The position numbers and the translations under genes were made by a program. From UHGV virus genome UHGV-1353844: a stretch of DNA of 64,000 bases. One strand, 5' to 3'. Shown here one piece after another: positions 1 through 64,000 of the stretch. The notes below the pieces were generated by a model. That model did not search any database. It was not told the origin of the DNA and saw nothing but the letters and a program-made list of their open reading frames with translations. This stretch comes from a virus. The stretch's first letter is position 1; every line of letters starts with the position of its first letter.

Positions 1-43
1 ATACGGTTTCCGTGACTACGACCAGTGGTCTTCTGAAGACGGT

Positions 44-2731
44 ATGAAAGCCCGTTATTTAGAAGACGCTTTGAAACCTTACGTCTCGTATACCGAAGGG
101 GGTGAAGCACAATTACGTGGCTTGTCTTCCGAGGACGTGAAGAAACTCGCAGAAGGGTTTGGTGTAAACTTAGAAGAACGTGGTGAGATGTTAGCATTTA
201 CTGCGTTTATGCTACAACGTTTCGCACCGATTTATCTCCGCTGGATTTCAGCACTGAAGTCGATGGACAACGATATCGCTTTAGCAGATGTCGGTGATCC
301 GAAGAAAGTGTCGAAAGCGGATATGATTACCCTCTACAACAAAATGAAGATGGGTAAAGATTCTGCGGAATTCCGTTCGTTGACTGACCCGCGTAAAGTT
401 AACCAGGGTTGGTTCTCTAAAGCGTGGGATTTCGTTACCTTTACTCCGGCAGAGTTCTTGTCAGGGGAAGAGGTTGTCGAAGCACAGGAACGTGCGTGGC
501 GGTCAATCAACATGCGTACTGACGACAAACGGAAACAACGTTCGGGTATGCGTGATGCCGTCGAAGGCCACAAGGTTGCGTCTGTTGCTGAAACCAGTCA
601 GGTACTGGCGAATGCAGACGCTGAACGTAACGAGAAAGTTGCAAAAGTTGAAGGTTGGGAAGACGGAACTGAACAGGTTCAAATCCAAGTTGACTGGCAT
701 TCGTTACCGAAGAAAAGCGATTTGGAAGACCTGGAATCGGTCAGGTGGAAAACCTACGGTGCGGTTACTATCAACCAAACAACGCGTAATCTTTTCACGC
801 TGTTAGAGAAGAACGTGTTGAAAGACATTGATGTGAAGAACTGTACCTATAAAGGCAACTGGAAAGAAGCCATTGCGGTTATCTCGCCTGACCTGATAGG
901 TGGCCCTAAAGAGGAGCGTTGTAAGAACTGGTTCTATAACCGTTTCTTACCGGCGTATATGACCTACGTCGTTGGTCTGAAACGTTACATTCCGCAAGCA
1001 GACCCTACCGAATTGAAAGTATCCGGTGGGTTCATGTACGAATTAGCGTTGATGATTCGTGGCGCTTACAACATGAAGGGCGGTATTCGTCAGTCCGTGT
1101 GGGAGATTCCATTCAACCCGCTGGGCGAGGAAGCAAACACCGACGCAGGTTCTGTTGCTACTGAACTTGCCAACCTGAAAGAACTGTCCAAAGAACCTGA
1201 CCTGGCTGTTCGTGATACCCTGCGGTCTACACCCGCAGCGGGTAAACGCGCGAAGTGGCAGAAAGCCGATCGTGCGACGAGAATGTATCAAACCGACGAA
1301 GACGCCAAAGATCGCTTTAAAGGTGTCGTTGATTGGGGTACGGCGTCTAACGATGGGTACTTGCCAAACGGTGGGTCGTCTTACGGTACACCGGGTGATC
1401 TGTCTCAAGTTGTCGGTGAGATGGGTATTAGCAATTACGCGAAGTTCTCTACGGGCCAATCCGGGATTAAACTCGGGGACGTCAAAGAAGGTGATTACAA
1501 AACCTTGGCTGAGAAGTATCCAATCAGCAAACTGGGTGATGGTAAATCACCTAACGTAGAAGGCGTTAAAGCGATGATTGCGGATGTCGCAAATACCTTA
1601 GGTGTTCCGCCTGCGGTCGCGATTGCGATGGCGAAAGCCGAATCTGATTTCAAATACGGTGTCAAGAACCCAGGTGCATCAGCAGCAGGGTTGTTCCAGT
1701 TCATTGACAAAACGTGGTCTGGAATGATGAAAGGGTATTCTCGTCGGTACGGTATACCGCAAGTAAACCAGTATGACCCGTGGGCAAATACCATCCTCGG
1801 GGTACAGTTTATTCGTGACAATATCATGCAGGCGCAGAAAGACCTGGGTGGTGTAGAACCGCCTCCGGCTGTTGCGTATCTGTATCACTTCTTGGGTCCA
1901 GGCGGTGGTAAGAAGTTCCTTAAAGCGTGGCGTCAGAATCCGAACATGCCAGCCGACAAAGCGGAAGGGATTACTCCTCAAATCCTTAGAGGTAATAAGG
2001 GAGTCTTCTACGAAATGCGAGGCAAACAGATTGTTCGTATTCGTACTGTTGGCGAAGTTATTAATGAACTGAACCGCCGTATGGGTGCTGTGGCGACAAA
2101 CGAAATTGCGGCTAATCCGGCTTCAACGAAAGACATGGTGAAAGGGCTAACGCCTGCGGTTGCCTCCTCTCCGGCGGTAGCAGCAGGGGCAGCTAACGAT
2201 CCATCAATTTCTGGAGCGACGGATAACTTACCCGCATCGAATGCTGCGCGTCGTGATGAAGCGTTAGCAGAGAAAGGTGCAATGGGTGCAGACAACGTCA
2301 AAGCCGCAACCAGTGGTGGCCCAGCAGTACCGTCACCTGGCGGTAGTAGTGCAGGCGGTGACGCCTCTACGATTGCAGAGACTGTTGCAACTGGAGCCAG
2401 AAATGAAGGGTTGCCTGAAGAAGATGTCGAGAAGGTGAAAGAAGGTGCTGTGCAGCGCGCAGCAGCGACGAGTAAACCGGCACCTGCGGTTACTTCTGAT
2501 GCACAAAACGGACCTACACTTAGCAGTGGCGATCCGATTAGTGTTCAGCAGTTGGCTGTTGCAAAAGAATCGGCGGGCTATCTCAAAGAGATTGTCACGA
2601 TCCTTAAACAACGACCACAGCCGGTACAAAGCACCGCATCGACTCAACCTATGGCACCAGCAGGTTCAGCATCACGACAAATGTCCGTTGAACAGCCAGC
2701 ACGACAGCTTAACGTTAGACGTGTAGGTTAA
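44..2731 (+). CDS. Large protein (895 aa in track) with internal lytic transglycosylase (SLT-like) domain and Ala/Pro/Ser/Gly-rich C-terminus; candidate virion-associated peptidoglycan hydrolase. Frame is open to the window edge, so the 5' end may be truncated
   Basis: SLT-type motifs in order: AESDF (catalytic Glu-Ser), AAGLFQF (GLMQ-like), AYLYHFLGPGGG (AYNxG-like). No in-frame stop between position 2 and the ATG at 44. Confidence 0.6.
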   Translation: MKARYLEDALKPYVSYTEGGEAQLRGLSSEDVKKLAEGFGVNLEERGEMLAFTAFMLQRFAPIYLRWISALKSMDNDIALADVGDPKKVSKADMITLYNKMKMGKDSAEFRSLTDPRKVNQGWFSKAWDFVTFTPAEFLSGEEVVEAQERAWRSINMRTDDKRKQRSGMRDAVEGHKVASVAETSQVLANADAERNEKVAKVEGWEDGTEQVQIQVDWHSLPKKSDLEDLESVRWKTYGAVTINQTTRNLFTLLEKNVLKDIDVKNCTYKGNWKEAIAVISPDLIGGPKEERCKNWFYNRFLPAYMTYVVGLKRYIPQADPTELKVSGGFMYELALMIRGAYNMKGGIRQSVWEIPFNPLGEEANTDAGSVATELANLKELSKEPDLAVRDTLRSTPAAGKRAKWQKADRATRMYQTDEDAKDRFKGVVDWGTASNDGYLPNGGSSYGTPGDLSQVVGEMGISNYAKFSTGQSGIKLGDVKEGDYKTLAEKYPISKLGDGKSPNVEGVKAMIADVANTLGVPPAVAIAMAKAESDFKYGVKNPGASAAGLFQFIDKTWSGMMKGYSRRYGIPQVNQYDPWANTILGVQFIRDNIMQAQKDLGGVEPPPAVAYLYHFLGPGGGKKFLKAWRQNPNMPADKAEGITPQILRGNKGVFYEMRGKQIVRIRTVGEVINELNRRMGAVATNEIAANPASTKDMVKGLTPAVASSPAVAAGAANDPSISGATDNLPASNAARRDEALAEKGAMGADNVKAATSGGPAVPSPGGSSAGGDASTIAETVATGARNEGLPEEDVEKVKEGAVQRAAATSKPAPAVTSDAQNGPTLSSGDPISVQQLAVAKESAGYLKEIVTILKQRPQPVQSTASTQPMAPAGSASRQMSVEQPARQLNVRRVG

Positions 2732-2738
2732 TAAACAC

Positions 2739-2758
2739 GGGGGTGGGAAACCACCCCC
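2739..2758 (+). terminator. GC-rich hairpin (GGGGGTGG-AAA-CCACCCCC) between two + genes; weak T-tract, possible attenuator
   Basis: Inverted repeat directly after the stop of the 895-aa gene; coordinates approximate. Confidence 0.3.
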
Positions 2759-2776
2759 ATCTTAAAGAGGTAGAAA

Positions 2777-4978
2777 GTGGACGCTAGAACAGTTAACGAC
2801 TCAAGCTGGGTCAAAAACCTATTTAATGGCGCAGTCGATGGCCGAGATGAACGTTTCCTGGCCTTGCGCCGCTATTCCGGTGGTATGATGTCGTTTGAAG
2901 ACACCACAGTTGGTGGCAGTAAAGCGATTAACACACCGCCCCAGTTTACACTTTTTGCAGACCCTTCCTCAACAGGCGCGTTTGCACAACCCGACGCGAC
3001 TAAGAGCGGTACCGAGTCCCTTTATAACTCCTCAGCCGCAGGGTCTTATCGCTTAGGGACGTATTACTACGAAAGTATCAGCCAGAACTCATTTTACGTT
3101 CATTGTCGTTTCGGTAAACCGAAGTATCTGGGTATGGCTTCGTTCTTTGCGAACATGTACGACTCTAACCTGGCGTATCTTGCACGTACAGGTGACTATC
3201 CAGGAATTATTCGAACAGCGGCATCGTATATCGGTGCGGCTGCTATTTGGGCGACGGTGGGTACTGTGGCATTCGCGGTGATTCTGATTACACCGAGGAT
3301 TCTTTCGGCAGCGCTGAATAAAGAAACGTCAAGATACTATTACGTTAAGCCCACAATGCATCTGTATTTGCGCGCGGTGCAAAACATCCTGAACACCCAG
3401 TTAATTTACCGTCGTTTGGTACCTACAGGGGTGTTAGGGACTTTTGCGTTGGGTTACGATACCGAAAGCAAAGAAAATAGTTACCATAAAGATCGTGAAG
3501 AGTGGTATAAATCCTTACCCGAAGTCTGGAAAGCGAACGGTGAGTTTGACATTTACCGAATGATTAACCGTTACCAGACCTTGGCGAACTATCAGGCTAA
3601 AACTATCGACGCGATTCGTGTAGAATCCGGTGACGATGAAGAATTGTTTGCCAGTCGCTTACGTGCGTTTTACTATAATGCTACTTACAGCGATAACGTA
3701 CGTCTAAAAGCAGAACAGTTCGAAGTCTCGCTATACGACTTGGAAAAAGTTGCCAGAAGTGAAAAGGGTGGTTATGCTTCTCCGATACAGGATATTGACA
3801 GTCAGGAAGACGAACTCATCGGACAGATGAGTAATAGCCTGGTGGTGGGTGGCACCGCTAATGAACTACAAGAGCAGGCTGCACAAATCCAATCTGAGCA
3901 GGAAAAAACCCGTCAGACCATGGAGAAACGTGCGGCAGCAGCTAAGCAGTTGAACTCTACGTTAGATGAAAAGAACCCAGAAGACCTTACCGAAGGAGAC
4001 ATCGTTCAAGTCCAAGATTGGATGAACAAAGGTAAAGATGAATCCAAAGTAGGAACGTTCTTTAAAGAGTTTACCGACATGGTTGCTGATGTTGGTGATA
4101 ACGTCTTGTCGGAGATTAAGAACGGTTCACAATGGGTTACTTGGCGTATTGACGGTAAAGACACCGTTTCGCGTTCGTTCTCTAACTCCACGAAAGAACC
4201 TGAGATTTCCGGGATGGTAAACTCCGCAACAGCAAAAGCGCGTTCGTTGGAGGTTAACCTGTCGGGTGGACAAACCGGTTTTAGTGCGGTCGATGCTTTA
4301 GTTTCCGGTATTAAGTCAGCGATGCGAGGCGTTGCAGACACCCTACATTTGACAGGGATAATGTCGTTGTACAACTCCTCGGTGATAGACTTCCCAGAAG
4401 TCTGGGATAGTTCTGACGCATCAGGAGACGACATTACTTTAACCATTCCTTTACGTTGTTGGTCGGGTAACGACCTGGATATTTTCCAGGATTTGTTAGT
4501 TCCGCTTTCGTTTTGGATTGCAGCAGTGTGTCCGCTCGCAACCGGTAAACAATCCTTTACCCACCCGTTCTACTTAGAGTGTTACTCTCAAGGACGTTTC
4601 TCGTTCCGTAATGCGATGGTAACGTCGATGTCGTTACAGTTCGGTGTGGGTGGTTTAGGTTGGCGGCCAGGCGATTCCGTCCCACTGTCTTGCGACATCT
4701 CTGTTACTATTCGTGATTTGACTCGCGTTATGTACATGCCCATTGTTACTGACACAGGTGTGTGGGATGATGATAACAAATTCAGTGAATTTATGGCGTG
4801 TCTAGGTGGTGCTACGTTGTACGAACGTACTAACGGTATTGCGCGTGCCAAGATTAATGCGAGCATCTGGGCACAAAACTGGGCGTCTGCATGGTCACAG
4901 GGTAGTTTTATTAACTCGGCACTGGATGTTATCCCAGCACGCCAGATCGCGAACATCTTCCTGCCGCAAGCACGTTAA
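2777..4978 (+). CDS. Hypothetical large protein (733 aa) with one hydrophobic segment (AAIWATVGTVAFAVILITP); possibly structural
   Basis: Long ORF, GTG start preceded by AAGAGG; co-oriented with the SLT-domain gene. Confidence 0.5.
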   Translation: MDARTVNDSSWVKNLFNGAVDGRDERFLALRRYSGGMMSFEDTTVGGSKAINTPPQFTLFADPSSTGAFAQPDATKSGTESLYNSSAAGSYRLGTYYYESISQNSFYVHCRFGKPKYLGMASFFANMYDSNLAYLARTGDYPGIIRTAASYIGAAAIWATVGTVAFAVILITPRILSAALNKETSRYYYVKPTMHLYLRAVQNILNTQLIYRRLVPTGVLGTFALGYDTESKENSYHKDREEWYKSLPEVWKANGEFDIYRMINRYQTLANYQAKTIDAIRVESGDDEELFASRLRAFYYNATYSDNVRLKAEQFEVSLYDLEKVARSEKGGYASPIQDIDSQEDELIGQMSNSLVVGGTANELQEQAAQIQSEQEKTRQTMEKRAAAAKQLNSTLDEKNPEDLTEGDIVQVQDWMNKGKDESKVGTFFKEFTDMVADVGDNVLSEIKNGSQWVTWRIDGKDTVSRSFSNSTKEPEISGMVNSATAKARSLEVNLSGGQTGFSAVDALVSGIKSAMRGVADTLHLTGIMSLYNSSVIDFPEVWDSSDASGDDITLTIPLRCWSGNDLDIFQDLLVPLSFWIAAVCPLATGKQSFTHPFYLECYSQGRFSFRNAMVTSMSLQFGVGGLGWRPGDSVPLSCDISVTIRDLTRVMYMPIVTDTGVWDDDNKFSEFMACLGGATLYERTNGIARAKINASIWAQNWASAWSQGSFINSALDVIPARQIANIFLPQAR

Positions 4979-4994
4979 TGTTTGAGAGGAAATA

Positions 4995-5558
4995 ATGGCT
5001 AATACGCTATTAGGTAAATCAGGAAAACAACTGGTTTATGAGTTATTAGTAAAAAAGAATCCAGGTTTGGTAGAGAAAGGTATTACAATCGATAAGTTGA
5101 GTTTTGGAACACCGTCACATATTGCTGCGGTGGAAACACCGGAAACTCAATACACACGATTAAATACCCAACTTACCGTTCAGGGAATTATCGAGCAGAA
5201 AACGTTTGGTAATATCGACGTGATTTATCGTCGGTTGGATTTGGAACATCTGTTAGGTGATTTCGTTGTCTCTGTCGCAGGTGTGAACGCTACTACCGTT
5301 TCTGAAGTATTGGAACTGTTCCGTACGAAGTATAACTTGCAGATTACGGACGACGAAGTTGAGAACCCAACGGCTGCACCAGACAGCAGAGATAAAACCA
5401 TTATTATCATGAACGGGAGATCTTTGGCCTGGACAGGTCAGTTGGAAGTGTACTTAACTGAACTGCCGTCTGACGGTAAGGATATTTCGAAACTGATTAA
5501 AGTCACCGAACTTGACGGTTTGACGTATATCTCTTCTGGGATTGTTCCTGGCGCTTAA
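4995..5558 (+). CDS. Hypothetical protein (187 aa)
   Basis: ORF with GAGAGGAAATA-ATG RBS; followed by bidirectional terminator. Confidence 0.5.
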   Translation: MANTLLGKSGKQLVYELLVKKNPGLVEKGITIDKLSFGTPSHIAAVETPETQYTRLNTQLTVQGIIEQKTFGNIDVIYRRLDLEHLLGDFVVSVAGVNATTVSEVLELFRTKYNLQITDDEVENPTAAPDSRDKTIIIMNGRSLAWTGQLEVYLTELPSDGKDISKLIKVTELDGLTYISSGIVPGA

Positions 5559-5577
5559 AAAAAGAAAAAATAAGAAA

Positions 5578-5612
5578 GTTTACCTACCTCCTTTCGGAGG
5601 TAGGTACTTTTA
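5578..5612. terminator. Bidirectional rho-independent terminator (TACCTACCTCC-TTTC-GGAGGTAGGTA) with A-tract upstream and T-tract downstream
   Basis: Perfect 11-bp stem between convergent genes (5558 + end, 5614 - end); coordinates approximate. Confidence 0.6.
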
Positions 5613-5613
5613 T

Positions 5614-6444
5614 TTATTTCGCCAGGTCTGCTTCTTTTACAAAGATGCCGTCGGCGTTCAGGTAACCTTTACGGTCTTTGATTTCGTGCCAGGCTAGAGA
5701 GAAACAATGACGAATGTCAAGACGATAGTAGAGAGCCAGTTTTGCAAGGCGGTACAAAGCCCAGTTAAGCTGGTCGAACCCAGCATCGGAGCGAATAAAT
5801 GCGGTAGCGAAGATTTCGGTAGCGTGGAGATACAAATGATGTGGATACCCGTTGTCATCAAAATGTTCTTCAACGTCAGCGACATCATCTACCTGCAATT
5901 GTAAACCGTGCTCGATGATTTCAGCGGTTGTCATTTCTCCAGACAGTTTGTCTTTACCCAGTTCCAGGATGTTTACCAGAACCACTAACGCATCACCGAT
6001 CCCATCCATGATCAGTTCAGGTTTGTTTTTACTGATACCTGTTGCGATTTCACCAAACTCTTCAAAGAATTTCGTGATTTGAGTTTCCAGTTTACCGTTA
6101 TCGAGGATGCCGCGTTCTTTAGACCAGCCTTTAACATGTTCTGCACAGTTCGCAATAGAATAGACCGGAACCGACACGGTGTGCATCACAGTACCGTTAT
6201 AAACGGCGTCGGTAAGTTTAATCGGTGCTTCAATCGTTTCGATGTCCAGTTCTTGAGTGCCGGTATGACGTTTACCTTCTACACGAATACGGTTGGTGCC
6301 AGGGTTTACACCGATTGTGTAAATGGCGTCGAACTGAATTGCCTTCTCATTCAGAGCACGCAGTTGTGCGTTAACTTCTTCCAGGTGCTGACCAGGATTA
6401 ACTACGATGTTGTAAATAGCGTTGATGTCAAAACGTTCGCCCAT
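5614..6444 (-). CDS. MazG-like nucleoside triphosphate pyrophosphohydrolase (276 aa) with N-terminal extension containing a short internal repeat (IYNIVVNPG / IYTIGVNPG)
   Basis: MazG-type motifs FFEEFGEIA (EExxE-like) and ELIMDGIGDALVVLVNILELG; C-terminal LAWHEIKDRKG. Motif-level call only. Confidence 0.45.
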   Translation of the reverse strand: MGERFDINAIYNIVVNPGQHLEEVNAQLRALNEKAIQFDAIYTIGVNPGTNRIRVEGKRHTGTQELDIETIEAPIKLTDAVYNGTVMHTVSVPVYSIANCAEHVKGWSKERGILDNGKLETQITKFFEEFGEIATGISKNKPELIMDGIGDALVVLVNILELGKDKLSGEMTTAEIIEHGLQLQVDDVADVEEHFDDNGYPHHLYLHATEIFATAFIRSDAGFDQLNWALYRLAKLALYYRLDIRHCFSLAWHEIKDRKGYLNADGIFVKEADLAK

Positions 6445-6485
6445 TCTAAAACTCCATTAGATTAACAAAAAAAGAATAAGGATTA

Positions 6486-6506
6486 GGGGTGCTACATAAG
6501 CACCCC
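6486..6506 (-). terminator. Hairpin (GGGGTGCT-ACATAA-GCACCCC) with adjacent A-tract on + strand; terminator for minus-strand small-gene unit
   Basis: Inverted repeat between 6515 and 6444; coordinates approximate. Confidence 0.4.
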
Positions 6507-6514
6507 GTGAACTG

Positions 6515-6658
6515 TTAAATTTTGCAAGCCCCGCCTGAGCAGTTATCGTCTTCCGTGGTTGGGTCAGCACCCTTTTCTACGGTCGCTTCCGGGTCTAAGC
6601 CAGGGATTGCAAATTCGTCAGTTTCTTTAACGGTTTCTACTTTAACTTCTTCAGTCAT
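6515..6658 (-). CDS. Small acidic protein (47 aa, MTEEVKVETVKETDEFAIPGLDPEATVEKGADPTTEDDNCSGGACKI), not in ORF track
   Basis: Hand translation; its ATG overlaps the TGA of the upstream 74-aa ORF (ATGA coupling). Weak own RBS. Confidence 0.25.
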   Translation of the reverse strand: MTEEVKVETVKETDEFAIPGLDPEATVEKGADPTTEDDNCSGGACKI

Positions 6659-6879
6659 TTTTTAGTTTCCAAATTTCTTACAAAGGGGTTAACAGTTTTG
6701 ATTTTAAGGTTAGCGAACGGCGACAGAAGTTTCGCCATCGGTGCTAGACCTGGTGGCGTCTCTTTATATCGCACGATGCGCATCTTCGATTTACCTGGAC
6801 CCTTACGTACACGGTTGTAGCCAATAAAATATAGAGTACCTGTAAAGAATCTAAGACTGTGAAAACGTGGTTTTTTCAT
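6655..6879 (-). CDS. Small basic protein (74 aa), hypothetical
   Basis: ORF with ATG start and GGGGA upstream; coupled to downstream 47-aa ORF. Could be non-coding. Confidence 0.25.
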   Translation of the reverse strand: MKKPRFHSLRFFTGTLYFIGYNRVRKGPGKSKMRIVRYKETPPGLAPMAKLLSPFANLKIKTVNPFVRNLETKK

Positions 6880-7049
6880 CAGACATCCCCAAAAGCCAGA
6901 AAGCGTTTACGACCCTTCTGTGGTCCTTTACGCCAGCGACTAGCGATAGTTTTACGATTTACTTTGCAACGGATTCTCTTATTCAGATTGATATACTTTA
7001 TAGTAACTTTAATGACATCATTCGTCATAAAGAATTCCCTCATCATTAA

Positions 7050-7496
7050 TTAACCCATTAAATGGATTACAACGTCTTTAGTTACTGAGTTTGCAAGTAA
7101 GCGGAAGAACTTCATGTAACGGAACATGCTAAAGAAAACCCCAGCGTCGTCTACAATAACAAGGCTGTATTTTTCCTTTTCTGTACCCATTTGGTAACCG
7201 CTGATTTGTGTGATATTCTCCGGTAATTCTTCGAGACCCAAACGGAATAGCACATCGTCCTCTAAGAACCCTTTTGGGTTAACGAACAACACTTTCCCTT
7301 TATGGTTCTTAGCTAACTCGACACCAAAGTCTGTAAGCCCCATCTGCCTACCTGTACCGTAGCGGATAGTACGAAATTCAGATAAAGCGTTGGGACCATA
7401 GCGTTCGGTAAACGGATTATCTTTAGAATCCAGATCGGTTAAACCTTTTGATAATTCTTCTACTACGATGTTATAGTTAACATGAGTTTTAGACAT
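7050..7496 (-). CDS. Hypothetical protein (148 aa)
   Basis: ORF immediately downstream of thymidylate synthase gene on same strand. Confidence 0.5.
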   Translation of the reverse strand: MSKTHVNYNIVVEELSKGLTDLDSKDNPFTERYGPNALSEFRTIRYGTGRQMGLTDFGVELAKNHKGKVLFVNPKGFLEDDVLFRLGLEELPENITQISGYQMGTEKEKYSLVIVDDAGVFFSMFRYMKFFRLLANSVTKDVVIHLMG

Positions 7497-7526
7497 TTTA
7501 TCATACCTTTTTAATTAGACGGTAAT

Positions 7527-8561
7527 TTATACTGCGACGGGGGCCGCAATATGTGGATGTGCTTGATAGCCGACTAATTCGAAGTCTTCGTATTTGTAAT
7601 CGAAGATAGAATCAGGTTTACGTTTGATAACCAGTTTAGGTAACGGGTATGGTTCGCGTGTAAGCTGAAGTTTTGCTTGCTCCAGATGGTTAGAGTACAG
7701 ATGAACGTCCACGCCACTGTAAACTAACTCGTCTGGAACCATATTCAATTGCTGTGCAATCATGTGGGTTAACAACGCGTAAGAAGCGACGTTAAATGGC
7801 GCGCCGAGTAGGTAATCGTTGCTCCGCATCATGTAAAAACATGAAAGCTTACGGCGTGGAATGCCCTCACGATCTAAAGTTTCATGAAGCCGCTCTTCAT
7901 CATCAATATCTTCGTGATTAATAAGCGGTGCGCTCGCAAATTTTTCCGGCTCGTTTACTTCGTACCAATCCAGTCGTTCAAGCAGTGTCATTTCTGTAGT
8001 GTAGAATTGGAAATAGTTGTGGCACGGGTTAAGTGCCATATCGTCCAGGTCGGCTACGTTCCAGGCACTAACGATAATGCGTCGGGAGTCAGGGTCTTCA
8101 CGAAGTTGTTGGATGACCTTACTGATCTGGTCATGTGGTTTTTCATAGACCAAATACGTCGTACCGTCTTCCTTTATGTTCCCAATATACTTGTAACCGC
8201 GCTGCATTAGTTGTTGTGTACGTCCTACATCGTGACATTCCACAACTTTACAGTCGCGCCATTCGCGCCATTGTTTACCATATACTGGCCCTAAGTTCCC
8301 CTCTTCATTCGCCCACTCGTTCCAAATTTTTACCCCATTCTCTTGCAGGTACTTCACGTTAGTGTCACCATTTAAGAACCACAGCAGTTCGTGAATGATA
8401 CTTTTCAGGTGAACCTTTTTCGTAGTAACTAATGGGAAACCTTCTTTCAGGTCAAAACGTAGTTGACGACCAAATACAGAAAGTGTCCCTACACCTGTAC
8501 GGTCTTTCTTGACAACACCGTTATCCAGAATGTCTTGCATTAACGCTAAATACTGTTTCAT
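7527..8561 (-). CDS. thyA: Thymidylate synthase family enzyme (344 aa) with two insertions relative to E. coli ThyA; canonical ThyA or dUMP hydroxymethylase cannot be distinguished by eye
   Basis: Near-identity to recalled E. coli ThyA blocks: MKQYLxLMQ, DRTGxGTLSxFG, [44 protein letters not shown] (catalytic Cys), PFNxASYALL, HLYSNH, PLPKLxIKRKP, DFExxGY. Confidence 0.85.
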
Positions 8562-8869
8562 CAGATTTTGTCCTTTTCTAGTTCAGTTAAAATTTCAAAC
8601 AGGTCTGCGTTGGATTGGAGAACGATTTCACTGCCTTCTGCTACAACGGTAATTGAAGGCTTCTTACCACGTAGCAAGAACTCCCAACGCATTGTTCTTA
8701 CGTGGTTGTCGAGTAACTGCTTTAATTTGTGGTTAACTTCGACTTCCAATTTGCCCAGTAACTGCGGTGTAATAGCTTCGCCTGAATTTTTGTTATAAAG
8801 TGTACGCACTAAAGAACGTAAAGAATAGCCAATGCACTGCGAAATTGCCCAACCCGAATAGTTTTCCAT
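8561..8869 (-). CDS. Hypothetical protein (102 aa)
   Basis: ORF overlapping by 1 nt with downstream ThyA-family gene. Confidence 0.45.
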
Positions 8870-8870
8870 G

Positions 8871-9416
8871 TTAATCCTTCAAAATGTCTTTAAGTTTTAG
8901 TTTTGTATAGAACGGAGAACTACTTAGTTCTTCTGTCCAACTTATACGTCCGTTCTGTAGAACCCGGTCGAAGATTAGGCCGTTCATCTTTACAATTCTG
9001 GTCAATTGATAAAAGAGCGTCGTGTGATGTAATCGACGCTCCATTTGTGCGCGAGCGGTACAACTGCGTACCGCTTTGATAGCAAGTACCGCTTCTGGCA
9101 TCAACGTAACCGCGATTGACTCAGGATGTTCATTTTTCCATTTCTTAATGGCCAGTAGTCTGTGTAATGATTTTTCAAGGGGACGTAAATCCCCGTTATT
9201 CATCACGTAAACTAATGCAGCAATATCCCACAAAGCAATACCTACTGCTTTAGCAACAAACAACCCGTCCTGTGTTGTCGTGGATTCACAGACTTTGCCG
9301 ATACTTCCGTAAACACGTGCAGTCCATGCGTCTGTCTGTTCGCCAGGTTTTATACCCGCGTTATCCAGAAAGTGTTTAAACGCATTAACGTGATCAGTTA
9401 ACTGTATTTGTTTCAT
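8871..9416 (-). CDS. Hypothetical protein (181 aa)
   Basis: ORF tightly packed in the same operon. Confidence 0.45.
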   Translation of the reverse strand: MKQIQLTDHVNAFKHFLDNAGIKPGEQTDAWTARVYGSIGKVCESTTTQDGLFVAKAVGIALWDIAALVYVMNNGDLRPLEKSLHRLLAIKKWKNEHPESIAVTLMPEAVLAIKAVRSCTARAQMERRLHHTTLFYQLTRIVKMNGLIFDRVLQNGRISWTEELSSSPFYTKLKLKDILKD

Positions 9417-9430
9417 TTCCGATACCCGAT

Positions 9431-9895
9431 TTAGTCACGAGACTTTATTTTAAGGTACGCAACCGCAGCTCCCACGATTGCAATCCCGGCACCCCAACCT
9501 ATCTTTTCTATTACACTCATATCGTCCCATCTTTTCTCTTCGTTACGTCGTTCGGCCTCTTCTGCCCGTTCTCTCCACATCGCTTCGCGTTCCAGACAGC
9601 TGGGATTTATTTCCTCTTCACAACGACGTTTCAGTTCTTCTTCCCCAATCAGTTCTTCTAAATAGAGCCTCGTTTCTTCCACAGCTTGTTCATAGACGTC
9701 TATGCGATCGGGAAGAACTCTCCTGTGAGCGGCTTTGTTGCGAACGGAAGCAATCATGTGGAGTTTCCGTTCGTATTTTGGTTCGAGAAGATGAGCTATG
9801 CTTTTGGTCTTCCCATGAAGCCCATGACCGGTACCGCCGAGTTTTTCCACAAGTTCTTCTACAGAAATTGCAAGATCGAGAATATATCCACGCAT
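9431..9895 (-). CDS. Hypothetical coiled-coil protein with C-terminal membrane anchor (154 aa from internal ATG; track starts at TTG 9946)
   Basis: Internal ATG (MRGYILDL) preceded by GGAG; C-terminus IGWGAGIAIVGAAVAYL hydrophobic. Confidence 0.45.
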   Translation of the reverse strand: MRGYILDLAISVEELVEKLGGTGHGLHGKTKSIAHLLEPKYERKLHMIASVRNKAAHRRVLPDRIDVYEQAVEETRLYLEELIGEEELKRRCEEEINPSCLEREAMWRERAEEAERRNEEKRWDDMSVIEKIGWGAGIAIVGAAVAYLKIKSRD

Positions 9896-9955
9896 AATTG
9901 TTTCTCCGCTTAAACGCAGTCTTGGGAGACATAAGTTTGTTCCCAACTGTAAAAA

Positions 9956-10324
9956 TCATTTCAACAAAACAAGATGAATTTGGTATTCGTCATCCGCAGG
10001 AGAAGAATAATCGCCGGTTTCAGGAAACGATAAATCCCCTAGTAGAGTGTGGAAGGATAATCCGTGTACAGCTTCAACTTTTCGTACAAGCGGAAAACCT
10101 GTTCTTTTAATCCAATTGTAATCGACAAACAAAACACCACCAGGACTTCCCGAACCTGACCACACGCGAATGTCCACAGTCTTTCCCGAAAAGTTGGCCA
10201 GTACGGTGCGTAGTTTTAATAGCACACCACGTGTGAGTGGTACTTCAATAACTTGTTTTGGTAAAACAAATTCGGGGAATCTAAAACCGAACCCGTTGGG
10301 GGTATTAAAAAACTGAGCTTGCAT
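9956..10324 (-). CDS. Hypothetical protein (122 aa)
   Basis: ORF with TAAAGGAG-type RBS. Confidence 0.45.
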   Translation of the reverse strand: MQAQFFNTPNGFGFRFPEFVLPKQVIEVPLTRGVLLKLRTVLANFSGKTVDIRVWSGSGSPGGVLFVDYNWIKRTGFPLVRKVEAVHGLSFHTLLGDLSFPETGDYSSPADDEYQIHLVLLK

Positions 10325-10357
10325 GGTAAATTCTCCTTTAGGGTAAAAAAATGAAAA

Positions 10358-10385
10358 TACCCTACTCCCAGACAGGAGTAGGGTA
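10358..10385 (-). terminator. Rho-independent terminator (TACCCTACTCC-loop-GGAGTAGGGTA) for the minus-strand gene ending at 10390
   Basis: 11-bp stem with A-tract on + strand at lower coordinates; coordinates approximate. Confidence 0.55.
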
Positions 10386-10389
10386 GGTG

Positions 10390-11049
10390 TTACATACGGG
10401 TAACTGAATCCCAGTAATCACGAAGATATTCTTGGTCTTCAGGATCTTTTGGCGTAGCCGGAATATGGCCGTCAAACTCAAACGGAATTACAGATAGCAC
10501 ATCCGCAATCTCGTAACGCTCGACTTCCAGTTCAACTTTCACCCAGTCACCAACGCTGGTGCTACTACGCATCTCAGTGATGAGATCGTTGAAGTCACCT
10601 GAAACTTCAATTGCAGGGTGTCCGGTGGTGATACTGAAAATATCAATATCCCAATGCTTAGCCCCTTTATCGGCTAATTCACCCGGCTCTAAGTGAATAC
10701 GTTTCACCAGGTGAGCCAAATAACCGTCTTTGTAAAAAGAGAGTGCGGAACTAATCCCGATATCCGAATTCTCTTCAACCTTTCCGTCTTGGAACTTACG
10801 CTTAAGCGTTAGCTGTGCCGTACCGTCTTCTTTAATACGGATACGACGACGTCCACCTTCTATCGGCATGAGAATGTCCATGAACATTTTGGCTTCTTGT
10901 GCGTGGAGCCAGTCCCATCCCGCTTGCGTCGGTTTTACCCAAACGCAGTATTCCTTTTCGACTTCGTGTTTAATGGACTCACCAGCAACACGAATGATTT
11001 CTTCTTCCTGCGCTTTATCCAGCCGCGCTAGGGTATCGAACAATCCCAT
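10390..11049 (-). CDS. Hypothetical protein (219 aa)
   Basis: ORF followed by terminator. Confidence 0.5.
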   Translation of the reverse strand: MGLFDTLARLDKAQEEEIIRVAGESIKHEVEKEYCVWVKPTQAGWDWLHAQEAKMFMDILMPIEGGRRRIRIKEDGTAQLTLKRKFQDGKVEENSDIGISSALSFYKDGYLAHLVKRIHLEPGELADKGAKHWDIDIFSITTGHPAIEVSGDFNDLITEMRSSTSVGDWVKVELEVERYEIADVLSVIPFEFDGHIPATPKDPEDQEYLRDYWDSVTRM

Positions 11050-11870
11050 TAGATTAATCCCATACGTTCACTGACGTCCGTAATATCGAACGTCGAGTCG
11101 TTATAGTCGATGTTTTCTACGATAGAAACCACCAGATTAGGAAGCCATTCAGAATGTGGTGGTGTAATCACCCGACCGTTCATGACGTAATAATGCAAGA
11201 ACGGAAGATTCATCGAATGGCAGTAAGACAGGGTATTACCTAAACAAGACCCGTCGTATTGCAACAGGTGCAACTTACGCAGCACTGCATTCTTAAATGC
11301 GCCAGTCGCGTAGCTACTAAACTCACCGGGACGGTAATCCGTTTTCCCGTAAATTGCCGCTTTTAATCGACGACCTAACTGAATACATTCCGTACCCGTT
11401 AACGTACGTAAACGAAGAATATCAGGAAATTCAGTCTCCAGACGTCCCATCGTTTTAATCGAGTAACCCATGTGTAACATGTAGTCAACGATACGCAAGT
11501 AGTGATAGTAACCTTCTAACGTCAGGAACTGACCGTGTATCGTGTCAAATTTTGACCCGTCGGGTTTCGCGTAGAAGTTGCTGATCATCTTACCCACGGT
11601 AGTACGACCGTTGGAGTAAAAGTTGATGTGGTTCACCCCATCGGTAAACGGGAGTTGTTCAGGTAAAGCACAAACATAGCCTAACCGTCTCAGGTATAGG
11701 ACATAAGCAAGGCGCTCATCGGGCGTGAGTACAATGCTTGACGCGTTCACGTAGGATTTAGAACGTAAATCGCCCGGCGCATAACCGAGCGTTAAAGCCA
11801 ATGATTGAATGTCTTCATGTTGACTTTTGATTTTCATTAATACGGAGCGCAGTAATTGTGGTTCGGACAT
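11049..11870 (-). CDS. Hypothetical protein (273 aa from internal ATG; track start 11912)
   Basis: Internal ATG (MSEPQLL) preceded by AAGAGG at 6 nt, which removes the overlap with the upstream gene. Confidence 0.5.
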   Translation of the reverse strand: MSEPQLLRSVLMKIKSQHEDIQSLALTLGYAPGDLRSKSYVNASSIVLTPDERLAYVLYLRRLGYVCALPEQLPFTDGVNHINFYSNGRTTVGKMISNFYAKPDGSKFDTIHGQFLTLEGYYHYLRIVDYMLHMGYSIKTMGRLETEFPDILRLRTLTGTECIQLGRRLKAAIYGKTDYRPGEFSSYATGAFKNAVLRKLHLLQYDGSCLGNTLSYCHSMNLPFLHYYVMNGRVITPPHSEWLPNLVVSIVENIDYNDSTFDITDVSERMGLI

Positions 11871-11880
11871 ATCCGGCCTC

Positions 11881-13155
11881 TTAGATTGCAAAGTAGTCTT
11901 CCACGATTTCATCGGTAGACTGATAACTTACACTACCTGCCGCTAAAACGTAGTTACGTTTTTCGGTGGTCATTAGCGCTTGTATCGCGTTAGCGCCTGC
12001 GTAAGTATAAAGTTTCAGTTCAGTGGTTTCAGGAGTAACGTTTTTCGTTTTATCCCATTTGGCATCCAGTGCTTTAAACAACGCTAACATTCGTGTACCG
12101 TACGTACTAAAACTCGTACCGGTTTCCACACGCAAGTTAGCCATGATGTTTTGAATCACGGTTTCCGCAATCTGTTTGCCCTGACCTTCCTGAAGTTTGC
12201 CCAGGTAATACTCTGTTGAGTCCAAGTTACCGGTAGCGGCAGCTTGAATCATCAACTCCCCGTAAAGTGCCTCTTTCGCTTGATCGTCAGTAATAGCCTG
12301 TATCATCGGGTCGATTTTTGCAGGCAGTCCGTAGCTGTTAAGTTTCGTAGACAAACCGTAGATCAGTGCAGACGATGTGTTAATGTCTAACGCTGAAAAA
12401 CTGTCGCTGCCTTTGAAACTGTTAATCAAGTTGTCGATGGCTAAGAAATCGTCAAGGTCTTTATAGCTGTCAAACGTGTGTTGTACGTCATCAATAACTG
12501 AGGTTATCTGGTAACGCATACTGTTGACTTCAGACATAAAGTTGTTGACTTCATGACTGATTTCTGAAGGAAGCTTAGCCAGTTGACCTGCGATATTCAG
12601 CGTTCCTTCGAGACGCTTCTTCACGGAGGAGAAGTCAGTACCGATTCCTGACAGAAGAGAATCACTAAGCGACGACAGACTGTTCCAACCTTTACCCAGT
12701 AAACTTCCTGAGTCACCGGGCGACAAATACCCCAGTGCTTTAAGCCCTTCCTCATTAACCTTTTTGAAAGGTTCTGAAACATCACGCTTCTGCGGATCGA
12801 GAACAGGTAGTGTCTCTTTAGTGTTAGAAGCAAACCCAGGAACTTTTTGTCCTGGGGAAACACCGGAGGTGGAGCTGCCTGCTGTTTTGGTACCTCCTAC
12901 GCTGGCAATGTCACTACCGCCGAATAGGTTACCGATTTTTGAGGTCAGTTCACTTCCACCGCTGATGAGTTTGTTAAAGGTTTCACCGGCACGATCGGAA
13001 AGCTGACTGACTTTATCTACGGTATTCTGGATGCCACGTTCGGCGTTCTCTACCGTAGACTGTACTCGGTTAACCGCATTCTTCGCGGTATTAACCGAGT
13101 TGTCGATAGCCGATTGACCTTTGTTAATCTGGCTGGTTATCTGATCGAGTTTCAT
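11881..13155 (-). CDS. Hypothetical protein (424 aa), Ser/Gly-rich with predicted coiled coil
   Basis: Long ORF; 4-nt overlap with upstream gene. Confidence 0.5.
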   Translation of the reverse strand: MKLDQITSQINKGQSAIDNSVNTAKNAVNRVQSTVENAERGIQNTVDKVSQLSDRAGETFNKLISGGSELTSKIGNLFGGSDIASVGGTKTAGSSTSGVSPGQKVPGFASNTKETLPVLDPQKRDVSEPFKKVNEEGLKALGYLSPGDSGSLLGKGWNSLSSLSDSLLSGIGTDFSSVKKRLEGTLNIAGQLAKLPSEISHEVNNFMSEVNSMRYQITSVIDDVQHTFDSYKDLDDFLAIDNLINSFKGSDSFSALDINTSSALIYGLSTKLNSYGLPAKIDPMIQAITDDQAKEALYGELMIQAAATGNLDSTEYYLGKLQEGQGKQIAETVIQNIMANLRVETGTSFSTYGTRMLALFKALDAKWDKTKNVTPETTELKLYTYAGANAIQALMTTEKRNYVLAAGSVSYQSTDEIVEDYFAI

Positions 13156-13967
13156 TCTGTACTCCGAAATTGATAAGCCTCGAGGTCAACCGTGTGAACG
13201 ACTTCGTAAATCTTGTTGTCGTTTTTGCGTTTTAACGTCAACAGAATATCGAATTTCTTCACATCAATCGCCTTGAGTATCCTCATAAACCATTTCCAAG
13301 ACAGCTTCTTTTTCAGTCGCATGTTGTGCTGCATATTGTGCCGCATGTCATTGCGTTTAGAAGCGATAGGAAGACAGTTCTCTGGATTATTAACATAGTT
13401 CGTTGAAAGTCGATGCCACCAATCCGAAGTCATTTTGATATTCGCAAAGATTGTCCACAGGAGTCTCGAAAGCGGGTGCTCCATCGTCTTTGCTGTCCCC
13501 GCACAATCTCGGAAGAAACGATTTAATTCCGTACTGGCACTGGCCGTCGGTTTCTCGTTACAGTCTTCAAAATCGTAACGGATAAGATCGTCACGCACTC
13601 GTGTGGTGACTTCAGAAATGGTTTTTGTCTGGAAACGTCCACGGTAAGTCGTTATACAGATTCTTAACGATTCTACCCCGGTAATCACTAACCCTTCCGT
13701 GAACCCTCGCCACGTAAGGTCAACCGGTAAGTCACGGTTGTTACCTGAGGTAAGTTTCGTTGAGATGCGTTGTACTCGATCTTCGAGAACGGCCTTCGAA
13801 CGTGTGCGGAAATCAGGGGACAGGATGTGTCTTGCAACTGCAAGCTTATAATCTTTAGGTTCCCACCCAATCTGAGTTTTATATTCCCAGTAAAGTTTTT
13901 GCAACGGTTTACCCGCACGTTCTTCTTCGTCTCGTTGCAGTTTTGCTTTTGCTTCGTTATCCATCAC
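13152..13967 (-). CDS. Hypothetical protein (271 aa)
   Basis: ORF in operon context. Confidence 0.5.
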   Translation of the reverse strand: MMDNEAKAKLQRDEEERAGKPLQKLYWEYKTQIGWEPKDYKLAVARHILSPDFRTRSKAVLEDRVQRISTKLTSGNNRDLPVDLTWRGFTEGLVITGVESLRICITTYRGRFQTKTISEVTTRVRDDLIRYDFEDCNEKPTASASTELNRFFRDCAGTAKTMEHPLSRLLWTIFANIKMTSDWWHRLSTNYVNNPENCLPIASKRNDMRHNMQHNMRLKKKLSWKWFMRILKAIDVKKFDILLTLKRKNDNKIYEVVHTVDLEAYQFRSTE

Positions 13968-13997
13968 TTCACCTTGTTACAAGGGGTTAACTGATTA

Positions 13998-14546
13998 TTA
14001 AACAGGTCGGTTTAAAAGGTAATGTTCGATGAGTACCTCCATTTCACGAAACAAATGTGCACAGTGATTTACCAATGCCCGATCTTCATCGGTCTTGGGC
14101 TTTAAGAAAATATCTTCGTAAGGTTCGATAAGCTCGAGTAACTGCGTTAGCTTATAATAGGCAACCGCCGGATTGGACGTCCCAAAATAAGTGTCTAACC
14201 AGCGGTTTTCTGATGAGTCTTTTTGTTTACTTAACGACTCTGGCAGCGATAACCACTCGATAGAGGTGCCGTTAATCGTGCGTTGGTATTCGTTGATATA
14301 AAAAGCAAGACGTTGGTAAAGAATATCGAGATTAGCGATGCGTAACTCGAGATTACCACGTAAGCTGGGGTGGTAGGGTTCAGTATCTACGTTTATAGGC
14401 AACGTAAGCAGCCGTAAGCCGCTAAACGTTCTCACGTAGGGGTTATGGATGTTCTTATGAAACTCCTGCCTTAGAGACTCTCTGAGAGCCTGTAAACGCT
14501 TTTGCTGTAGACGTTTCTTAAAACGTGTTATTAATCCCGTAAACAT
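13998..14546 (-). CDS. Hypothetical protein (182 aa)
   Basis: ORF. Confidence 0.5.
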   Translation of the reverse strand: MFTGLITRFKKRLQQKRLQALRESLRQEFHKNIHNPYVRTFSGLRLLTLPINVDTEPYHPSLRGNLELRIANLDILYQRLAFYINEYQRTINGTSIEWLSLPESLSKQKDSSENRWLDTYFGTSNPAVAYYKLTQLLELIEPYEDIFLKPKTDEDRALVNHCAHLFREMEVLIEHYLLNRPV

Positions 14547-14618
14547 AATTCACTCCGAAAGAATGTCTCACGTAAATAATATCTGTCTGACTTCTTTTTG
14601 AAAATGAGGTGGTTTTAA

Positions 14619-15083
14619 ATGGCTGAAGAAGAAGTGAAATACCAGGCGTTAGATGGTGAAGTAGACGACGAAGAATCGCTTCTCCGCCAAACGCAACAAG
14701 CCCGTGTCAGAATTGTCAATCTAATCTTAGACGATCCTAATGCTCACAAAGACTTAAAGACCGTGGATCGTATCGGGACGTTATTAAACGACCTAGATAA
14801 GCAAATCATTTCCAAACGTCGTGTCGCTGCTGCTCAGAAAAACAGTGAAGCGAACCAAGACTTGGCTAACGCGCTGAATACAATTCTGATGCAGCGTGGT
14901 AACGTGAAAATAAAACGTCACGACGAAGAACCTGATGAAAATAATGGTTACCAACCCACCCTTCCAGACATTCCTAACGTAGAAATCTCGGAAGGGGAGT
15001 TGGCTCCGGTTGGCGAACAAATTGACGTGAAGTCCATTATGACTGCGGCGTTTGCGCGTCCTTCTTCGGACGAGCCAGACTAA
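14619..15083 (+). CDS. Hypothetical acidic protein (154 aa) on the opposite strand within a minus-strand block; 3' end overlaps the convergent gene 15037-15759 by about 47 nt
   Basis: GAGGTGG RBS then ATG; fills an otherwise non-coding 490-bp gap. Confidence 0.4.
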   Translation: MAEEEVKYQALDGEVDDEESLLRQTQQARVRIVNLILDDPNAHKDLKTVDRIGTLLNDLDKQIISKRRVAAAQKNSEANQDLANALNTILMQRGNVKIKRHDEEPDENNGYQPTLPDIPNVEISEGELAPVGEQIDVKSIMTAAFARPSSDEPD

Positions 15084-15759
15084 ATAGCGCAGAATCACGT
15101 GGGTCGACACCGACCCACTCTGCCATAAACCGGATGTGTTCCTTGAACGGATTCACACCATCGCGTTTAAGCTGCTCTACCGTCTCTTTTGTAAGTTCCG
15201 GCGTTAGCAGGGCAGGGTGCGTAATGGTAAAGCTAGGGATAGGCTTTTTCAGATGTTTCGCATTGAGTTCAATCCAAGCGAACCAATCGTACATTATCCA
15301 ACAATCCCAAGCTGTCGCTAAACGACCCGGCGTAAGTTCCGAATGCGGCCACGACACTAACTCAACCTGCACCATATCGTAATAGATACGGAACATCTGC
15401 AAGAACATTTGCATTTCTTGGTCAGTAAGATCAGTATACGGCCAGGTGTTAATTGTCAGCGTCGGTTTTTCGATAGGCGAATGCATCTCGATTTCGAGTA
15501 ACATACATTCGAACTCGTTCTTCATCGTCAACAACAGTTCGGTGGGTTCCGCATTCATTAACGCGCGTTTATCGCGTTTCTGATATTCCTCTTTCCAATT
15601 CTCAAACCCCAAGACAGTCGCCCATTCCTCCGTAAAACGACGACGATAAACGTCGTAATCCATAATTTCCAATCTTTCAGGTTTGATGGCTTTGACCCAA
15701 CCGATTCGGGTGTCAAACAACGCATCGATATCAATCAAAAAACGTCGAGAAAATCTCAT
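15037..15759 (-). CDS. Hypothetical protein (240 aa)
   Basis: ORF; 4-nt overlap with upstream gene. Confidence 0.5.
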   Translation of the reverse strand: MRFSRRFLIDIDALFDTRIGWVKAIKPERLEIMDYDVYRRRFTEEWATVLGFENWKEEYQKRDKRALMNAEPTELLLTMKNEFECMLLEIEMHSPIEKPTLTINTWPYTDLTDQEMQMFLQMFRIYYDMVQVELVSWPHSELTPGRLATAWDCWIMYDWFAWIELNAKHLKKPIPSFTITHPALLTPELTKETVEQLKRDGVNPFKEHIRFMAEWVGVDPRDSALFSLARPKKDAQTPQS

Positions 15760-16424
15760 GACGGATGGCCTATGTTGTTACCAATGTGCATCGCTTTCAG
15801 ATACGCAGACCAGGTACGCGTTGCTTTCGAACTGGTACGTTCTGCTCCCGGCAGGTCAATACGTCCCTTACCGGTTTGACGTAACGATTGATAGAACGCA
15901 CGTTGTAAAGCTTCGTTACCTCCACGCGCCCACAGAAACTCTTTCAGTGTCCAGTCGTGACCATCGGAGTACATGATGTACGCTTCTGGGAAAGATACAC
16001 CAGATGCTTTAGAAGGACCAACAACTTGACCGGAGAGTTTATCACGAACTTTATCGTTCTTCGCTACTGCCATTTTCTTTTCTTGCATCTGCGTTTGACG
16101 ACGTGCAGGCAAGCGCAATACCAGATGTGGGTAGCGGGTACGATGGAAAACACCCGTTTTCGGCTCAGTTAACCACAACCGCTGTTCCAGGTTCAAACCT
16201 AAAACACGACAAAGCTCAACGTTTCGCATGTGGTCTATTTTAACTTTACTGCCGACCGGGTTGTAAATCGGTAAGCCTTCACGAAGACGATTAAACTGTT
16301 CGTCCGTCATTCGAGCAAAGGCTTTCTTTGCTGCCTCTGCGTTAATCCCAGAGGGGTCAACCAGGTTTAAGATTTGTAAGGCGTAAGCTTCTGCTTTTTT
16401 ACGCCGCGCTGGATCGAGTTTCAT
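15756..16424 (-). CDS. Hypothetical protein (222 aa)
   Basis: ORF. Confidence 0.5.
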   Translation of the reverse strand: MKLDPARRKKAEAYALQILNLVDPSGINAEAAKKAFARMTDEQFNRLREGLPIYNPVGSKVKIDHMRNVELCRVLGLNLEQRLWLTEPKTGVFHRTRYPHLVLRLPARRQTQMQEKKMAVAKNDKVRDKLSGQVVGPSKASGVSFPEAYIMYSDGHDWTLKEFLWARGGNEALQRAFYQSLRQTGKGRIDLPGAERTSSKATRTWSAYLKAMHIGNNIGHPS

Positions 16425-16698
16425 TTTCTACCGCCTTACGCAAGTTGGAAAGTGTCCCTGCTTCGAGGGTTTCAATCCAATAACTGATGTCGTCGGTGTT
16501 TTCAGGTACGTCGAATTTCACCGGCGGATAACCGTAGTGTTCGAGTAACTTGGAATAATATTCACCGACCTTTAAACAAAAAGATTCACGATCGGGAAAG
16601 AAAGTAGCGAAAGTCTCACGAAATGCCGCTGCTGTTTCCAGACTGACGCTGGCTAAACCTTCGCTTAAGCGTTCCACAATCTCCGTTTGATAACGCAT
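16399..16698 (-). CDS. Hypothetical protein (99 aa)
   Basis: ORF. Confidence 0.45.
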   Translation of the reverse strand: MRYQTEIVERLSEGLASVSLETAAAFRETFATFFPDRESFCLKVGEYYSKLLEHYGYPPVKFDVPENTDDISYWIETLEAGTLSNLRKAVENETRSSAA

Positions 16699-16713
16699 AA
16701 CGACTCCTTAGCT

Positions 16714-16736
16714 AGGGTAGGGGATTACCCTACCCT
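16714..16736. other. Perfect inverted repeat (AGGGTAGGG-GATTA-CCCTACCCT) between two minus-strand genes; T-tract is on the + side, so orientation and function are ambiguous
   Basis: 9-bp stem; same CCCTAC-based motif family as other hairpins in the window. Confidence 0.35.
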
Positions 16737-16743
16737 AACGCTT

Positions 16744-18240
16744 TTATTTCTTTTTGGTGAGGAACTTCGGTTCCAGGCCGTCCACGGCCATACCCAGAAT
16801 CGTACGGGCAGTTAACGTGCGTTTACCACCTTTCGTTTCTTGGTCTTTAAACATCCAATATTCTACGGTGTTCTCCAGAATCTCATTCCAATCCCATTTT
16901 TCATCAATGAGTTTGTAGATTTCTTCCATCGTGAGGTGGTATTTAACCTCTAAACGATGGTAGTTGTTCTGCATGTACGCAATCGCGGCCGTGATTTCTA
17001 ATGCCCGACGCAGTTTCGGGTTATCGTCGATCATGTCGCGAATCGTCGTACGCTGGAATTTAACACCAGGCAGAATCTGGAGTTCTTTAATGGAACCGCC
17101 GCTACCGCTGGACGTAAATCCAAATTCGGATTTTTTCAGGGTATCACTCAGGTAGTGCCACAGGCTCAGGTGGTACAGTAGACCCATCTCTTGCGAGAAG
17201 ATCATCTGGAACTTCACGCCCGTGTGACCGCCTTTAGCACGGTACTGCGTAAAGGTGATAACTTTCAGGTCGTTAACCGACGCGTTCATGGCTTTTGAAC
17301 GTGCGGTTGGGTAAAGTTCTTCGTTAACACCGGTCTGGGCGTTATAACTCTGGTCTTTTTTCAGCTCGCCTGATTTTGTCGCAACAATAAACGAGTTAGT
17401 CAAGAAGCTTAATTGACGACGAGGAATCCCTGCGAATTTGAGATCGTCGTTCGCATCGTCCAGCAGTTTCGCGTTTGCTTTCTGTCCTTGACGACCGCCC
17501 GCCATCGCCTTACCGGAGTCATCGGCCATCTGTGCAACAAAGCCCATGTAGAAACCACCACGGGCAAACGCAGACGGCCAACGGCTCATCATGTTCGATT
17601 TCTGTAAGGCATCGTGGGCGTTGAGGATGTTCTGATCGGAATCACCGATATCCGTTTTAGCGTGCTTGTCTTCCAGAGAAGACGAGTGCCACTCCGACAG
17701 GGAGTCGATAGAATACAGCCACGGGTCAAGGATTTCTTTTTGCTTACGACGAACCGGGTCAAGGAACGGCGTTACACGCGTTTTACCAGACATATACTGC
17801 TTGAAGCGTTTTTCCACTTCATCACGAATATAGTCACTGTAATATTGTTCCCCTGGCATCACGTCAGAACCAACGAGGTTATAACGACCTTCATGAATAA
17901 GTTCCAGTACCGAAGTTCCATCGTCAATACCGTTGGCGTGCATGGCAGAAATATAACCAGTCTCTAAGCGATCGAGGGCAGCAGACACCTCGGTATCGTA
18001 TTTCGAACCCCACTCCGCTTTATAGCGTTGCAGGATTTGGAAGATACAGAAATCCAACAGTGTGGATTTGAAGGTGTTACCACGACCCGCGAAACCCATG
18101 ATGTGGGCAAAACCACCGTTAAGGTAGTATAAACCATCTTCGCCTCTTTCGTAGTTGCCTAAGGCGTGGTCCATGATGGTATAAACGTTAAAACGAGGAC
18201 GAATTACTTCACCGATAACTTGCTTAGTTGGGCCTGCCAT
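16744..18240 (-). CDS. RecA-superfamily ATPase, possibly UvsX-like recombinase (498 aa)
   Basis: Deviant Walker A GRGNTFKST resembling recalled T4 UvsX GPSKSFKS; Walker B-like LYSIDSLSEW. Low-confidence motif match. Confidence 0.4.
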   Translation of the reverse strand: MAGPTKQVIGEVIRPRFNVYTIMDHALGNYERGEDGLYYLNGGFAHIMGFAGRGNTFKSTLLDFCIFQILQRYKAEWGSKYDTEVSAALDRLETGYISAMHANGIDDGTSVLELIHEGRYNLVGSDVMPGEQYYSDYIRDEVEKRFKQYMSGKTRVTPFLDPVRRKQKEILDPWLYSIDSLSEWHSSSLEDKHAKTDIGDSDQNILNAHDALQKSNMMSRWPSAFARGGFYMGFVAQMADDSGKAMAGGRQGQKANAKLLDDANDDLKFAGIPRRQLSFLTNSFIVATKSGELKKDQSYNAQTGVNEELYPTARSKAMNASVNDLKVITFTQYRAKGGHTGVKFQMIFSQEMGLLYHLSLWHYLSDTLKKSEFGFTSSGSGGSIKELQILPGVKFQRTTIRDMIDDNPKLRRALEITAAIAYMQNNYHRLEVKYHLTMEEIYKLIDEKWDWNEILENTVEYWMFKDQETKGGKRTLTARTILGMAVDGLEPKFLTKKK

Positions 18241-18255
18241 TTAGCGCTCCAATAA

Positions 18256-18555
18256 TTAACGATTCTTGGTCGGAAGAAGAAGACGGCGTTTGTGCCAGAA
18301 TTCAAAGTAGGTCTCTACCCACTCGGTGACTTCTTCCGATTTTTCAGGATAGGGGTTCTCAATAGACTCGAAACGACGTTTGTTGCGCTCGTCGATTTCT
18401 AATTCCATCACGCGCTTACCGTTAGGTAAAGAAGTCACGCTAAGAATCTTACCTACTTGAATAGGCTTACCTTCTTTGTCTTTTTTCACCGGGGTAAGAT
18501 AGATTTCCGGTTCCAGACGAGGCGTGGTGTTTCGAGTCAGTAATTTGATTTTCAT
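18256..18555 (-). CDS. Hypothetical protein (99 aa)
   Basis: ORF directly upstream of RecA-like gene. Confidence 0.45.
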   Translation of the reverse strand: MKIKLLTRNTTPRLEPEIYLTPVKKDKEGKPIQVGKILSVTSLPNGKRVMELEIDERNKRRFESIENPYPEKSEEVTEWVETYFEFWHKRRLLLPTKNR

Positions 18556-18652
18556 CGAGCTTTACCTTTATGAGATAATCTCGGTCATAAGTTCAGGATG
18601 AACTGTAAAAAGACTTTACTATGTAACCCTGACTTATAATCCGAGGTTTTAA

Positions 18653-19408
18653 ATGAACGTAAATCCACTTGCAGCGTTAACTAGCTTTGCCGCTAAAGCG
18701 TCTGCAATCTTACCCAAAGGGTTCAGTGGCCCTCAACAAGAGATTGCATTAACCACTTACGACGACATGTCAGACGTTTCCAAGTGGATGCAACAGGAAA
18801 AATTCTTACACTTTGCAGGCATGTTGGTCATTGTACCGCCAGGCTTCAATACCTACGTAATGGATCACATTAACCGCTTAGAATCGGTGTGGAGTTCATT
18901 ACAGAAGATCTACGACGGTGTCCTTTTACCTGTTGAGTTGCAACTTTCCGCCCTTACACATGATGTGGGCGTACTGTCATTACCTATCGGTTTCCGTTAT
19001 AAAAACGTTAACATTCCGTTACGTAACGTGAATCCGAAAGACCTGGTTAATCAGTTGGCTAAGTCCTACACCAACAACGTTATTGACCAGCGTCCGATTG
19101 AGAAAACGTACCACAGCGCGACGGAAATCGATATTGCGTTTAACCGTGCAAAAGCACTGAACGTTGAGATCACGAAGAAACTTCGTACGAACATTGACAA
19201 ATCCATCGAGTCTATTAAAGCCTCTGCAACGATTCTGTCTGAACAAAACATCCATCCTAACGTAGCAAAAGAACTGACAGCGATGTTAGACTTTGCATCC
19301 GATTGGGTTGAACTGTTTGGTTTGTTCATGAAACAAGTGAACGAATTGATTGAATGTCTGAACGTGACGGCTGAACGCCTGAAAGCGCTGAAGGCAAACA
19401 AAAAATAA
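18653..19408 (+). CDS. Hypothetical protein (251 aa)
   Basis: ORF with GAGG RBS; followed by terminator. Confidence 0.5.
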   Translation: MNVNPLAALTSFAAKASAILPKGFSGPQQEIALTTYDDMSDVSKWMQQEKFLHFAGMLVIVPPGFNTYVMDHINRLESVWSSLQKIYDGVLLPVELQLSALTHDVGVLSLPIGFRYKNVNIPLRNVNPKDLVNQLAKSYTNNVIDQRPIEKTYHSATEIDIAFNRAKALNVEITKKLRTNIDKSIESIKASATILSEQNIHPNVAKELTAMLDFASDWVELFGLFMKQVNELIECLNVTAERLKALKANKK

Positions 19409-19420
19409 AAAGTAAAAGCT

Positions 19421-19446
19421 ACCCCTAGACCACAAGGTCTAGGGGT
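19421..19446. terminator. Bidirectional terminator (ACCCCTAGACC-ACAA-GGTCTAGGGGT) flanked by A-tract and T-tract
   Basis: 11-bp stem between convergent genes; coordinates approximate. Confidence 0.6.
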
Positions 19447-19462
19447 AATCTTTATTTTCACG

Positions 19463-20347
19463 CTAAAAACCAGATATAAAGGTGGGTGCAATCCATCGCC
19501 ACTCCTGCCAGCGTGATCCTGTCATTGGTCCACACCAGACACGTTTCCAATGCGCCCTGCGTATGTGTGCTGCGCGATGTGGCGTTAAACAGATTCTCCT
19601 GCCTTCCCTGCGTTGTTTTTCTAAGTCTTCGCGTTGTACTGGACTTACGTCAACAACGACAGGTTCTCTGCGTGGGAGAATTTCTGTATCAGGTACGTAA
19701 CGTGTCGTTCTACCACGGTATTCCCGTCTCTCGCGTTCCGATTTCTTCACCCGCGAGGAAAGATATAAACCGATATGTACCTCATCCAGAAGTTCCTCGT
19801 CCTTTGACTCGTTAGCAAAGTAAGGCTCTAAACTAACAAAGTCATCTGCCTTTCTGTTGAACCGATAAATCTTGGTTGACCAACAGTGCCGCTGATTTAT
19901 CTCCACCCATCGTAAAACGAACAATACTTCCTCACCTTCGAATTTACGACGACCGATAAAGAGCGTAGCAGGAAGTTCGTTAATCTTGACAGTCACGGAA
20001 AAGGTGAATGAAGGGATGGCTTCAATCCACGCGTACGGAATGTCCGTTAAACGTTCTGTGTCTGCAAGTAACGCCATCAACTCGTTATCGGAGATAATTT
20101 CAATACCTGCGTATTGCCAACCCAAACCTAACGACTGGCGAATAGAATACGGCACCTGTTTGGTGGTGCCGAACTCACGGTACGTTGGGTCGTTAACGGG
20201 CAGAAAGGTTACGGGGAGTTGTCTCTTGTGTTCCCTGACAAACGTTAGAAACCGATCTTCTTTCAGACCAAACAAGTCTTTGTGTGCAGTCTCTATAGCT
20301 TCACTAATACGTCGAAGCGTGTCTCCATAAATTCTGCGTCTTAACAT
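19463..20347 (-). CDS. Hypothetical protein, paralogue A of a tandem pair (294 aa from internal ATG; track start is GTG at 20470)
   Basis: ATG (MLRRRIYGDTL) preceded by AGGAG at 7 nt. Shares LGxGWxYxG and C-terminal HIRRAHW motifs with 20358-21290. Confidence 0.5.
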   Translation of the reverse strand: MLRRRIYGDTLRRISEAIETAHKDLFGLKEDRFLTFVREHKRQLPVTFLPVNDPTYREFGTTKQVPYSIRQSLGLGWQYAGIEIISDNELMALLADTERLTDIPYAWIEAIPSFTFSVTVKINELPATLFIGRRKFEGEEVLFVLRWVEINQRHCWSTKIYRFNRKADDFVSLEPYFANESKDEELLDEVHIGLYLSSRVKKSERERREYRGRTTRYVPDTEILPRREPVVVDVSPVQREDLEKQRREGRRICLTPHRAAHIRRAHWKRVWCGPMTGSRWQEWRWIAPTFISGF

Positions 20348-20357
20348 TATAATTCTC

Positions 20358-21290
20358 CTAGTCTTGCGTGTGGGGTACGTAGCCTCGGACAAATGTCGGT
20401 GGAATCCAGCAAAGTTTTCTCTTCCTTTCCCCATCTCTTGGACCGACCCAATATCTACGCCAGTGCGCACGACGAATGTGCGCAGCTTTGGCGTGTTTGA
20501 TACCCTGCATGGCTTTCAAGTCGGTGTTAAATCCTTTTAGATATTTTACTTGTCCTGGTGTGATATCAACCTTAACATCACGTTCTCGCGGTTTAACGTC
20601 GTAACTAATACTACCGTTCTTTTTGATTTCCCTGAACTTAATATCATTAAAAGACTCCCTGTAATTAGGCGGGATTAGCGTGCACAGAAATATCATCGAA
20701 GTGGCGGCTTTGGCCAGAGATAACCATAACATCTTCTCTTCTTCGGTCTGTACGCCAGTTGTATAATCAATTTCAACAAGCCCGTTTCCTACACTACGAA
20801 GCTCTAACGAACAAGTGGCAATTGTGGTAACTCCTTCTGTTAACCCGTAATCAGTATTTGTAGCGATTATAATAAACCTTCTCTTCCCATTTTTTCGATA
20901 GCCGAGAAAGAAAGTCTCATCCTCTTTACCTACGTCGATTGCCACAGTCCATGCGGGTATAAAGTCCAACCATTCTTCAGGGAATTTACTGGGCATCTCA
21001 GTCTCGAAAACAAGTTCTCTAAGTGCTTGGTTGGATATTAAGGAAACCCCGCCATATAGCCACCCGATTGCCAACGTTTGTGCGTGAAGGGAACGTGGAT
21101 CTTTGAGACCTAACTCAGTGTCGTAGGGTATAAAGGAATTGGTTAAATGGTTACGATTCTTTTTTATCCATTTCGAGACAGGATTTTCTTTTGTTTGGTT
21201 TTCTTCCATGACATTTTCTAGATGCTGACTCCCCATTTGTCTAAGACAGTCTTTAATACCTTTTACTTTTTTACTTTTGTACAAATACAT
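20358..21290 (-). CDS. Hypothetical protein, paralogue B of a tandem pair (310 aa)
   Basis: C-terminal AAHIRRAHWRRYWVGP...WIPPTF matches AAHIRRAHWKRVWCGP...WIAPTF of neighbour. Confidence 0.5.
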   Translation of the reverse strand: MYLYKSKKVKGIKDCLRQMGSQHLENVMEENQTKENPVSKWIKKNRNHLTNSFIPYDTELGLKDPRSLHAQTLAIGWLYGGVSLISNQALRELVFETEMPSKFPEEWLDFIPAWTVAIDVGKEDETFFLGYRKNGKRRFIIIATNTDYGLTEGVTTIATCSLELRSVGNGLVEIDYTTGVQTEEEKMLWLSLAKAATSMIFLCTLIPPNYRESFNDIKFREIKKNGSISYDVKPRERDVKVDITPGQVKYLKGFNTDLKAMQGIKHAKAAHIRRAHWRRYWVGPRDGERKRKLCWIPPTFVRGYVPHTQD

Positions 21291-21323
21291 GGTATATACT
21301 CCTAAAATGGTTAAAATAAAGTA

Positions 21324-21343
21324 ACCCTAGCCGAGGCTAGGGT
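21324..21343 (-). terminator. Terminator hairpin (ACCCTAGCC-GAG-GCTAGGGT) with A-tract on + strand
   Basis: Follows end of minus-strand gene at 21349; coordinates approximate. Confidence 0.5.
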
Positions 21344-21348
21344 GTATA

Positions 21349-21837
21349 TTAGTCGATCTTGACGTAATTTGGATAGTTAGCTTTTAGCCATTCCCACAGG
21401 TGTAGTGCGAGCATACCTTGATCGTAGCTAATGATTTCCACAATACCGTGTGAGTGTGCTTCATTGCCCCAAATTTGACTATAGAAACGACGCCACTCAC
21501 CTTCTGCATAAGGCGGTACAATTGCTGGGATAAAACCATTATGGTATTCGTTAATTAGCGATTGTAATGTTTCAATACGGATTCCGTATAACCGTCTATC
21601 GATAAATGATTTTGTGATTCCGCCAAAGAAACCAACAAAGAAATCATCCAGATTCGTTATAAGTCGGGCTCTGTAACTATTTTCGATGTAGTCGGCGGCA
21701 ACGCCAGCCATCCAAGGAGTATCGACGACCATTGGTGCGAGTTTATTTCTGATCGTGGCATGTACACGGTCGGTATGGTTGAGGAATTCATGAATGATGT
21801 CTGAGTTTTTCAAAGCGATAATTTGATTTAAATTCAT
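21349..21837 (-). CDS. Hypothetical protein (162 aa)
   Basis: ORF, last gene of operon. Confidence 0.5.
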   Translation of the reverse strand: MNLNQIIALKNSDIIHEFLNHTDRVHATIRNKLAPMVVDTPWMAGVAADYIENSYRARLITNLDDFFVGFFGGITKSFIDRRLYGIRIETLQSLINEYHNGFIPAIVPPYAEGEWRRFYSQIWGNEAHSHGIVEIISYDQGMLALHLWEWLKANYPNYVKID

Positions 21838-21854
21838 GTTTTAATTTCCTTAAG

Positions 21855-22403
21855 TTAAACGGTGCTTGTCTTAGCGGGTTGAAGTTTTGATGACAAGTAA
21901 ATAATCTCAGAACTGCACACCCTTTTCACTAATGCCAGATTTTCAATAAAGATATCTCGAATACGAGACATGGTTTCATTAGTAAGGATATCACTCCAGC
22001 ACACAGTATCGACTATGTTGGTTTCAGCATTCTGTTGCTGTATAACACCAACGTAAATCGTTTCGAAATCGTCTGGGGAATGATTTTGTAAATAGTGTGC
22101 TGCGTCAACGAATGCTTTTTCCAGTATCGAATCTACCGTAGTGTCTGGGTCAGTTACACGAACCAGATAAGGTCGTTCTATCACTGCGTGAATCCGCCTT
22201 TCTAATACGTCTACCAGAAAATCCACCATCGCCTTAGCGTCTAAGATCACCACGGTTTCCCCGTTGTTCTCTTTTGTCAGCTTTCTCTCGTACACTGCTA
22301 TTGCGTCGTGCAGTTCTAACGTCACTTTACTTCGCATTTCAGTAAGTATTTTATTTAGCCTGTCGCGTGACGAACTCAGAGAAAAATCGATAAGTAATTT
22401 CAT
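21855..22403 (-). CDS. Hypothetical protein (182 aa)
   Basis: ORF. Confidence 0.5.
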   Translation of the reverse strand: MKLLIDFSLSSSRDRLNKILTEMRSKVTLELHDAIAVYERKLTKENNGETVVILDAKAMVDFLVDVLERRIHAVIERPYLVRVTDPDTTVDSILEKAFVDAAHYLQNHSPDDFETIYVGVIQQQNAETNIVDTVCWSDILTNETMSRIRDIFIENLALVKRVCSSEIIYLSSKLQPAKTSTV

Positions 22404-22404
22404 G

Positions 22405-23142
22405 TTAATAATCCTGATAAATGACGTCAGCCCGGTCTTTACGTAACTGGCAGTATGTTACATCAGCACCGTTAGGGATTCGCACACCGGTGTCTTCTAG
22501 ATAAATAACACCAGTCTGATTACAGAAATAAAAAGACCACAAATACGGATCGCCATGACACCCATTTTCGTAATGATTGAACGGCCAATAACCACGATGT
22601 AATTCATCAAAATCATCGCGCTCGATACCGTAAGCAATCATTTCTTTTTCCCACAACTTACATTCAGCATCATAAGTCGAATACCAGAAACCAACGAGAT
22701 TCTTTGTTCGTTTGACGTTCATTAAGTCGTTATAAATGGGAAAGAGTGCTTTATTGTAATTTTCTAACATGTTCGGGGAAAGTAGAAAATTCACGTAGTA
22801 TTCTAGCCATTGATAAACGGCCTCCCAGACATCTTCAGAGGAGAAATGTTCGAATACGGCGTCATCACAATCGTAGTTATCGAAGATCGCTGAGAGATCT
22901 ATTATGATGTCGCGAAGGTCAAAGTTTCGGTTGGTGTTAATAGCGTCAATAACCTCAGAGATGAGGTGAGTAAAGACATTTGTACAGGCTGTTTGTGCGG
23001 TGTAAAAGAATTCTCCTTGGACAGTTGACCATTTTGGGTCTTTCAGGCGTTCATTGAAGTATTGTGGCCAAATTTTATAAAATAATCCCTCGAACAACGA
23101 GGGATTGATACGTTGTAATTGAGGGACATAAACTTTCAACAT
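22405..23142 (-). CDS. Hypothetical protein (245 aa)
   Basis: ORF. Confidence 0.5.
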   Translation of the reverse strand: MLKVYVPQLQRINPSLFEGLFYKIWPQYFNERLKDPKWSTVQGEFFYTAQTACTNVFTHLISEVIDAINTNRNFDLRDIIIDLSAIFDNYDCDDAVFEHFSSEDVWEAVYQWLEYYVNFLLSPNMLENYNKALFPIYNDLMNVKRTKNLVGFWYSTYDAECKLWEKEMIAYGIERDDFDELHRGYWPFNHYENGCHGDPYLWSFYFCNQTGVIYLEDTGVRIPNGADVTYCQLRKDRADVIYQDY

Positions 23143-23179
23143 GGTGATTAACTCCGAGGGTTCTACACCTGAATAATAT

Positions 23180-23851
23180 CTATCTAAGAAAGTTTTTAGC
23201 GAAATAAGGTTCGATGTGAAACTCTTTTACGAGAGAATCATAGCCGGAGTGAATCTGATCGGAGTTGAGTAGGAAACGGCCTAGATCGTGTGGAAGTATC
23301 CAGGCGTCACCTTGTTTGAAAATAGTGTGACCTACAGTTTCTGGAGAAAGTCGAATTTCTTCCGGGAAGGGATACGTTTGTTTCAAATCAAGGTCGGTGG
23401 GTTTTAAGGTAACTAAACGAACGGGTCGTTTACTGGCCACCTCCTTAACGAACTGGTTACGATCAAACCAGATAATCTTTTCAGGGTAGCTTTCCAGCTC
23501 ACTCCAGACTTTGTTAATCACCAGATTAAAGTTGTGTTGCAGTTCCCCAGACTGGTTAGCGTAGCCTAAGCACTCTTCTACCAAAACAGGATTACCGTAA
23601 GTGTTCGTAGTACCCTGTGCAATCACACGTTGTGGGAAACAATCTTTCGGTATATCACAACCTGCATTGTACAATGCAATGATTTCCCACAATGAGCGTA
23701 AGGCAAGTTCAAGTGCTACTTCCCCGAGTGTATAGTGGTCGTCAGAATAGGGGGCTTTAAAGCCCCACTGCTGACGCGCAATTGCTGAAAAGCGTACCTG
23801 GATATAACTCGGTGCCATCGATAACGCTTGACTAAAAACAATCAGCATCAA
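23180..23851 (-). CDS. Hypothetical protein (223 aa)
   Basis: ORF; ATGA overlap with upstream RNase H gene. Confidence 0.5.
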   Translation of the reverse strand: MMLIVFSQALSMAPSYIQVRFSAIARQQWGFKAPYSDDHYTLGEVALELALRSLWEIIALYNAGCDIPKDCFPQRVIAQGTTNTYGNPVLVEECLGYANQSGELQHNFNLVINKVWSELESYPEKIIWFDRNQFVKEVASKRPVRLVTLKPTDLDLKQTYPFPEEIRLSPETVGHTIFKQGDAWILPHDLGRFLLNSDQIHSGYDSLVKEFHIEPYFAKNFLR

Positions 23852-25359
23852 AGTTCCTTATCGGTCAATATTCGTTTGTTTGAATAATAACCACACCACA
23901 GACCGTGATACTTCTCACCGATATACACTAACGCGTATTCAACGTACTGACGTTCTGGACGACGTACAGCGACGTAGAATCGTCCATTCGGTTCTTTGAT
24001 ACGGTTGATTTCCGTACGCGTCGGTAGGTCGATAGCGCGTGTCAAAATAGTTTTAACGCCAACCTTCCCGTTAGGGATTTTAATGGAAACGTCAAACCCT
24101 TTATCCACGTTTCGGTAAAAGTCTTTGGTGGGTTTACCTTTTTCGTCATAAAGCAAATCGGTAATGTCATTTAAGACAACGTTCGATTTGCCTTCCAAAC
24201 AGTCACGCAGCCACTCTGCCAGTTCATCACGAATGGTTACGCAGCGGTATGACAATAACGCGGGACGCAGAATACGACTGATAGACAAGTCTTCGTACAT
24301 CCACAGGTTTTTGTCTTCGCTAAAGTGCATTTTGTCAACTGGGATACCGTTAGCCGCTGCTTCCGCAAACTTCTTACGTTTTACGAACAGGTTGAACACA
24401 ACAGCGATAGGGTCAAACTGACGCAAACGTGGTACGCCCTCCCAGGCTTTAGCAGCGTGAGCGTTAACCAAATCGTAAACGTTCGTCCACGGCTCACGTG
24501 TAAACATCACACAAAACTGCGCATCAGGAATGTATTTTCCGACGAAGACAATATCGTCCTTCTGTTTTGCGTGGTTACCCCCGAACATGTAATAGAGATT
24601 TTCACCGTTTACTTTAACTGTAGGGTGCTGCTCATTTACCATCGGGTAACAGAACTTAGTTACGCAAATATCAGGAAACGCGGCAACGTTAACGCCTTCA
24701 CTGACGATTTCTTCCTGCTGTTCTTCCGGAATTTCGTCTGCCGACCAGTACGCCTGATAATCTAAGCCTTCTCCGTGTGCAGAGATGGACGATCCTTTTC
24801 GTGCCAGCCCGTCAGCCCGTTCGTTACCGTAGTGACCAGAGTGTCCTTTGATTTTAAGAACACGAATCCCTTTTCCTTCTTTCTTCAGACGTTTCTTAAT
24901 TTCCCACATCCGTTGAACCAGCTCAAGGTTTGCGATAGGGGTTCCATCAGCCCGTCGCCAGTCCCGCTTAGCCCAACCGTCAATCCAATCGTTAAACGTA
25001 TTCACAACGTAAGACGCATCGATATAGATAATGTAGTTCTTTGCAACGAACGGTGCTTTTTCGAAAACGGTTAAAAAAGCAACAATCTCTGCAACATCGG
25101 AGTGGTGGTGTTTCGGTACCGGAATAACACAGTCTACGAACTCAACAGAGTCTGGTAACGCAGGAAGTTTTTCCTCTTTGTTAATCTGGCGATAACCAGA
25201 GGTCGTAATCCCTTCGGGAATGGTAGGGTGGCGATAAACGCCACCGTCAACAATCTCTTCCTTGTTAAACAGGTAGCCGTGAATCCCACCGCCTGTTCCC
25301 ATCGGTGAGGTTAAATGGCTACCGTCGGTATAAAGTACAGCAACATCAACGTTCTTCAT
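23848..25359 (-). CDS. RNase HI-domain protein (503 aa): N-terminal type-1 RNase H domain fused to an uncharacterised C-terminal region of about 300 aa
   Basis: YTDGS at N-terminus; IDASYVVNTFNDWIDGWAKRDWRRADGTP...KIKGHSGHYGNERADGLARKG aligns with recalled E. coli RNase HI (TDSQYV...WKKRGWKTADKKP...[20 protein letters not shown]). Confidence 0.8.
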   Translation of the reverse strand: MKNVDVAVLYTDGSHLTSPMGTGGGIHGYLFNKEEIVDGGVYRHPTIPEGITTSGYRQINKEEKLPALPDSVEFVDCVIPVPKHHHSDVAEIVAFLTVFEKAPFVAKNYIIYIDASYVVNTFNDWIDGWAKRDWRRADGTPIANLELVQRMWEIKKRLKKEGKGIRVLKIKGHSGHYGNERADGLARKGSSISAHGEGLDYQAYWSADEIPEEQQEEIVSEGVNVAAFPDICVTKFCYPMVNEQHPTVKVNGENLYYMFGGNHAKQKDDIVFVGKYIPDAQFCVMFTREPWTNVYDLVNAHAAKAWEGVPRLRQFDPIAVVFNLFVKRKKFAEAAANGIPVDKMHFSEDKNLWMYEDLSISRILRPALLSYRCVTIRDELAEWLRDCLEGKSNVVLNDITDLLYDEKGKPTKDFYRNVDKGFDVSIKIPNGKVGVKTILTRAIDLPTRTEINRIKEPNGRFYVAVRRPERQYVEYALVYIGEKYHGLWCGYYSNKRILTDKEL

Positions 25360-25361
25360 TC

Positions 25362-26096
25362 TTAATCCCTGGTTAACTGATCACGAATCTGTGGTGGAAT
25401 ATACTCACCGGTTTTCAGTTCTTCGTGACAGGCTTTAGCACGTTCGTACCCGTACTCGCGGGTAATCAGTGCAAGGTGATAAATACGTGCGGTGGTGTAA
25501 GCTTCTTTCGCGGCATCCCACAAAGCATGGTGTTCAAATGCCGGTTTACCCCGCGTCCAGTAAACTTGCTCAACGGTCAAGTCAGGCTCAAAACCAAACG
25601 CCAGCGCTAAACGTTCTGCGGTGCGGTCACTGTCTAACGCGCTGAACTTACGGAATTTACCTGGAGGGACGTCACATTGTGCGAATGCGTTCATGAAAAT
25701 CGGAGAATCGAAATCTGGCCCACGCATGGTAATAACGAAATTGTGTTTGCCGGTGATTTCGTCTAACCACTTACGCATTGCCCACAGCGCTTCCGGCATA
25801 GGAGTTGTACCACCCCATGCTTCCGTGTAGGCTTCACGAGACGGTGCGTATTCAGGTTCTCCTTTACCTTCCCACCACCCCACGGTTTGCGGGTCTTCGT
25901 GGAACACAGCTTTTGCTTTAGGGTCGTTAGGATCAATACGCATATACGACGACCCTACCATTTTTAAAGTCGGTACGTCAAAGGCAACTAAGCCTGTGGT
26001 TAACAAATACGCATCAGGACGCAGTGATTTGGTTTCTGCGTCAGCACCAATTACCAGCGTCGGTAAGGTGGGTTGAATCGTTTTCGGGTATGTCAT
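25362..26096 (-). CDS. DEDDh-type 3'-5' exonuclease (244 aa), DnaQ/DexA-like
   Basis: Exo I-like motif VIGADAETK and C-terminal HHALWDA (H-x4-D); motif-level call. Confidence 0.5.
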   Translation of the reverse strand: MTYPKTIQPTLPTLVIGADAETKSLRPDAYLLTTGLVAFDVPTLKMVGSSYMRIDPNDPKAKAVFHEDPQTVGWWEGKGEPEYAPSREAYTEAWGGTTPMPEALWAMRKWLDEITGKHNFVITMRGPDFDSPIFMNAFAQCDVPPGKFRKFSALDSDRTAERLALAFGFEPDLTVEQVYWTRGKPAFEHHALWDAAKEAYTTARIYHLALITREYGYERAKACHEELKTGEYIPPQIRDQLTRD

Positions 26097-26183
26097 GTTA
26101 AGCTCCTTTCTCTATACATTAGAAGGGGGTTAAACGTTAAAAAGAAAATACCTCCTGTACCCCGAAGGATACAGGAGGCGTTG

Positions 26184-26639
26184 TCAGTTCAAACACGTTG
26201 TCAGATACTGATCGTAGGCGTCTAACAAAGCTTGCCGGTCAGAGCGATAATTCCACAGCAACGAATTCAGTTTACGTGACAAATCCAGACTGATTTCTTG
26301 TGGCGTTAACGCTTTATCGTCTAAAAACATCTTTTCTGGAACGGAATGTAATTTAGGAATTTCAAACCGTTCGCAGATAGGTGCTAACATCGGTGGATTC
26401 CACCCGCGTTTGACTGCTTGCTGATTTAAGTTTCGTGTGTAGAGATAAACGTAATAAGCGTATGTATTCACATCCGCAACATATTCCCGCATCGCGTCTT
26501 TATCAATTTTCCAATTTAGCATGATAGGCGGCGCTGGCGGAGGTTGTAATGCAGTATAGGATGACCGTTTACCGGGTTCTCCATAGCCATTACTCACCAA
26601 ACCCACGCACAAAATCATGATGAATAACAGCGATTTCAT
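26184..26639 (-). CDS. Secreted hypothetical protein (151 aa) with signal peptide and Pro-rich segment
   Basis: N-terminus MKSLLFIMILCVGLVSNGYG; QPPPAPP. Confidence 0.45.
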   Translation of the reverse strand: MKSLLFIMILCVGLVSNGYGEPGKRSSYTALQPPPAPPIMLNWKIDKDAMREYVADVNTYAYYVYLYTRNLNQQAVKRGWNPPMLAPICERFEIPKLHSVPEKMFLDDKALTPQEISLDLSRKLNSLLWNYRSDRQALLDAYDQYLTTCLN

Positions 26640-26642
26640 CAG

Positions 26643-27146
26643 TTACTCCTTAGGTGAGGATAACGTCTTTATGATCTCCTGACGGAAACTGTTAGCGTTC
26701 TGACTACCAACAGGTCGCGCCGAAGCTTCTTTGCGTTGTTCTGGTGTTGAAGCTGGGCTAACAGGAGTTTCTGGTTTCTTAGGTGTTAAATCTTTGGTAG
26801 AGTTGTCTTCTTTTACCGTGCTGTACCCGCTTTCATATGGCGGTTTCTGGCCGAGGCAAATAAAGAGCTTGTCGTATAATCTACCATTATCATCTTTCAG
26901 TTTGTCACGATCTTGCTTCATCTCTTGGTAAGATTGCGACATGTATTGATCATGAGATTGTACTGTAACGAGCTTGTGAAACTGCACTACGTACGCATAG
27001 GAGACGAAAGCCGAGTAGGATAACAAGACCGTGATGATTAAAGTCATTATCTTGTTTGCTCTTGATACGTTTTCTCCTTCTCCTGGTTTAAATGCTTCCA
27101 TCAACATCTGAATGAAGAACGGAAGCACTTTAAGAAATGAACCCAT
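26643..27146 (-). CDS. Membrane protein (167 aa): one TM helix then charged coiled-coil and Pro/Ser/Thr-rich tail
   Basis: Hydrophobic IMTLIITVLLSYSAFVSYAYVV; KQDRDKLKDDNGRLYDKL. Confidence 0.45.
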   Translation of the reverse strand: MGSFLKVLPFFIQMLMEAFKPGEGENVSRANKIMTLIITVLLSYSAFVSYAYVVQFHKLVTVQSHDQYMSQSYQEMKQDRDKLKDDNGRLYDKLFICLGQKPPYESGYSTVKEDNSTKDLTPKKPETPVSPASTPEQRKEASARPVGSQNANSFRQEIIKTLSSPKE

Positions 27147-27171
27147 TGCTCACCTCGGAGTATTTTTAATT

Positions 27172-28545
27172 ATGTTAGACTTACAAGGTTTTATTCAGAT
27201 ACCGGCTCTGTTTGACAATCAGGACGGCGTCACCGCTCCGGTAGGTGAGCTGTCTGATATGACCCTCTCGTACGCGAAGAGTAAACAGACGTTTACTAAA
27301 TCCAATCTGCAAGTGCAGTTGGTGACATTTACGTCTAAACGAGAAAAACAGACGGTTGTTGTTCCAGCCGAGTTTTCTGATCATATTCTAACCGTTTCTC
27401 AATGGATTTACCAGCAAGCCATCTTGGGGAATCTGAGAAATGACGAACTTGAATTCCAGCGCCTATTATTAGGTCAATTCCAAACAACCATTTCCGGTGT
27501 TCAGTCCGGTGCGATGATCCAGACGAACAGTAACTGGTTCCCACGTTGGGTGAGCTGGAAATATGAAGCAACAGCAGATCAAGTACAAGATGACACTGAT
27601 GTAGATAACCAAATCATAGTTTGGTTCTCGGATGAAGACTTCGACCAGGACTACACGGGTTTTGAAATCGAAGTACAGATGCCGATTGAGCCAATCGACA
27701 CATTCTTGGCCACAAAGTCAGTCGTTGAAAAAGCGATGGAAGGGTTTAACCTTACCGAACACCATAAGAAAATCAACGAGTTAATGGCAGGGTTCCCGTA
27801 TACTGCCATCCAAACTAACTACTACACCTGGCATGACCAAGAAAACTACGAGTCAACACTGGTTATTCCAATGTCGGTTATCATTTACGGACGTGCAGGA
27901 AAAAACCCAACGAAAATAAAGCAAGCGTTGCGTGAACATATTCTTGCAAACTCCAGCTTTACGGTTCCGATTGGGGTGAAGGTATTCCCTGAGATCTTTA
28001 CCACTACGAAATTCACAATGGTTCCGGGGTGGAAAATCCGTGGTATACCGAATGAGGAAGACGTGGCGGCTCTCTATTCCCCCATCCTTCCATATGATTT
28101 CTGGGTCAAAGCCATTACAAAGTTTGGGGAATGGTCTGATCAGTCTGTTGCAGAAAGAAATAGTAATACGGTAAGCAAACCGACGACGGATGTTACCGAT
28201 TTACCGACCGTGTATAAATCACTGAACATGGTGGTTATCAGTGGTCCTGAGAACGACACTCGTAAGAATACCTTACACGAAACGTTACCAGACTACGCAC
28301 TGATTGCAACAACAAACCCAGACATTGCACGAATGTCGAAATCCACCACCGAGTGGTTAGCGTTGTTCTTCCAGGCGCTAATAGCAGCGGAAGAATACCA
28401 TCCGTATCAGACCAGTCTGGATGTCGTGAAACTCGTTGATGAAGCCGATCCAGATAACTATTTCTGGGTGTTCGAATACGATAACGTCGAATATCGCATA
28501 CTGTCTCGTAAATCGAAATGGTACACTGAAATCGACGAGGAGTAA
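27172..28545 (+). CDS. Hypothetical protein (457 aa from ATG at 27172; track start 27112 overlaps the divergent gene)
   Basis: ATG (MLDLQGF) preceded by GGAG. Confidence 0.5.
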   Translation: MLDLQGFIQIPALFDNQDGVTAPVGELSDMTLSYAKSKQTFTKSNLQVQLVTFTSKREKQTVVVPAEFSDHILTVSQWIYQQAILGNLRNDELEFQRLLLGQFQTTISGVQSGAMIQTNSNWFPRWVSWKYEATADQVQDDTDVDNQIIVWFSDEDFDQDYTGFEIEVQMPIEPIDTFLATKSVVEKAMEGFNLTEHHKKINELMAGFPYTAIQTNYYTWHDQENYESTLVIPMSVIIYGRAGKNPTKIKQALREHILANSSFTVPIGVKVFPEIFTTTKFTMVPGWKIRGIPNEEDVAALYSPILPYDFWVKAITKFGEWSDQSVAERNSNTVSKPTTDVTDLPTVYKSLNMVVISGPENDTRKNTLHETLPDYALIATTNPDIARMSKSTTEWLALFFQALIAAEEYHPYQTSLDVVKLVDEADPDNYFWVFEYDNVEYRILSRKSKWYTEIDEE

Positions 28546-28548
28546 TGA

Positions 28549-29172
28549 ATGGCTACGCGTTTACCTCTTTTGGTTCCCGTTAACACAACGGGTTTATTTA
28601 AGGTAAAAACACCGTTTACGTTAGCCGAAACGGTTATCTTCACGGTGGAGGCATCACGTACCTTCCCAGATTTAGTACGTCAGAATATTGATGTTTACAA
28701 CGAGTATTACAAGCCCGTCGGGTTGGAGCGAGAAGAATATCTTGCTGATGCTACCGTTAACGCGTCAATACTTACGTTTAAATCACGCGATGGCCAAGTC
28801 GTTTATATCCCTGACACTTACGTAGAATCGTGTCCAGGTTTATCAGGAATCGCGTACCAGCGCAATGTGATGGTGGTGGACTTATCGTTTGTACCGGATT
28901 ATGTCGATGTGTCGGTGATGACTAAAGACGTTTCGGATATTCTTACCCGTACGTTGGGCATCGACCCGAAAGTCGAAATCACGACCATGGAGTATGAAGG
29001 GAAAGTGACGGAGGAGCAACACCTGCAAATGGAAGCAGCTCGGAAAAGGAAAATTCGGGAGGCTATTCCGTTGTCAGAACAGGTTACTTCGTTGACAAAC
29101 GAAAACAAAAAATTAAAAGAGTTAAACAACCAGATGTTAGAGATTCTTAAAGCTAACGGGTTAGTTAACTAA
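28549..29172 (+). CDS. Hypothetical protein (207 aa)
   Basis: ORF 4 nt after previous gene; followed by bidirectional terminator. Confidence 0.5.
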   Translation: MATRLPLLVPVNTTGLFKVKTPFTLAETVIFTVEASRTFPDLVRQNIDVYNEYYKPVGLEREEYLADATVNASILTFKSRDGQVVYIPDTYVESCPGLSGIAYQRNVMVVDLSFVPDYVDVSVMTKDVSDILTRTLGIDPKVEITTMEYEGKVTEEQHLQMEAARKRKIREAIPLSEQVTSLTNENKKLKELNNQMLEILKANGLVN

Positions 29173-29180
29173 AAGAAATT

Positions 29181-29206
29181 ACCCTACTCCTTTTCGGGAG
29201 TAGGGT
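29181..29206. terminator. Bidirectional terminator (ACCCTACTCC-TTTTCG-GGAGTAGGGT)
   Basis: 10-bp stem with A-tract before and T-tract after; coordinates approximate. Confidence 0.6.
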
Positions 29207-29216
29207 AGCTTTTATT

Positions 29217-29765
29217 TTAAATGTCGACTTCTAGTTTACGGTAATCGATGACGCCTTGAGCAATCATACCAGCAACATCGTTCCAGGTACGAAAAATGAA
29301 GTAAACGGTATTCCCGTTTAAAAAGATATTGGATTCTTTATCCGGGAATTCATCTTCGTTGAGGTAATAGTAGGGTTTGTCGAATGGGAAGTCACGTTCA
29401 TCAGAGGAACCAAGTACCGCATAACGATTGCCACAGTCGAACAGAATCTTCCAACCTGATACTTCGCTATTAATGTCAACGCGATCGACGATTTCAACGG
29501 TAATCGGAGAATGATCAAGAAAACTGATTGTAATTTCCTCGCAATACCGTTTGAATCGCCAAATATCTGTGGGTACAATTTCGGACGCTGCTATAAGGGA
29601 ATAAAGTTGTGTTGTGGTGATCTTTTTGTAAACGCTATTGCCGTCACCCAAACGGTCGAATAAGAAATTAGCCAGGAAATTTATATCCTTTAAACGTGTA
29701 CGGAAAACAGAACCACGGCGAATACCGTAAGCCAGGTGGGTTAAATATTCGGATGATGGAAACAT
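29217..29765 (-). CDS. Hypothetical protein (182 aa); N-terminal domain paralogous to 29826-30770
   Basis: Shared pattern MFPSSEYLTHLAYGIRRGSVFRTRLKDINFLANFLFDRLG vs MTFPSEVIYTLANIFRRGHNFPQFRKSADVTADFLFNYLIG. Confidence 0.5.
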   Translation of the reverse strand: MFPSSEYLTHLAYGIRRGSVFRTRLKDINFLANFLFDRLGDGNSVYKKITTTQLYSLIAASEIVPTDIWRFKRYCEEITISFLDHSPITVEIVDRVDINSEVSGWKILFDCGNRYAVLGSSDERDFPFDKPYYYLNEDEFPDKESNIFLNGNTVYFIFRTWNDVAGMIAQGVIDYRKLEVDI

Positions 29766-29795
29766 TTAATACTCCTAAGATGGAAAAAAGAATAA

Positions 29796-29817
29796 CCCTA
29801 CTCCCGGAGGAGTAGGG
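29796..29817 (-). terminator. Terminator hairpin (CCCTACTCC-CGGA-GGAGTAGGG) with A-tract on + strand
   Basis: Between the two paralogous genes; coordinates approximate. Confidence 0.55.
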
Positions 29818-29825
29818 GACTTATA

Positions 29826-30770
29826 TTACTTTTTGGCTTGACCCAGATTTTTAAGAACCAGTTCACGAATGTACTTTTGAGTGCGTTTCTTCGCTGGTAA
29901 AGCCATAAGGGTGTCAACGATTTCCTGTCCGCCGATAACCTTGCTGACGAGTTGTTGAACTTGGAAGAGTTCCGCTTCTTCGTCACTGATCTCATTAGCT
30001 TGGTCTTTCTGACACAATGCTTCTACCAGGTCAGCTACGGATATTTCTTTTTCGTCACCAGGGAAATCCAGGTTTAACGATTCGAAAACATCACGTTTAA
30101 CGAGCACAGATTTCAGATCATCGTAGTTTTCACAGACAGCGACTTCTGTACCAGGGACTGGTAGTTCGTCGTCGGCAGCAAACAAATCACCCAGCACTTT
30201 ATGACTGTGCTCTATTTTTAAAGTGTGGAATGTTTTGGAGGCGTTGGTTAAGACGTAACCAATATGCGGCCAGCTGCTTAGAATGAAACAAACCGTACTT
30301 CCAGTTACACCGATATTGCCCTGACGTGCATTAAAAAAGATTTCTTCAGTACGAGAAATCTGACCCAGGTCGAAATAGGTTTCTTCTTTAGCCGCGACGA
30401 CTTCATACTGATTCTTACCCTGCTCTACAACAACTAACCAGTTACCGTGAGCTTCGTGATTGTAGTTTGCTACTGGAAGGGATTCGTTACTCGTGCGTGG
30501 CTTAATGTCAATGGAAGCTCGACGCATACCCATTGCAAAGTTGAACTTAGCACCGTCTTGATACCCAGAGGCGTAGTCGATCGGGATGATTTCTGAGACA
30601 CGTTCAATATCCATAATTGTTTCCTGCGTAACGCTTGCAGGATCGGTACCAATTAGATAATTAAACAGAAAGTCGGCTGTAACATCTGCCGATTTCCGGA
30701 ACTGTGGGAAATTATGGCCACGGCGAAAAATATTAGCCAGTGTGTAGATTACTTCAGATGGAAAAGTCAT
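29826..30770 (-). CDS. Hypothetical protein (314 aa), N-terminal domain paralogous to 29217-29765, acidic C-terminal extension
   Basis: See paralogue alignment above. Confidence 0.5.
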   Translation of the reverse strand: MTFPSEVIYTLANIFRRGHNFPQFRKSADVTADFLFNYLIGTDPASVTQETIMDIERVSEIIPIDYASGYQDGAKFNFAMGMRRASIDIKPRTSNESLPVANYNHEAHGNWLVVVEQGKNQYEVVAAKEETYFDLGQISRTEEIFFNARQGNIGVTGSTVCFILSSWPHIGYVLTNASKTFHTLKIEHSHKVLGDLFAADDELPVPGTEVAVCENYDDLKSVLVKRDVFESLNLDFPGDEKEISVADLVEALCQKDQANEISDEEAELFQVQQLVSKVIGGQEIVDTLMALPAKKRTQKYIRELVLKNLGQAKK

Positions 30771-30822
30771 TTTAATAGTCCTCTTTAGGTTTGTTCAAAT
30801 CAACTAAGGGTTTTGTAAAAAG

Positions 30823-31302
30823 TTAGAAAAGTGGGAGGTTACGCCATTGACCTACGGAATAGAAAGCTTTCGGGTGCTTACGAATATAGTCTTTCGCTTC
30901 TTCCGGTAACCAGCGCTCACCCGCACGTTTCTGCTGAGCAACAATAACAGCCAGCAACAAATAAGGATTCTTTGACCCAGGGAATTTTGCATTCGTTTCT
31001 AGCGCAATATCCAACATCGATTCCCAGCCCAGTGTTTTAGACTGAGCGGGTAAACGGTCTTCGATATACATCAGCCAATTCATGATTTCTCTGGGTTTAA
31101 ATGGACAGGTGTAGTTCGCCCAGCTTATCATGCAAAACTTAATAATCTTTGCAAACACCCACAGCGGTATAGCCACGAATACGCAGAAAATCACCATTTG
31201 TTTCGTAGGGACGTTTACGAACGTCACTAACAGTAGAACGGTGACTACCTCTAATACCACGAACCAAAAGCGGGTTGGGTAACGCCAGATAAACTTCAAC
31301 AT
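30823..31302 (-). CDS. Membrane protein (159 aa) with about 2-3 N-terminal TM helices; possible holin-like or other membrane function
   Basis: FWFVVLEVVTVLLLVTFV and IFCVFVAIPLWVFAKII hydrophobic segments. Confidence 0.45.
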   Translation of the reverse strand: MLKFIWRYPTRFWFVVLEVVTVLLLVTFVNVPTKQMVIFCVFVAIPLWVFAKIIKFCMISWANYTCPFKPREIMNWLMYIEDRLPAQSKTLGWESMLDIALETNAKFPGSKNPYLLLAVIVAQQKRAGERWLPEEAKDYIRKHPKAFYSVGQWRNLPLF

Positions 31303-31335
31303 ACCTTTGCTCCTTTAGGGGAATAAATAAAAGTA

Positions 31336-31359
31336 CCCCTAATCCAATCGGATTAGGGG
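31336..31359 (-). terminator. Terminator hairpin (CCCCTAATCC-AATC-GGATTAGGGG) with A-tract on + strand
   Basis: 10-bp stem after end of gene at 31366; coordinates approximate. Confidence 0.5.
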
Positions 31360-31365
31360 CAAGTA

Positions 31366-31875
31366 TTAAAAGAACGGCTGGTTTGGAATCACGGCAAATT
31401 CCAGAACGAAGATGTGTTCAGGGGCATCTGCCTGACGCCAGATTTTGTGCGTAGTCGCCAGTTTCTCCAGAATCGTCAGGAAGCTACGCTGGCAGTAGGT
31501 GTTCTCACCCAACAGCAGATTCTGTAACTCTACAGTGGCTTCCATATACGCTTCTTTAAAGACCTGGTTTGGATTGTATTTACCGGTGTAGTGCCACAAC
31601 AGAACTTTCCCTTGCTCCGTGTCTTTCACACTCGGACGTAATCCGCAAATCCACAACAAGGCAAGGTTGACGTTCCAGTCAAACTCTAAACCTTCTTCTT
31701 CGTCATCACCGAAAGCCGTTTTAAGGGCATCGTAAAACTCATGACGCGTTGCAAAGTCTTCGTCGGACTTTATCTGGTCTTCGCTACTGCTACGAACGAT
31801 GCTATATACGTCCTGGGCAGTAAGTTGGGTAGCCTTAGTGATACCTTTATACCAATCGGTTACAACGATGCTCAA
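31366..31875 (-). CDS. Hypothetical protein (169 aa)
   Basis: ORF; ATGA overlap with upstream gene. Confidence 0.5.
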   Translation of the reverse strand: MSIVVTDWYKGITKATQLTAQDVYSIVRSSSEDQIKSDEDFATRHEFYDALKTAFGDDEEEGLEFDWNVNLALLWICGLRPSVKDTEQGKVLLWHYTGKYNPNQVFKEAYMEATVELQNLLLGENTYCQRSFLTILEKLATTHKIWRQADAPEHIFVLEFAVIPNQPFF

Positions 31876-32585
31876 AGGGTGACTCCTTGTTTAAATGGAA
31901 AACTGGTGTTTATCGTATCCCAAATTCGGTTAACTTCCGCTAACTGAATCTGGCGTTCTGGTTTCTTCGCAAACGCAAGCTGACGAGATGCTACAGGCTT
32001 GTCGATTTTCGCACTGTAGAACGTTGCATCTTTCATAAAGCTCGCCATTTCTCGTTGTGCTGCCCGAGACTTGCTTTTAATCCTGGCGTGTGCACCACTT
32101 TCACCCCAGTGATAAGCCAATGCAATTTCTGCAATAGTGGGCTTGCGTTTGAGTCGTTTAGTCAACCCCTTTTCTAAATGTTTAACGTAGACGGAAGCCA
32201 ATAGCACCGCATTACGAGGATTGTACAAATCCGCATTGCGACTAAGTCCGATTTCGGCACCGTAGAGTTTTAGCAAATTGCGCTTTGTGCTCGGTAGCAT
32301 CTGAACCAGACTGTGCGCTTTAGACGTTCGATTATACGCCTTCGGATTAAACCGTGACTCTCGATAGATTAGCGTGGTCATCAAATTAGGATCGACACCC
32401 TGCTTTCGAGAGATTTCCACAATCAACGGTTTTACCCGTTCGAAACGGTCTTGAATCATTTCGAATTCACGATGGTGTTTGGCATTGGGCGCGGATTTGG
32501 ATGCGTATGCGTTAAACGCGAAAAGTGTTACCAGTAAAAGAAAGAAAATACGAAACATACTAGTTCTCCAGTTGGATTTATACAT
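31872..32585 (-). CDS. Secreted lytic transglycosylase (SLT domain) with N-terminal signal peptide (237 aa); candidate endolysin or periplasmic muralytic enzyme
   Basis: Signal peptide MFRIFFLLLVTLFAFNAYA; SLT motifs YRESRFNPKA (ES motif), SLVQML (GLMQ-like), AYHWGESG (AYNxG-like). Confidence 0.6.
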   Translation of the reverse strand: MYKSNWRTSMFRIFFLLLVTLFAFNAYASKSAPNAKHHREFEMIQDRFERVKPLIVEISRKQGVDPNLMTTLIYRESRFNPKAYNRTSKAHSLVQMLPSTKRNLLKLYGAEIGLSRNADLYNPRNAVLLASVYVKHLEKGLTKRLKRKPTIAEIALAYHWGESGAHARIKSKSRAAQREMASFMKDATFYSAKIDKPVASRQLAFAKKPERQIQLAEVNRIWDTINTSFPFKQGVTL

Positions 32586-32658
32586 TTCCGTGTTCCGTAG
32601 AACGAAATCACGGCGCGGACAGCTGGAACTCCTTTGTTGTGTGCCCTAATGATAATAT

Positions 32659-33183
32659 CTATTTAAAAAGGTTTGGAATTAAAGGTTTTGCTTCTTGGTA
32701 AAGCGTATCGGGTAAATAGAAACAGTATTGTTGTCTCCTTGGTACGAGTTTCTTTTCGATAAACAAAAAGATTTGTTGACGTTCAGCTTTTGTCAACCAA
32801 CCGTTAGCCATCCCTAACGGCGGTAAAGCCACCCCACCCTCTAAGTTTTCTGCGGCATCTGCCAACGCGGTGATACCCGCGATAACATAAGAAACCTGGG
32901 ATTTCAGTTTCCAATGTGTTTTTGTTGGTAAGAGAATGCAGTTTTCCTCGGGATAAACGTACACATTCCCTATTCGTATTTCGTTAGCGAAGCAACGTTC
33001 TCGGTAGTCCTGATAAAGCTCAGGATAGCGTTCTCTGCACGCTAAAGCGATACCCCGACCCATTGCCCCTACGCAATTTATCGTAACGACCTTGAAGCGC
33101 TCAGGGGCGTTAAACAGGTCGTTGTCAATAACCGATTCTGGAAGTATCGTTAGCATAACGGTCTTACCGAGTGAGGTAAGCAT
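32659..33183 (-). CDS. Stand-alone macrodomain protein of the DarG/TARG1-type ADP-ribosyl hydrolase clade (174 aa)
   Basis: Motifs VVTINCVGAMGRGIALACRERYPELY, LPTKTHWKLKS and GVALPPLGMANGWL match recalled DarG macrodomain blocks ([50 protein letters not shown]). From memory, not a search. Confidence 0.55.
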   Translation of the reverse strand: MLTSLGKTVMLTILPESVIDNDLFNAPERFKVVTINCVGAMGRGIALACRERYPELYQDYRERCFANEIRIGNVYVYPEENCILLPTKTHWKLKSQVSYVIAGITALADAAENLEGGVALPPLGMANGWLTKAERQQIFLFIEKKLVPRRQQYCFYLPDTLYQEAKPLIPNLFK

Positions 33184-33256
33184 AATTGATGCACAGGGAT
33201 AAACCGCGTTCCGCCAATCGCTAACTCAACCAAAATCGCTATATACGTTTTAGACA

Positions 33257-33631
33257 TTAACGATTCCTTTTCACCCATTGACTGATAACGGACTCTAGCC
33301 CTTCATGCTCGAGACCGAGGCGTTTCATGGCAAGGTGCAATTCCAGCGTGTGCGTAATCTGTTCTCGGGTTTGGGCGTCGTTCATCTTCTCCCAGACCTT
33401 CTCCAGATTAATGTTAAATCTTGACAGCATATACGCTTCACGACACGCACCACGACGCCACAAACTCGGTTTAACGAACGGTAATTCGATTTCTGGAATC
33501 AGCCACAGTAGTTTATTAACCCGCGTAAGTTCACTGCCACCGATTTCGTGACACTGATAACAGATTTGTAAGATGTCGCTGTTATCCAGTGGTTCACTAA
33601 ATAGGTACGGGGTTTGGGTTCCTGGTAACAT
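33257..33631 (-). CDS. Hypothetical protein (124 aa)
   Basis: ORF downstream of macrodomain gene region. Confidence 0.45.
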   Translation of the reverse strand: MLPGTQTPYLFSEPLDNSDILQICYQCHEIGGSELTRVNKLLWLIPEIELPFVKPSLWRRGACREAYMLSRFNINLEKVWEKMNDAQTREQITHTLELHLAMKRLGLEHEGLESVISQWVKRNR

Positions 33632-33833
33632 CTGGATTCTCCTTAGGCTCGAAAGGTGATTCAGGTGGCAGCGTTCCTAACGCGCCTTGAATACAGGCCG
33701 TCAGTTCAGGTTTACCAAAACACACCTGACCGATCTTGCCCACGTTGGGATGCTGGAGAAATGCTTTTGCGCGTTCGTATTCTTTCCAGCAAATGCTTGT
33801 ATCCATTCCACCTACACCGAAACTGTTTAACAT
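33597..33833 (-). CDS. Possible small protein (78 aa); overlaps start of 33257-33631 by 35 nt
   Basis: ORF only; no strong RBS seen. Confidence 0.25.
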   Translation of the reverse strand: MLNSFGVGGMDTSICWKEYERAKAFLQHPNVGKIGQVCFGKPELTACIQGALGTLPPESPFEPKENPDVTRNPNPVPI

Positions 33834-33899
33834 AAGTAGCTCTCCTGACGTAAAAATCTCACACTCATAGTGAGGAACGTCAAGAGAGCCTTTATTGTT

Positions 33900-34343
33900 T
33901 TAGAAAGTTTTGCTGAAATCCACCCATTCTTTATCGTGAGAATAGGTTGCTTTGTAGCCACGACGAATGAAATACTCTTTCGCTTCTTTGCACTTCGTGT
34001 ACATCCCAATGGCAATTTCACCGAATGCTTCATCAGCGGCTATCGCTTTGAAGATTTCTTTCATTACCCCGCGCTGACGGTAATCAGGCAGCACGTATAA
34101 CGAACGAATTTTGAGTACCCCGTTGCGATTACGGTAACTGCAATAACCTACCGCAACATCGTCGATATAAATCAGAACAACACAGTTGCCTTCGATCAGT
34201 TGACGCACGTTTAATTTCGGTACAGCGGTTTTGATTTTCAGCATCGTTGCTTGGTGATCTAAGTAACGGTAATGGAGTGCGAGTAAATCTTTCGCTTGTT
34301 CTTCACCGATTTTAGAAAGTGCGTTCAACAAATAAATTTCCAT
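33900..34343 (-). CDS. GNAT-family N-acetyltransferase (147 aa)
   Basis: GNAT motif A region LYVLPDYRQRGVMKEIFKAI. Confidence 0.55.
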   Translation of the reverse strand: MEIYLLNALSKIGEEQAKDLLALHYRYLDHQATMLKIKTAVPKLNVRQLIEGNCVVLIYIDDVAVGYCSYRNRNGVLKIRSLYVLPDYRQRGVMKEIFKAIAADEAFGEIAIGMYTKCKEAKEYFIRRGYKATYSHDKEWVDFSKTF

Positions 34344-34375
34344 TTATCAGACCTTACAGACGCAAAAAGATGAAA

Positions 34376-34504
34376 TTAAAACCAACGTCCAATGATAAAA
34401 GCGGCTGCGGCGAGAAGCAGTACGGTAATAAAACCCGCACCCCATGTTAGTTCCGCGTTATATAAAGCGCCGATTGCAGCATTGGTAGTATTGACAACAG
34501 TCAT
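34376..34504 (-). CDS. Small hydrophobic peptide (42 aa, MTVVNTTNAAIGALYNAELTWGAGFITVLLLAAAAFIIGRWF), not in ORF track
   Basis: Hand translation; GAGGG RBS 6 nt upstream of ATG; one predicted TM helix. Confidence 0.3.
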   Translation of the reverse strand: MTVVNTTNAAIGALYNAELTWGAGFITVLLLAAAAFIIGRWF

Positions 34505-34554
34505 GGTTTTCCCTCGTAAAACGCCCTCCCAGTTACCCAGGAGGGGGTTCTAAC

Positions 34555-34665
34555 TTAACTGTGCGTAGAGCCTTTGAAAGCCCATCCGTACTTATTAATC
34601 AGCCAGTTGAGAGATTTCCCAATAACCCACAACGACCCAAGTGTTAACAGAATACCCTCAATCAT
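34555..34665 (-). CDS. Small membrane-associated peptide (36 aa, MIEGILLTLGSLWVIGKSLNWLINKYGWAFKGSTHS), not in ORF track
   Basis: Hand translation; ATG overlaps TGA of the upstream 66-aa ORF (ATGA coupling); GGAGGG upstream. Confidence 0.3.
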   Translation of the reverse strand: MIEGILLTLGSLWVIGKSLNWLINKYGWAFKGSTHS

Positions 34666-34862
34666 GACTTCCCTCCAACACACCGCCACTCACATTCGCG
34701 TTGGTGCCAAATTGAACCCCAGGCGAGTCTAATCGCGTACGCTAAGACCACCCATAAAATCGCCGTTATACAAAATAGCACGTACAGAATGGCAACCAGC
34801 ACCATGACGCTAAACCCTAAAACGCTTAGTAACTGACGCCACCAATCAGTTTGCGTAGACAA
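34662..34862 (-). CDS. Small membrane protein (66 aa) with two hydrophobic segments; overlaps 3' end of the SbcC-like gene
   Basis: LLSVLGFSVMVLVAILYVLFCITAILWVVLAYAI; 17-nt overlap with upstream gene. Confidence 0.4.
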   Translation of the reverse strand: MSTQTDWWRQLLSVLGFSVMVLVAILYVLFCITAILWVVLAYAIRLAWGSIWHQRECEWRCVGGKS

Positions 34863-37350
34863 TTTTTACTCCTTCGTTGTAAACCGCAGGCAGTGTTACG
34901 CCTTCAGGTTCAATAACACAGTATGCGGCTTCGTTAAGTTTTGAATGAATTTCTGCTTCGTGAGATACCACCAGTAACTGAGAGAACTCACCGGAATTCG
35001 CCAGGGTTTTAATAAACCCGACAAGATTATTTCGGTGTTCCTCATCCATCCCTTCTGACGGTTCATCCAACAGTAGCGGATACTGATGAAGTTTCAGGGC
35101 TTTGTAAGCGGTTAAACGAAACATCAAATTAAAGATGGCCCGCTGCGCTTTCGACCCTTTCCGCACGTCAGGTACCGGTTCAGGATGAGTTTTCAACTGC
35201 ACTGGGAACGTGTAGTCTAAGTCACCGTCGGTTAAGTCACACGGCATGACCCGCATAGGGTAGGTCCAGACTTGTTCGATATATCGCGTCATTAATTCTG
35301 TGATTCTCACGATAGCGTTGTAGAAGTATTTGCGTAATACCCCTTTCTCGGGCGAGAACGCTTGAATCATCAGCTTGTTATTAAATTGCTGCGCTTGTAA
35401 ATCCGATAACTCCTTTTCTAACGCAGTAAGTTGGTTGAGTTCGTTTTCCATCTGACGGTACCTTTCCCGTGCTGTGGTGAACGCATCCAACTTGTTTTCT
35501 CGGGCGTTTAATAACGTTTCGACCACCGTGTTGGTTAATGTTACCTTAACGTCGTTCTCTAAACGCTCAAAAACCGCATTAAAATTGTCTACAGTGACTT
35601 TAAGTTCGTTTAGATAACAAAAGGTATCATTAGCAACTGCGTGCTCTCTACGGCGCTCTGAGAGCGTTTCTGTTGCCTTACCCAAACGTTCCTGCTGGAA
35701 GGCAATTTTCTGCTGTAGTGCACCGTCAACGTTACCTACCGCTGCAACCGCATTTTCCCACTCTTTTTCCGCTTTAGCAAAACGCTGTTTCGTTTCGTGG
35801 TACTCAATTGCGGAATAAAGTTCACGATCGAACTCTGCGCACAGACTGCCAAACTGACTGCGGTTATCCGTAAAGACATTCCGCTCCTGGAGACGTTTAA
35901 AGAACAAACTCAATACCGGGTCTTTCGAGTATGTTAAAACGATTTCCCGTACTTGACGCATGTAATTAACGTCCGACTCTAATTCCGTACGGTCTCGCAA
36001 TACGGAATCAAGTTGAGTCTGTAACGTATTACGTTGCTCCATTTGTCCACGAATGGCTTCTTCCAATTCAGGCAAAGAACGACGGACACCCGGACGGAAT
36101 TTAAATTGACACTGCGGACAATCAACCTCGGCGGTTTCCAAATAGTGATTCCGTTCGTGGTTGAGATTCTGCAATACATTTTCAACACGCTGTAACCTGT
36201 CACGCAACCCAGATGAGTTTTGGTCTAAGGTCAACAGTTTCTCTTCCAGTACGTTCAACCGCTCCGTTGACTTAATAGCATCCAGTGTTGTTCCTAAACG
36301 TTGTCCCCAGACACGCGCATCGGTTGCTGCTTTAAGCTGGTCGATGTTAACGGTCTCTGCAAACAGTTCAGGGAAAAGGTGCTCAGTGTCCCACTGCTTT
36401 ATTAACTCGCGTAGTTTCGCAACCGTGTTTTTTAACCCCTCGTGATTCCGCATCAGGTAATCTTGGCGAGTGGACTCGTCCATCAACAAAGACAAATCTT
36501 TGTTTAGCATGGATAGTTCTGTTTCAGCAGAGACCACCGCTTCACGGGCAGTGGCTTCAATCCGTCGTGCTTCCTCTACTTGTTCTTCCGTAGGTAATCC
36601 GCCACGGTGTTCCAAGATAGCATTAATCGGTGCTTCGATTTTAAGCAATAGCGATTGAATCGTTGCCACCGTAACGTCACGATTCAGACCAGGCAGTTGT
36701 TCAATCTGTTTGTTGAGTTCACGTAAATCCGCTTCTAACGCTTTTAACCGCGTTGCTAATTGCTGACGTTCCTCTTCGTTATCAATTACGCGGGTACGCA
36801 ACTCTGCAATCTTGCGGCTGGTGATTTCAATACCACCGTTTAGCATCGTCAGGTTTTTTCGTAAACGTTGATAAAAACCTAACGCGTAAGTTAAGTCTGA
36901 CGTACTTAAACGGTAGAACCACTTACGGCGCAGTTCCGTTCCTGCATCCGTTAAAAGCACTTCCCCGTTCAGTAACTCTTTAATCTCTTTTGTAATGCCC
37001 GTGATTTCTTCTACGCGAGAGTTATACACTTTCGCATTACCTTGCTCGACGATTTTGGTACCCGTCGTCAGGTTCTCGATATCGCAAACCAATGAGTTGC
37101 CTTTACGTGCAACCTTAAATTTGTAACGATGGTCGTTAACCAAACAGATATTGGTGTAAGAACCCCCGTCACGGAATTCGGATTTCGAAGGTGCGATAGG
37201 TAGAAACACGGACAGTAAGCTGGTCTTACCGCAGCCGTTACCACCGAGGATAATGGTGGTTGGGGAATGGATAGTAAAATCGAAGGTTTCGATTTCGTGT
37301 AACCCCATTCCGGTAAATCCTTTAAGTACAATACGTTCAACTTTTAACAT
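34846..37350 (-). CDS. SbcC/Rad50-like SMC-family ABC ATPase with long coiled coil and CxxC zinc hook (about 834 aa from ATG at 37350; track start GTG 37368)
   Basis: Walker A GGNGCGKTS; central CPQC hook; C-terminal LLLDEPSEGMD (Walker B/D-loop) and VVSHEAE (H-loop); GGAGG RBS before ATG at 37350. Confidence 0.7.
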   Translation of the reverse strand: MLKVERIVLKGFTGMGLHEIETFDFTIHSPTTIILGGNGCGKTSLLSVFLPIAPSKSEFRDGGSYTNICLVNDHRYKFKVARKGNSLVCDIENLTTGTKIVEQGNAKVYNSRVEEITGITKEIKELLNGEVLLTDAGTELRRKWFYRLSTSDLTYALGFYQRLRKNLTMLNGGIEITSRKIAELRTRVIDNEEERQQLATRLKALEADLRELNKQIEQLPGLNRDVTVATIQSLLLKIEAPINAILEHRGGLPTEEQVEEARRIEATAREAVVSAETELSMLNKDLSLLMDESTRQDYLMRNHEGLKNTVAKLRELIKQWDTEHLFPELFAETVNIDQLKAATDARVWGQRLGTTLDAIKSTERLNVLEEKLLTLDQNSSGLRDRLQRVENVLQNLNHERNHYLETAEVDCPQCQFKFRPGVRRSLPELEEAIRGQMEQRNTLQTQLDSVLRDRTELESDVNYMRQVREIVLTYSKDPVLSLFFKRLQERNVFTDNRSQFGSLCAEFDRELYSAIEYHETKQRFAKAEKEWENAVAAVGNVDGALQQKIAFQQERLGKATETLSERRREHAVANDTFCYLNELKVTVDNFNAVFERLENDVKVTLTNTVVETLLNARENKLDAFTTARERYRQMENELNQLTALEKELSDLQAQQFNNKLMIQAFSPEKGVLRKYFYNAIVRITELMTRYIEQVWTYPMRVMPCDLTDGDLDYTFPVQLKTHPEPVPDVRKGSKAQRAIFNLMFRLTAYKALKLHQYPLLLDEPSEGMDEEHRNNLVGFIKTLANSGEFSQLLVVSHEAEIHSKLNEAAYCVIEPEGVTLPAVYNEGVKIVYAN

Positions 37351-37406
37351 GTCCACCTCCATATTCACGGAGCGTGGTGTAAAAAGAAAAAAAATAAAAG
37401 AGAAGG

Positions 37407-37428
37407 GAGAGAACCCGAAGGTTCTCTC
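37407..37428 (-). terminator. Terminator hairpin (GAGAGAACC-CGAA-GGTTCTCTC) preceded on + strand by a long A-tract
   Basis: After end of gene at 37435; coordinates approximate. Confidence 0.55.
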
Positions 37429-37434
37429 GCGGTA

Positions 37435-38043
37435 TTACGGCTGGTAGAGTTTGTAACCCATCTCCTGCCAGTTTTGGATATTTTTCGATTGCTCAACCCA
37501 AGCCTGGCCTGCATCTGACGCAACAACTTCCATCGTCAGTAAACAAATCAGATTGGTAACGGGAACACATTTCCCTGGTGTAACGTCATCCAAATACACC
37601 GGATACAGATATGGCGATTTGATGCTTTGGTACGGATAGGAATAATGTGTTCCTGCAACCCAACCTTCTTCCACTGGGCAGAGGTTAAAGGTACGCGTTT
37701 CTGGGATTTCCCCTTCAGAGATCCAATTTACAACGTCGGCCTTAATACGCCCGTTGTCGATGTAGTAGAACACAACACGTTGTGGGATACCTGCACCCCC
37801 GGTAGGGTCTATTGCTTCCAGCGCTTTAAACGGTGTGGTGTTCAACGTAGTACGGTTATCTAACGCGTACATTAGCTTTTCGTAAGCGGTTGGTGTTTTA
37901 CGTTCAAAATATGCTTTCAAACGCGGGTACGCTAAGAACCCTTCTACTTCTTCTTCCATCAAATCAATAAATAACGGAGAGTGTGGATTAGCTTCGTTTT
38001 GACGCATCGCTTCAATAAAACGAACCAAAGTAATTTCGTTCAT
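37435..38043 (-). CDS. Hypothetical protein (202 aa), monocistronic unit between two terminators
   Basis: ORF. Confidence 0.5.
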   Translation of the reverse strand: MNEITLVRFIEAMRQNEANPHSPLFIDLMEEEVEGFLAYPRLKAYFERKTPTAYEKLMYALDNRTTLNTTPFKALEAIDPTGGAGIPQRVVFYYIDNGRIKADVVNWISEGEIPETRTFNLCPVEEGWVAGTHYSYPYQSIKSPYLYPVYLDDVTPGKCVPVTNLICLLTMEVVASDAGQAWVEQSKNIQNWQEMGYKLYQP

Positions 38044-38070
38044 GTTTCAGTTTCCTTGGGCAAAAAAGAA

Positions 38071-38089
38071 GCCCCGTACACAGCGGGGC
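38071..38089 (-). terminator. Terminator hairpin (GCCCCG-loop-CGGGGC) with A-tract
   Basis: After end of gene at 38098; coordinates approximate. Confidence 0.5.
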
Positions 38090-38097
38090 CGGGCTAA

Positions 38098-38574
38098 TCA
38101 CAGCCCTAAGTGCGTGAGTGATAAGATAGGCTGTGAGACACCCTGGATAGTAGCGTGGGAACGATACATTTCAGCGTTGGTTGAGAATACCTCGTTAGCG
38201 ATAATGCATTCACCCGTCTCTAAAGATAGGAGATAAATGTAATCGCTCCATACGCTTTGTACCAAGACCCACTCTAAGGATGGACCACAGTCTGATGTTG
38301 CTTGCAAATAGTGGAAATAAGGACGTATCGCATCCACCGCCGCATTAAAGCGACGATGATAAATTCGAGTTAAGTCAAACGACCAAATTGTTTCCAGATC
38401 AATAGGGCGTAAAGTACGCACGGTTTTGATAATAGTTTCCTGGTCGTTGTGTCGTGCTGCATCAGCAATCAATAACAGTTTCCAAGCCACCGTTAAGTTG
38501 TGGCGAATATACTCAGGCTTAGCCGTCAGTTCGTGATGGAATTGGGCCGCTTGATAAACATTAGATAAACGCAT
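38098..38574 (-). CDS. Hypothetical protein (158 aa), monocistronic unit between two terminators
   Basis: ORF with TAAAGGAG RBS. Confidence 0.5.
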   Translation of the reverse strand: MRLSNVYQAAQFHHELTAKPEYIRHNLTVAWKLLLIADAARHNDQETIIKTVRTLRPIDLETIWSFDLTRIYHRRFNAAVDAIRPYFHYLQATSDCGPSLEWVLVQSVWSDYIYLLSLETGECIIANEVFSTNAEMYRSHATIQGVSQPILSLTHLGL

Positions 38575-38611
38575 TTTTAATTCTCCTTTAGGTAAAACAG
38601 GTCGTAAAAAG

Positions 38612-38642
38612 GACCCCGGACGAATCGGAACGAACCGGGGTC
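38612..38642 (-). terminator. Terminator hairpin (GACCCCGG-loop-CCGGGGTC) with A-tract
   Basis: After end of gene at 38654; coordinates approximate. Confidence 0.5.
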
Positions 38643-38653
38643 AAGACTACACA

Positions 38654-39043
38654 TCAGTAATCTAATTCGATAGCGCCTAGCATCTCACCGCGTTCTTCGA
38701 TGACGATAAGATGACGGTCACGTGATTTGCTTTTCGCAAGCGTTAGTACAACTGTGGGGTCACACGTTTTGGTCGTTACAGGAAGCACCTCTTTTGCTAC
38801 AGCGTCAAGTACGAAATAATAACCCGCAGGGCAGGTTGTTCCGCCGTCTGCTTTTACGAGTATATAGCGTCCATCTGCGCCAACTTCTTGGCACTCGCCT
38901 GCATCGCCTTCGCAGACTTCAAAACCCGGTGGGTTGTAGTGATAGTCTGTGTTCGTTGCCGGGGTAAGTAATAAATCGTCGATGTGTGTAGAAGCCATAA
39001 CTCCGATTGAGAAAAACGCCAACAAAGCGCAGATAAGACGCAT
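38654..39043 (-). CDS. Secreted small protein (129 aa) with signal peptide and several Cys
   Basis: MRLICALLAFFSIGVMAS signal-like N-terminus; CEGDAGECQ, CPAGYY, KTCDP. Confidence 0.5.
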   Translation of the reverse strand: MRLICALLAFFSIGVMASTHIDDLLLTPATNTDYHYNPPGFEVCEGDAGECQEVGADGRYILVKADGGTTCPAGYYFVLDAVAKEVLPVTTKTCDPTVVLTLAKSKSRDRHLIVIEERGEMLGAIELDY

Positions 39044-39053
39044 GGTTTACTCC

Positions 39054-39464
39054 TTAGATTTTAAGTTTGTCCTGAGCGACAACGATGGGTGCTCCAGAGG
39101 TGTCGATAACACCTACAGTCGGCACACCATTTTTGATTTTGAAGAACGGTTTGTTTTCGCCTGAACACAGTTGGTTGTCTTTGTATTCAATTTTCTGTGC
39201 TTTCCAAGTTTCCAGATTGAGCACCGACATAGGGCTGTCGTAGCACCAGGCACCGCCTTGCTCAACAACGAAAACATACCTGTTACCTTTGTATTCAAAC
39301 AAATTCTTTGTCTGGCAATACAGACCGTCAATTTCTGTGCAGTAGAATTCGTCGGTACTGTTGACGTATTTGATACCCGCCGGTAGTTTTACTGTTTTTG
39401 CTGCTACGTTAAGAGAGAACAGAACAGTTACAGCAACGAGTAAAGTTTTGATAAACGTTTTCAT
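39054..39464 (-). CDS. Secreted small protein (136 aa) with signal peptide and 4 Cys
   Basis: MKTFIKTLLVAVTVLFSLNVAA. Confidence 0.5.
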   Translation of the reverse strand: MKTFIKTLLVAVTVLFSLNVAAKTVKLPAGIKYVNSTDEFYCTEIDGLYCQTKNLFEYKGNRYVFVVEQGGAWCYDSPMSVLNLETWKAQKIEYKDNQLCSGENKPFFKIKNGVPTVGVIDTSGAPIVVAQDKLKI

Positions 39465-39479
39465 GACAGACTCCTTAAA

Positions 39480-39962
39480 TTAGTTAACCGCAGCTACGTA
39501 TTTCTTAACCAGATAGGCGAATTCATTAACGCCGATATCGCCAAACCAAACCAGATAACCTGGGTCGACGTTGTAATAGTAACCTACTACGACATGGGTC
39601 TGAGGGTTATAAAGCGTCGTGATGTATTCCCAACCACAAGCATTGCTTTTGCAAGCGGTAGACTCAAGCCAGACTTTGCCGTTGATTTGCACGGGAATAA
39701 CATCGCCGCCAGGACCATTCATTACACCATCTTTACCGAATAATCCGTCTAGTCCGACCGGTTTCAACGCTTTATCGATTGCGGCTTTATAAGTCGCATC
39801 GTCAGTATAGAGTGTGTTGATATCAGGACACGCTCCAGGTTGTTCAGCCCAGGCTTCCGGGTTACAGCTAAGTGCTTGTTTTACGGTAGCCGCTTCTGCG
39901 TTAAAGGTAAAGCCTGTGAACAGAATAGCCACGAAGAACATCAGGGTATGTAAACGTTTCAT
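39480..39962 (-). CDS. Secreted small protein (160 aa) with signal peptide and 4 Cys
   Basis: MKRLHTLMFFVAILFTGFTFNAEA. Confidence 0.5.
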   Translation of the reverse strand: MKRLHTLMFFVAILFTGFTFNAEAATVKQALSCNPEAWAEQPGACPDINTLYTDDATYKAAIDKALKPVGLDGLFGKDGVMNGPGGDVIPVQINGKVWLESTACKSNACGWEYITTLYNPQTHVVVGYYYNVDPGYLVWFGDIGVNEFAYLVKKYVAAVN

Positions 39963-39980
39963 TGTAAATTCTCCATTAAA

Positions 39981-40373
39981 TTATTCAGCGCTACGATTTA
40001 AAGTAATACGGCCAATCAGTTCTGCATTATGGAAGAAGTCCACAGCAGTATAGTTTCCGACCTCTAACGGATGAATACTGACCGACATGACTTTTGGTTG
40101 TTCGCAGGCGATATCCGTCAGACGTTGGTAGACTTGTGCACGGGTGTCGGCAATGAGTAATCCGGTACACGTTTCACCGCGTACTAAGCGATAAACTTGC
40201 AGTTTACCGAAACTGCGCATTAACGTAGGTGACTCGTCCGGGTTGATAATGGGTGAGTCAGGAGCCGGTTCGTAATGGCGGACGTCCGAATCGCCGAAAG
40301 CATAAGTGCCAGTAATACCGATTGCACAGAAAATAATGATGGTATAAAGTATAGTTCTGATATTCATTTTCAC
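39981..40373 (-). CDS. Secreted small protein (130 aa) with signal peptide
   Basis: MKMNIRTILYTIIIFCAIGITGTYA. Confidence 0.5.
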   Translation of the reverse strand: MKMNIRTILYTIIIFCAIGITGTYAFGDSDVRHYEPAPDSPIINPDESPTLMRSFGKLQVYRLVRGETCTGLLIADTRAQVYQRLTDIACEQPKVMSVSIHPLEVGNYTAVDFFHNAELIGRITLNRSAE

Positions 40374-40395
40374 GCACTCTAAAAAAGATTATTAG

Positions 40396-40857
40396 TTATT
40401 TGTTAGGACGGGTGTGTCCACAGTTCTGGAAGAAAGTTTCAGATAAACGATCGCCTTCTACGGTAAAGTTAGCGGCATCGTTACCATTGATACTCACACT
40501 GAAAGTTTTGGCATTACCGATAGCATTAACGAAAGCAACCCAAGCGAGTTCTGCTTTGTCACTACCGTCCACGGTAGGGATGTTATAGGTTTTGCCGTTT
40601 ACGACAATATCCATCGTGTTATCTTCAGCGTTAGTTGCACCTACGGGTTCCCCGTAATACCAAACCATCCGACCGTAAAATTTGCGATTCGCAGTTTCAG
40701 TGTCACAGTTGATAGACAGTCCGTTTCCGGCGGTGTCTTCGATTTCGTAAACTACCTGGCCAGGGTTTTGTATTTGTTCCCAGCTATTGATAGCGGCGTG
40801 TGCGCTATTGAGGCCGAAAGTTAAAATGGTTATTAAGAATGTGGTAAAGGTTTTCAT
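40396..40857 (-). CDS. Secreted small protein (153 aa from ATG at 40857; track start 40899)
   Basis: MKTFTTFLITILTFGLNSAHA signal-like N-terminus; AGGAG RBS 7 nt upstream. Confidence 0.5.
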   Translation of the reverse strand: MKTFTTFLITILTFGLNSAHAAINSWEQIQNPGQVVYEIEDTAGNGLSINCDTETANRKFYGRMVWYYGEPVGATNAEDNTMDIVVNGKTYNIPTVDGSDKAELAWVAFVNAIGNAKTFSVSINGNDAANFTVEGDRLSETFFQNCGHTRPNK

Positions 40858-40903
40858 TGAAATGCTCCTTCGGGTTATGGGGAAGTTCCCACAAAACATG
40901 AAA

Positions 40904-41275
40904 TTAAATAACTGTGTTGGGGAATGCTTTAATCTGCGTATAGCTATCTCCGATACCTCTTATCATCTCCAGACGTTCTTCTGTAGAAAGGCTTTGGTTA
41001 ATGTCTTTGTCAAGATTGAACAGTGTCAAGAGTTTTGCAATTGCAACCGTCAGGTTGTCGGACAGCTGGTTGTTTTTACGCCATTCTTCGTTACGGAAAA
41101 TAGAGATAAGGTCTTTCACCTGGCCTTCAGCGTGTGGTTTGGCTAACTGCGCGTCACGCTGTTCGATAAGGTATGCTTCGTTGGCAAGTAAACGTTTCAG
41201 GTCTTCTGGGTTAGTGGCAGCGCGAGTAACGATCAGTAATACAACAAACGGGTCTTTGAACAATTCGCTTTTCAT
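40904..41275 (-). CDS. Hypothetical cytoplasmic protein (123 aa), first gene of the secreted-protein operon
   Basis: ORF with TTTTAGGAG RBS. Confidence 0.5.
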   Translation of the reverse strand: MKSELFKDPFVVLLIVTRAATNPEDLKRLLANEAYLIEQRDAQLAKPHAEGQVKDLISIFRNEEWRKNNQLSDNLTVAIAKLLTLFNLDKDINQSLSTEERLEMIRGIGDSYTQIKAFPNTVI

Positions 41276-41377
41276 CGTTAATACTCCTAAAATGGTTTTA
41301 GTTAAGTGAGAGCTTTTGTACTCTCACCTAAGTAATATATATCTGAGATTATTTTTAATGTTAGAGAACAAAAAAAA

Positions 41378-41397
41378 GGTGGGGTTTACACCCCACC
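41378..41397 (-). terminator. Terminator hairpin (GGTGGGGT-TTACA-CCCCACC) after an A8 tract
   Basis: After end of gene at 41402; coordinates approximate. Confidence 0.55.
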
Positions 41398-41401
41398 GTT
41401 G

Positions 41402-41980
41402 TTAAACGTCGAATCGATACTGACGAGAATTGATTAAGAATTCTGTATTCAGTTCGATCCATTCGAGCAGGTCACCCAATTGTAAACGGCTTGGGTTTTC
41501 TATCTCGATAGTGGCAACCGGATAAGAGTTTACTAATTCCGTAATTGCCTCGATACCTTCTTGCGTTCCATCGTCTTCTAAGGTAATTATAAACGGCATA
41601 TCGGTACGCTCTGCGTTCGGGTTATACAGACTGACTTTCGTTGCCTGTACAAACGCCGAGTAATCGTCACGTATGATCCTAACGTCAGGCGATAACGTTA
41701 CCCAGAGGTGTTGTCCCGGTTGGAGTTTACGTTTTGCGTAGTTTAAGAACGGATTAGCCGGTAAGTTTTCCAAACCACTGCAAATGTTCCGTAAATGAAT
41801 TCCTCGCGGATCTTTATAGTCCACAGTGAAAATTCCTACCGGCTCACGGTCTGCCTGTTTTACCAGAAAGGCCAATACCGTGTCCGCTCTCTCTGGTAAG
41901 GAAAGCTCTATTCCCTCAAGCTCCCCATCGACGAGGTTTTCCAACCAAACGTCTTTTCTCATTTCTATTAATCGGTACAC
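41402..41980 (-). CDS. Hypothetical protein (192 aa)
   Basis: ORF. Confidence 0.5.
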   Translation of the reverse strand: MYRLIEMRKDVWLENLVDGELEGIELSLPERADTVLAFLVKQADREPVGIFTVDYKDPRGIHLRNICSGLENLPANPFLNYAKRKLQPGQHLWVTLSPDVRIIRDDYSAFVQATKVSLYNPNAERTDMPFIITLEDDGTQEGIEAITELVNSYPVATIEIENPSRLQLGDLLEWIELNTEFLINSRQYRFDV

Positions 41981-41992
41981 GGTACCACCTCT

Positions 41993-42766
41993 TTAGTTAT
42001 TGAGATTTACATCTGCGATAAACAGCAATTGTTTGCCGTGCTGCTGTACTTCTTTCCAACCTAACTTCATAGCAGTATCAACAACATCAACCATGCTGTA
42101 ACGGGACATCAAAGATTCTGATTTTGTTCCTGACATTAAGTAAAGTGGCTCATTAGGGCTACGGTCACGTGCGTCAGGAAGTTCACGTACGACTGCCGAG
42201 CCTTCGGGTGCGGTAACAACATGAATCACGGTAAATGGCCTCTTGTGCGTTAAATAGATACGAAATCCAACGTGTTCAGATTCATGAAAGATTTTCTTCA
42301 CAATCACATCTTTCAGTGTTGTTTGAACATCAGCCCCAGGCGATATCATAGACTTGCTGGAAACGAAGCAACGACTATTTTCAATCGTGGAGAAATAATT
42401 ACGTATCGGCAAACTGGCGTTATGATCGCGCAGTTTTTTGCTCAGTAGATCGAAGTTCAGTTCTTTAACTTTTTCTAACCACTCTTTGGCCTGTTGAATG
42501 TAATAACTACCAACAGCGCGATAAGTTAATACTTTACCTGTGCTCACTTTCCAAAGCTTGATGGTTAGTGAGTTTGGCTTATAGCGACGATACTCACCCC
42601 GCGTATGGTTGATGCGCTCGTAGCGCTCTACATCGTTAATCGGTGCAGATTCGACCGATTGTAATTGCAACGTTCGATCTAGTCTATCGGCAAATAGTAG
42701 CGACGTTAGCGGGCCTTCGATCATATACGGTTCGGTTTTAAAGATATCGTCTAAATGGACTTTCAT
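41993..42766 (-). CDS. Hypothetical protein (257 aa); member of a family with conserved C-terminal GWKxV...GxQLLFxAD motif
   Basis: C-terminus KLGWKEVQQHGKQLLFIADVNLNN. Confidence 0.5.
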   Translation of the reverse strand: MKVHLDDIFKTEPYMIEGPLTSLLFADRLDRTLQLQSVESAPINDVERYERINHTRGEYRRYKPNSLTIKLWKVSTGKVLTYRAVGSYYIQQAKEWLEKVKELNFDLLSKKLRDHNASLPIRNYFSTIENSRCFVSSKSMISPGADVQTTLKDVIVKKIFHESEHVGFRIYLTHKRPFTVIHVVTAPEGSAVVRELPDARDRSPNEPLYLMSGTKSESLMSRYSMVDVVDTAMKLGWKEVQQHGKQLLFIADVNLNN

Positions 42767-42788
42767 TTCTATTTCCTTCTTAACAAAA

Positions 42789-42807
42789 GCCGCGACTAAA
42801 GCGCGGC
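42789..42807 (-). terminator. Terminator hairpin (GCCGCG-ACTAAA-GCGCGGC)
   Basis: After end of gene at 42834; coordinates approximate. Confidence 0.45.
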
Positions 42808-42833
42808 AGTTAGAGAAAGTGTATTTTCACTTA

Positions 42834-43985
42834 TTAAAGGTCAGCAACAAACAGCAGCTGACTGCCGTACGGTTCGACAGATTTCCAACCGTAATCTTTA
42901 CCGATCGTCGTTAAATGGCCGGTATTTAACTTTTTGTCAACCATCCGCAGACGCATCATTAGCGTATTGGATTCTGCCGCATCGAGTAACAACGCAGGTT
43001 CTTTTTCAGTGCGGTCATCCGCTTTCGGGAAGAAACTGTAATATTGACTTTTGGGCAGATCGATTGACAACGTATAATTTTTCTTTGTAACGAATAACGC
43101 CATCCCTTCGAAATTGCAATCGAAACGATATTCCCAACCCGCTTCTGCTAAAACGTCTTTTAGCATTTCCATGACTTTAAGCTGGTTAACGCTGGGCAGT
43201 CGGTAGATTGCAAGACCACTTGGGAAAATGCGTATACCGTCGACGACACTATCGGTGGTCTCGTCAATAAGTTCAGGATAGCGTTGTGAGAAAATGTGTT
43301 CGCTCTTGCTTTTCTCTTCGACGTCACGAATGAATTGGGCTAATTCGTCTCTTAAGGCAGACATTTGATTTTCTCCTTTGTCTTCAATAATCAGGTGGGG
43401 TTCGCCGCTAATTAAAATGTGGTAAACGAGATCGTCGGTAGAACGGTAAGTGAGCTTGATAGCTTTATCACTTAACATTTCGTAGCGGAAGAAACTTTCG
43501 TACCAGGTCGAGCCGAAATCGTTTCGTGTGAGTTCCTGCTCAACTTTGATGGTTTTTGCTTCAAAACCAATTAACCCACTTAATAACGCGAGTTCTGGTT
43601 TAGTTAAAATAGCTGCACCGTGAAAGGACACTTGCTCAAGCTGAAAACATAAACTACTGACTTTACCGCTTGGGAAGACCTTAAACATAATCTTCCGGCC
43701 GCTACTCTTTTCTCTAACAACGAGTTTACGGTAATTTAGTCCAGAATTTGTGTAAACCTCGAACTGGTAACCTTCAATTTCTTCATCGTAAGTACAGACA
43801 TCGACAGGCGCGATAATCTCATCGTATTCACTCAGTACACAGCAGCCCAAGTTATAACCAAACAACTCGCGTTGTAATGAAGACTCGATGGTTAAGCTTG
43901 GCAGAGGCCAAGTCTGATTATAGCATCTGTCCATCAGTTCTTTTAGGATCTTGACATGTCCTGGTTTAGAAATAATATTTCGCAT
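42834..43985 (-). CDS. Hypothetical protein (383 aa); same C-terminal motif family
   Basis: C-terminus KDYGWKSVEPYGSQLLFVADL. Confidence 0.5.
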   Translation of the reverse strand: MRNIISKPGHVKILKELMDRCYNQTWPLPSLTIESSLQRELFGYNLGCCVLSEYDEIIAPVDVCTYDEEIEGYQFEVYTNSGLNYRKLVVREKSSGRKIMFKVFPSGKVSSLCFQLEQVSFHGAAILTKPELALLSGLIGFEAKTIKVEQELTRNDFGSTWYESFFRYEMLSDKAIKLTYRSTDDLVYHILISGEPHLIIEDKGENQMSALRDELAQFIRDVEEKSKSEHIFSQRYPELIDETTDSVVDGIRIFPSGLAIYRLPSVNQLKVMEMLKDVLAEAGWEYRFDCNFEGMALFVTKKNYTLSIDLPKSQYYSFFPKADDRTEKEPALLLDAAESNTLMMRLRMVDKKLNTGHLTTIGKDYGWKSVEPYGSQLLFVADL

Positions 43986-44014
43986 TTTTACTCTCCTTTA
44001 GGGTTGTTCGTTAC

Positions 44015-44572
44015 TTAAACGTTATAAGCTAAGAACAACAGTTGCTGACCGAGTTTGCGCACTGTATGCCAACCGTGTGCTTTTGCTGTCCCTACCAATG
44101 TTTCCCAGTCATCAATATCACAACCGTCCTTTTTCAGTTCTGTAAGTAGTGCCTCTGCTTCTTTATCTGTTAGTAGTATTCCTGGGTTACTTAACGTACA
44201 CGTAAGTGGGTTAGGGAAATATGCGTAGCGTCTTGCGAAAGTAAAGTTCACGAGATAACGTGCATCTCCTCTGTCTAGAAGGGTAATAACATTGCCACCG
44301 TAGAACGCACTCGTTACTTTCCATCCGGTACCGGAAAACAGATGACGGAATATTTCGGTAAAACTATCTCCGACACTATGATAATTAAGTCGTGAGAAAC
44401 GGCGTTCCCAAACCACAGCATCTCCATCAAATTCTTCAACTTGAAGACCGGTAATCATTGTACCTGGCCGGATAACGTTAGACTGTATAACGCAAGGATA
44501 ATCAAGTTGGTGTTTACCTGCACCCAGCTTAACAAACTCAATAGCTTGTTGTTTCATTTCGATAGTAATCAT
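44015..44572 (-). CDS. Hypothetical protein (185 aa); same C-terminal motif family
   Basis: C-terminus KAHGWHTVRKLGQQLLFLAYNV. Confidence 0.5.
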   Translation of the reverse strand: MITIEMKQQAIEFVKLGAGKHQLDYPCVIQSNVIRPGTMITGLQVEEFDGDAVVWERRFSRLNYHSVGDSFTEIFRHLFSGTGWKVTSAFYGGNVITLLDRGDARYLVNFTFARRYAYFPNPLTCTLSNPGILLTDKEAEALLTELKKDGCDIDDWETLVGTAKAHGWHTVRKLGQQLLFLAYNV

Positions 44573-44748
44573 GATATATTCTCCTAAAATGGAATAAGGG
44601 AGTCACTACGTTCCTCTGGGAAGAGTATGTCGGTATACTACGTATACCTCCGCTATTTATATCCGTATACATATTGCCCCCTACCCCCTACCGGTATCCC
44701 GAGTAGCAGAATAAAGGGACAATCTGTAAATTTTAAGTAATACTATGA

Positions 44749-44826
44749 TTACCGAGGAATAGCCGGGTTGTAGCGTTTGAACAGTACGATGACTTCGTCC
44801 AATCCGCTTTTCTTCTCAGTAGACAT
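44749..44826 (-). CDS. Possible tiny ORF (25 aa, MSTEKKSGLDEVIVLFKRYNPAIPR) in a long intergenic region
   Basis: AGGAG RBS 8 nt upstream of ATG; otherwise unsupported. Confidence 0.15.
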   Translation of the reverse strand: MSTEKKSGLDEVIVLFKRYNPAIPR

Positions 44827-44878
44827 TGGTCTGTCTCCTAATCACATGGTAACTCCGTTTCGAAAGAAACGTGCCCAT

Positions 44879-44905
44879 AGGGGCTGAAGTGCGAGTTCAG
44901 CCCCT
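44879..44905. other. Perfect 10-bp inverted repeat (AGGGGCTGAA-GTGCGAG-TTCAGCCCCT) in divergent intergenic region
   Basis: Seen directly; function unknown (terminator or regulatory stem-loop); coordinates approximate. Confidence 0.4.
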
Positions 44906-44958
44906 ATTCACTTAAGTAAAATATATCTGAATTCATTTCCGATCTAAGGAACGACCTA

Positions 44959-45924
44959 ATGGAGAAATCCAGCGTTGACTTTTTCTCGATTGGTATCGTC
45001 GCGGAAGACAAACCCCGTGGTACAGATCGGGTAAAAGTGATACCAATTGAAACCAACTTTGCGAACCCTACCGTTGTACAATCAGTTTCCTCAACCGCTG
45101 AAAAGGTACACGATACTGGGGGTGCTATCGACAACCTAACGATTAAAACCGGTAACACGATTACTGCAAAGTGGTGGAAATTTAATTCCAACCGAATTAA
45201 TTCCCCAGACGTTAAGCGAGAAGATTACGTTATCTTGCTACGTCTAGGGCAAACTGATATTTATTTTTGGATTGATTTGAATTTCGCTAACGTTAAGCGA
45301 TTAGAGGATGCGGTTTACGCGTGGTCGGCTGACCCGGAAAACCAGATGGCGGATGACTTGTCGAACGCGTATGTGTTAAACGTCTCAACGATTGACAAAC
45401 ACGTTACCCTAAGAACAAGTATGGTGAATGGGGAGAAAGCGGCGTGGTTATTCCAATTCGATAACGCTAACGGGTCGTGGCAGTGCGTTGACCATAAAGG
45501 GAATAAGTATTACATTAACTCGGTGGAAGACGATTTAGGTTTTGAGAACGCGATGCTCTCGAAAGTGAACATCAACAAAGAAGATGCGTTCATTTACGCA
45601 AAACGTTCGATTAACCTGGAAACGAAAACGATTAATGAGAAATGCGAAGTTCGGAATACCGAAGCGTCGAAATCGGTTACCTTTAAAACAGAAACCTGGC
45701 TAACTGAAGCTTCTGGTTCAACAACGTATAAAACGCCGAACTTTAAGCAAGAAGGTAACGAAGCGATGTTCACCGGTAATTTGGAAGTTGCTAAGAACTT
45801 CAAATACGGTGGTACGGGCGAAGGCGTGGGTATCTTTACGGTTAAGGATGCGGTGATTTCCGGTATTACCTTCAGCGTACACATCCACGACGGCGTCCAT
45901 GGCCCAACTTCAGGCCCACGCTGA
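44959..45924 (+). CDS. Hypothetical protein (321 aa) with C-terminal His-rich SVHIHDGVHGP segment; possibly a tail or spike-associated protein
   Basis: ORF with AAGGA RBS, first gene of the + strand block. Confidence 0.5.
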   Translation: MEKSSVDFFSIGIVAEDKPRGTDRVKVIPIETNFANPTVVQSVSSTAEKVHDTGGAIDNLTIKTGNTITAKWWKFNSNRINSPDVKREDYVILLRLGQTDIYFWIDLNFANVKRLEDAVYAWSADPENQMADDLSNAYVLNVSTIDKHVTLRTSMVNGEKAAWLFQFDNANGSWQCVDHKGNKYYINSVEDDLGFENAMLSKVNINKEDAFIYAKRSINLETKTINEKCEVRNTEASKSVTFKTETWLTEASGSTTYKTPNFKQEGNEAMFTGNLEVAKNFKYGGTGEGVGIFTVKDAVISGITFSVHIHDGVHGPTSGPR

Positions 45925-46043
45925 TTTCCCCTTTTTCTTACGCTGGTATTATATATTGTGACCTGACGTTGGTAAGCTTCTTATCAACACTTTTCTTAAA
46001 CCTCATCGTTTAGTTAAGCAGGCCACTTTTTTCGCGCACTCAC

Positions 46044-46063
46044 TCCTCCCTTCGGGGAGGAGC
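46044..46063 (+). terminator. Hairpin (CTCCTCCC-TTCG-GGGAGGAG) about 120 nt downstream of the 321-aa gene
   Basis: GNRA-like TTCG loop; weak T-tract; coordinates approximate. Confidence 0.35.
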
Positions 46064-46123
46064 TATCTTATGCTTTGGTTGTAACACGATACAGTCCTTC
46101 CTTTCTTTAACTGGAGAGTAGCT

Positions 46124-46333
46124 ATGGCTATTAAAGAATTCTCTTCTGCTGAACACATTCCTGAAGAGTTCAAGAAAATTGGTAACGTAAGCGCTTTCGG
46201 TGATACCGTAGACGACGTTACTGCTAAGCTGGCTGTCGAAGCTGAAAAGATCGGCGGTGAAGCGTTTAAAGTTATCGGTATTTCCGGTAACAACAAACTG
46301 CACGGTAACGCGATTGTCTACAAAAAAGACTAA
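46124..46333 (+). CDS. BhsA/YcfR-like DUF1471 domain protein (69 aa) lacking a signal peptide
   Basis: GNVSAFGDTVDDVTAKLAVEAEKIGGEAFKVIGISGNNKLHGNAIVYK aligns with recalled mature BhsA (GTISANAGTNLGSLEEQLAQKADEMGAKSFRITSVTGPNTLHGTAVIYK). GGAGA RBS; no upstream in-frame start. Confidence 0.6.
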   Translation: MAIKEFSSAEHIPEEFKKIGNVSAFGDTVDDVTAKLAVEAEKIGGEAFKVIGISGNNKLHGNAIVYKKD

Positions 46334-46350
46334 GTGAAAAAAACGTGCTA

Positions 46351-46375
46351 CTCCTACCCTCTTAGAGGGTAGGAG
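46351..46375. terminator. Bidirectional terminator (CTCCTACCCTC-TTAG-AGGGTAGGAG) flanked by A-tract and T7 tract
   Basis: Between convergent genes 46333 (+) and 46381 (-); coordinates approximate. Confidence 0.6.
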
Positions 46376-46380
46376 GTTAC

Positions 46381-47859
46381 TTATTTTTTTCTTGCACGGA
46401 AACGATGCATTTCCAAATAGACTTTTTCCCAGGGACCGAAAGGTCCTACGATTGCCTGTGCATCGTTAATTTTCTTCTGGTTATACCAACGGGCCTCACG
46501 GAACACGTAGTTTTGACTGTCGAATTCCGTGGTGTTAAATACCCATTCCCCTTCTTCCCACGTCGGCCAATAAGCAACGGTTTTACCGAAGCGGTTTAAC
46601 AGATAGCCCAGCTGTTTTTCCCCATCAGGGTCATTAGGATCTTTAAGGTATAAACGTCCCCAGATAGCGTTGTGAGAAACCCCCACAACTTCTTCTTCCA
46701 GATACGGATTATCCACCGTAAAGATAAACGACGACTCGTGGGTTAAAAGCGCCTTTAATGTTTCTGGGTTGCGGATACGCTGTACGCTGGTCGGGGATGA
46801 CAGATCGCCAACACCGATGCTATCCCAGTCGTAATAACGTCGGGTTTCTAACACAGTACGCGCAACGTCAAAGTTCGGTAACGAGACCATAATGGCTTTG
46901 TCGGAGAAGTACCCAGTAACCGGTAACCAGTGTATCAGACCCCCGATAACAAACCCCACGGTTTTACCCGTAATAGATTCCGGTAAAGAAATCATTAACG
47001 TGGAATAATAGTCACGGGTGGTGTCGAGTTTGTTTAGGGTCAAGTTAGCAATGGGGTACGTTTTAACATTCCCCAATTTACTAAAGACCATGCAGCCGAT
47101 ATCCGGTGTCCCTGCACGACGTACTATCTTACCCGCGCCCGGTAAACGTACACCAACTGTATCCGACTGATGTGGTACCCATTGACCGTTGATGTTGTAC
47201 AACACCCCGTTACGGTATTTGTCTTTCCATTTATCTTCGCAAACAATCACAACGTCGTCAGCATCGTCTATACTGAAATCTTGACTGTAATGGTAACCGG
47301 GAGGACACAGGTAGGTTTCTACTGGAACATCGGCATTAATCGATTGGTAGTGTGCCCAATCAAACTCTAACGTCGGTAAACCGTCTTTCAACGCAGAGAT
47401 AACCACACCGGCTTTTTCATTCAGCCAGTCTTGTAACGTATCGGTACGGTTTTGTAAGTCAGCGAGGTGATATTGGCTAATTAACGTATAGTCTTTACCA
47501 AGCGCACTCAGACCGACTTCGAAAATATGGTAATCAGAACACAAGGTTTCTAAGGGTTGCGTGACGTCGATGGCTCCCCAGGTACGGGTCTCTCGAGAGA
47601 AGCCAAAAGCGCTGTCAGGCCGCACTTGATAAGCAGTAGTCACAGCTCTTTTCCTCAATAGATTCAAGTCATAGTATGAACTCGACGCCCACGGACTATA
47701 GGAGTAGATAATGGCTGTCGTCCTAGACCCACACTTCAAAGAACCGGGGAATAAAATAACCGGTGAAGCGGTCGCCGTCATTGGTACGAAGTACCGAATG
47801 TTGGTACCTGCCCACGCCCCTTTTTTCACCACATCCCTGGTGGTCAAGAGCGGCGGCAA
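46381..47859 (-). CDS. Hypothetical protein (up to 492 aa) on the minus strand at the head of the tail-fibre block; start uncertain (track start is TTG; first ATG at 47781 has no clear RBS)
   Basis: Long ORF filling 46381-47710 where no + strand ORF exists; 5' end overlaps the divergent start of the 1440-aa gene. Confidence 0.45.
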   Translation of the reverse strand: MPPLLTTRDVVKKGAWAGTNIRYFVPMTATASPVILFPGSLKCGSRTTAIIYSYSPWASSSYYDLNLLRKRAVTTAYQVRPDSAFGFSRETRTWGAIDVTQPLETLCSDYHIFEVGLSALGKDYTLISQYHLADLQNRTDTLQDWLNEKAGVVISALKDGLPTLEFDWAHYQSINADVPVETYLCPPGYHYSQDFSIDDADDVVIVCEDKWKDKYRNGVLYNINGQWVPHQSDTVGVRLPGAGKIVRRAGTPDIGCMVFSKLGNVKTYPIANLTLNKLDTTRDYYSTLMISLPESITGKTVGFVIGGLIHWLPVTGYFSDKAIMVSLPNFDVARTVLETRRYYDWDSIGVGDLSSPTSVQRIRNPETLKALLTHESSFIFTVDNPYLEEEVVGVSHNAIWGRLYLKDPNDPDGEKQLGYLLNRFGKTVAYWPTWEEGEWVFNTTEFDSQNYVFREARWYNQKKINDAQAIVGPFGPWEKVYLEMHRFRARKK

Positions 47860-50800
47860 AATACTGACCTTAGGCGACGATTACGTTATTACACACCCGT
47901 ACGAGACCGGTATGTTGCGCACAGCCTATCTCGTGCACGGGATGATTTGGATTGTTAATGACAAATACAAATCGAATTTCACGGTAGATTACCACGCCGT
48001 AGGTTGTGGTGAAGCGACCCAAGAACAGATTACCGCAGAACGCGAACTCAATAAAGATAAATACCCGTCTGCGTGTCAATGGGATACCGTTATCGGCGAA
48101 GTTTACTTTCCACCGGTCGATATTCAGTTCGACTGGGAAAACTGGAAAGGTGAACTGGAATTAATGCAGGCCATTGCAGGCTTAGGTGATTCGTTAGGTA
48201 ACGTGGTGAATCGGGTAGACCCGATTGCACGTAACACGTTAGATATCGAGCATCGTGCTAATGGTACGGTTATCACGTCTGAACAGTACGCAACGTACGA
48301 CAACAAAGGTGGGTATACTTACAATACCGCTAAACGCCGTTTCTCCGTTACGTACAAAACCACCACGTTAAATGAATATTCCCTGTCGATGAAATACCGT
48401 ATTCCGGCTATTTTTCCGAATATGGGGAGTATTAATCCGAACGAACAAATCGATTGGATGTTGTGCTACGCGAACGGTGGCGCAAGTATCCTTCGTCTCC
48501 AATTAAAACAACGTAAAATCAGCCTACGACTGACAGTTGCGTTAGGCAGTGGTTCGACCGATTATGATTATACGTTAATCAACGGTTTGACCGACGATGA
48601 ATTAAAAGGCGAATTAACGTTTAGCGTTGTTCGTCAACCGGGTAACGGTGTATACGTTATCGAGGTGACGACTAACAAACAGTCCATGGACTACACCTTT
48701 AACGTTGACACACCGCCAGACGAATTCTCAGCAGGTTACACCAAAACGGATGTTGCGAAGTGGCTGAAGTACAAAACCAACGTTAACTTAAACTGGTGGG
48801 CGGCTGAGAACGATTATGCTCAATTCCTTGCGTTACCTGGTGCGCCAGAAGCAGACGTAAGTAACGACGTTTATCAGTTAATCGTTAAGTACCATCAGTT
48901 AGTAGAACAGCTCTATCGCAACGCGCCTGCGCACGAACACGTCACCCGTAAGGATAACCCACACGCTGACACCTGGGGTCCGATTCGTGCGTTAGAATTA
49001 AACGGCATTGCATCCGACGCAGCATTAGCCTACGGGAAAACTAAGGAGCAATTAACCGATTACGTAAACGCTAAGTACCCAACGCAGGCAACGTTAACCG
49101 CCCAGAAAAAACTGCTTCGTGAATCAGCGAGCAAGAACGTTAACGGCACGATTACAACGCTCCCCGGCTTTACGTCATTTACTACTGAAGTCGACCCAGT
49201 GTCGATGTCGAAGTACGTGAGTCCTTATTTTAGTGAAAGCTATGTTAGTAGTGGCCACAGATATCACGGTGCGCTTCGTTATACAGGAACGAAAAGCGGT
49301 TTCAGTGCTAACTTTAATGCGGTACCTGCCAACCTGCAAGATATTGACTTTATTGTTACCGGACGTAAAACAGCGTCTGGTAATGAAGCGGTCGGTAGGG
49401 TTGGTTTTCGTTTCTACGAAAATCCCGGTAGTAACTCCGGTAAGTACGTAGAGATTACCGGTGAAGTCTGGTCCGGTACTCTTACTATCGAACTGGCGTT
49501 GCACGGTTACGGTAGTCCTGTACCGGCAGTTCGGTATATTTCGCAAGCTCCTAATCCGGCAATACCGGATGGGGATTTTACGCTACGTTTTCAACTGAAG
49601 CGTACAGGGAATGTGTTTGACGTCGTTATTACCGTAAACAGTAAAACGTATAGCGGTCGGATTAACTTCAATAACATGGACGCTGCGTTAGAAGCATTAG
49701 AGAATCAGCACCACTTTAAATCGCTGATCAATAATGTTGCTGACGGCGTCAATATTAGTTCGCAAAACAAAGGTAACACGGTTACCATTAAGAAAGCACC
49801 TGGCGTTGTTGACGAGAGACGTTTAGGTGCTCAGTTTGTCGTTGATCCGAAATCCATTAAGTTCATCGGTCAAGGTTCTACTGACGTTAACGTGGGTAAC
49901 AACCCGGTAACGTTGCAAGCGGGAGATAACCAGCTTGTGCTATATCCTGATGACCGTGGATTACTGTGGCGCGGTAAGAAACTCTTAGACCCCACTACGG
50001 TAGCGCCGTATTTGCCGGGCAATACCGCAGGCGGTACGGGATTATTCTACGGTGCAACTACAGCTACAGTGGAACTTACGGGTAGCGGGATTAAAGCGTC
50101 GCCGTTTGTCGCAACGTTTATTCTTCCGGTTGCCGAAGACGTTACTACGTTAGCGTGTTGGCAGTTAACGGACGAATTCGGTACGGCTGAAAACCTCGCA
50201 GCAACCCCTGCGTTAATTGAAAAACTGGACGCAGAGTTTACCGGTAAGTTAGTTGCCGCCAAGTCGTACATCAACGACATGCAGCTTACCAGTTCGGTTA
50301 CTATCGACAAAATTACCTTTGGTTTAGGTAACGTTGCGAATACCCCGGACGTTGACTTACCGATTTCTGTTGCACAGCAGACCGAGCTGGACAAATACTC
50401 ACCGAAGGTTCACCAACACCCGTCTTCCGTATTCGGTGTTGCGAACGCAGACACCACGAAACGGGGCCTGATTAAATTCGGTCTGGAAGTGGATGATGCC
50501 ACTTTAGCGCTCGACGGTAGTGTGGTGATGGCGCAGACTTCCCAGATTGAAGATTTGGAGAATACCGTCGGCGGGGTTGACTCGGGTGCGCGCGTTGACA
50601 TTATTCGCTTTGGTAAGTCCGGTAACGACCTAATTGACGTTACGGTTAAAGACAAAATCCTAGTGACACTTCCTGCTTCCACGTATTTCGTTGGCGGCGA
50701 AACGTACGACGTGCCGTTGATGTCGGTTAACGTCACTGAACGTTTCCCGAATCTGAATAAGGAAATTTACGCAGGGATTTTTGTTGACATTGTCGATAAC

Positions 50801-52033
50801 AAAGCGAAGTACATTATTCACGACAGCTACAGTCAGGCTGAAACGGATACCATGACGCGCGTGGGTCTAATCGGTATTAACGACCTTTCTGAAGTGTTCG
50901 TTACTGAACTACGTAACGTGACACGGTTAGGCGATTTCCGTGAGCTGAAAGACCACGTCGCCAATGATAACGCACACATTCAGCGTTCTGCTTCACGTGC
51001 AGTGCTGGGGTTAAGCAATTTAACAGTAGGTGCGCCCTGCTGGGCTTCTGGACTTCAAGCGGTTGTGCGTGGCGAAGCAGACTGGCGTTATGTGGTTGGC
51101 GGTGGATATAAAGCACTCGATGGTGTGAAATACGACCAGCTTGCGTCGAAGTGGGTGTTTGATGCAAAAGGGGTAAGTGATAACGTTCACGGGTTTATCC
51201 ACAACCTGTTCCCGGTATTTAACAATGCGGGGATGCGAGTCAGTTGGGAAACCGAAAGCAACGCAAAAACCGGAACGGTGCTAGAAACCATCCTGGCTTG
51301 CTGGAAAAATACCGAAGACGAGTTTATGCGGTTGTCGTTACTTATCACCCGTGGTTATCGTTTAACCGACAGTAACGGTGAGTATTGTTACGCCGGGTTT
51401 GGTTTAAACTTCGGTAACGGGAAATCCGTGGTGTTAGGTTTCACGCCGACCAAACGCGTTACCCCAGCACCGTGGAGTACGTTACATCCTGACGTATCAT
51501 TTACCCACACGCGTGGTGCGAATAACGAATTAACGTTTAACGCAACGCTGACCTTAGCAGGTACTGTTTACACTATTGTGGTGTATTTGTCTGCGGCAGA
51601 TAAATACGTAAGCTGTACGGCGGCAGGTGGTACTACGCAGAAAATCTCGCTGACCGACCGTTTAACTGGGTTCAACCTCGCGCCTATCGTTAACGATCCG
51701 TACACCCCTATTTACTACGGTTTAGGGGGACTTTATGAGGACGAAGTGCGTGCTAATATCCGTTCTACGACAGACAGCATAACCGGGAACAAACTCTACG
51801 GTACGCTGTTGGATTATATCAGCAACTACTCCTCGTTAAATCGTGTACGCGTCATGGAATTGGCCGGGACAAGCTCAGACCCTGAAACGCTTAATGCGCT
51901 AGTGGCAACCGAGTTTAATAACAGCCTGGCGGATTACGCTGCGTTACCGATACCTCCTTATCTTAACAAGGAGCGCGTAATGTCGTTTATCGACACCAAC
52001 AATAAAGTGCAGGCGGTAATCATTCGCGATTAA
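47711..52033 (+). CDS. Tail fibre protein (1440 aa) with T7 gp17-like N-terminal attachment domain
   Basis: N-terminal pattern RMLVPAHAPFFTTSLVV...LGDDYVI shared with the three following genes and resembling recalled T7 gp17 (NIPFEYLARKFVVVTL...TDYRF); AGGAG RBS. Confidence 0.6.
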   Translation: MAVVLDPHFKEPGNKITGEAVAVIGTKYRMLVPAHAPFFTTSLVVKSGGKILTLGDDYVITHPYETGMLRTAYLVHGMIWIVNDKYKSNFTVDYHAVGCGEATQEQITAERELNKDKYPSACQWDTVIGEVYFPPVDIQFDWENWKGELELMQAIAGLGDSLGNVVNRVDPIARNTLDIEHRANGTVITSEQYATYDNKGGYTYNTAKRRFSVTYKTTTLNEYSLSMKYRIPAIFPNMGSINPNEQIDWMLCYANGGASILRLQLKQRKISLRLTVALGSGSTDYDYTLINGLTDDELKGELTFSVVRQPGNGVYVIEVTTNKQSMDYTFNVDTPPDEFSAGYTKTDVAKWLKYKTNVNLNWWAAENDYAQFLALPGAPEADVSNDVYQLIVKYHQLVEQLYRNAPAHEHVTRKDNPHADTWGPIRALELNGIASDAALAYGKTKEQLTDYVNAKYPTQATLTAQKKLLRESASKNVNGTITTLPGFTSFTTEVDPVSMSKYVSPYFSESYVSSGHRYHGALRYTGTKSGFSANFNAVPANLQDIDFIVTGRKTASGNEAVGRVGFRFYENPGSNSGKYVEITGEVWSGTLTIELALHGYGSPVPAVRYISQAPNPAIPDGDFTLRFQLKRTGNVFDVVITVNSKTYSGRINFNNMDAALEALENQHHFKSLINNVADGVNISSQNKGNTVTIKKAPGVVDERRLGAQFVVDPKSIKFIGQGSTDVNVGNNPVTLQAGDNQLVLYPDDRGLLWRGKKLLDPTTVAPYLPGNTAGGTGLFYGATTATVELTGSGIKASPFVATFILPVAEDVTTLACWQLTDEFGTAENLAATPALIEKLDAEFTGKLVAAKSYINDMQLTSSVTIDKITFGLGNVANTPDVDLPISVAQQTELDKYSPKVHQHPSSVFGVANADTTKRGLIKFGLEVDDATLALDGSVVMAQTSQIEDLENTVGGVDSGARVDIIRFGKSGNDLIDVTVKDKILVTLPASTYFVGGETYDVPLMSVNVTERFPNLNKEIYAGIFVDIVDNKAKYIIHDSYSQAETDTMTRVGLIGINDLSEVFVTELRNVTRLGDFRELKDHVANDNAHIQRSASRAVLGLSNLTVGAPCWASGLQAVVRGEADWRYVVGGGYKALDGVKYDQLASKWVFDAKGVSDNVHGFIHNLFPVFNNAGMRVSWETESNAKTGTVLETILACWKNTEDEFMRLSLLITRGYRLTDSNGEYCYAGFGLNFGNGKSVVLGFTPTKRVTPAPWSTLHPDVSFTHTRGANNELTFNATLTLAGTVYTIVVYLSAADKYVSCTAAGGTTQKISLTDRLTGFNLAPIVNDPYTPIYYGLGGLYEDEVRANIRSTTDSITGNKLYGTLLDYISNYSSLNRVRVMELAGTSSDPETLNALVATEFNNSLADYAALPIPPYLNKERVMSFIDTNNKVQAVIIRD

Positions 52034-52043
52034 GGAGAATTTT

Positions 52044-55000
52044 TTGATGAAAGCGTATCCTTACGATCCTCGGGGGACGAAAACCGAGAATCACTTCTTA
52101 GAGGAGCGTATCATCGGGTCAGAAAACAACAACGACCGGGTGGTGATTTTAGACCATCGCCCGTTCTTTGAAGACTTAGTCGTCAGACAACCAGGTTCAA
52201 CCACCCCACTGAGCCGTGGGGTGGATTACGAACTGCAATATCAGCTGACGGAACTGGATGACTCGGTAGCAGCCAACGTGTATTGTGGGGTACACCTTAT
52301 CAACCCATCCATCAAAGGCATTGTAACCTTTGAAGGGCAAATGCTCGGCGGTACGTTCTACGACCCGTTCGTTGACATGCTCGACGAGCTGGTGAAATAT
52401 TTGAATAACCCGGTCAGTGCAGACTGGCTGTTGTTAGACGGTAGACCGTCGTTATACCCGGCTACGCCAGCGGCAACGTCCTGGGCGGACTTGCTGAACA
52501 AAAAATATTTAGCGTCAGCGATTCACGATATCGAGCTGAAAACCGATGATGCTAACCAGCTAATTAAAGATAAATTAGCCGAAGTTAAAGCGCTAGTGGC
52601 TGCGTTGGGGAAAGAAATCGAAGCGTTTAACTACCCAGCACATATCGCCGCGACGAACCCGCACGAAACCACGAGCGCACAAATTAATGCCCATCCCGTT
52701 AACCTGAAAACACCTGACACCTTTATGGCGTACGGGTTAAAATTAAAAGCGTTAACGGAAGAACTGAAAGCGTTTCGTTTACCACAGTCAGTTATTGACA
52801 CGTATATCTCCCACTGGATTTCTTCGGAAGTACGGGGCGTGTTTAACTGTACGGTGTCTGGAAACCGCGCACAGTTCCGTTCGAAAAATGGTGAGTCCGA
52901 AATCATTTTTGCGAATGATGGCTTTACGTTAAAATCCAACGGTTCTGTGGTATTGGCGGTAGGGCATCTGGAAGGCACAGGTGCGGGACGTTACATTAAC
53001 TGGCGTGCGGGTAAAAACACCTTACGTATCGAGTCAACCGGTGACGCTTTAGGGATGAACAAACTCACTCTGAACGGTAACCCGTTGTTGACCACCACAG
53101 CGCTGATGGAGTATCAGCAAGACCCTGATGCTGGCGGGAGTGGCGGTAGCGATCCTGATGACTCCAAAGTGTATATCGAAGGCCGTAACGGGATTAGTTT
53201 TACCGGTAAAGGTTCTCGTGCCGATCCTATCGTGGGGACTATCGACCCGACGAAAGCGACCACCGCTGAAAAAGGTGTTGTTAAACTTAAAACCGGTAAA
53301 GGCACAGAAACGGTTGGGGTTGCTGCAACCCCTGCGTCATTAACGCCGTATTCAACCGACTTATCAGGGTACGTGACTAAAACGACCATGATTAACGGTA
53401 AACCGATGAACGACGGTTCCAGGACAATCACAAAAGCTGACCTGGGATTAGGGCAAGCGGATAACACCGCAGACCTCGACAAACCGTTGTCAACCGCACT
53501 GAATGCTTCGGTTAGTGGTTTAGCAGACGTCGGACACCATCACGACTGGTCAGAGTTAGGCATTTATAAAGCCTCGCAGTCGATTTACGGCATCGGTCGT
53601 TACGCAACTAACCAGAACGGCTTAGTTGAAAACCGTGCGGTGGTACCGAACATCTTAAAAGAGCTTTCAGCCCGTTTAGATGTGGTGGCTGCTGCAATTG
53701 CAAACGCGAAAGAAGGCACGGTAACTGATTTTGCTGCTGTGAAAGGTGCAGACTGGCGCTTTAATAGCCAGGGTACGTCAATCTCCGTTCAGGATTTGAA
53801 ATATTTCTATTTGCTGGACGGGACGAAAGGCGACAGCACCGTTACTGGTGCGATTGACCTGCAAACCACCCCGATGTTTAACTGGTTCTCACCGAATAAC
53901 CAGCTTGAACTGACCTGGCCTACGGGTAAGGTGAGTAACGGTACGGGAATCAACTGGACGGGTATTGAAGAACCGCCGTTGATGGGGTTCCAGTCTGTCC
54001 CGGTAGGTAAAACTGCTACACAGATGGGTGACCAGTCAGTCGTTACGGTTCTGGCAAAAACGCGTGTAAGGGCGTACCAATCGAAGCTCTGGGTTTATGC
54101 CGCAGGGGGCGGACCGGTAACCGTTTATATCAACGGTAACCTAGCAGCTTCAGGCGAATCTCCACTCGTTGCAGTGTATGAAACGTCAGCAGACGTTGAA
54201 AACTACACGATTGCGGTTAAAGCTGAATGTAGTGACACGGCTAAGTCCGCAGCGGTACAGTTTGAAGTTTACGATGGGGATTACCCTGTTTACTTCAGTG
54301 GCCCTGAAACGCGCGTAGAGCTTCTCCAGGAGTTTGTTACCACGCACGTAGGGATTCGTCACTATCTGTACGTTAACATGCTCACAGGCTCTCTGTATTC
54401 GCGTGCTGAACCGATTCAGAGCATCGCAGTTGATCCTGAACGTGGTTATATCGGTTACGTTGATATTGTTGCTGGTGAGAATTACGCGAATAAAACGGTA
54501 GGGTTCGAAACCACGTTTGATTTCGGGAAAAGTGCCGAGGTTAGTGAACACATCGACACGCGTAAAGCACACGGACTCAGTTCTGTGGACTGGGCGTTAA
54601 CGGATAACCCACGTTTGCCGTTATTAAACCGTGCTATTGCCGAACCAAGAGCGTGTATCTTTAGGAAAGCGTTAACAGCCGGAACAGGTGATGTTTTCCA
54701 TCTTGTCAGTCGCGGTCTTTATACTTACGCACACAACCAAAACGTGAAGTCCAGTCTTCAGTACGTTGTGATGCCTGAAGGTGCTACACCGTATTGCTGG
54801 TTTACACCGTTTAACCCGAAAGAAAACAACGCACCGACGTTCGAAGGTTCGTTTGCATTCGATGTTGACGACGTCGGTGGAACACAAGCACTTACTGCCG
54901 CACCAGATTTGGTGCTATGTACGTCAACGCAAGGGGCGAGTGTTAAACGTCGTTATGTACGTATTGACCTGACGGACAAAGCGTGTAAGTTGGGGATTGG

Positions 55001-56228
55001 TTCCCGTTCAGTTTCAGACGTTACTGACATTCCGTTGGTAATGGAAGAGTCTGGGGAAACAGCGGTGAATGCAACGTTTAAGGACGTGTTGTTCAACGGT
55101 GAAGAAACCAACCCCGCGATTCTCGATTTGATTGGCTGGGGTGCCACCCGAGATAAAATCTCTGCAAACCATGCACCTCGTGGGATGATTCGTTACCGTT
55201 ATAACGTAAGTACGCGTGTGTTACGTTTAGCGTTGTCGTTCTCGCAGTTTGGGACGACGACAGTTAAACAACGTCAATTGGAGATTCAATTCCCGTTTGA
55301 CTTGGTGGATTATTTCACCGGTGACGGAATAGGGTTGTCGTTTAAAGAACTGAGCGCGAAATGCCGAGTAACAATTAGCCACGCACTGATTGATCCGGTT
55401 ACGAACAACATCGACATTGATAAGTATCATTACTTACGTTCGTTGTTTGAGTCGTATTTGGATTCATCCGTTGGGTATTTGGCTGATAACAAAGACGCTG
55501 ATTATAGTCAGTCTGTGATTGACCCTGCGACTTATGAGATTAGTCAAAAATACCGTGCCACGGAGAGCATTGCCTTGCCAACTGGTCAGGGAAACGTTGC
55601 GGTTTCTCACGATGGGCAGTTACCTGCGCAGTTCTTTGATCGTAAGCTGTCTCGCGGTGCGCTGATGGCGAAGAAAAACGAACTGCATACTTCCTGGAAC
55701 AACGAGTGGAGTACGACTAAGGCTGCTGCAAGTCGTTATCGTCACAAACTCATTCTCCGTTTTGCACAAGGTGCCGATAAACAACAGTACCGAATTGCAA
55801 AAGTGTCAGGAACGATAAAAAGTAACTGGCCAGGTAAGGTGATTATCGGCGACGCAGGGAAAGACCCATTCTTAGCGTCTACTGATAGCGCAGAGTTTGC
55901 TCTGTCAACCAGTGCTGACGTAGGTAAAGCGATTAGTATCACGGCCACCGACTTACGTGTAGGTCAGGACATCTATATTGTCTTAGACCCGCCGGGTGAT
56001 AATCCCGAAGGTTACGAGCTTAACTTTACCTGTTCGTTAGACGTGACTGATGAGCAAAGCACTCGTCAGGATCAGCTTAATGCGCAGAGCTTCGAACTGC
56101 GTAGCGGTGAAAAGCAGTTCTTAATGGAGAAACGCAATCCGTACCATATCACGAGTAAAGCGTGGAAATGGATACTTTCTGTACTGAAACGTGAACTTAA
56201 CGGGAAGCAGTTAGGGGATCGTACTTAG
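52044..56228 (+). CDS. Tail fibre protein (1394 aa; probable ATG start at 52047) with T7 gp17-like N-terminal domain
   Basis: RVVILDHRPFFEDLVV...RGVDYEL; TAAGGAG RBS; fibre-like TKATTAEKGVVKLKTG and HHH motifs. Confidence 0.6.
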   Translation: MMKAYPYDPRGTKTENHFLEERIIGSENNNDRVVILDHRPFFEDLVVRQPGSTTPLSRGVDYELQYQLTELDDSVAANVYCGVHLINPSIKGIVTFEGQMLGGTFYDPFVDMLDELVKYLNNPVSADWLLLDGRPSLYPATPAATSWADLLNKKYLASAIHDIELKTDDANQLIKDKLAEVKALVAALGKEIEAFNYPAHIAATNPHETTSAQINAHPVNLKTPDTFMAYGLKLKALTEELKAFRLPQSVIDTYISHWISSEVRGVFNCTVSGNRAQFRSKNGESEIIFANDGFTLKSNGSVVLAVGHLEGTGAGRYINWRAGKNTLRIESTGDALGMNKLTLNGNPLLTTTALMEYQQDPDAGGSGGSDPDDSKVYIEGRNGISFTGKGSRADPIVGTIDPTKATTAEKGVVKLKTGKGTETVGVAATPASLTPYSTDLSGYVTKTTMINGKPMNDGSRTITKADLGLGQADNTADLDKPLSTALNASVSGLADVGHHHDWSELGIYKASQSIYGIGRYATNQNGLVENRAVVPNILKELSARLDVVAAAIANAKEGTVTDFAAVKGADWRFNSQGTSISVQDLKYFYLLDGTKGDSTVTGAIDLQTTPMFNWFSPNNQLELTWPTGKVSNGTGINWTGIEEPPLMGFQSVPVGKTATQMGDQSVVTVLAKTRVRAYQSKLWVYAAGGGPVTVYINGNLAASGESPLVAVYETSADVENYTIAVKAECSDTAKSAAVQFEVYDGDYPVYFSGPETRVELLQEFVTTHVGIRHYLYVNMLTGSLYSRAEPIQSIAVDPERGYIGYVDIVAGENYANKTVGFETTFDFGKSAEVSEHIDTRKAHGLSSVDWALTDNPRLPLLNRAIAEPRACIFRKALTAGTGDVFHLVSRGLYTYAHNQNVKSSLQYVVMPEGATPYCWFTPFNPKENNAPTFEGSFAFDVDDVGGTQALTAAPDLVLCTSTQGASVKRRYVRIDLTDKACKLGIGSRSVSDVTDIPLVMEESGETAVNATFKDVLFNGEETNPAILDLIGWGATRDKISANHAPRGMIRYRYNVSTRVLRLALSFSQFGTTTVKQRQLEIQFPFDLVDYFTGDGIGLSFKELSAKCRVTISHALIDPVTNNIDIDKYHYLRSLFESYLDSSVGYLADNKDADYSQSVIDPATYEISQKYRATESIALPTGQGNVAVSHDGQLPAQFFDRKLSRGALMAKKNELHTSWNNEWSTTKAAASRYRHKLILRFAQGADKQQYRIAKVSGTIKSNWPGKVIIGDAGKDPFLASTDSAEFALSTSADVGKAISITATDLRVGQDIYIVLDPPGDNPEGYELNFTCSLDVTDEQSTRQDQLNAQSFELRSGEKQFLMEKRNPYHITSKAWKWILSVLKRELNGKQLGDRT

Positions 56229-56267
56229 GACAGGCTGCCTGCGGGCAGTTGTGTGTCCGTAGGTAAC

Positions 56268-56290
56268 CCCTCCCTGTAATGGGGAGGGGT
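56268..56290 (+). terminator. Terminator hairpin (CCCCTCCC-loop-GGGGAGGGG) followed by T-rich tract
   Basis: After stop of 1394-aa gene; coordinates approximate. Confidence 0.5.
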
Positions 56291-56322
56291 ATCCATTTTA
56301 TTTAAAAGTAGGAGTCTTTACG

Positions 56323-59300
56323 ATGCCGAGAGAAGACGCGGCGCAGTTTAACGGTACGCTAAGCACAGCGACGTACCCTAACCGATTTAACGTGGTCATT
56401 CCGCCTGAAGGACCTTTTTATCGTATCGGATTAAAACTCACAGTAGCCGACGATACCGCGCCTAACGGACGTCGTACTCTGATTGAGGGGTTGGACTACT
56501 ATTTAGGCTATTACTTTAAAGAACTCGCAGAAGCTGAACAAGATCAGATTTACGGCGGGTTTATGTTGCTTACTGCAACAGAAATCGAATATGAGATTTT
56601 AGGGGTAGCACGTCAATACCGTGTACCGCAATCTGAAATCGGGAAGTTCTTAGTTCGTACTGACCTGAAAGACCCACGTAACGTGGACTGGTCTGAACTA
56701 ATGGCGTATGCGCCGGTTATTCAGCCTATCGACCCGCCTGCTAACTTAGAAGAAGCGATTCTGAGGGATGAGGTTGTTAAGGCGTTAGAAGACATTCGCA
56801 AGAAAATCATCAAACGTTCTACGGAATTAGATGCTGCGTTCAGTGAAGTCACTAACTTGATTTACGAGAACGGTAAAAAGGTTTTCGACGAAGAGTTATA
56901 CCAGCATCACCGTAACCCTAACGCGCATCATTATACCACTGATGACATTGCTGCTCTCCCGGTATTAGGTCGTGCTGTTGACGCTACAAAAGCGTTTGGG
57001 TTGACGATTGACGAGTTGGCTACGCTGATGGGTTCAGCGGGTATTGAGCAATCGGACGTTGACCAGTTAATGGGTGAAGCCCTCGGCACCGTTTACGGTC
57101 GATGGGGTACCACGAACGGTAATGAATTAACGTTTAAAACGTCAGGTGGCCACATCATCAGTATTCGTGGTGATAAGTGGTTAATTACCTCGCCACAACC
57201 GTTGGTGATTAAAGCAGACCAGGACAACAACGAATCGGGTTTAGCGGTTGAATTCAGTGCGGGTCTGAATACGCTTTGGGTTCACTCGGGGTCGGAACAG
57301 GACGTATTAGCGCCAGTTTATAACTCCGTGTACCTGGTTACACCAGAAATGGTGAACATGTATCTGACGTCAGTAACGTTGCTTGAAGCAAACGCGTATT
57401 TCAAAGCGTCAGACACTGTAAAACCGTACGGTACCGCAAAACAGACTAACCCGGTTACGTTAAACGCGAATATTCCCACGGCGTCCGAATCAGTTTATGG
57501 GTTGTTCTCGATTACGAATATCTCTACGTCTGCGGCGTTAGGTACTGCTATCTCCCAGAAAGCTGTAACAGAATTAAAAGACCGCTTGGACTTGTACGTT
57601 GACGATGACTATACCGTTAACGGTAAAGGGTTTGTTAAAACAGGCGACAATATGGTGTTAACCTTAACGAAAACCGATTTCGGTATCGATAAGATGGATA
57701 ACACCATACCGAGTGATAAGCCTGTGACAAAAGCGTTAACGAACGTGTTGAAAAACAAGAGTTTGAAAACGCACACCCACACCACTGCTGACTTGGATAA
57801 CGTCCCGATTGGTAGTGCAACGGTTGACGGTATCTTACAGCTCTGGGATGCAATTGACACCACTAACGATAAAGCTGTCACGTCGCGTCAAGGCTGGTTG
57901 TTCGCAAAAGAGATTAAGAAGGTCTCTGATAAACTGAATACCATCTTACCGGCGTGGACGGTAGGTGGAGCGAAATTCGGTAACAAGAACTTCTTACCTA
58001 TCCCAGCGTTAGGTAACTACGCAGGCTATACCAAAAACCAGTCCTACCAGAAAGGGGTTGTTGGGTATCAGCAGGGTAAGGTTTATTCGCTCCGTAACGG
58101 TTCTAACGGCGTGCCGGGTACGGAAGCTATTTATTACGGCTATGCTGACATTGACACGTCAAACGCGTTTGTAAATCCGCAGCAGACCTCAGTGAAATAT
58201 CACCCTGCCGGGATGAGTAAATATCCTGGGGTGACCCTAATAGCGATATTGATCGGTGGCCAGGAAGCGATTATTTGCCTGGGTTCTGACAATAACCGTT
58301 ATTTGGTGCTGTTTAATGGCTCGATGGACCACACTAAGCACACGGTGGTATGTCGCGTTACGATGCCCGTGTACCGTAACGGCAACCCCAGTGGTACTGT
58401 GGAACAAACCTGGAACCCGTGGCCGGAAGCTGACGATGTCGTGTTGGTTGAGGACTACGTTTATCTTCTCCGTTCAACGGTAAATAACTCCGCTTACGCC
58501 GTAGCAGCTTGGCGTCTACGTAAGGCCGATTTGTCTACTAACACTACGTTAGAATTTGAACGTGTAACTCTAACCGGCGAGATGGGACAATTCGGAGATA
58601 ACCTCTGCTTGCGTATTGGTCAGAAAACCGAAGAGTCGCAAACGGGTCAATTCTTTACATATCTCACACCGGAGGGTCGTGCTAAATGGACGATCGGGCG
58701 TAACTTTGTTCACGGTCCAGAATGTAACCACGCGTGTGCTGTGCGCGATAGCGTGATTCGTGTGAACCATATGCCTACCGTGTGGTTTGCAGCGGCCGAC
58801 GGTACGACGATTAATTTCCTTCAATGGGCAACAAGTTTTACAATCGATACGTTGACGGGCAAGGTTACGTTAGAAGGCCGCGAACGCTTCCCCATCAAGG
58901 CTGATGCTACTACTACACTCTCGTTCGCAGATGGTTCAACTGTAGGAACCAATCGTAAGTGGGGTGGTGGCCAGGCAAACAACCGTTGTTTCGCGACGTA
59001 TGCTAAACCCAACGGTACAGGAATGATGCTTTCCTGTTGGCAAATTGCCGATGCGGACCAAATGCCTAATGTTTCTATTAAGAGTACACAAGGCAGAGAG
59101 CTTTTCGATTATCTGCGTTACGATAACCCAAACAACACCTCGGGCGAAGGAACGTTTACCTGGGATAAAGGCCGTGGCTCCATTTACACCATCGGTTTGT
59201 CTTATCCAGTAGGGATTGGTGGTTCGAATAAGGTCTGGTTATCGAACCCTCGTAACCGTTACACGATCGAAGTGGAAGTTGATCCGAACAAACCTTACGA

Positions 59301-61509
59301 TGTTTCTGGGTATAGTGGGTACGGTCCGAACAACAACCGTCGTGAAGTCGATCCAACGCTTTACGAGCAGCTTAGCTGTATGGCTGCGTGCATGATCCCT
59401 GAGGAGCGTCATGGACAGTTGAACGGCTGGTATTTGACCAAAGCAGAAACGTTCCCGTATCGTAACATCTACGGTAACTTCGCATTGTCTTCCGAACGCT
59501 TAACGCTAGAAGAAGCCGATCGGCAGAAAATGATTCGGATGATCGTTGACGGTGCGCCATCTGGTCAAGCAAATGGTTACGCGAACGAACGTATTAGTGC
59601 TGCACATCAAACCGGTAATGCATTGTTTGCTCTTTGGATGTTGGGTATCAACACCGTGTGCGAATTTGACTTGTTGCAAGTTTCGTGCATGAAAACCTCA
59701 AGTAACGGACGTCGAATTCTTGACATCTATTACTTCATGGTGAGCCCATCTAAAGAGAACGGCTACTTACGTTTCAACTCAGCCACCTTTAAGTTGGTGG
59801 ACTGGTTCTTAGACCTCGATTATGGTTTAAGTTATCAGTCACTAAATGGGGGAGCGGGAGGTAAAACGAGGCGCGTGGGGCAGCCTATTTTTGCATCTGC
59901 GGATGGAACTAACTTCGGTATCTGGTTACCTTATACGTTAACTACCCGAAATATCGGGGACTTAAACGCCCTGGGCTACGCTGCTAAATATACCTTCGAC
60001 CCTGGTTCAGGTTGGACACGCGTTGCAGGTAAATCACAGTTACGGCAGATGGCCCCTGAACATAGACCAGAATCTGGGTGCTATATGGGTGCCGGTGATT
60101 GGGACAAGATGGCGTTGATTTACTCTAAAGCTGACCGTGTTTTCTGTTCAGGTAACGCGTATACAGCCGCAGAGTTCGTTAACGACACGACGTTCTCAAC
60201 CGGAGGTCAGGCGGTTATTATTGCCGGTGTGGAAACAGCGGAAGGTTGGATTCTGTATTTGACAGAAGAAGTCAAATTAGATTTCGGTAGCAGCAGTTAC
60301 ACACTCCCAACGTGGTCTGTGGATTTAAGCAGTGAGTTCCCATCCAATCACGCTAACCAGACGTTCTACGTGCACGCTGAGGTGTCGGGTTCTACCGCGC
60401 AATACCGCATCGGTTTGGAGCAGTTAGCCGATACCTCAACAAGACTGTTCGTTGGGACAGTAACCACCGATTCCAGCCGTATTACTGGTATCAGTATCGA
60501 CAAAGTAAAACGTTTGGGTCGTGTGAAAGAACTGGAAGACCACGCAGCAATTATCGACCAACACGATGTAGCAGCAGCGTTTGACAGAAAGACGGGTCCT
60601 CTATTAACACTGGTTAACAAGCCCGTTAAAGCACCTACGGCGTCTGCGTCGAAAGGTGAAGGGTATGTTGACGGTCAGAAATGGGGTTCACTGTCCGGCA
60701 TTACGACGCGTCCTAAGTTACCAATTCAGGAAACGTATTCGGGTTATAAGAGCGTGGCCAGGGTAGCGTATGAGAACTGCGCTGACCAATTCTGGCAGAA
60801 AGCGGTAGCTGCTAACATTGCGACAGCCACTGCTTCTGAGAACATGCAGGCAGCGTCTGCGAACATGAAATGGATTGGTGCGTATACGAAACCGACTACC
60901 GGAACGAATGCTTACTTAGCATTGAGTTTGCGTGTTCAGGTGCCAGGTAATCCAGGAACGGCGAATCGTGCTCTGAAACTACGACTTGCTGCACCAACCG
61001 GTATTGTTGAAGCTCGGTATGCATTAAACCAGGCCGGTGGTACGATGACTGAACAAACGGTAACGTTAACCGCCAACCAGTACCTGGAAAAAGAGCACAG
61101 TGGGTTTAAACCTGCCGAGGAGGTTCGTGTTCATGTCACGTTCGTTATTCCGAAGAACGAGTATGAAAGTTATCGTACGAAGTTTGGGGCGGTACAGTTG
61201 ATTGACGTTGAATCGAACACCATCGTCAAGCAGGCTGATATCGACACACCGTTCTTTGTCTTTACGGACACTGAACTGGCTGCGCAATCTGGTTTGGTGT
61301 ATAAAGCGGTCAAGGGTCAGTTTGACAATCTCCCGAGTGAACCTACGCTCATTGTCCGAGATGGTCAGACCGGAACTAACCCACCGGTGAAATCGTCTTA
61401 CGCTAACGGTACGCTAACCGTTTACGTAGCGACCGCGTACGATGCCGTGAATCCGGCGGAAACTCGCGATATCGACAAACTCCAGTTCAATCTTATGTTT
61501 ACATCTTAA
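56323..61509 (+). CDS. Tail fibre protein (1728 aa) with T7 gp17-like N-terminal domain
   Basis: NRFNVVIPPEGPFYRIGLKLTV...EGLDYYL; AGGAG RBS. Confidence 0.6.
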   Translation: MPREDAAQFNGTLSTATYPNRFNVVIPPEGPFYRIGLKLTVADDTAPNGRRTLIEGLDYYLGYYFKELAEAEQDQIYGGFMLLTATEIEYEILGVARQYRVPQSEIGKFLVRTDLKDPRNVDWSELMAYAPVIQPIDPPANLEEAILRDEVVKALEDIRKKIIKRSTELDAAFSEVTNLIYENGKKVFDEELYQHHRNPNAHHYTTDDIAALPVLGRAVDATKAFGLTIDELATLMGSAGIEQSDVDQLMGEALGTVYGRWGTTNGNELTFKTSGGHIISIRGDKWLITSPQPLVIKADQDNNESGLAVEFSAGLNTLWVHSGSEQDVLAPVYNSVYLVTPEMVNMYLTSVTLLEANAYFKASDTVKPYGTAKQTNPVTLNANIPTASESVYGLFSITNISTSAALGTAISQKAVTELKDRLDLYVDDDYTVNGKGFVKTGDNMVLTLTKTDFGIDKMDNTIPSDKPVTKALTNVLKNKSLKTHTHTTADLDNVPIGSATVDGILQLWDAIDTTNDKAVTSRQGWLFAKEIKKVSDKLNTILPAWTVGGAKFGNKNFLPIPALGNYAGYTKNQSYQKGVVGYQQGKVYSLRNGSNGVPGTEAIYYGYADIDTSNAFVNPQQTSVKYHPAGMSKYPGVTLIAILIGGQEAIICLGSDNNRYLVLFNGSMDHTKHTVVCRVTMPVYRNGNPSGTVEQTWNPWPEADDVVLVEDYVYLLRSTVNNSAYAVAAWRLRKADLSTNTTLEFERVTLTGEMGQFGDNLCLRIGQKTEESQTGQFFTYLTPEGRAKWTIGRNFVHGPECNHACAVRDSVIRVNHMPTVWFAAADGTTINFLQWATSFTIDTLTGKVTLEGRERFPIKADATTTLSFADGSTVGTNRKWGGGQANNRCFATYAKPNGTGMMLSCWQIADADQMPNVSIKSTQGRELFDYLRYDNPNNTSGEGTFTWDKGRGSIYTIGLSYPVGIGGSNKVWLSNPRNRYTIEVEVDPNKPYDVSGYSGYGPNNNRREVDPTLYEQLSCMAACMIPEERHGQLNGWYLTKAETFPYRNIYGNFALSSERLTLEEADRQKMIRMIVDGAPSGQANGYANERISAAHQTGNALFALWMLGINTVCEFDLLQVSCMKTSSNGRRILDIYYFMVSPSKENGYLRFNSATFKLVDWFLDLDYGLSYQSLNGGAGGKTRRVGQPIFASADGTNFGIWLPYTLTTRNIGDLNALGYAAKYTFDPGSGWTRVAGKSQLRQMAPEHRPESGCYMGAGDWDKMALIYSKADRVFCSGNAYTAAEFVNDTTFSTGGQAVIIAGVETAEGWILYLTEEVKLDFGSSSYTLPTWSVDLSSEFPSNHANQTFYVHAEVSGSTAQYRIGLEQLADTSTRLFVGTVTTDSSRITGISIDKVKRLGRVKELEDHAAIIDQHDVAAAFDRKTGPLLTLVNKPVKAPTASASKGEGYVDGQKWGSLSGITTRPKLPIQETYSGYKSVARVAYENCADQFWQKAVAANIATATASENMQAASANMKWIGAYTKPTTGTNAYLALSLRVQVPGNPGTANRALKLRLAAPTGIVEARYALNQAGGTMTEQTVTLTANQYLEKEHSGFKPAEEVRVHVTFVIPKNEYESYRTKFGAVQLIDVESNTIVKQADIDTPFFVFTDTELAAQSGLVYKAVKGQFDNLPSEPTLIVRDGQTGTNPPVKSSYANGTLTVYVATAYDAVNPAETRDIDKLQFNLMFTS

Positions 61510-61549
61510 TGACTCGAGACAAGGACGTCTCGAATAAAGGAGAGTGGCC

Positions 61550-62749
61550 ATGGCCTCCATTGTTTATCAATATCCTTTAGATTTAACGGGCTCGCTAACG
61601 TCTAACGCTGTAGAGCGTCAGATTACGTTAGGTACAGGTAAAGTAAACCGTGCTTTTGCTTTTCCTGACGGCCCGTTCTTTGCGGACACGTTCCGTTTAC
61701 GTGTTGCTAACCGACCGGATGCAACCTACGAACGTGGTACCGATTATGAGTTGATTTTTGCACACCCGACTTATGAAAAGCTGACTAAAAACCGCGAGAT
61801 TGTTATGGCGGTGGTGGTCACTAACACAGCGATTCCAACAGATATTACGGTATCTGCGCAGGTCGTTGGTGGTCCACAGTCTGCGAACATTGTGGCTATC
61901 GAACAGGCGATTGCTGAATTAAACCTCGATAACCGTACGATTGCGTTTAAAGACCTGCGTAACGTACCGGATACATTCCCATCTGCACCGACGTATAAAG
62001 ACGTGGGTGACATCTACGGTTTTGAATATATCATTACCGTATTGGCGGGTATTAAAGATGCGATCAGTTCCGGTGACGCGGTACAGTTAGAGAACATTAA
62101 AGCGATTTTAGAAAGCCTGAAAAATGACTTCTTAGACGCTTTAAATGCACACATCAACGCAACCGGTAACGTTCACCATCTTGATATTCATCAGGTTAAC
62201 GGGTTAACAGAAACTGAAATCCGTGCGCTTATTCGTGACGTCCAGTCTGCCATCGACGCAACGATTACGGAAATCAATGCACTGAAGAAAGCGGACGAAG
62301 CTTTAGGTAAGCGTATTGACGCTGTTGTCAACTCTCTGGAAGCGTGGAACGACCAACTTAACGTGGTTGCTCAAAACTACCAGAAAATGGCCTTAGCGTT
62401 AGCGAACCTGAACTCGTTAGTGTTACAACTGCAAAAGAGCATCAACGATTTAAACACAAAACTGAATCAGGTTATTCAGCGTGTTGCCGCGTTAGAGCAA
62501 CAGGGTCAAGAAACCGATCAGAAAATCGATCAGGTACAACAGAACCTGGATGCGCTTAAACAGCAAGTTAACAATAACACGAACGCAATCAGTCAAGCGA
62601 ACCAGAACCTACAAAACCACATCGCGGCAGATAACCCGCACACCGGTTATCTCCACAAGAGATACGGTGGTGTGGTTCAGGCCCCAGTACACGTTAACGC
62701 TAACCTGACGTCTCGTGATGACGTACAGGCGGAAGCGGGTACGAAATAA
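61550..62749 (+). CDS. Short tail fibre-like protein (399 aa from ATG at 61550; track start GTG 61544) with T7 gp17-like N-terminal domain and Gln/Asn-rich coiled coil
   Basis: NRAFAFPDGPFFADTFRLRV...RGTDYELI; heptad-like LNQVIQRVAALEQQGQETDQKIDQVQQNLDALKQQV. Confidence 0.55.
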   Translation: MASIVYQYPLDLTGSLTSNAVERQITLGTGKVNRAFAFPDGPFFADTFRLRVANRPDATYERGTDYELIFAHPTYEKLTKNREIVMAVVVTNTAIPTDITVSAQVVGGPQSANIVAIEQAIAELNLDNRTIAFKDLRNVPDTFPSAPTYKDVGDIYGFEYIITVLAGIKDAISSGDAVQLENIKAILESLKNDFLDALNAHINATGNVHHLDIHQVNGLTETEIRALIRDVQSAIDATITEINALKKADEALGKRIDAVVNSLEAWNDQLNVVAQNYQKMALALANLNSLVLQLQKSINDLNTKLNQVIQRVAALEQQGQETDQKIDQVQQNLDALKQQVNNNTNAISQANQNLQNHIAADNPHTGYLHKRYGGVVQAPVHVNANLTSRDDVQAEAGTK

Positions 62750-62758
62750 TTTAATTAC

Positions 62759-62790
62759 AGGAGGAACTATGCTTATGGCTGGTTCCTCCT
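62759..62790 (+). terminator. Terminator hairpin (AGGAGGAAC-loop-GTTCCTCCT) followed by T-rich tract
   Basis: Immediately after stop of the 399-aa fibre gene; coordinates approximate. Confidence 0.55.
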
Positions 62791-62814
62791 CTATTTTAAT
62801 TTTAAGGAAGCGTA

Positions 62815-63207
62815 ATGGCGATTAGTGTTAAACAAATGCGCGATCGGTTAACCACAGTAGAAAATACAGTCGCTACCGGCCCTCGTGTCAATGCGCAGGT
62901 CGCATCGAAAGCGCATAACGCGGCAGATTCGTTTTCCGGTTGGACGCCTTCGCGTTTAGACTGCGGAGGAGCGTGTTCGTGGACATGTTCTAACGGATGT
63001 ACTCACGGTTGCTCGAGCTGTTCAGGAAACTGTTCAGCGTCGTGCGTGGGTAGCTGCTCTTCGTCCTGTGGGGGCAACTGTTCGGGATGCTCTGGCTGCT
63101 CGGGGGCTTGTTCTAGCAGTTGTACAAGTACCTGTACTGGAAGTTGTACTGGGCGTTGTTCGCATAACTGTTCGGGTGCTTGCTCCGGCGGTTGCTCTGG
63201 TCGATAG
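62815..63207 (+). CDS. Cys/Ser/Gly/Thr-rich repeat protein 1 (130 aa): about 49-aa conserved N-terminal region then about 80 aa with about 21 Cys mostly spaced C-x3-C
   Basis: MAISVKQMRDRLTTVENTV...LDCGGACSWTCSNGCTHGCSSCSGNC...CSGGCSGR; AAGGAAG RBS. Confidence 0.6.
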   Translation: MAISVKQMRDRLTTVENTVATGPRVNAQVASKAHNAADSFSGWTPSRLDCGGACSWTCSNGCTHGCSSCSGNCSASCVGSCSSSCGGNCSGCSGCSGACSSSCTSTCTGSCTGRCSHNCSGACSGGCSGR

Positions 63208-63609
63208 GGGGAAGAAATGGCGGTTGGATTAGCTGAATTAGTAAGACGTCTTAATAACGTCGATAGTATCGCGCTGAAAAACACCACAGGTGTACAGAAC
63301 TACATCCGCAATAAGGCCACGAATAACGCGGACCTGTTCGGTGGTCGGAATCGTGCGCATTATGACTGTGCGGGCACGTGTTCCTTTACCTGCTCGAGTT
63401 GCTCTGGTGGCTGTACAGGGAACGCGTCTGGTGGTTGCGGTTCTTCATGCTCTGCAAACTGTACGTCAGGGTGTTCAAGTAGCTGTTCAGGGTGTTCGGG
63501 GAGTTGTTCGGGTGGGTGCGCTAATGCGTGCTCGGGCACTTGTACGGGCGGCTGTACAGCATCGTGCTCCAGTAGCTGTACCGGTGGCTGCTCGTCGTGC
63601 ACAGGACGA
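62962..63609 (+). repeat. Degenerate 12-bp-period coding repeat (TGY-TCN-GGN-NNN type) underlying the Cys-rich proteins
   Basis: Seen directly in the nucleotide sequence; it also generates long antisense ORFs rich in PEQ. Confidence 0.5.
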
Positions 63610-63612
63610 TAG
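63217..63612 (+). CDS. Cys/Ser/Gly/Thr-rich repeat protein 2 (131 aa), paralogue of protein 1
   Basis: MAVGLAELVRRLNNVDSI...YDCAGTCSFTCSSCSGGC...CSSCTGR; GGGGAAGAA RBS 9 nt after stop of protein 1. Confidence 0.6.
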   Translation: MAVGLAELVRRLNNVDSIALKNTTGVQNYIRNKATNNADLFGGRNRAHYDCAGTCSFTCSSCSGGCTGNASGGCGSSCSANCTSGCSSSCSGCSGSCSGGCANACSGTCTGGCTASCSSSCTGGCSSCTGR

Positions 63613-63622
63613 GAGGTGAGAA

Positions 63623-63832
63623 GTGATTTCCCTCAAAAATATTCGAGACAGAATCGGTCAGGTTGAAGGCTACATTAAAACCACAGATGCGAATAACTAT
63701 ATTGCTAATCAGGGTACGGTGTCCTCAACGAATAACTTGGCAGGATTACCGTTAACTCACTATAACTGTAATGGGAGTTGTAGCTGGGCGTGCAGTGGTA
63801 GCTGTAGTAAAGGTGCAGGGGGAGGCAGGTAA
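63623..63832 (+). CDS. Cys-rich repeat protein 3 (69 aa), short paralogue with only 4 Cys; GTG start
   Basis: MISLKNIRDRIGQVEGYIKT...YNCNGSCSWACSGSCSKGAGGGR; AGGAGG RBS 6 nt before GTG. Confidence 0.55.
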   Translation: MISLKNIRDRIGQVEGYIKTTDANNYIANQGTVSSTNNLAGLPLTHYNCNGSCSWACSGSCSKGAGGGR

Positions 63833-63953
63833 GTCTTCTGGTGGTGGTTCCATACCAAGCCCTTCGAAACCATCCTTGATAACAAAGCTGCTGTTTATGT
63901 TGGGTCTGAGCTAGACGCTAAAGATACTACCCGTGAAATAATTGGAGTAATCA

Positions 63954-64000
63954 ATGAAGAACGATCTACATCTTGCATATACGACAACGTTCAATCATCC
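63954..64000 (+). CDS. 5' end of a further + strand gene (MKNDLHLAYTTTFNH...), truncated by window end
   Basis: GGAG RBS 6 nt upstream of ATG; approximate start. Confidence 0.3.
   Translation, partial: MKNDLHLAYTTTFNH

Follow-up and report, generated by a model that had tools for sequence, protein, structure and literature searches.

Cys-repeat proteins behind a jumbo-phage fibre block are candidate fibre-tip modules for radical-SAM maturation

Directly behind the tail-fibre block of an SPN3US-like jumbo phage lie three small genes, p1, p2 and p3, encoding Cys-repeat proteins. From gene order, enzyme families and protein fusions, we infer that their products are probably structural modules of the fibre tip, stitched by radical-SAM thioether chemistry, rather than free peptides. 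A wider proposal is more tentative. In many tailed phages, among them jumbo myoviruses such as SPN3US, T7-like podoviruses and Firmicute prophages, the far end of a tail fibre may be a Cys-repeat module that dedicated, phage-encoded radical-SAM enzymes turn into a ladder of thioether rings in the cytoplasm. A sizeable part of the 'CXXX-repeat peptide maturases' might then be a phage fibre-maturation system.

The p1 to p3 genes and their surroundings

The window, meaning the whole 64,000-nucleotide stretch that was analysed, ends just beyond the three genes. The features of the locus are listed below.

56323..61509, + strand: 1728-aa tail protein, counterpart of SPN3US gp168 (phiKZ gp131 paralogue family); ORF in the same position as SPN3US_0168
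61550..62749, + strand: coiled-coil virion structural protein of ~400 aa, homologue of SPN3US gp167 and last gene of the fibre block (tblastn, phrog_2163)
~62759..62803, + strand: hairpin and U-run between the fibre block and p1 (RNA fold)
62815..63207, + strand: p1, 130-aa CXXX-repeat protein with 21 Cys, ATG start (ORF list)
63217..63612, + strand: p2, 131-aa CXXX-repeat protein with 20 Cys, ATG start (ORF list)
63623..63832, + strand: p3, short 69-aa paralogue with 4 Cys, GTG start (ORF list)
63833..63954, no strand: variable spacer, where the alignment with the relative L009 breaks down (tblastn with a 96-aa ORF of relatives)
63955..64000, + strand: first 15 codons of the 295-aa accessory gene (SPN3US gp165 / phrog_8030), cut by the window end

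The three genes are directly 3' of homologues of SPN3US gp167-gp169. In SPN3US, gp168 is a tail protein resembling the baseplate-periphery protein phiKZ gp131 (PMC5105663). The gp167 homologue is 76.6% identical to SPN3US 'virion structural protein 20', with 100% query coverage (tblastn), and matches phrog_2163 at 7e-103. Its start is GTG 61544 in the ORF list (401 aa); gene calls in relatives correspond to ATG 61550. A first-pass annotation had placed a terminator after this last fibre gene. Consistent with this, the region folds into a hairpin of -20 kcal/mol (z = -3.36) followed by a U-run, and none of 200 shuffles was as stable. The element, which escaped a simple terminator scan, is likely an intrinsic terminator or attenuator. 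On the other side of p3, tblastn with the 96-aa ORF of L003 found a complete copy in L008 and one that runs into the contig end in L004. L009 and L011 retain just the 3' half, and the window has none of it. Hence, the spacer is apparently a deletion scar.

The same annotation described three co-oriented Cys-rich ORFs with 21, 20 and 4 Cys, all ending in GR and each with its own ribosome binding site. We confirmed this description. Purine-rich, Shine-Dalgarno-like stretches precede p1, p2 and p3 (AAGGAAG, GGGGGAAG and GGAGGTGAG, respectively). From stop to next start there are 9 nt between p1 and p2, and 10 nt between p2 and p3. The genes are thus closely spaced without overlap, and translational coupling is plausible.

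Briefly, p1 consists of a helical N-terminal region, a C-x-G-x-C-S-W motif and a Cys-repeat tail. The N-terminal region and the motif recur in p2 and p3, and p3 is without the long repeat tail. The first Cys is at residue 50 in p1, 51 in p2 and 49 in p3. From there, the distance between successive Cys residues is exactly four for 17 of the 20 gaps in p1, 15 of 19 in p2 and 3 gaps in p3. When the Cys-rich part was shuffled, the observed spacing was matched in 0 of 10,000 cases for p1 and p2, and in 9 of 10,000 for p3. Between 86 and 98% of core residues are C, S, G, T, N or A. Lys and Arg are almost absent, Asp and Glu are missing entirely from the Cys-rich parts, and Thr and Ser are abundant. 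AlphaFold2 modelling of p2, using a 16-sequence alignment, gave a pLDDT of 46.6 overall. Helices were predicted at residues 5-19 and 23-32 only, and pLDDT was near 40 in the Cys-rich part.

p1, p2 and p3 are real genes. All three are kept in four jumbo-phage genera, the model phage SPN3US among them. In the near-identical relative L009, the genes differ from those of the window by 36 synonymous changes and 1 non-synonymous change (12 and 0, respectively, for p1). Hence, the p1 and p2 proteins are identical and p3 is one residue apart. Comparison with the relative L010 gave dN/dS values of 0.04-0.11, and strong purifying selection acts on the N-terminal and Cys-rich parts alike. Megablast against phage genomes gave no match; a close sequenced isolate is thus lacking. 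p2 is encoded residue for residue on 19 metagenomic contigs. In P0138, a metagenomic variant, p3 is joined to ~140 additional residues.

The counterparts in SPN3US are unannotated or annotated in the wrong frame; the correct ORFs are at NC_027402 complement 143828-144220, 143413-143817 and 143191-143397. We rejected the competing ORFs that overlap the genes on the reverse strand and in the +1 frame (94, 80 and 109 aa; the frame annotated as SPN3US gp166) because changes are nearly all synonymous in the Cys frame. The SPFM phages, considered as natural knock-outs of the cassette, were also set aside; their apparent losses are an artefact of scrambled GenBank records.

The first-pass annotation also proposed a 12-bp periodic DNA repeat that could drive repeat-number variation, with p3 as a contracted copy. 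These ideas were not supported. Tandem Repeats Finder returned only two weak, short arrays (scores 34 and 63), and Cys, Ser and Gly codons are mixed. Hence, the periodicity belongs to the protein and not to the DNA. The lengths of p1 and p2 are nearly constant among genera, and p3 orthologues are 68-69 aa in all four of Seoulvirus, Erskinevirus, Wellingtonvirus and CR5. We therefore rejected repeat slippage.

The family was previously described as unrecognised. A family does exist, although its function is unknown: p1, p2 and p3 match phrog_6085 at 1.6e-36, 1.6e-42 and 1.6e-25. The profile is covered over nearly its full length by p1 and p2, and over its first half by p3. The NCBIfam model TIGR04114 scores p1 at 19.5 bits and p2 at 17.6 bits, both just below the cutoff of 20, and does not detect p3. 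A Pfam search with the three proteins returned nothing at E <= 10. Some of their database homologues bear the precomputed label PF27846.1. Searches of PDB sequences with p2, and with a fibre protein described below (L018), found nothing meaningful.

Full-text literature searches found no description of the Cys-repeat proteins, and the SPN3US proteomic papers that we found do not mention the p1-p3 counterparts. Cores nearly devoid of Lys and Arg should be poorly detectable in tryptic proteomics. With the SPN3US ORFs missing or mis-framed as well, the proteins would be hard to detect by this route.

Radical-SAM enzymes beside the Cys-repeat genes

Modifying enzymes had been suspected outside the window. 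The window stops before the relevant genes, which were read from two relatives, L009 and SPN3US. In both, the three Cys genes are followed by a gene for a 295-aa protein and then by genes for two radical-SAM enzymes, of 305 and 444 aa; the three products are gp165, gp164 and gp163 in SPN3US. The 295-aa accessory protein has no fold match. The expectation was thus borne out for radical-SAM enzymes but not for the other candidates. Scans of the downstream genes of SPN3US and L009 with Pfam, NCBIfam and PHROGs found no LanB, LanC, LanM, LanKC, LanL or MNIO; the families present were radical-SAM, DUF4376 and unknown.

The best family for the 444-aa enzyme is NCBIfam TIGR04115, the CXXX-repeat target maturase (2e-36), followed by PapB (6.5e-32). 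Scores for the L009 and SPN3US enzymes (126.2 and 125.6 bits) are far below the cutoff of 350. Homologues in the fibre modules of other phages score above it in L016 (471.7) and L015 (424.7), and below it in L021 (300.6) and L018 (157.1). Matches to the QhpD family, TIGR03906, range from 1e-15 to 1e-33. The large phage enzyme also matches HxsB (7e-21) and the small one HxsC (1.5e-12), both far below the cutoffs.

The maturase contains a CX3CX2C motif, a GGE motif and a 7-Cys SPASM pattern. Residues C41, C45 and C48, the GGE and the seven C-terminal Cys are invariant across the jumbo, L018, L016, L015 and L021 enzymes. The Pfam SPASM model detects the domain weakly, and in the L016 and L015 enzymes only. 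The solved structure nearest to the enzyme profile is 5WGG (5e-38; PDB entry label 'Radical SAM domain protein'), which we take to be CteB. The alignment begins at residue 94 of 5WGG, and the jumbo enzyme has ~20 residues before CX3CX2C. Hence, the maturase lacks an N-terminal peptide-recognition domain (RiPP recognition element).

These families bring to mind a conventional RiPP. Here, a leader of 48 aa would be followed by a Cys-rich core, and the cleaved core would be released at lysis as a bacteriocin, signal or host-defence inhibitor. The nearest named maturase families are indeed RiPP maturases. In bacteria, relatives of the maturase adjoin classical precursors, either tandem 53-75-aa peptides with short leaders or TAT-signal peptides. 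Moreover, a tandem set of three paralogous precursors is a typical feature of RiPP clusters. However, the missing recognition domain fits poorly, and Pfam, NCBIfam and PHROGs matches of the genes 3' of the three ORFs include no protease or transporter. With the fusions described below, we consider this explanation unlikely.

The pairing of Cys-repeat protein and maturase is widespread. In the phage collection, 63 records contain the maturase and 61 the p1 N-terminus (~55 of the latter as full-length matches), with the genes 3-4 kb apart. Distant viral contigs were also retrieved using the Cys-repeat peptide alone, and a maturase homologue adjoins it in all of them. Four or more unrelated phage groups have the two genes as neighbours. 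Side-by-side pairs were found in jumbo myoviruses, T7-like podoviruses and Firmicute prophages, each time in a tail-fibre module, a position that also speaks against a free peptide. In jumbo phages, the fibre block lies on one side of the cassette, and genes encoding a DUF4376 protein and a tail assembly chaperone on the other. In T7-like phages, the pair directly follows the gene for the gp17 N-terminal domain and precedes the terminase genes, and a single 668-aa protein combines both radical-SAM enzymes. In Firmicute prophages, it is between baseplate J/fibre genes and genes for an amidase and a holin.

This adjacency also bears on whether the Cys residues are modified enzymatically at all. 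The proteins could be fibre-tip proteins or adhesins that form disulfides or bind metal after release, with the radical-SAM enzymes serving other targets. Cys-rich Thr/Ser/Gly repeats can indeed make disulfide-braced solenoids, as in insect antifreeze proteins, and the fibre context and fusions fit equally well. Against this, the genes stay together in unrelated phages, including at loci found via the peptide alone, and the L016 and L015 maturases are bona fide members of an NCBI family defined by its CXXX-repeat targets. We regard this possibility as improbable.

Fusion to tail-fibre proteins

In other phages, the Cys-repeat module is part of a larger protein. A 568-aa fibre-like protein (L018) ends in it, as do fibres with coiled-coil, collagen-like or fibre-type N-terminal parts. 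Examples besides L018 are P0052, P0053, P0058, P0091 and P0037. The embedded unit, including its N-terminal region, closes fibre proteins of 400-570 aa. At least 100 residues precede the Cys run in 92 of the 143 related proteins that have one. Consistent with a role in fibres, the function-annotated PHROG families listed beside phrog_6085 are tail, tail fibre or tail collar families, except for one 'lipase' family. Two of the proteins, P0064 and P0008, have an N-terminus in common and different C-terminal domains. This is the usual module swapping of fibre tips.

The first-pass annotation interpreted the conserved N-terminal region as a leader. The conservation stands, but the leader role fits poorly. 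In other phages, long fibre proteins contain the whole unit at their C-terminal end, and orthologues have no conserved cleavage motif between 'leader' and 'core'. Hence, the region is probably not a leader. The same annotation had left the choice between a RiPP of ranthipeptide type and a fibre-tip protein. Both contribute to the present picture: radical-SAM maturases are nearby, and the module is fused to fibres, while the free-peptide part of the RiPP reading fits less well. Since the unit is embedded in fibre ends, and no protease or exporter is alongside, the fibre-tip reading fits better, with RiPP-type enzymology acting on a structural protein.

Alternatively, p1-p3 could be non-virion assembly factors that scaffold or chaperone the large fibre proteins and are lost once assembly is complete. 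A small gene behind the fibre genes is often a chaperone gene, and the annotations of CR5 and Wellington place tail assembly chaperones several genes beyond the cassette. However, the module is covalently part of the fibre C-terminus in many phages, although some C-terminal intramolecular chaperones are cleaved off. In addition, Pfam and PHROG searches found no similarity to known chaperone families, the sole convincing PHROG match being phrog_6085. We consider such a role very improbable.

The preferred explanation, in which p1-p3 are enzymatically braced fibre-tip modules, suggests the following route. The substrates would be the p1-p3 fibre-type proteins. The conserved cassette consists of one or more Cys-repeat proteins, an accessory protein of 240-295 aa and two radical-SAM enzymes, one short and one of radical-SAM/SPASM type. 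In the reducing cytoplasm, at a late stage of infection, the N-terminal helices and the invariant C-x-G-x-C-S-W motif would assemble the proteins with each other or with neighbouring fibre proteins. The same helical region and motif may present p1-p3 to the enzymes. The SPASM enzyme would move along the C-x-x-x repeats, take a hydrogen atom from a neighbouring residue and close thioether rings with Cys. This putative thioether chemistry is modelled on the nearest characterised relatives of the enzyme. The unstructured Gly/Ser/Thr-rich tail of ~80 residues would thus be converted to a ladder of small rings. Such a ladder could provide a stiff tip, resistant to proteases and redox change, at the distal fibre end where the host is contacted.

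If correct, radical-SAM peptide chemistry makes part of a virus particle, and not just secreted natural products. As far as we have found, this would be the first case of RiPP-type radical chemistry producing a structural protein of the virion. Disulfides cannot form in a reducing cytoplasm; the ladder would be a new route to covalent bracing for proteins that fold there. The proposal would also explain why SPN3US-like phages carry two radical-SAM genes, add three overlooked genes to SPN3US, a genetic model phage, and suggest what may govern host recognition or the stability of the particle. For the CXXX-repeat maturases, a family so far uncharacterised, it would provide natural substrates, a phage-adsorption readout and, in p3, a minimal substrate with 4 Cys. 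For annotation, the lesson is that gene calling overlooks Cys-rich ORFs of low complexity within fibre modules, or puts them in the wrong frame.

Comparison with known systems

The closest system is the NCBIfam CXXX-repeat system (TIGR04114, TIGR04115 and TIGR04117). It shares a target with Cys at every fourth residue and an adjacent radical-SAM/SPASM enzyme. The system was defined in silico, and we found no biochemical characterisation. The phage cassette differs in adding a second radical-SAM enzyme and the 295-aa protein, and its jumbo version scores 126 bits against the cutoff of 350. The bacterial targets found are small leader-core or TAT-signal peptides, whereas the phage targets are proteins of 69-131 aa with a fibre-type N-terminus and, elsewhere, whole fibres.

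The His-Xaa-Ser system (HxsA, HxsB and HxsC) likewise pairs a repeat peptide with two distinct radical-SAM enzymes and one additional protein. However, its repeat is H-x-S, the phage enzymes score far below its cutoffs, and it too is uncharacterised.

Maturases of ranthipeptides and SCIFF peptides (PapB, with its substrate freyrasin, and CteB) have CX3CX2C and a 7-Cys SPASM domain in common with the phage enzyme. PapB forms a single small ring at each C-x-x-x-D repeat, and by analogy this is the nearest mechanistic counterpart of the C-x-x-x ladder. In contrast to this enzyme type, the phage enzyme has no peptide-recognition domain, and the p1-p3 repeats have no Asp or Glu acceptors. With Thr and Ser abundant, SCIFF-like Cys-Thr links are conceivable. 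PapB and CteB act on short peptides, whereas the phage substrate appears to be a structural protein.

With respect to location, the counterpart is the T-even adhesin gp38. The gene of this small, Gly-rich, low-complexity distal protein immediately follows the fibre genes, and the protein takes the place of a host-recognition tip. p1-p3 are alike in location and low complexity, but Pfam and PHROG searches found no sequence relationship, and gp38 has neither a Cys ladder nor dedicated modifying enzymes.

Finally, QhpD is a radical-SAM/SPASM enzyme that installs several intramolecular Cys thioether cross-links in QhpC, a small subunit that stays in a larger assembly. QhpC is unrelated in sequence to the phage proteins, uses Asp and Glu as acceptors and has no link to viruses. 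Nevertheless, QhpD and QhpC, the gamma subunit of quinohemoprotein amine dehydrogenase, provide a precedent for RiPP-type chemistry on a structural subunit.

The Cys-repeat genes and their relatives

The three Cys-repeat genes lie 3' of the tail-fibre block, and the ORF list agrees exactly with the coordinates in the first-pass annotation:

62815-63207, + strand, p1, 130 aa
63217-63612, + strand, p2, 131 aa
63623-63832, + strand, p3, 69 aa, GTG start

The terminator-like element proposed after the last fibre-block gene was recovered by RNA folding as a stable hairpin with a U-run (-20 kcal/mol, z = -3.4) between the 401-aa gene and p1-p3. Stop-to-start gaps are 9 nt (p1-p2) and 10 nt (p2-p3). 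Each gene is preceded by its own purine-rich ribosome-binding stretch. The composition described at first pass was also borne out: p1, p2 and p3 contain 21, 20 and 4 Cys, starting at residues 50, 51 and 49, the Cys-rich parts are 86-98% C, S, G, T, N and A, and all three proteins end in GR. Successive Cys are exactly 4 residues apart in 17, 15 and 3 cases, respectively; the counts for p1 and p2 were matched by 0 of 10,000 shuffles. The 12-bp periodic DNA repeat suggested previously was not found. TRF detected two weak arrays only, with no true DNA-level tandem repeat, and Cys, Ser and Gly codons are mixed.

Between the window and the near-identical metagenomic relative L009, p1-p3 show 36 synonymous changes and 1 non-synonymous change. 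Compared with a second relative, L010, dN/dS is 0.04-0.11, in N-terminal and Cys-rich halves alike. By this measure p1-p3 are real genes. Three long ORFs (80-109 aa class) overlap the Cys-rich region:

63003-63287, - strand
63360-63602, - strand
63290-63619, + strand, +1 frame

We rejected these because substitutions in L009 and L010 fit the Cys frame only; they are by-products of biased codon composition. In GenBank, one such frame is annotated. In L001 (SPN3US, NC_027402) the Cys-repeat genes, at 5598-5990, 6001-6405 and 6421-6627 of L001, are unannotated; the sole CDS called there, gp166 (ACQ60_gp100, 6074-6409), is the +1 frame across p2. No annotated feature covers p1, and often p2, in the majority of GenBank records; most Seoulvirus records have none beneath the p1 match.

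Megablast of the window against phage genomes gave no match. The 401-aa fibre-block protein is 76.6% identical to 'virion structural protein 20' of SPN3US, and the window derives from a relative of this phiKZ-related Salmonella jumbo phage. All three Cys-repeat proteins match phrog_6085. The family not recognised at first pass is this PHROG, annotated as of unknown function. Gene order is the same in Seoulvirus (SPN3US), Erskinevirus (Asesino), Wellingtonvirus and Cronobacter phage CR5 (unclassified Derbicusvirus). The proteins vary little in length (p1 127-132, p2 131-142, p3 68-69 aa), and a C-x-G-x-C-S-W motif is invariant among the trios of the four genera. Since p3 is present at 68-69 aa across these genera, it is an old conserved paralogue with no recent contraction, contrary to the repeat-number variation first envisaged.

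The spacer 3' of p3 (63833-63954) is especially prone to indels. Some relatives encode a 96-aa ORF here (L003, 10783-11073) that is absent from the window; L009 (about 10620-10745) and L011 retain its 3' half alone. In a metagenomic variant, P0138 (210 aa), p3 is extended by ~140 aa. A number of metagenome contigs with p1-p3 terminate directly 3' of p3. Separately, the public record for Salmonella phage SPFM1 (LR535901.1, 90428-108553) is scrambled, so its gene annotation is meaningless. Consecutive 60-nt blocks match SPN3US in the same orientation (92-100% identical) with block order reversed, resembling a reversal of FASTA lines. Fragmentary matches of this type also come from several sister SPFM records.

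Radical-SAM enzymes beside the Cys-repeat genes

Only 15 codons of the next gene fall inside the window. From that gene onward, L009 and SPN3US are arranged as follows:

L009 10763-11650 (starting at window 63955), accessory protein, 295 aa; SPN3US gp165, phrog_8030
3' of gp165, small radical-SAM enzyme, 305 aa; gp164
3' of gp164, large radical-SAM enzyme (maturase), 444 aa; gp163
3' of gp163, 196-aa protein
3' of the 196-aa protein gene, DUF4376 tail-type protein

Looking outside the window for radical-SAM genes, as the first-pass annotation advised, therefore revealed two. NCBIfam TIGR04115, 'radical SAM peptide maturase, CXXX-repeat target family', matches the 444-aa enzyme best (2e-36; 126 bits, cutoff 350); the ranthipeptide maturase PapB is second (6.5e-32). 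CX3CX2C is intact in both phage enzymes, and the 444-aa one also retains GGE and a SPASM pattern of seven Cys. Among solved structures, the nearest to the profile of the 444-aa enzyme is 5WGG (5e-38), which we take to be CteB, the SCIFF thioether maturase; the alignment begins only past the CteB N-terminal peptide-recognition domain. Against the target model TIGR04114, 'Cys-rich repeat', p1 and p2 score 19.5 and 17.6 bits, below the cutoff of 20. The accessory protein is modelled confidently (pLDDT 88.8, pTM 0.84); searched against PDB and BFVD, the model matched only its own orthologue. By sequence the accessory protein is weakly linked (8.5e-5) to a 238-aa protein that T7-like phages encode at the equivalent place.

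Within the phage collection, 63 records contain the maturase and 61 the p1 N-terminus (~55 full-length matches); the jumbo phages carrying them are the same, with 3-4 kb between the two. When the Cys-repeat peptide was the sole query, every distant viral contig retrieved encoded a maturase homologue next to the Cys-repeat gene. Against TIGR04115, two distant maturases pass the cutoff (471.7 and 424.7 bits) and two fall below (300.6 and 157.1), so that scores grade down toward the jumbo-phage enzyme. T7-like podovirus contigs run from the gp17 N-terminal domain gene and a small collagen-like gene through the Cys-repeat protein, ~240-aa accessory protein and radical-SAM enzymes to SLT lysozyme and then terminase. 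The enzymes are fused in one contig (L023, 9330-11336, 668 aa), where the C-terminal half matches the jumbo enzyme (3e-63), and separate in another (L025, 8639-9451), with order shuffled relative to the accessory protein. Among bacteria, the phage maturases have their nearest relatives in prophage tail modules (Anaerobacterium chartisolvens and two Bacillota MAGs). In these modules a baseplate-J homologue and a fibre gene come first, then the Cys-repeat protein, two small genes and the maturase, followed by amidase and holin. The association is general. An unmodified tip braced by disulfides or metal, with unrelated enzymes as neighbours, is hard to reconcile with the two genes lying side by side in four phage groups that are unrelated, and we think it unlikely.

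Bacterial maturase relatives (L029, L030 and L080 from Flavobacteria/Bacteroidota MAGs; L031, L032, L034, L037 and L049 from Bacillota) adjoin two further target types. These are TAT-signal proteins with acidic C-E-G-x repeats and tandem 53-75-aa peptides with a common leader ('MNNLFGFKK...NGY'). Hence, the family probably serves small peptides and fibre proteins alike.

Fusion of the module to fibre proteins

In L018, a 213-kb viral contig, a 568-aa fibre-like protein ends '...YTCGGSCSWSC...CKGR', with the motif and repeat of p1-p3, and two radical-SAM genes follow. Searching 1.84 billion representative proteins with a profile yielded 801 relatives, of which 111 reach E <= 1e-10. The best 150 plus earlier hits include 143 proteins with a Cys run, and 92 of these have at least 100 residues before it. 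Examples carry coiled-coil shafts, collagen-like repeats or N-termini familiar from fibre proteins ('YxGNGST..F.F.F' and 'G.W....Y...D.V'). In a PHROGs scan of 95 such proteins, 81 matched phrog_6085; the co-occurring function-annotated PHROGs listed are tail, tail fibre, tail collar and collagen-like minor tail, with one 'lipase' exception. P0064 and the Cys-repeat protein P0008 have a common N-terminus and different C-terminal ends, which looks like the usual tip swapping of receptor-binding proteins.

The 48-aa N-terminal region comprises predicted helices and an 'N-x-x-x-L-x-G-x-x-x-x-Y-x-C' junction. Because profile alignments to the long proteins reach back beyond the first Cys into the part that corresponds to the N-termini of p1-p3, this supposed RiPP leader is more plausibly a fibre segment. 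Of the two readings first offered, fibre tip and RiPP-like precursor, the former gains from the fusions and context; the latter keeps its radical-SAM neighbours and probably loses its leader. That p1-p3 are a released RiPP would suit the targets of the bacterial enzyme relatives. Conversely, the module is fused to fibre proteins and sits in tail modules, and family scans of the downstream genes found no protease or exporter. We regard release as improbable, if somewhat less so than the unmodified tip.

Giant relatives (P0034, P0035, P0038-P0040 and P0044; 1580-1800 aa) hold 145-168 Cys in C-x-x-x register over >1000 residues. Where the Cys-rich region begins, P0164 has an apparent insertion of Hint/intein type ('CFKAGTLIETIHG...') relative to its near-twin P0092. 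P0004, P0019, P0020 and P0022 bear the precomputed Pfam label PF27846.1, which may already describe the module.

Proposed role and comparison with known systems

Our favoured interpretation, which we hold to be probable, is that p1-p3 are small distal fibre components. The SPASM enzyme, partnered by the 305-aa radical-SAM enzyme and the 295-aa protein, would stitch their Cys-x-x-x tails into a series of small thioether rings. The tip would then be rigid, resisting proteases and reduction. The genes, their conservation, the make-up and co-occurrence of the cassette, its tail-module setting and the fibre fusions are observed; the modification itself, its thioether nature, the accepting residue and a place in the virion are inferred. 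As the three paralogues are retained together, a p1/p2/p3 heterotrimer formed via the N-terminal helices is conceivable. Least likely of all is that p1-p3 are an assembly factor that is discarded.

In the openly accessible literature we found no publication on such proteins, or on the role of their enzymes in SPN3US-like phages, and no radical-SAM-modified virion protein. The system is widespread, has been missed by annotation and is present in a genetically tractable model phage.

The nearest mechanistic precedents for the stitching are PapB and QhpD. PapB closes a ring at each C-x3-D repeat, and QhpD introduces cross-links into the small gamma subunit, which stays in quinohemoprotein amine dehydrogenase. 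Unlike PapB-type chemistry, the phage system has neither the recognition domain nor the acidic acceptors; the Cys-rich parts of p1-p3 contain no Asp or Glu. Judged by the curated cutoffs, the phage of the window falls outside the CXXX-repeat system, its target lying just below and its enzyme far below. We conclude that the phage system probably works similarly to, and is distantly homologous with, both the CXXX-repeat radical-SAM system defined in silico and the ranthipeptide/SCIFF maturases.
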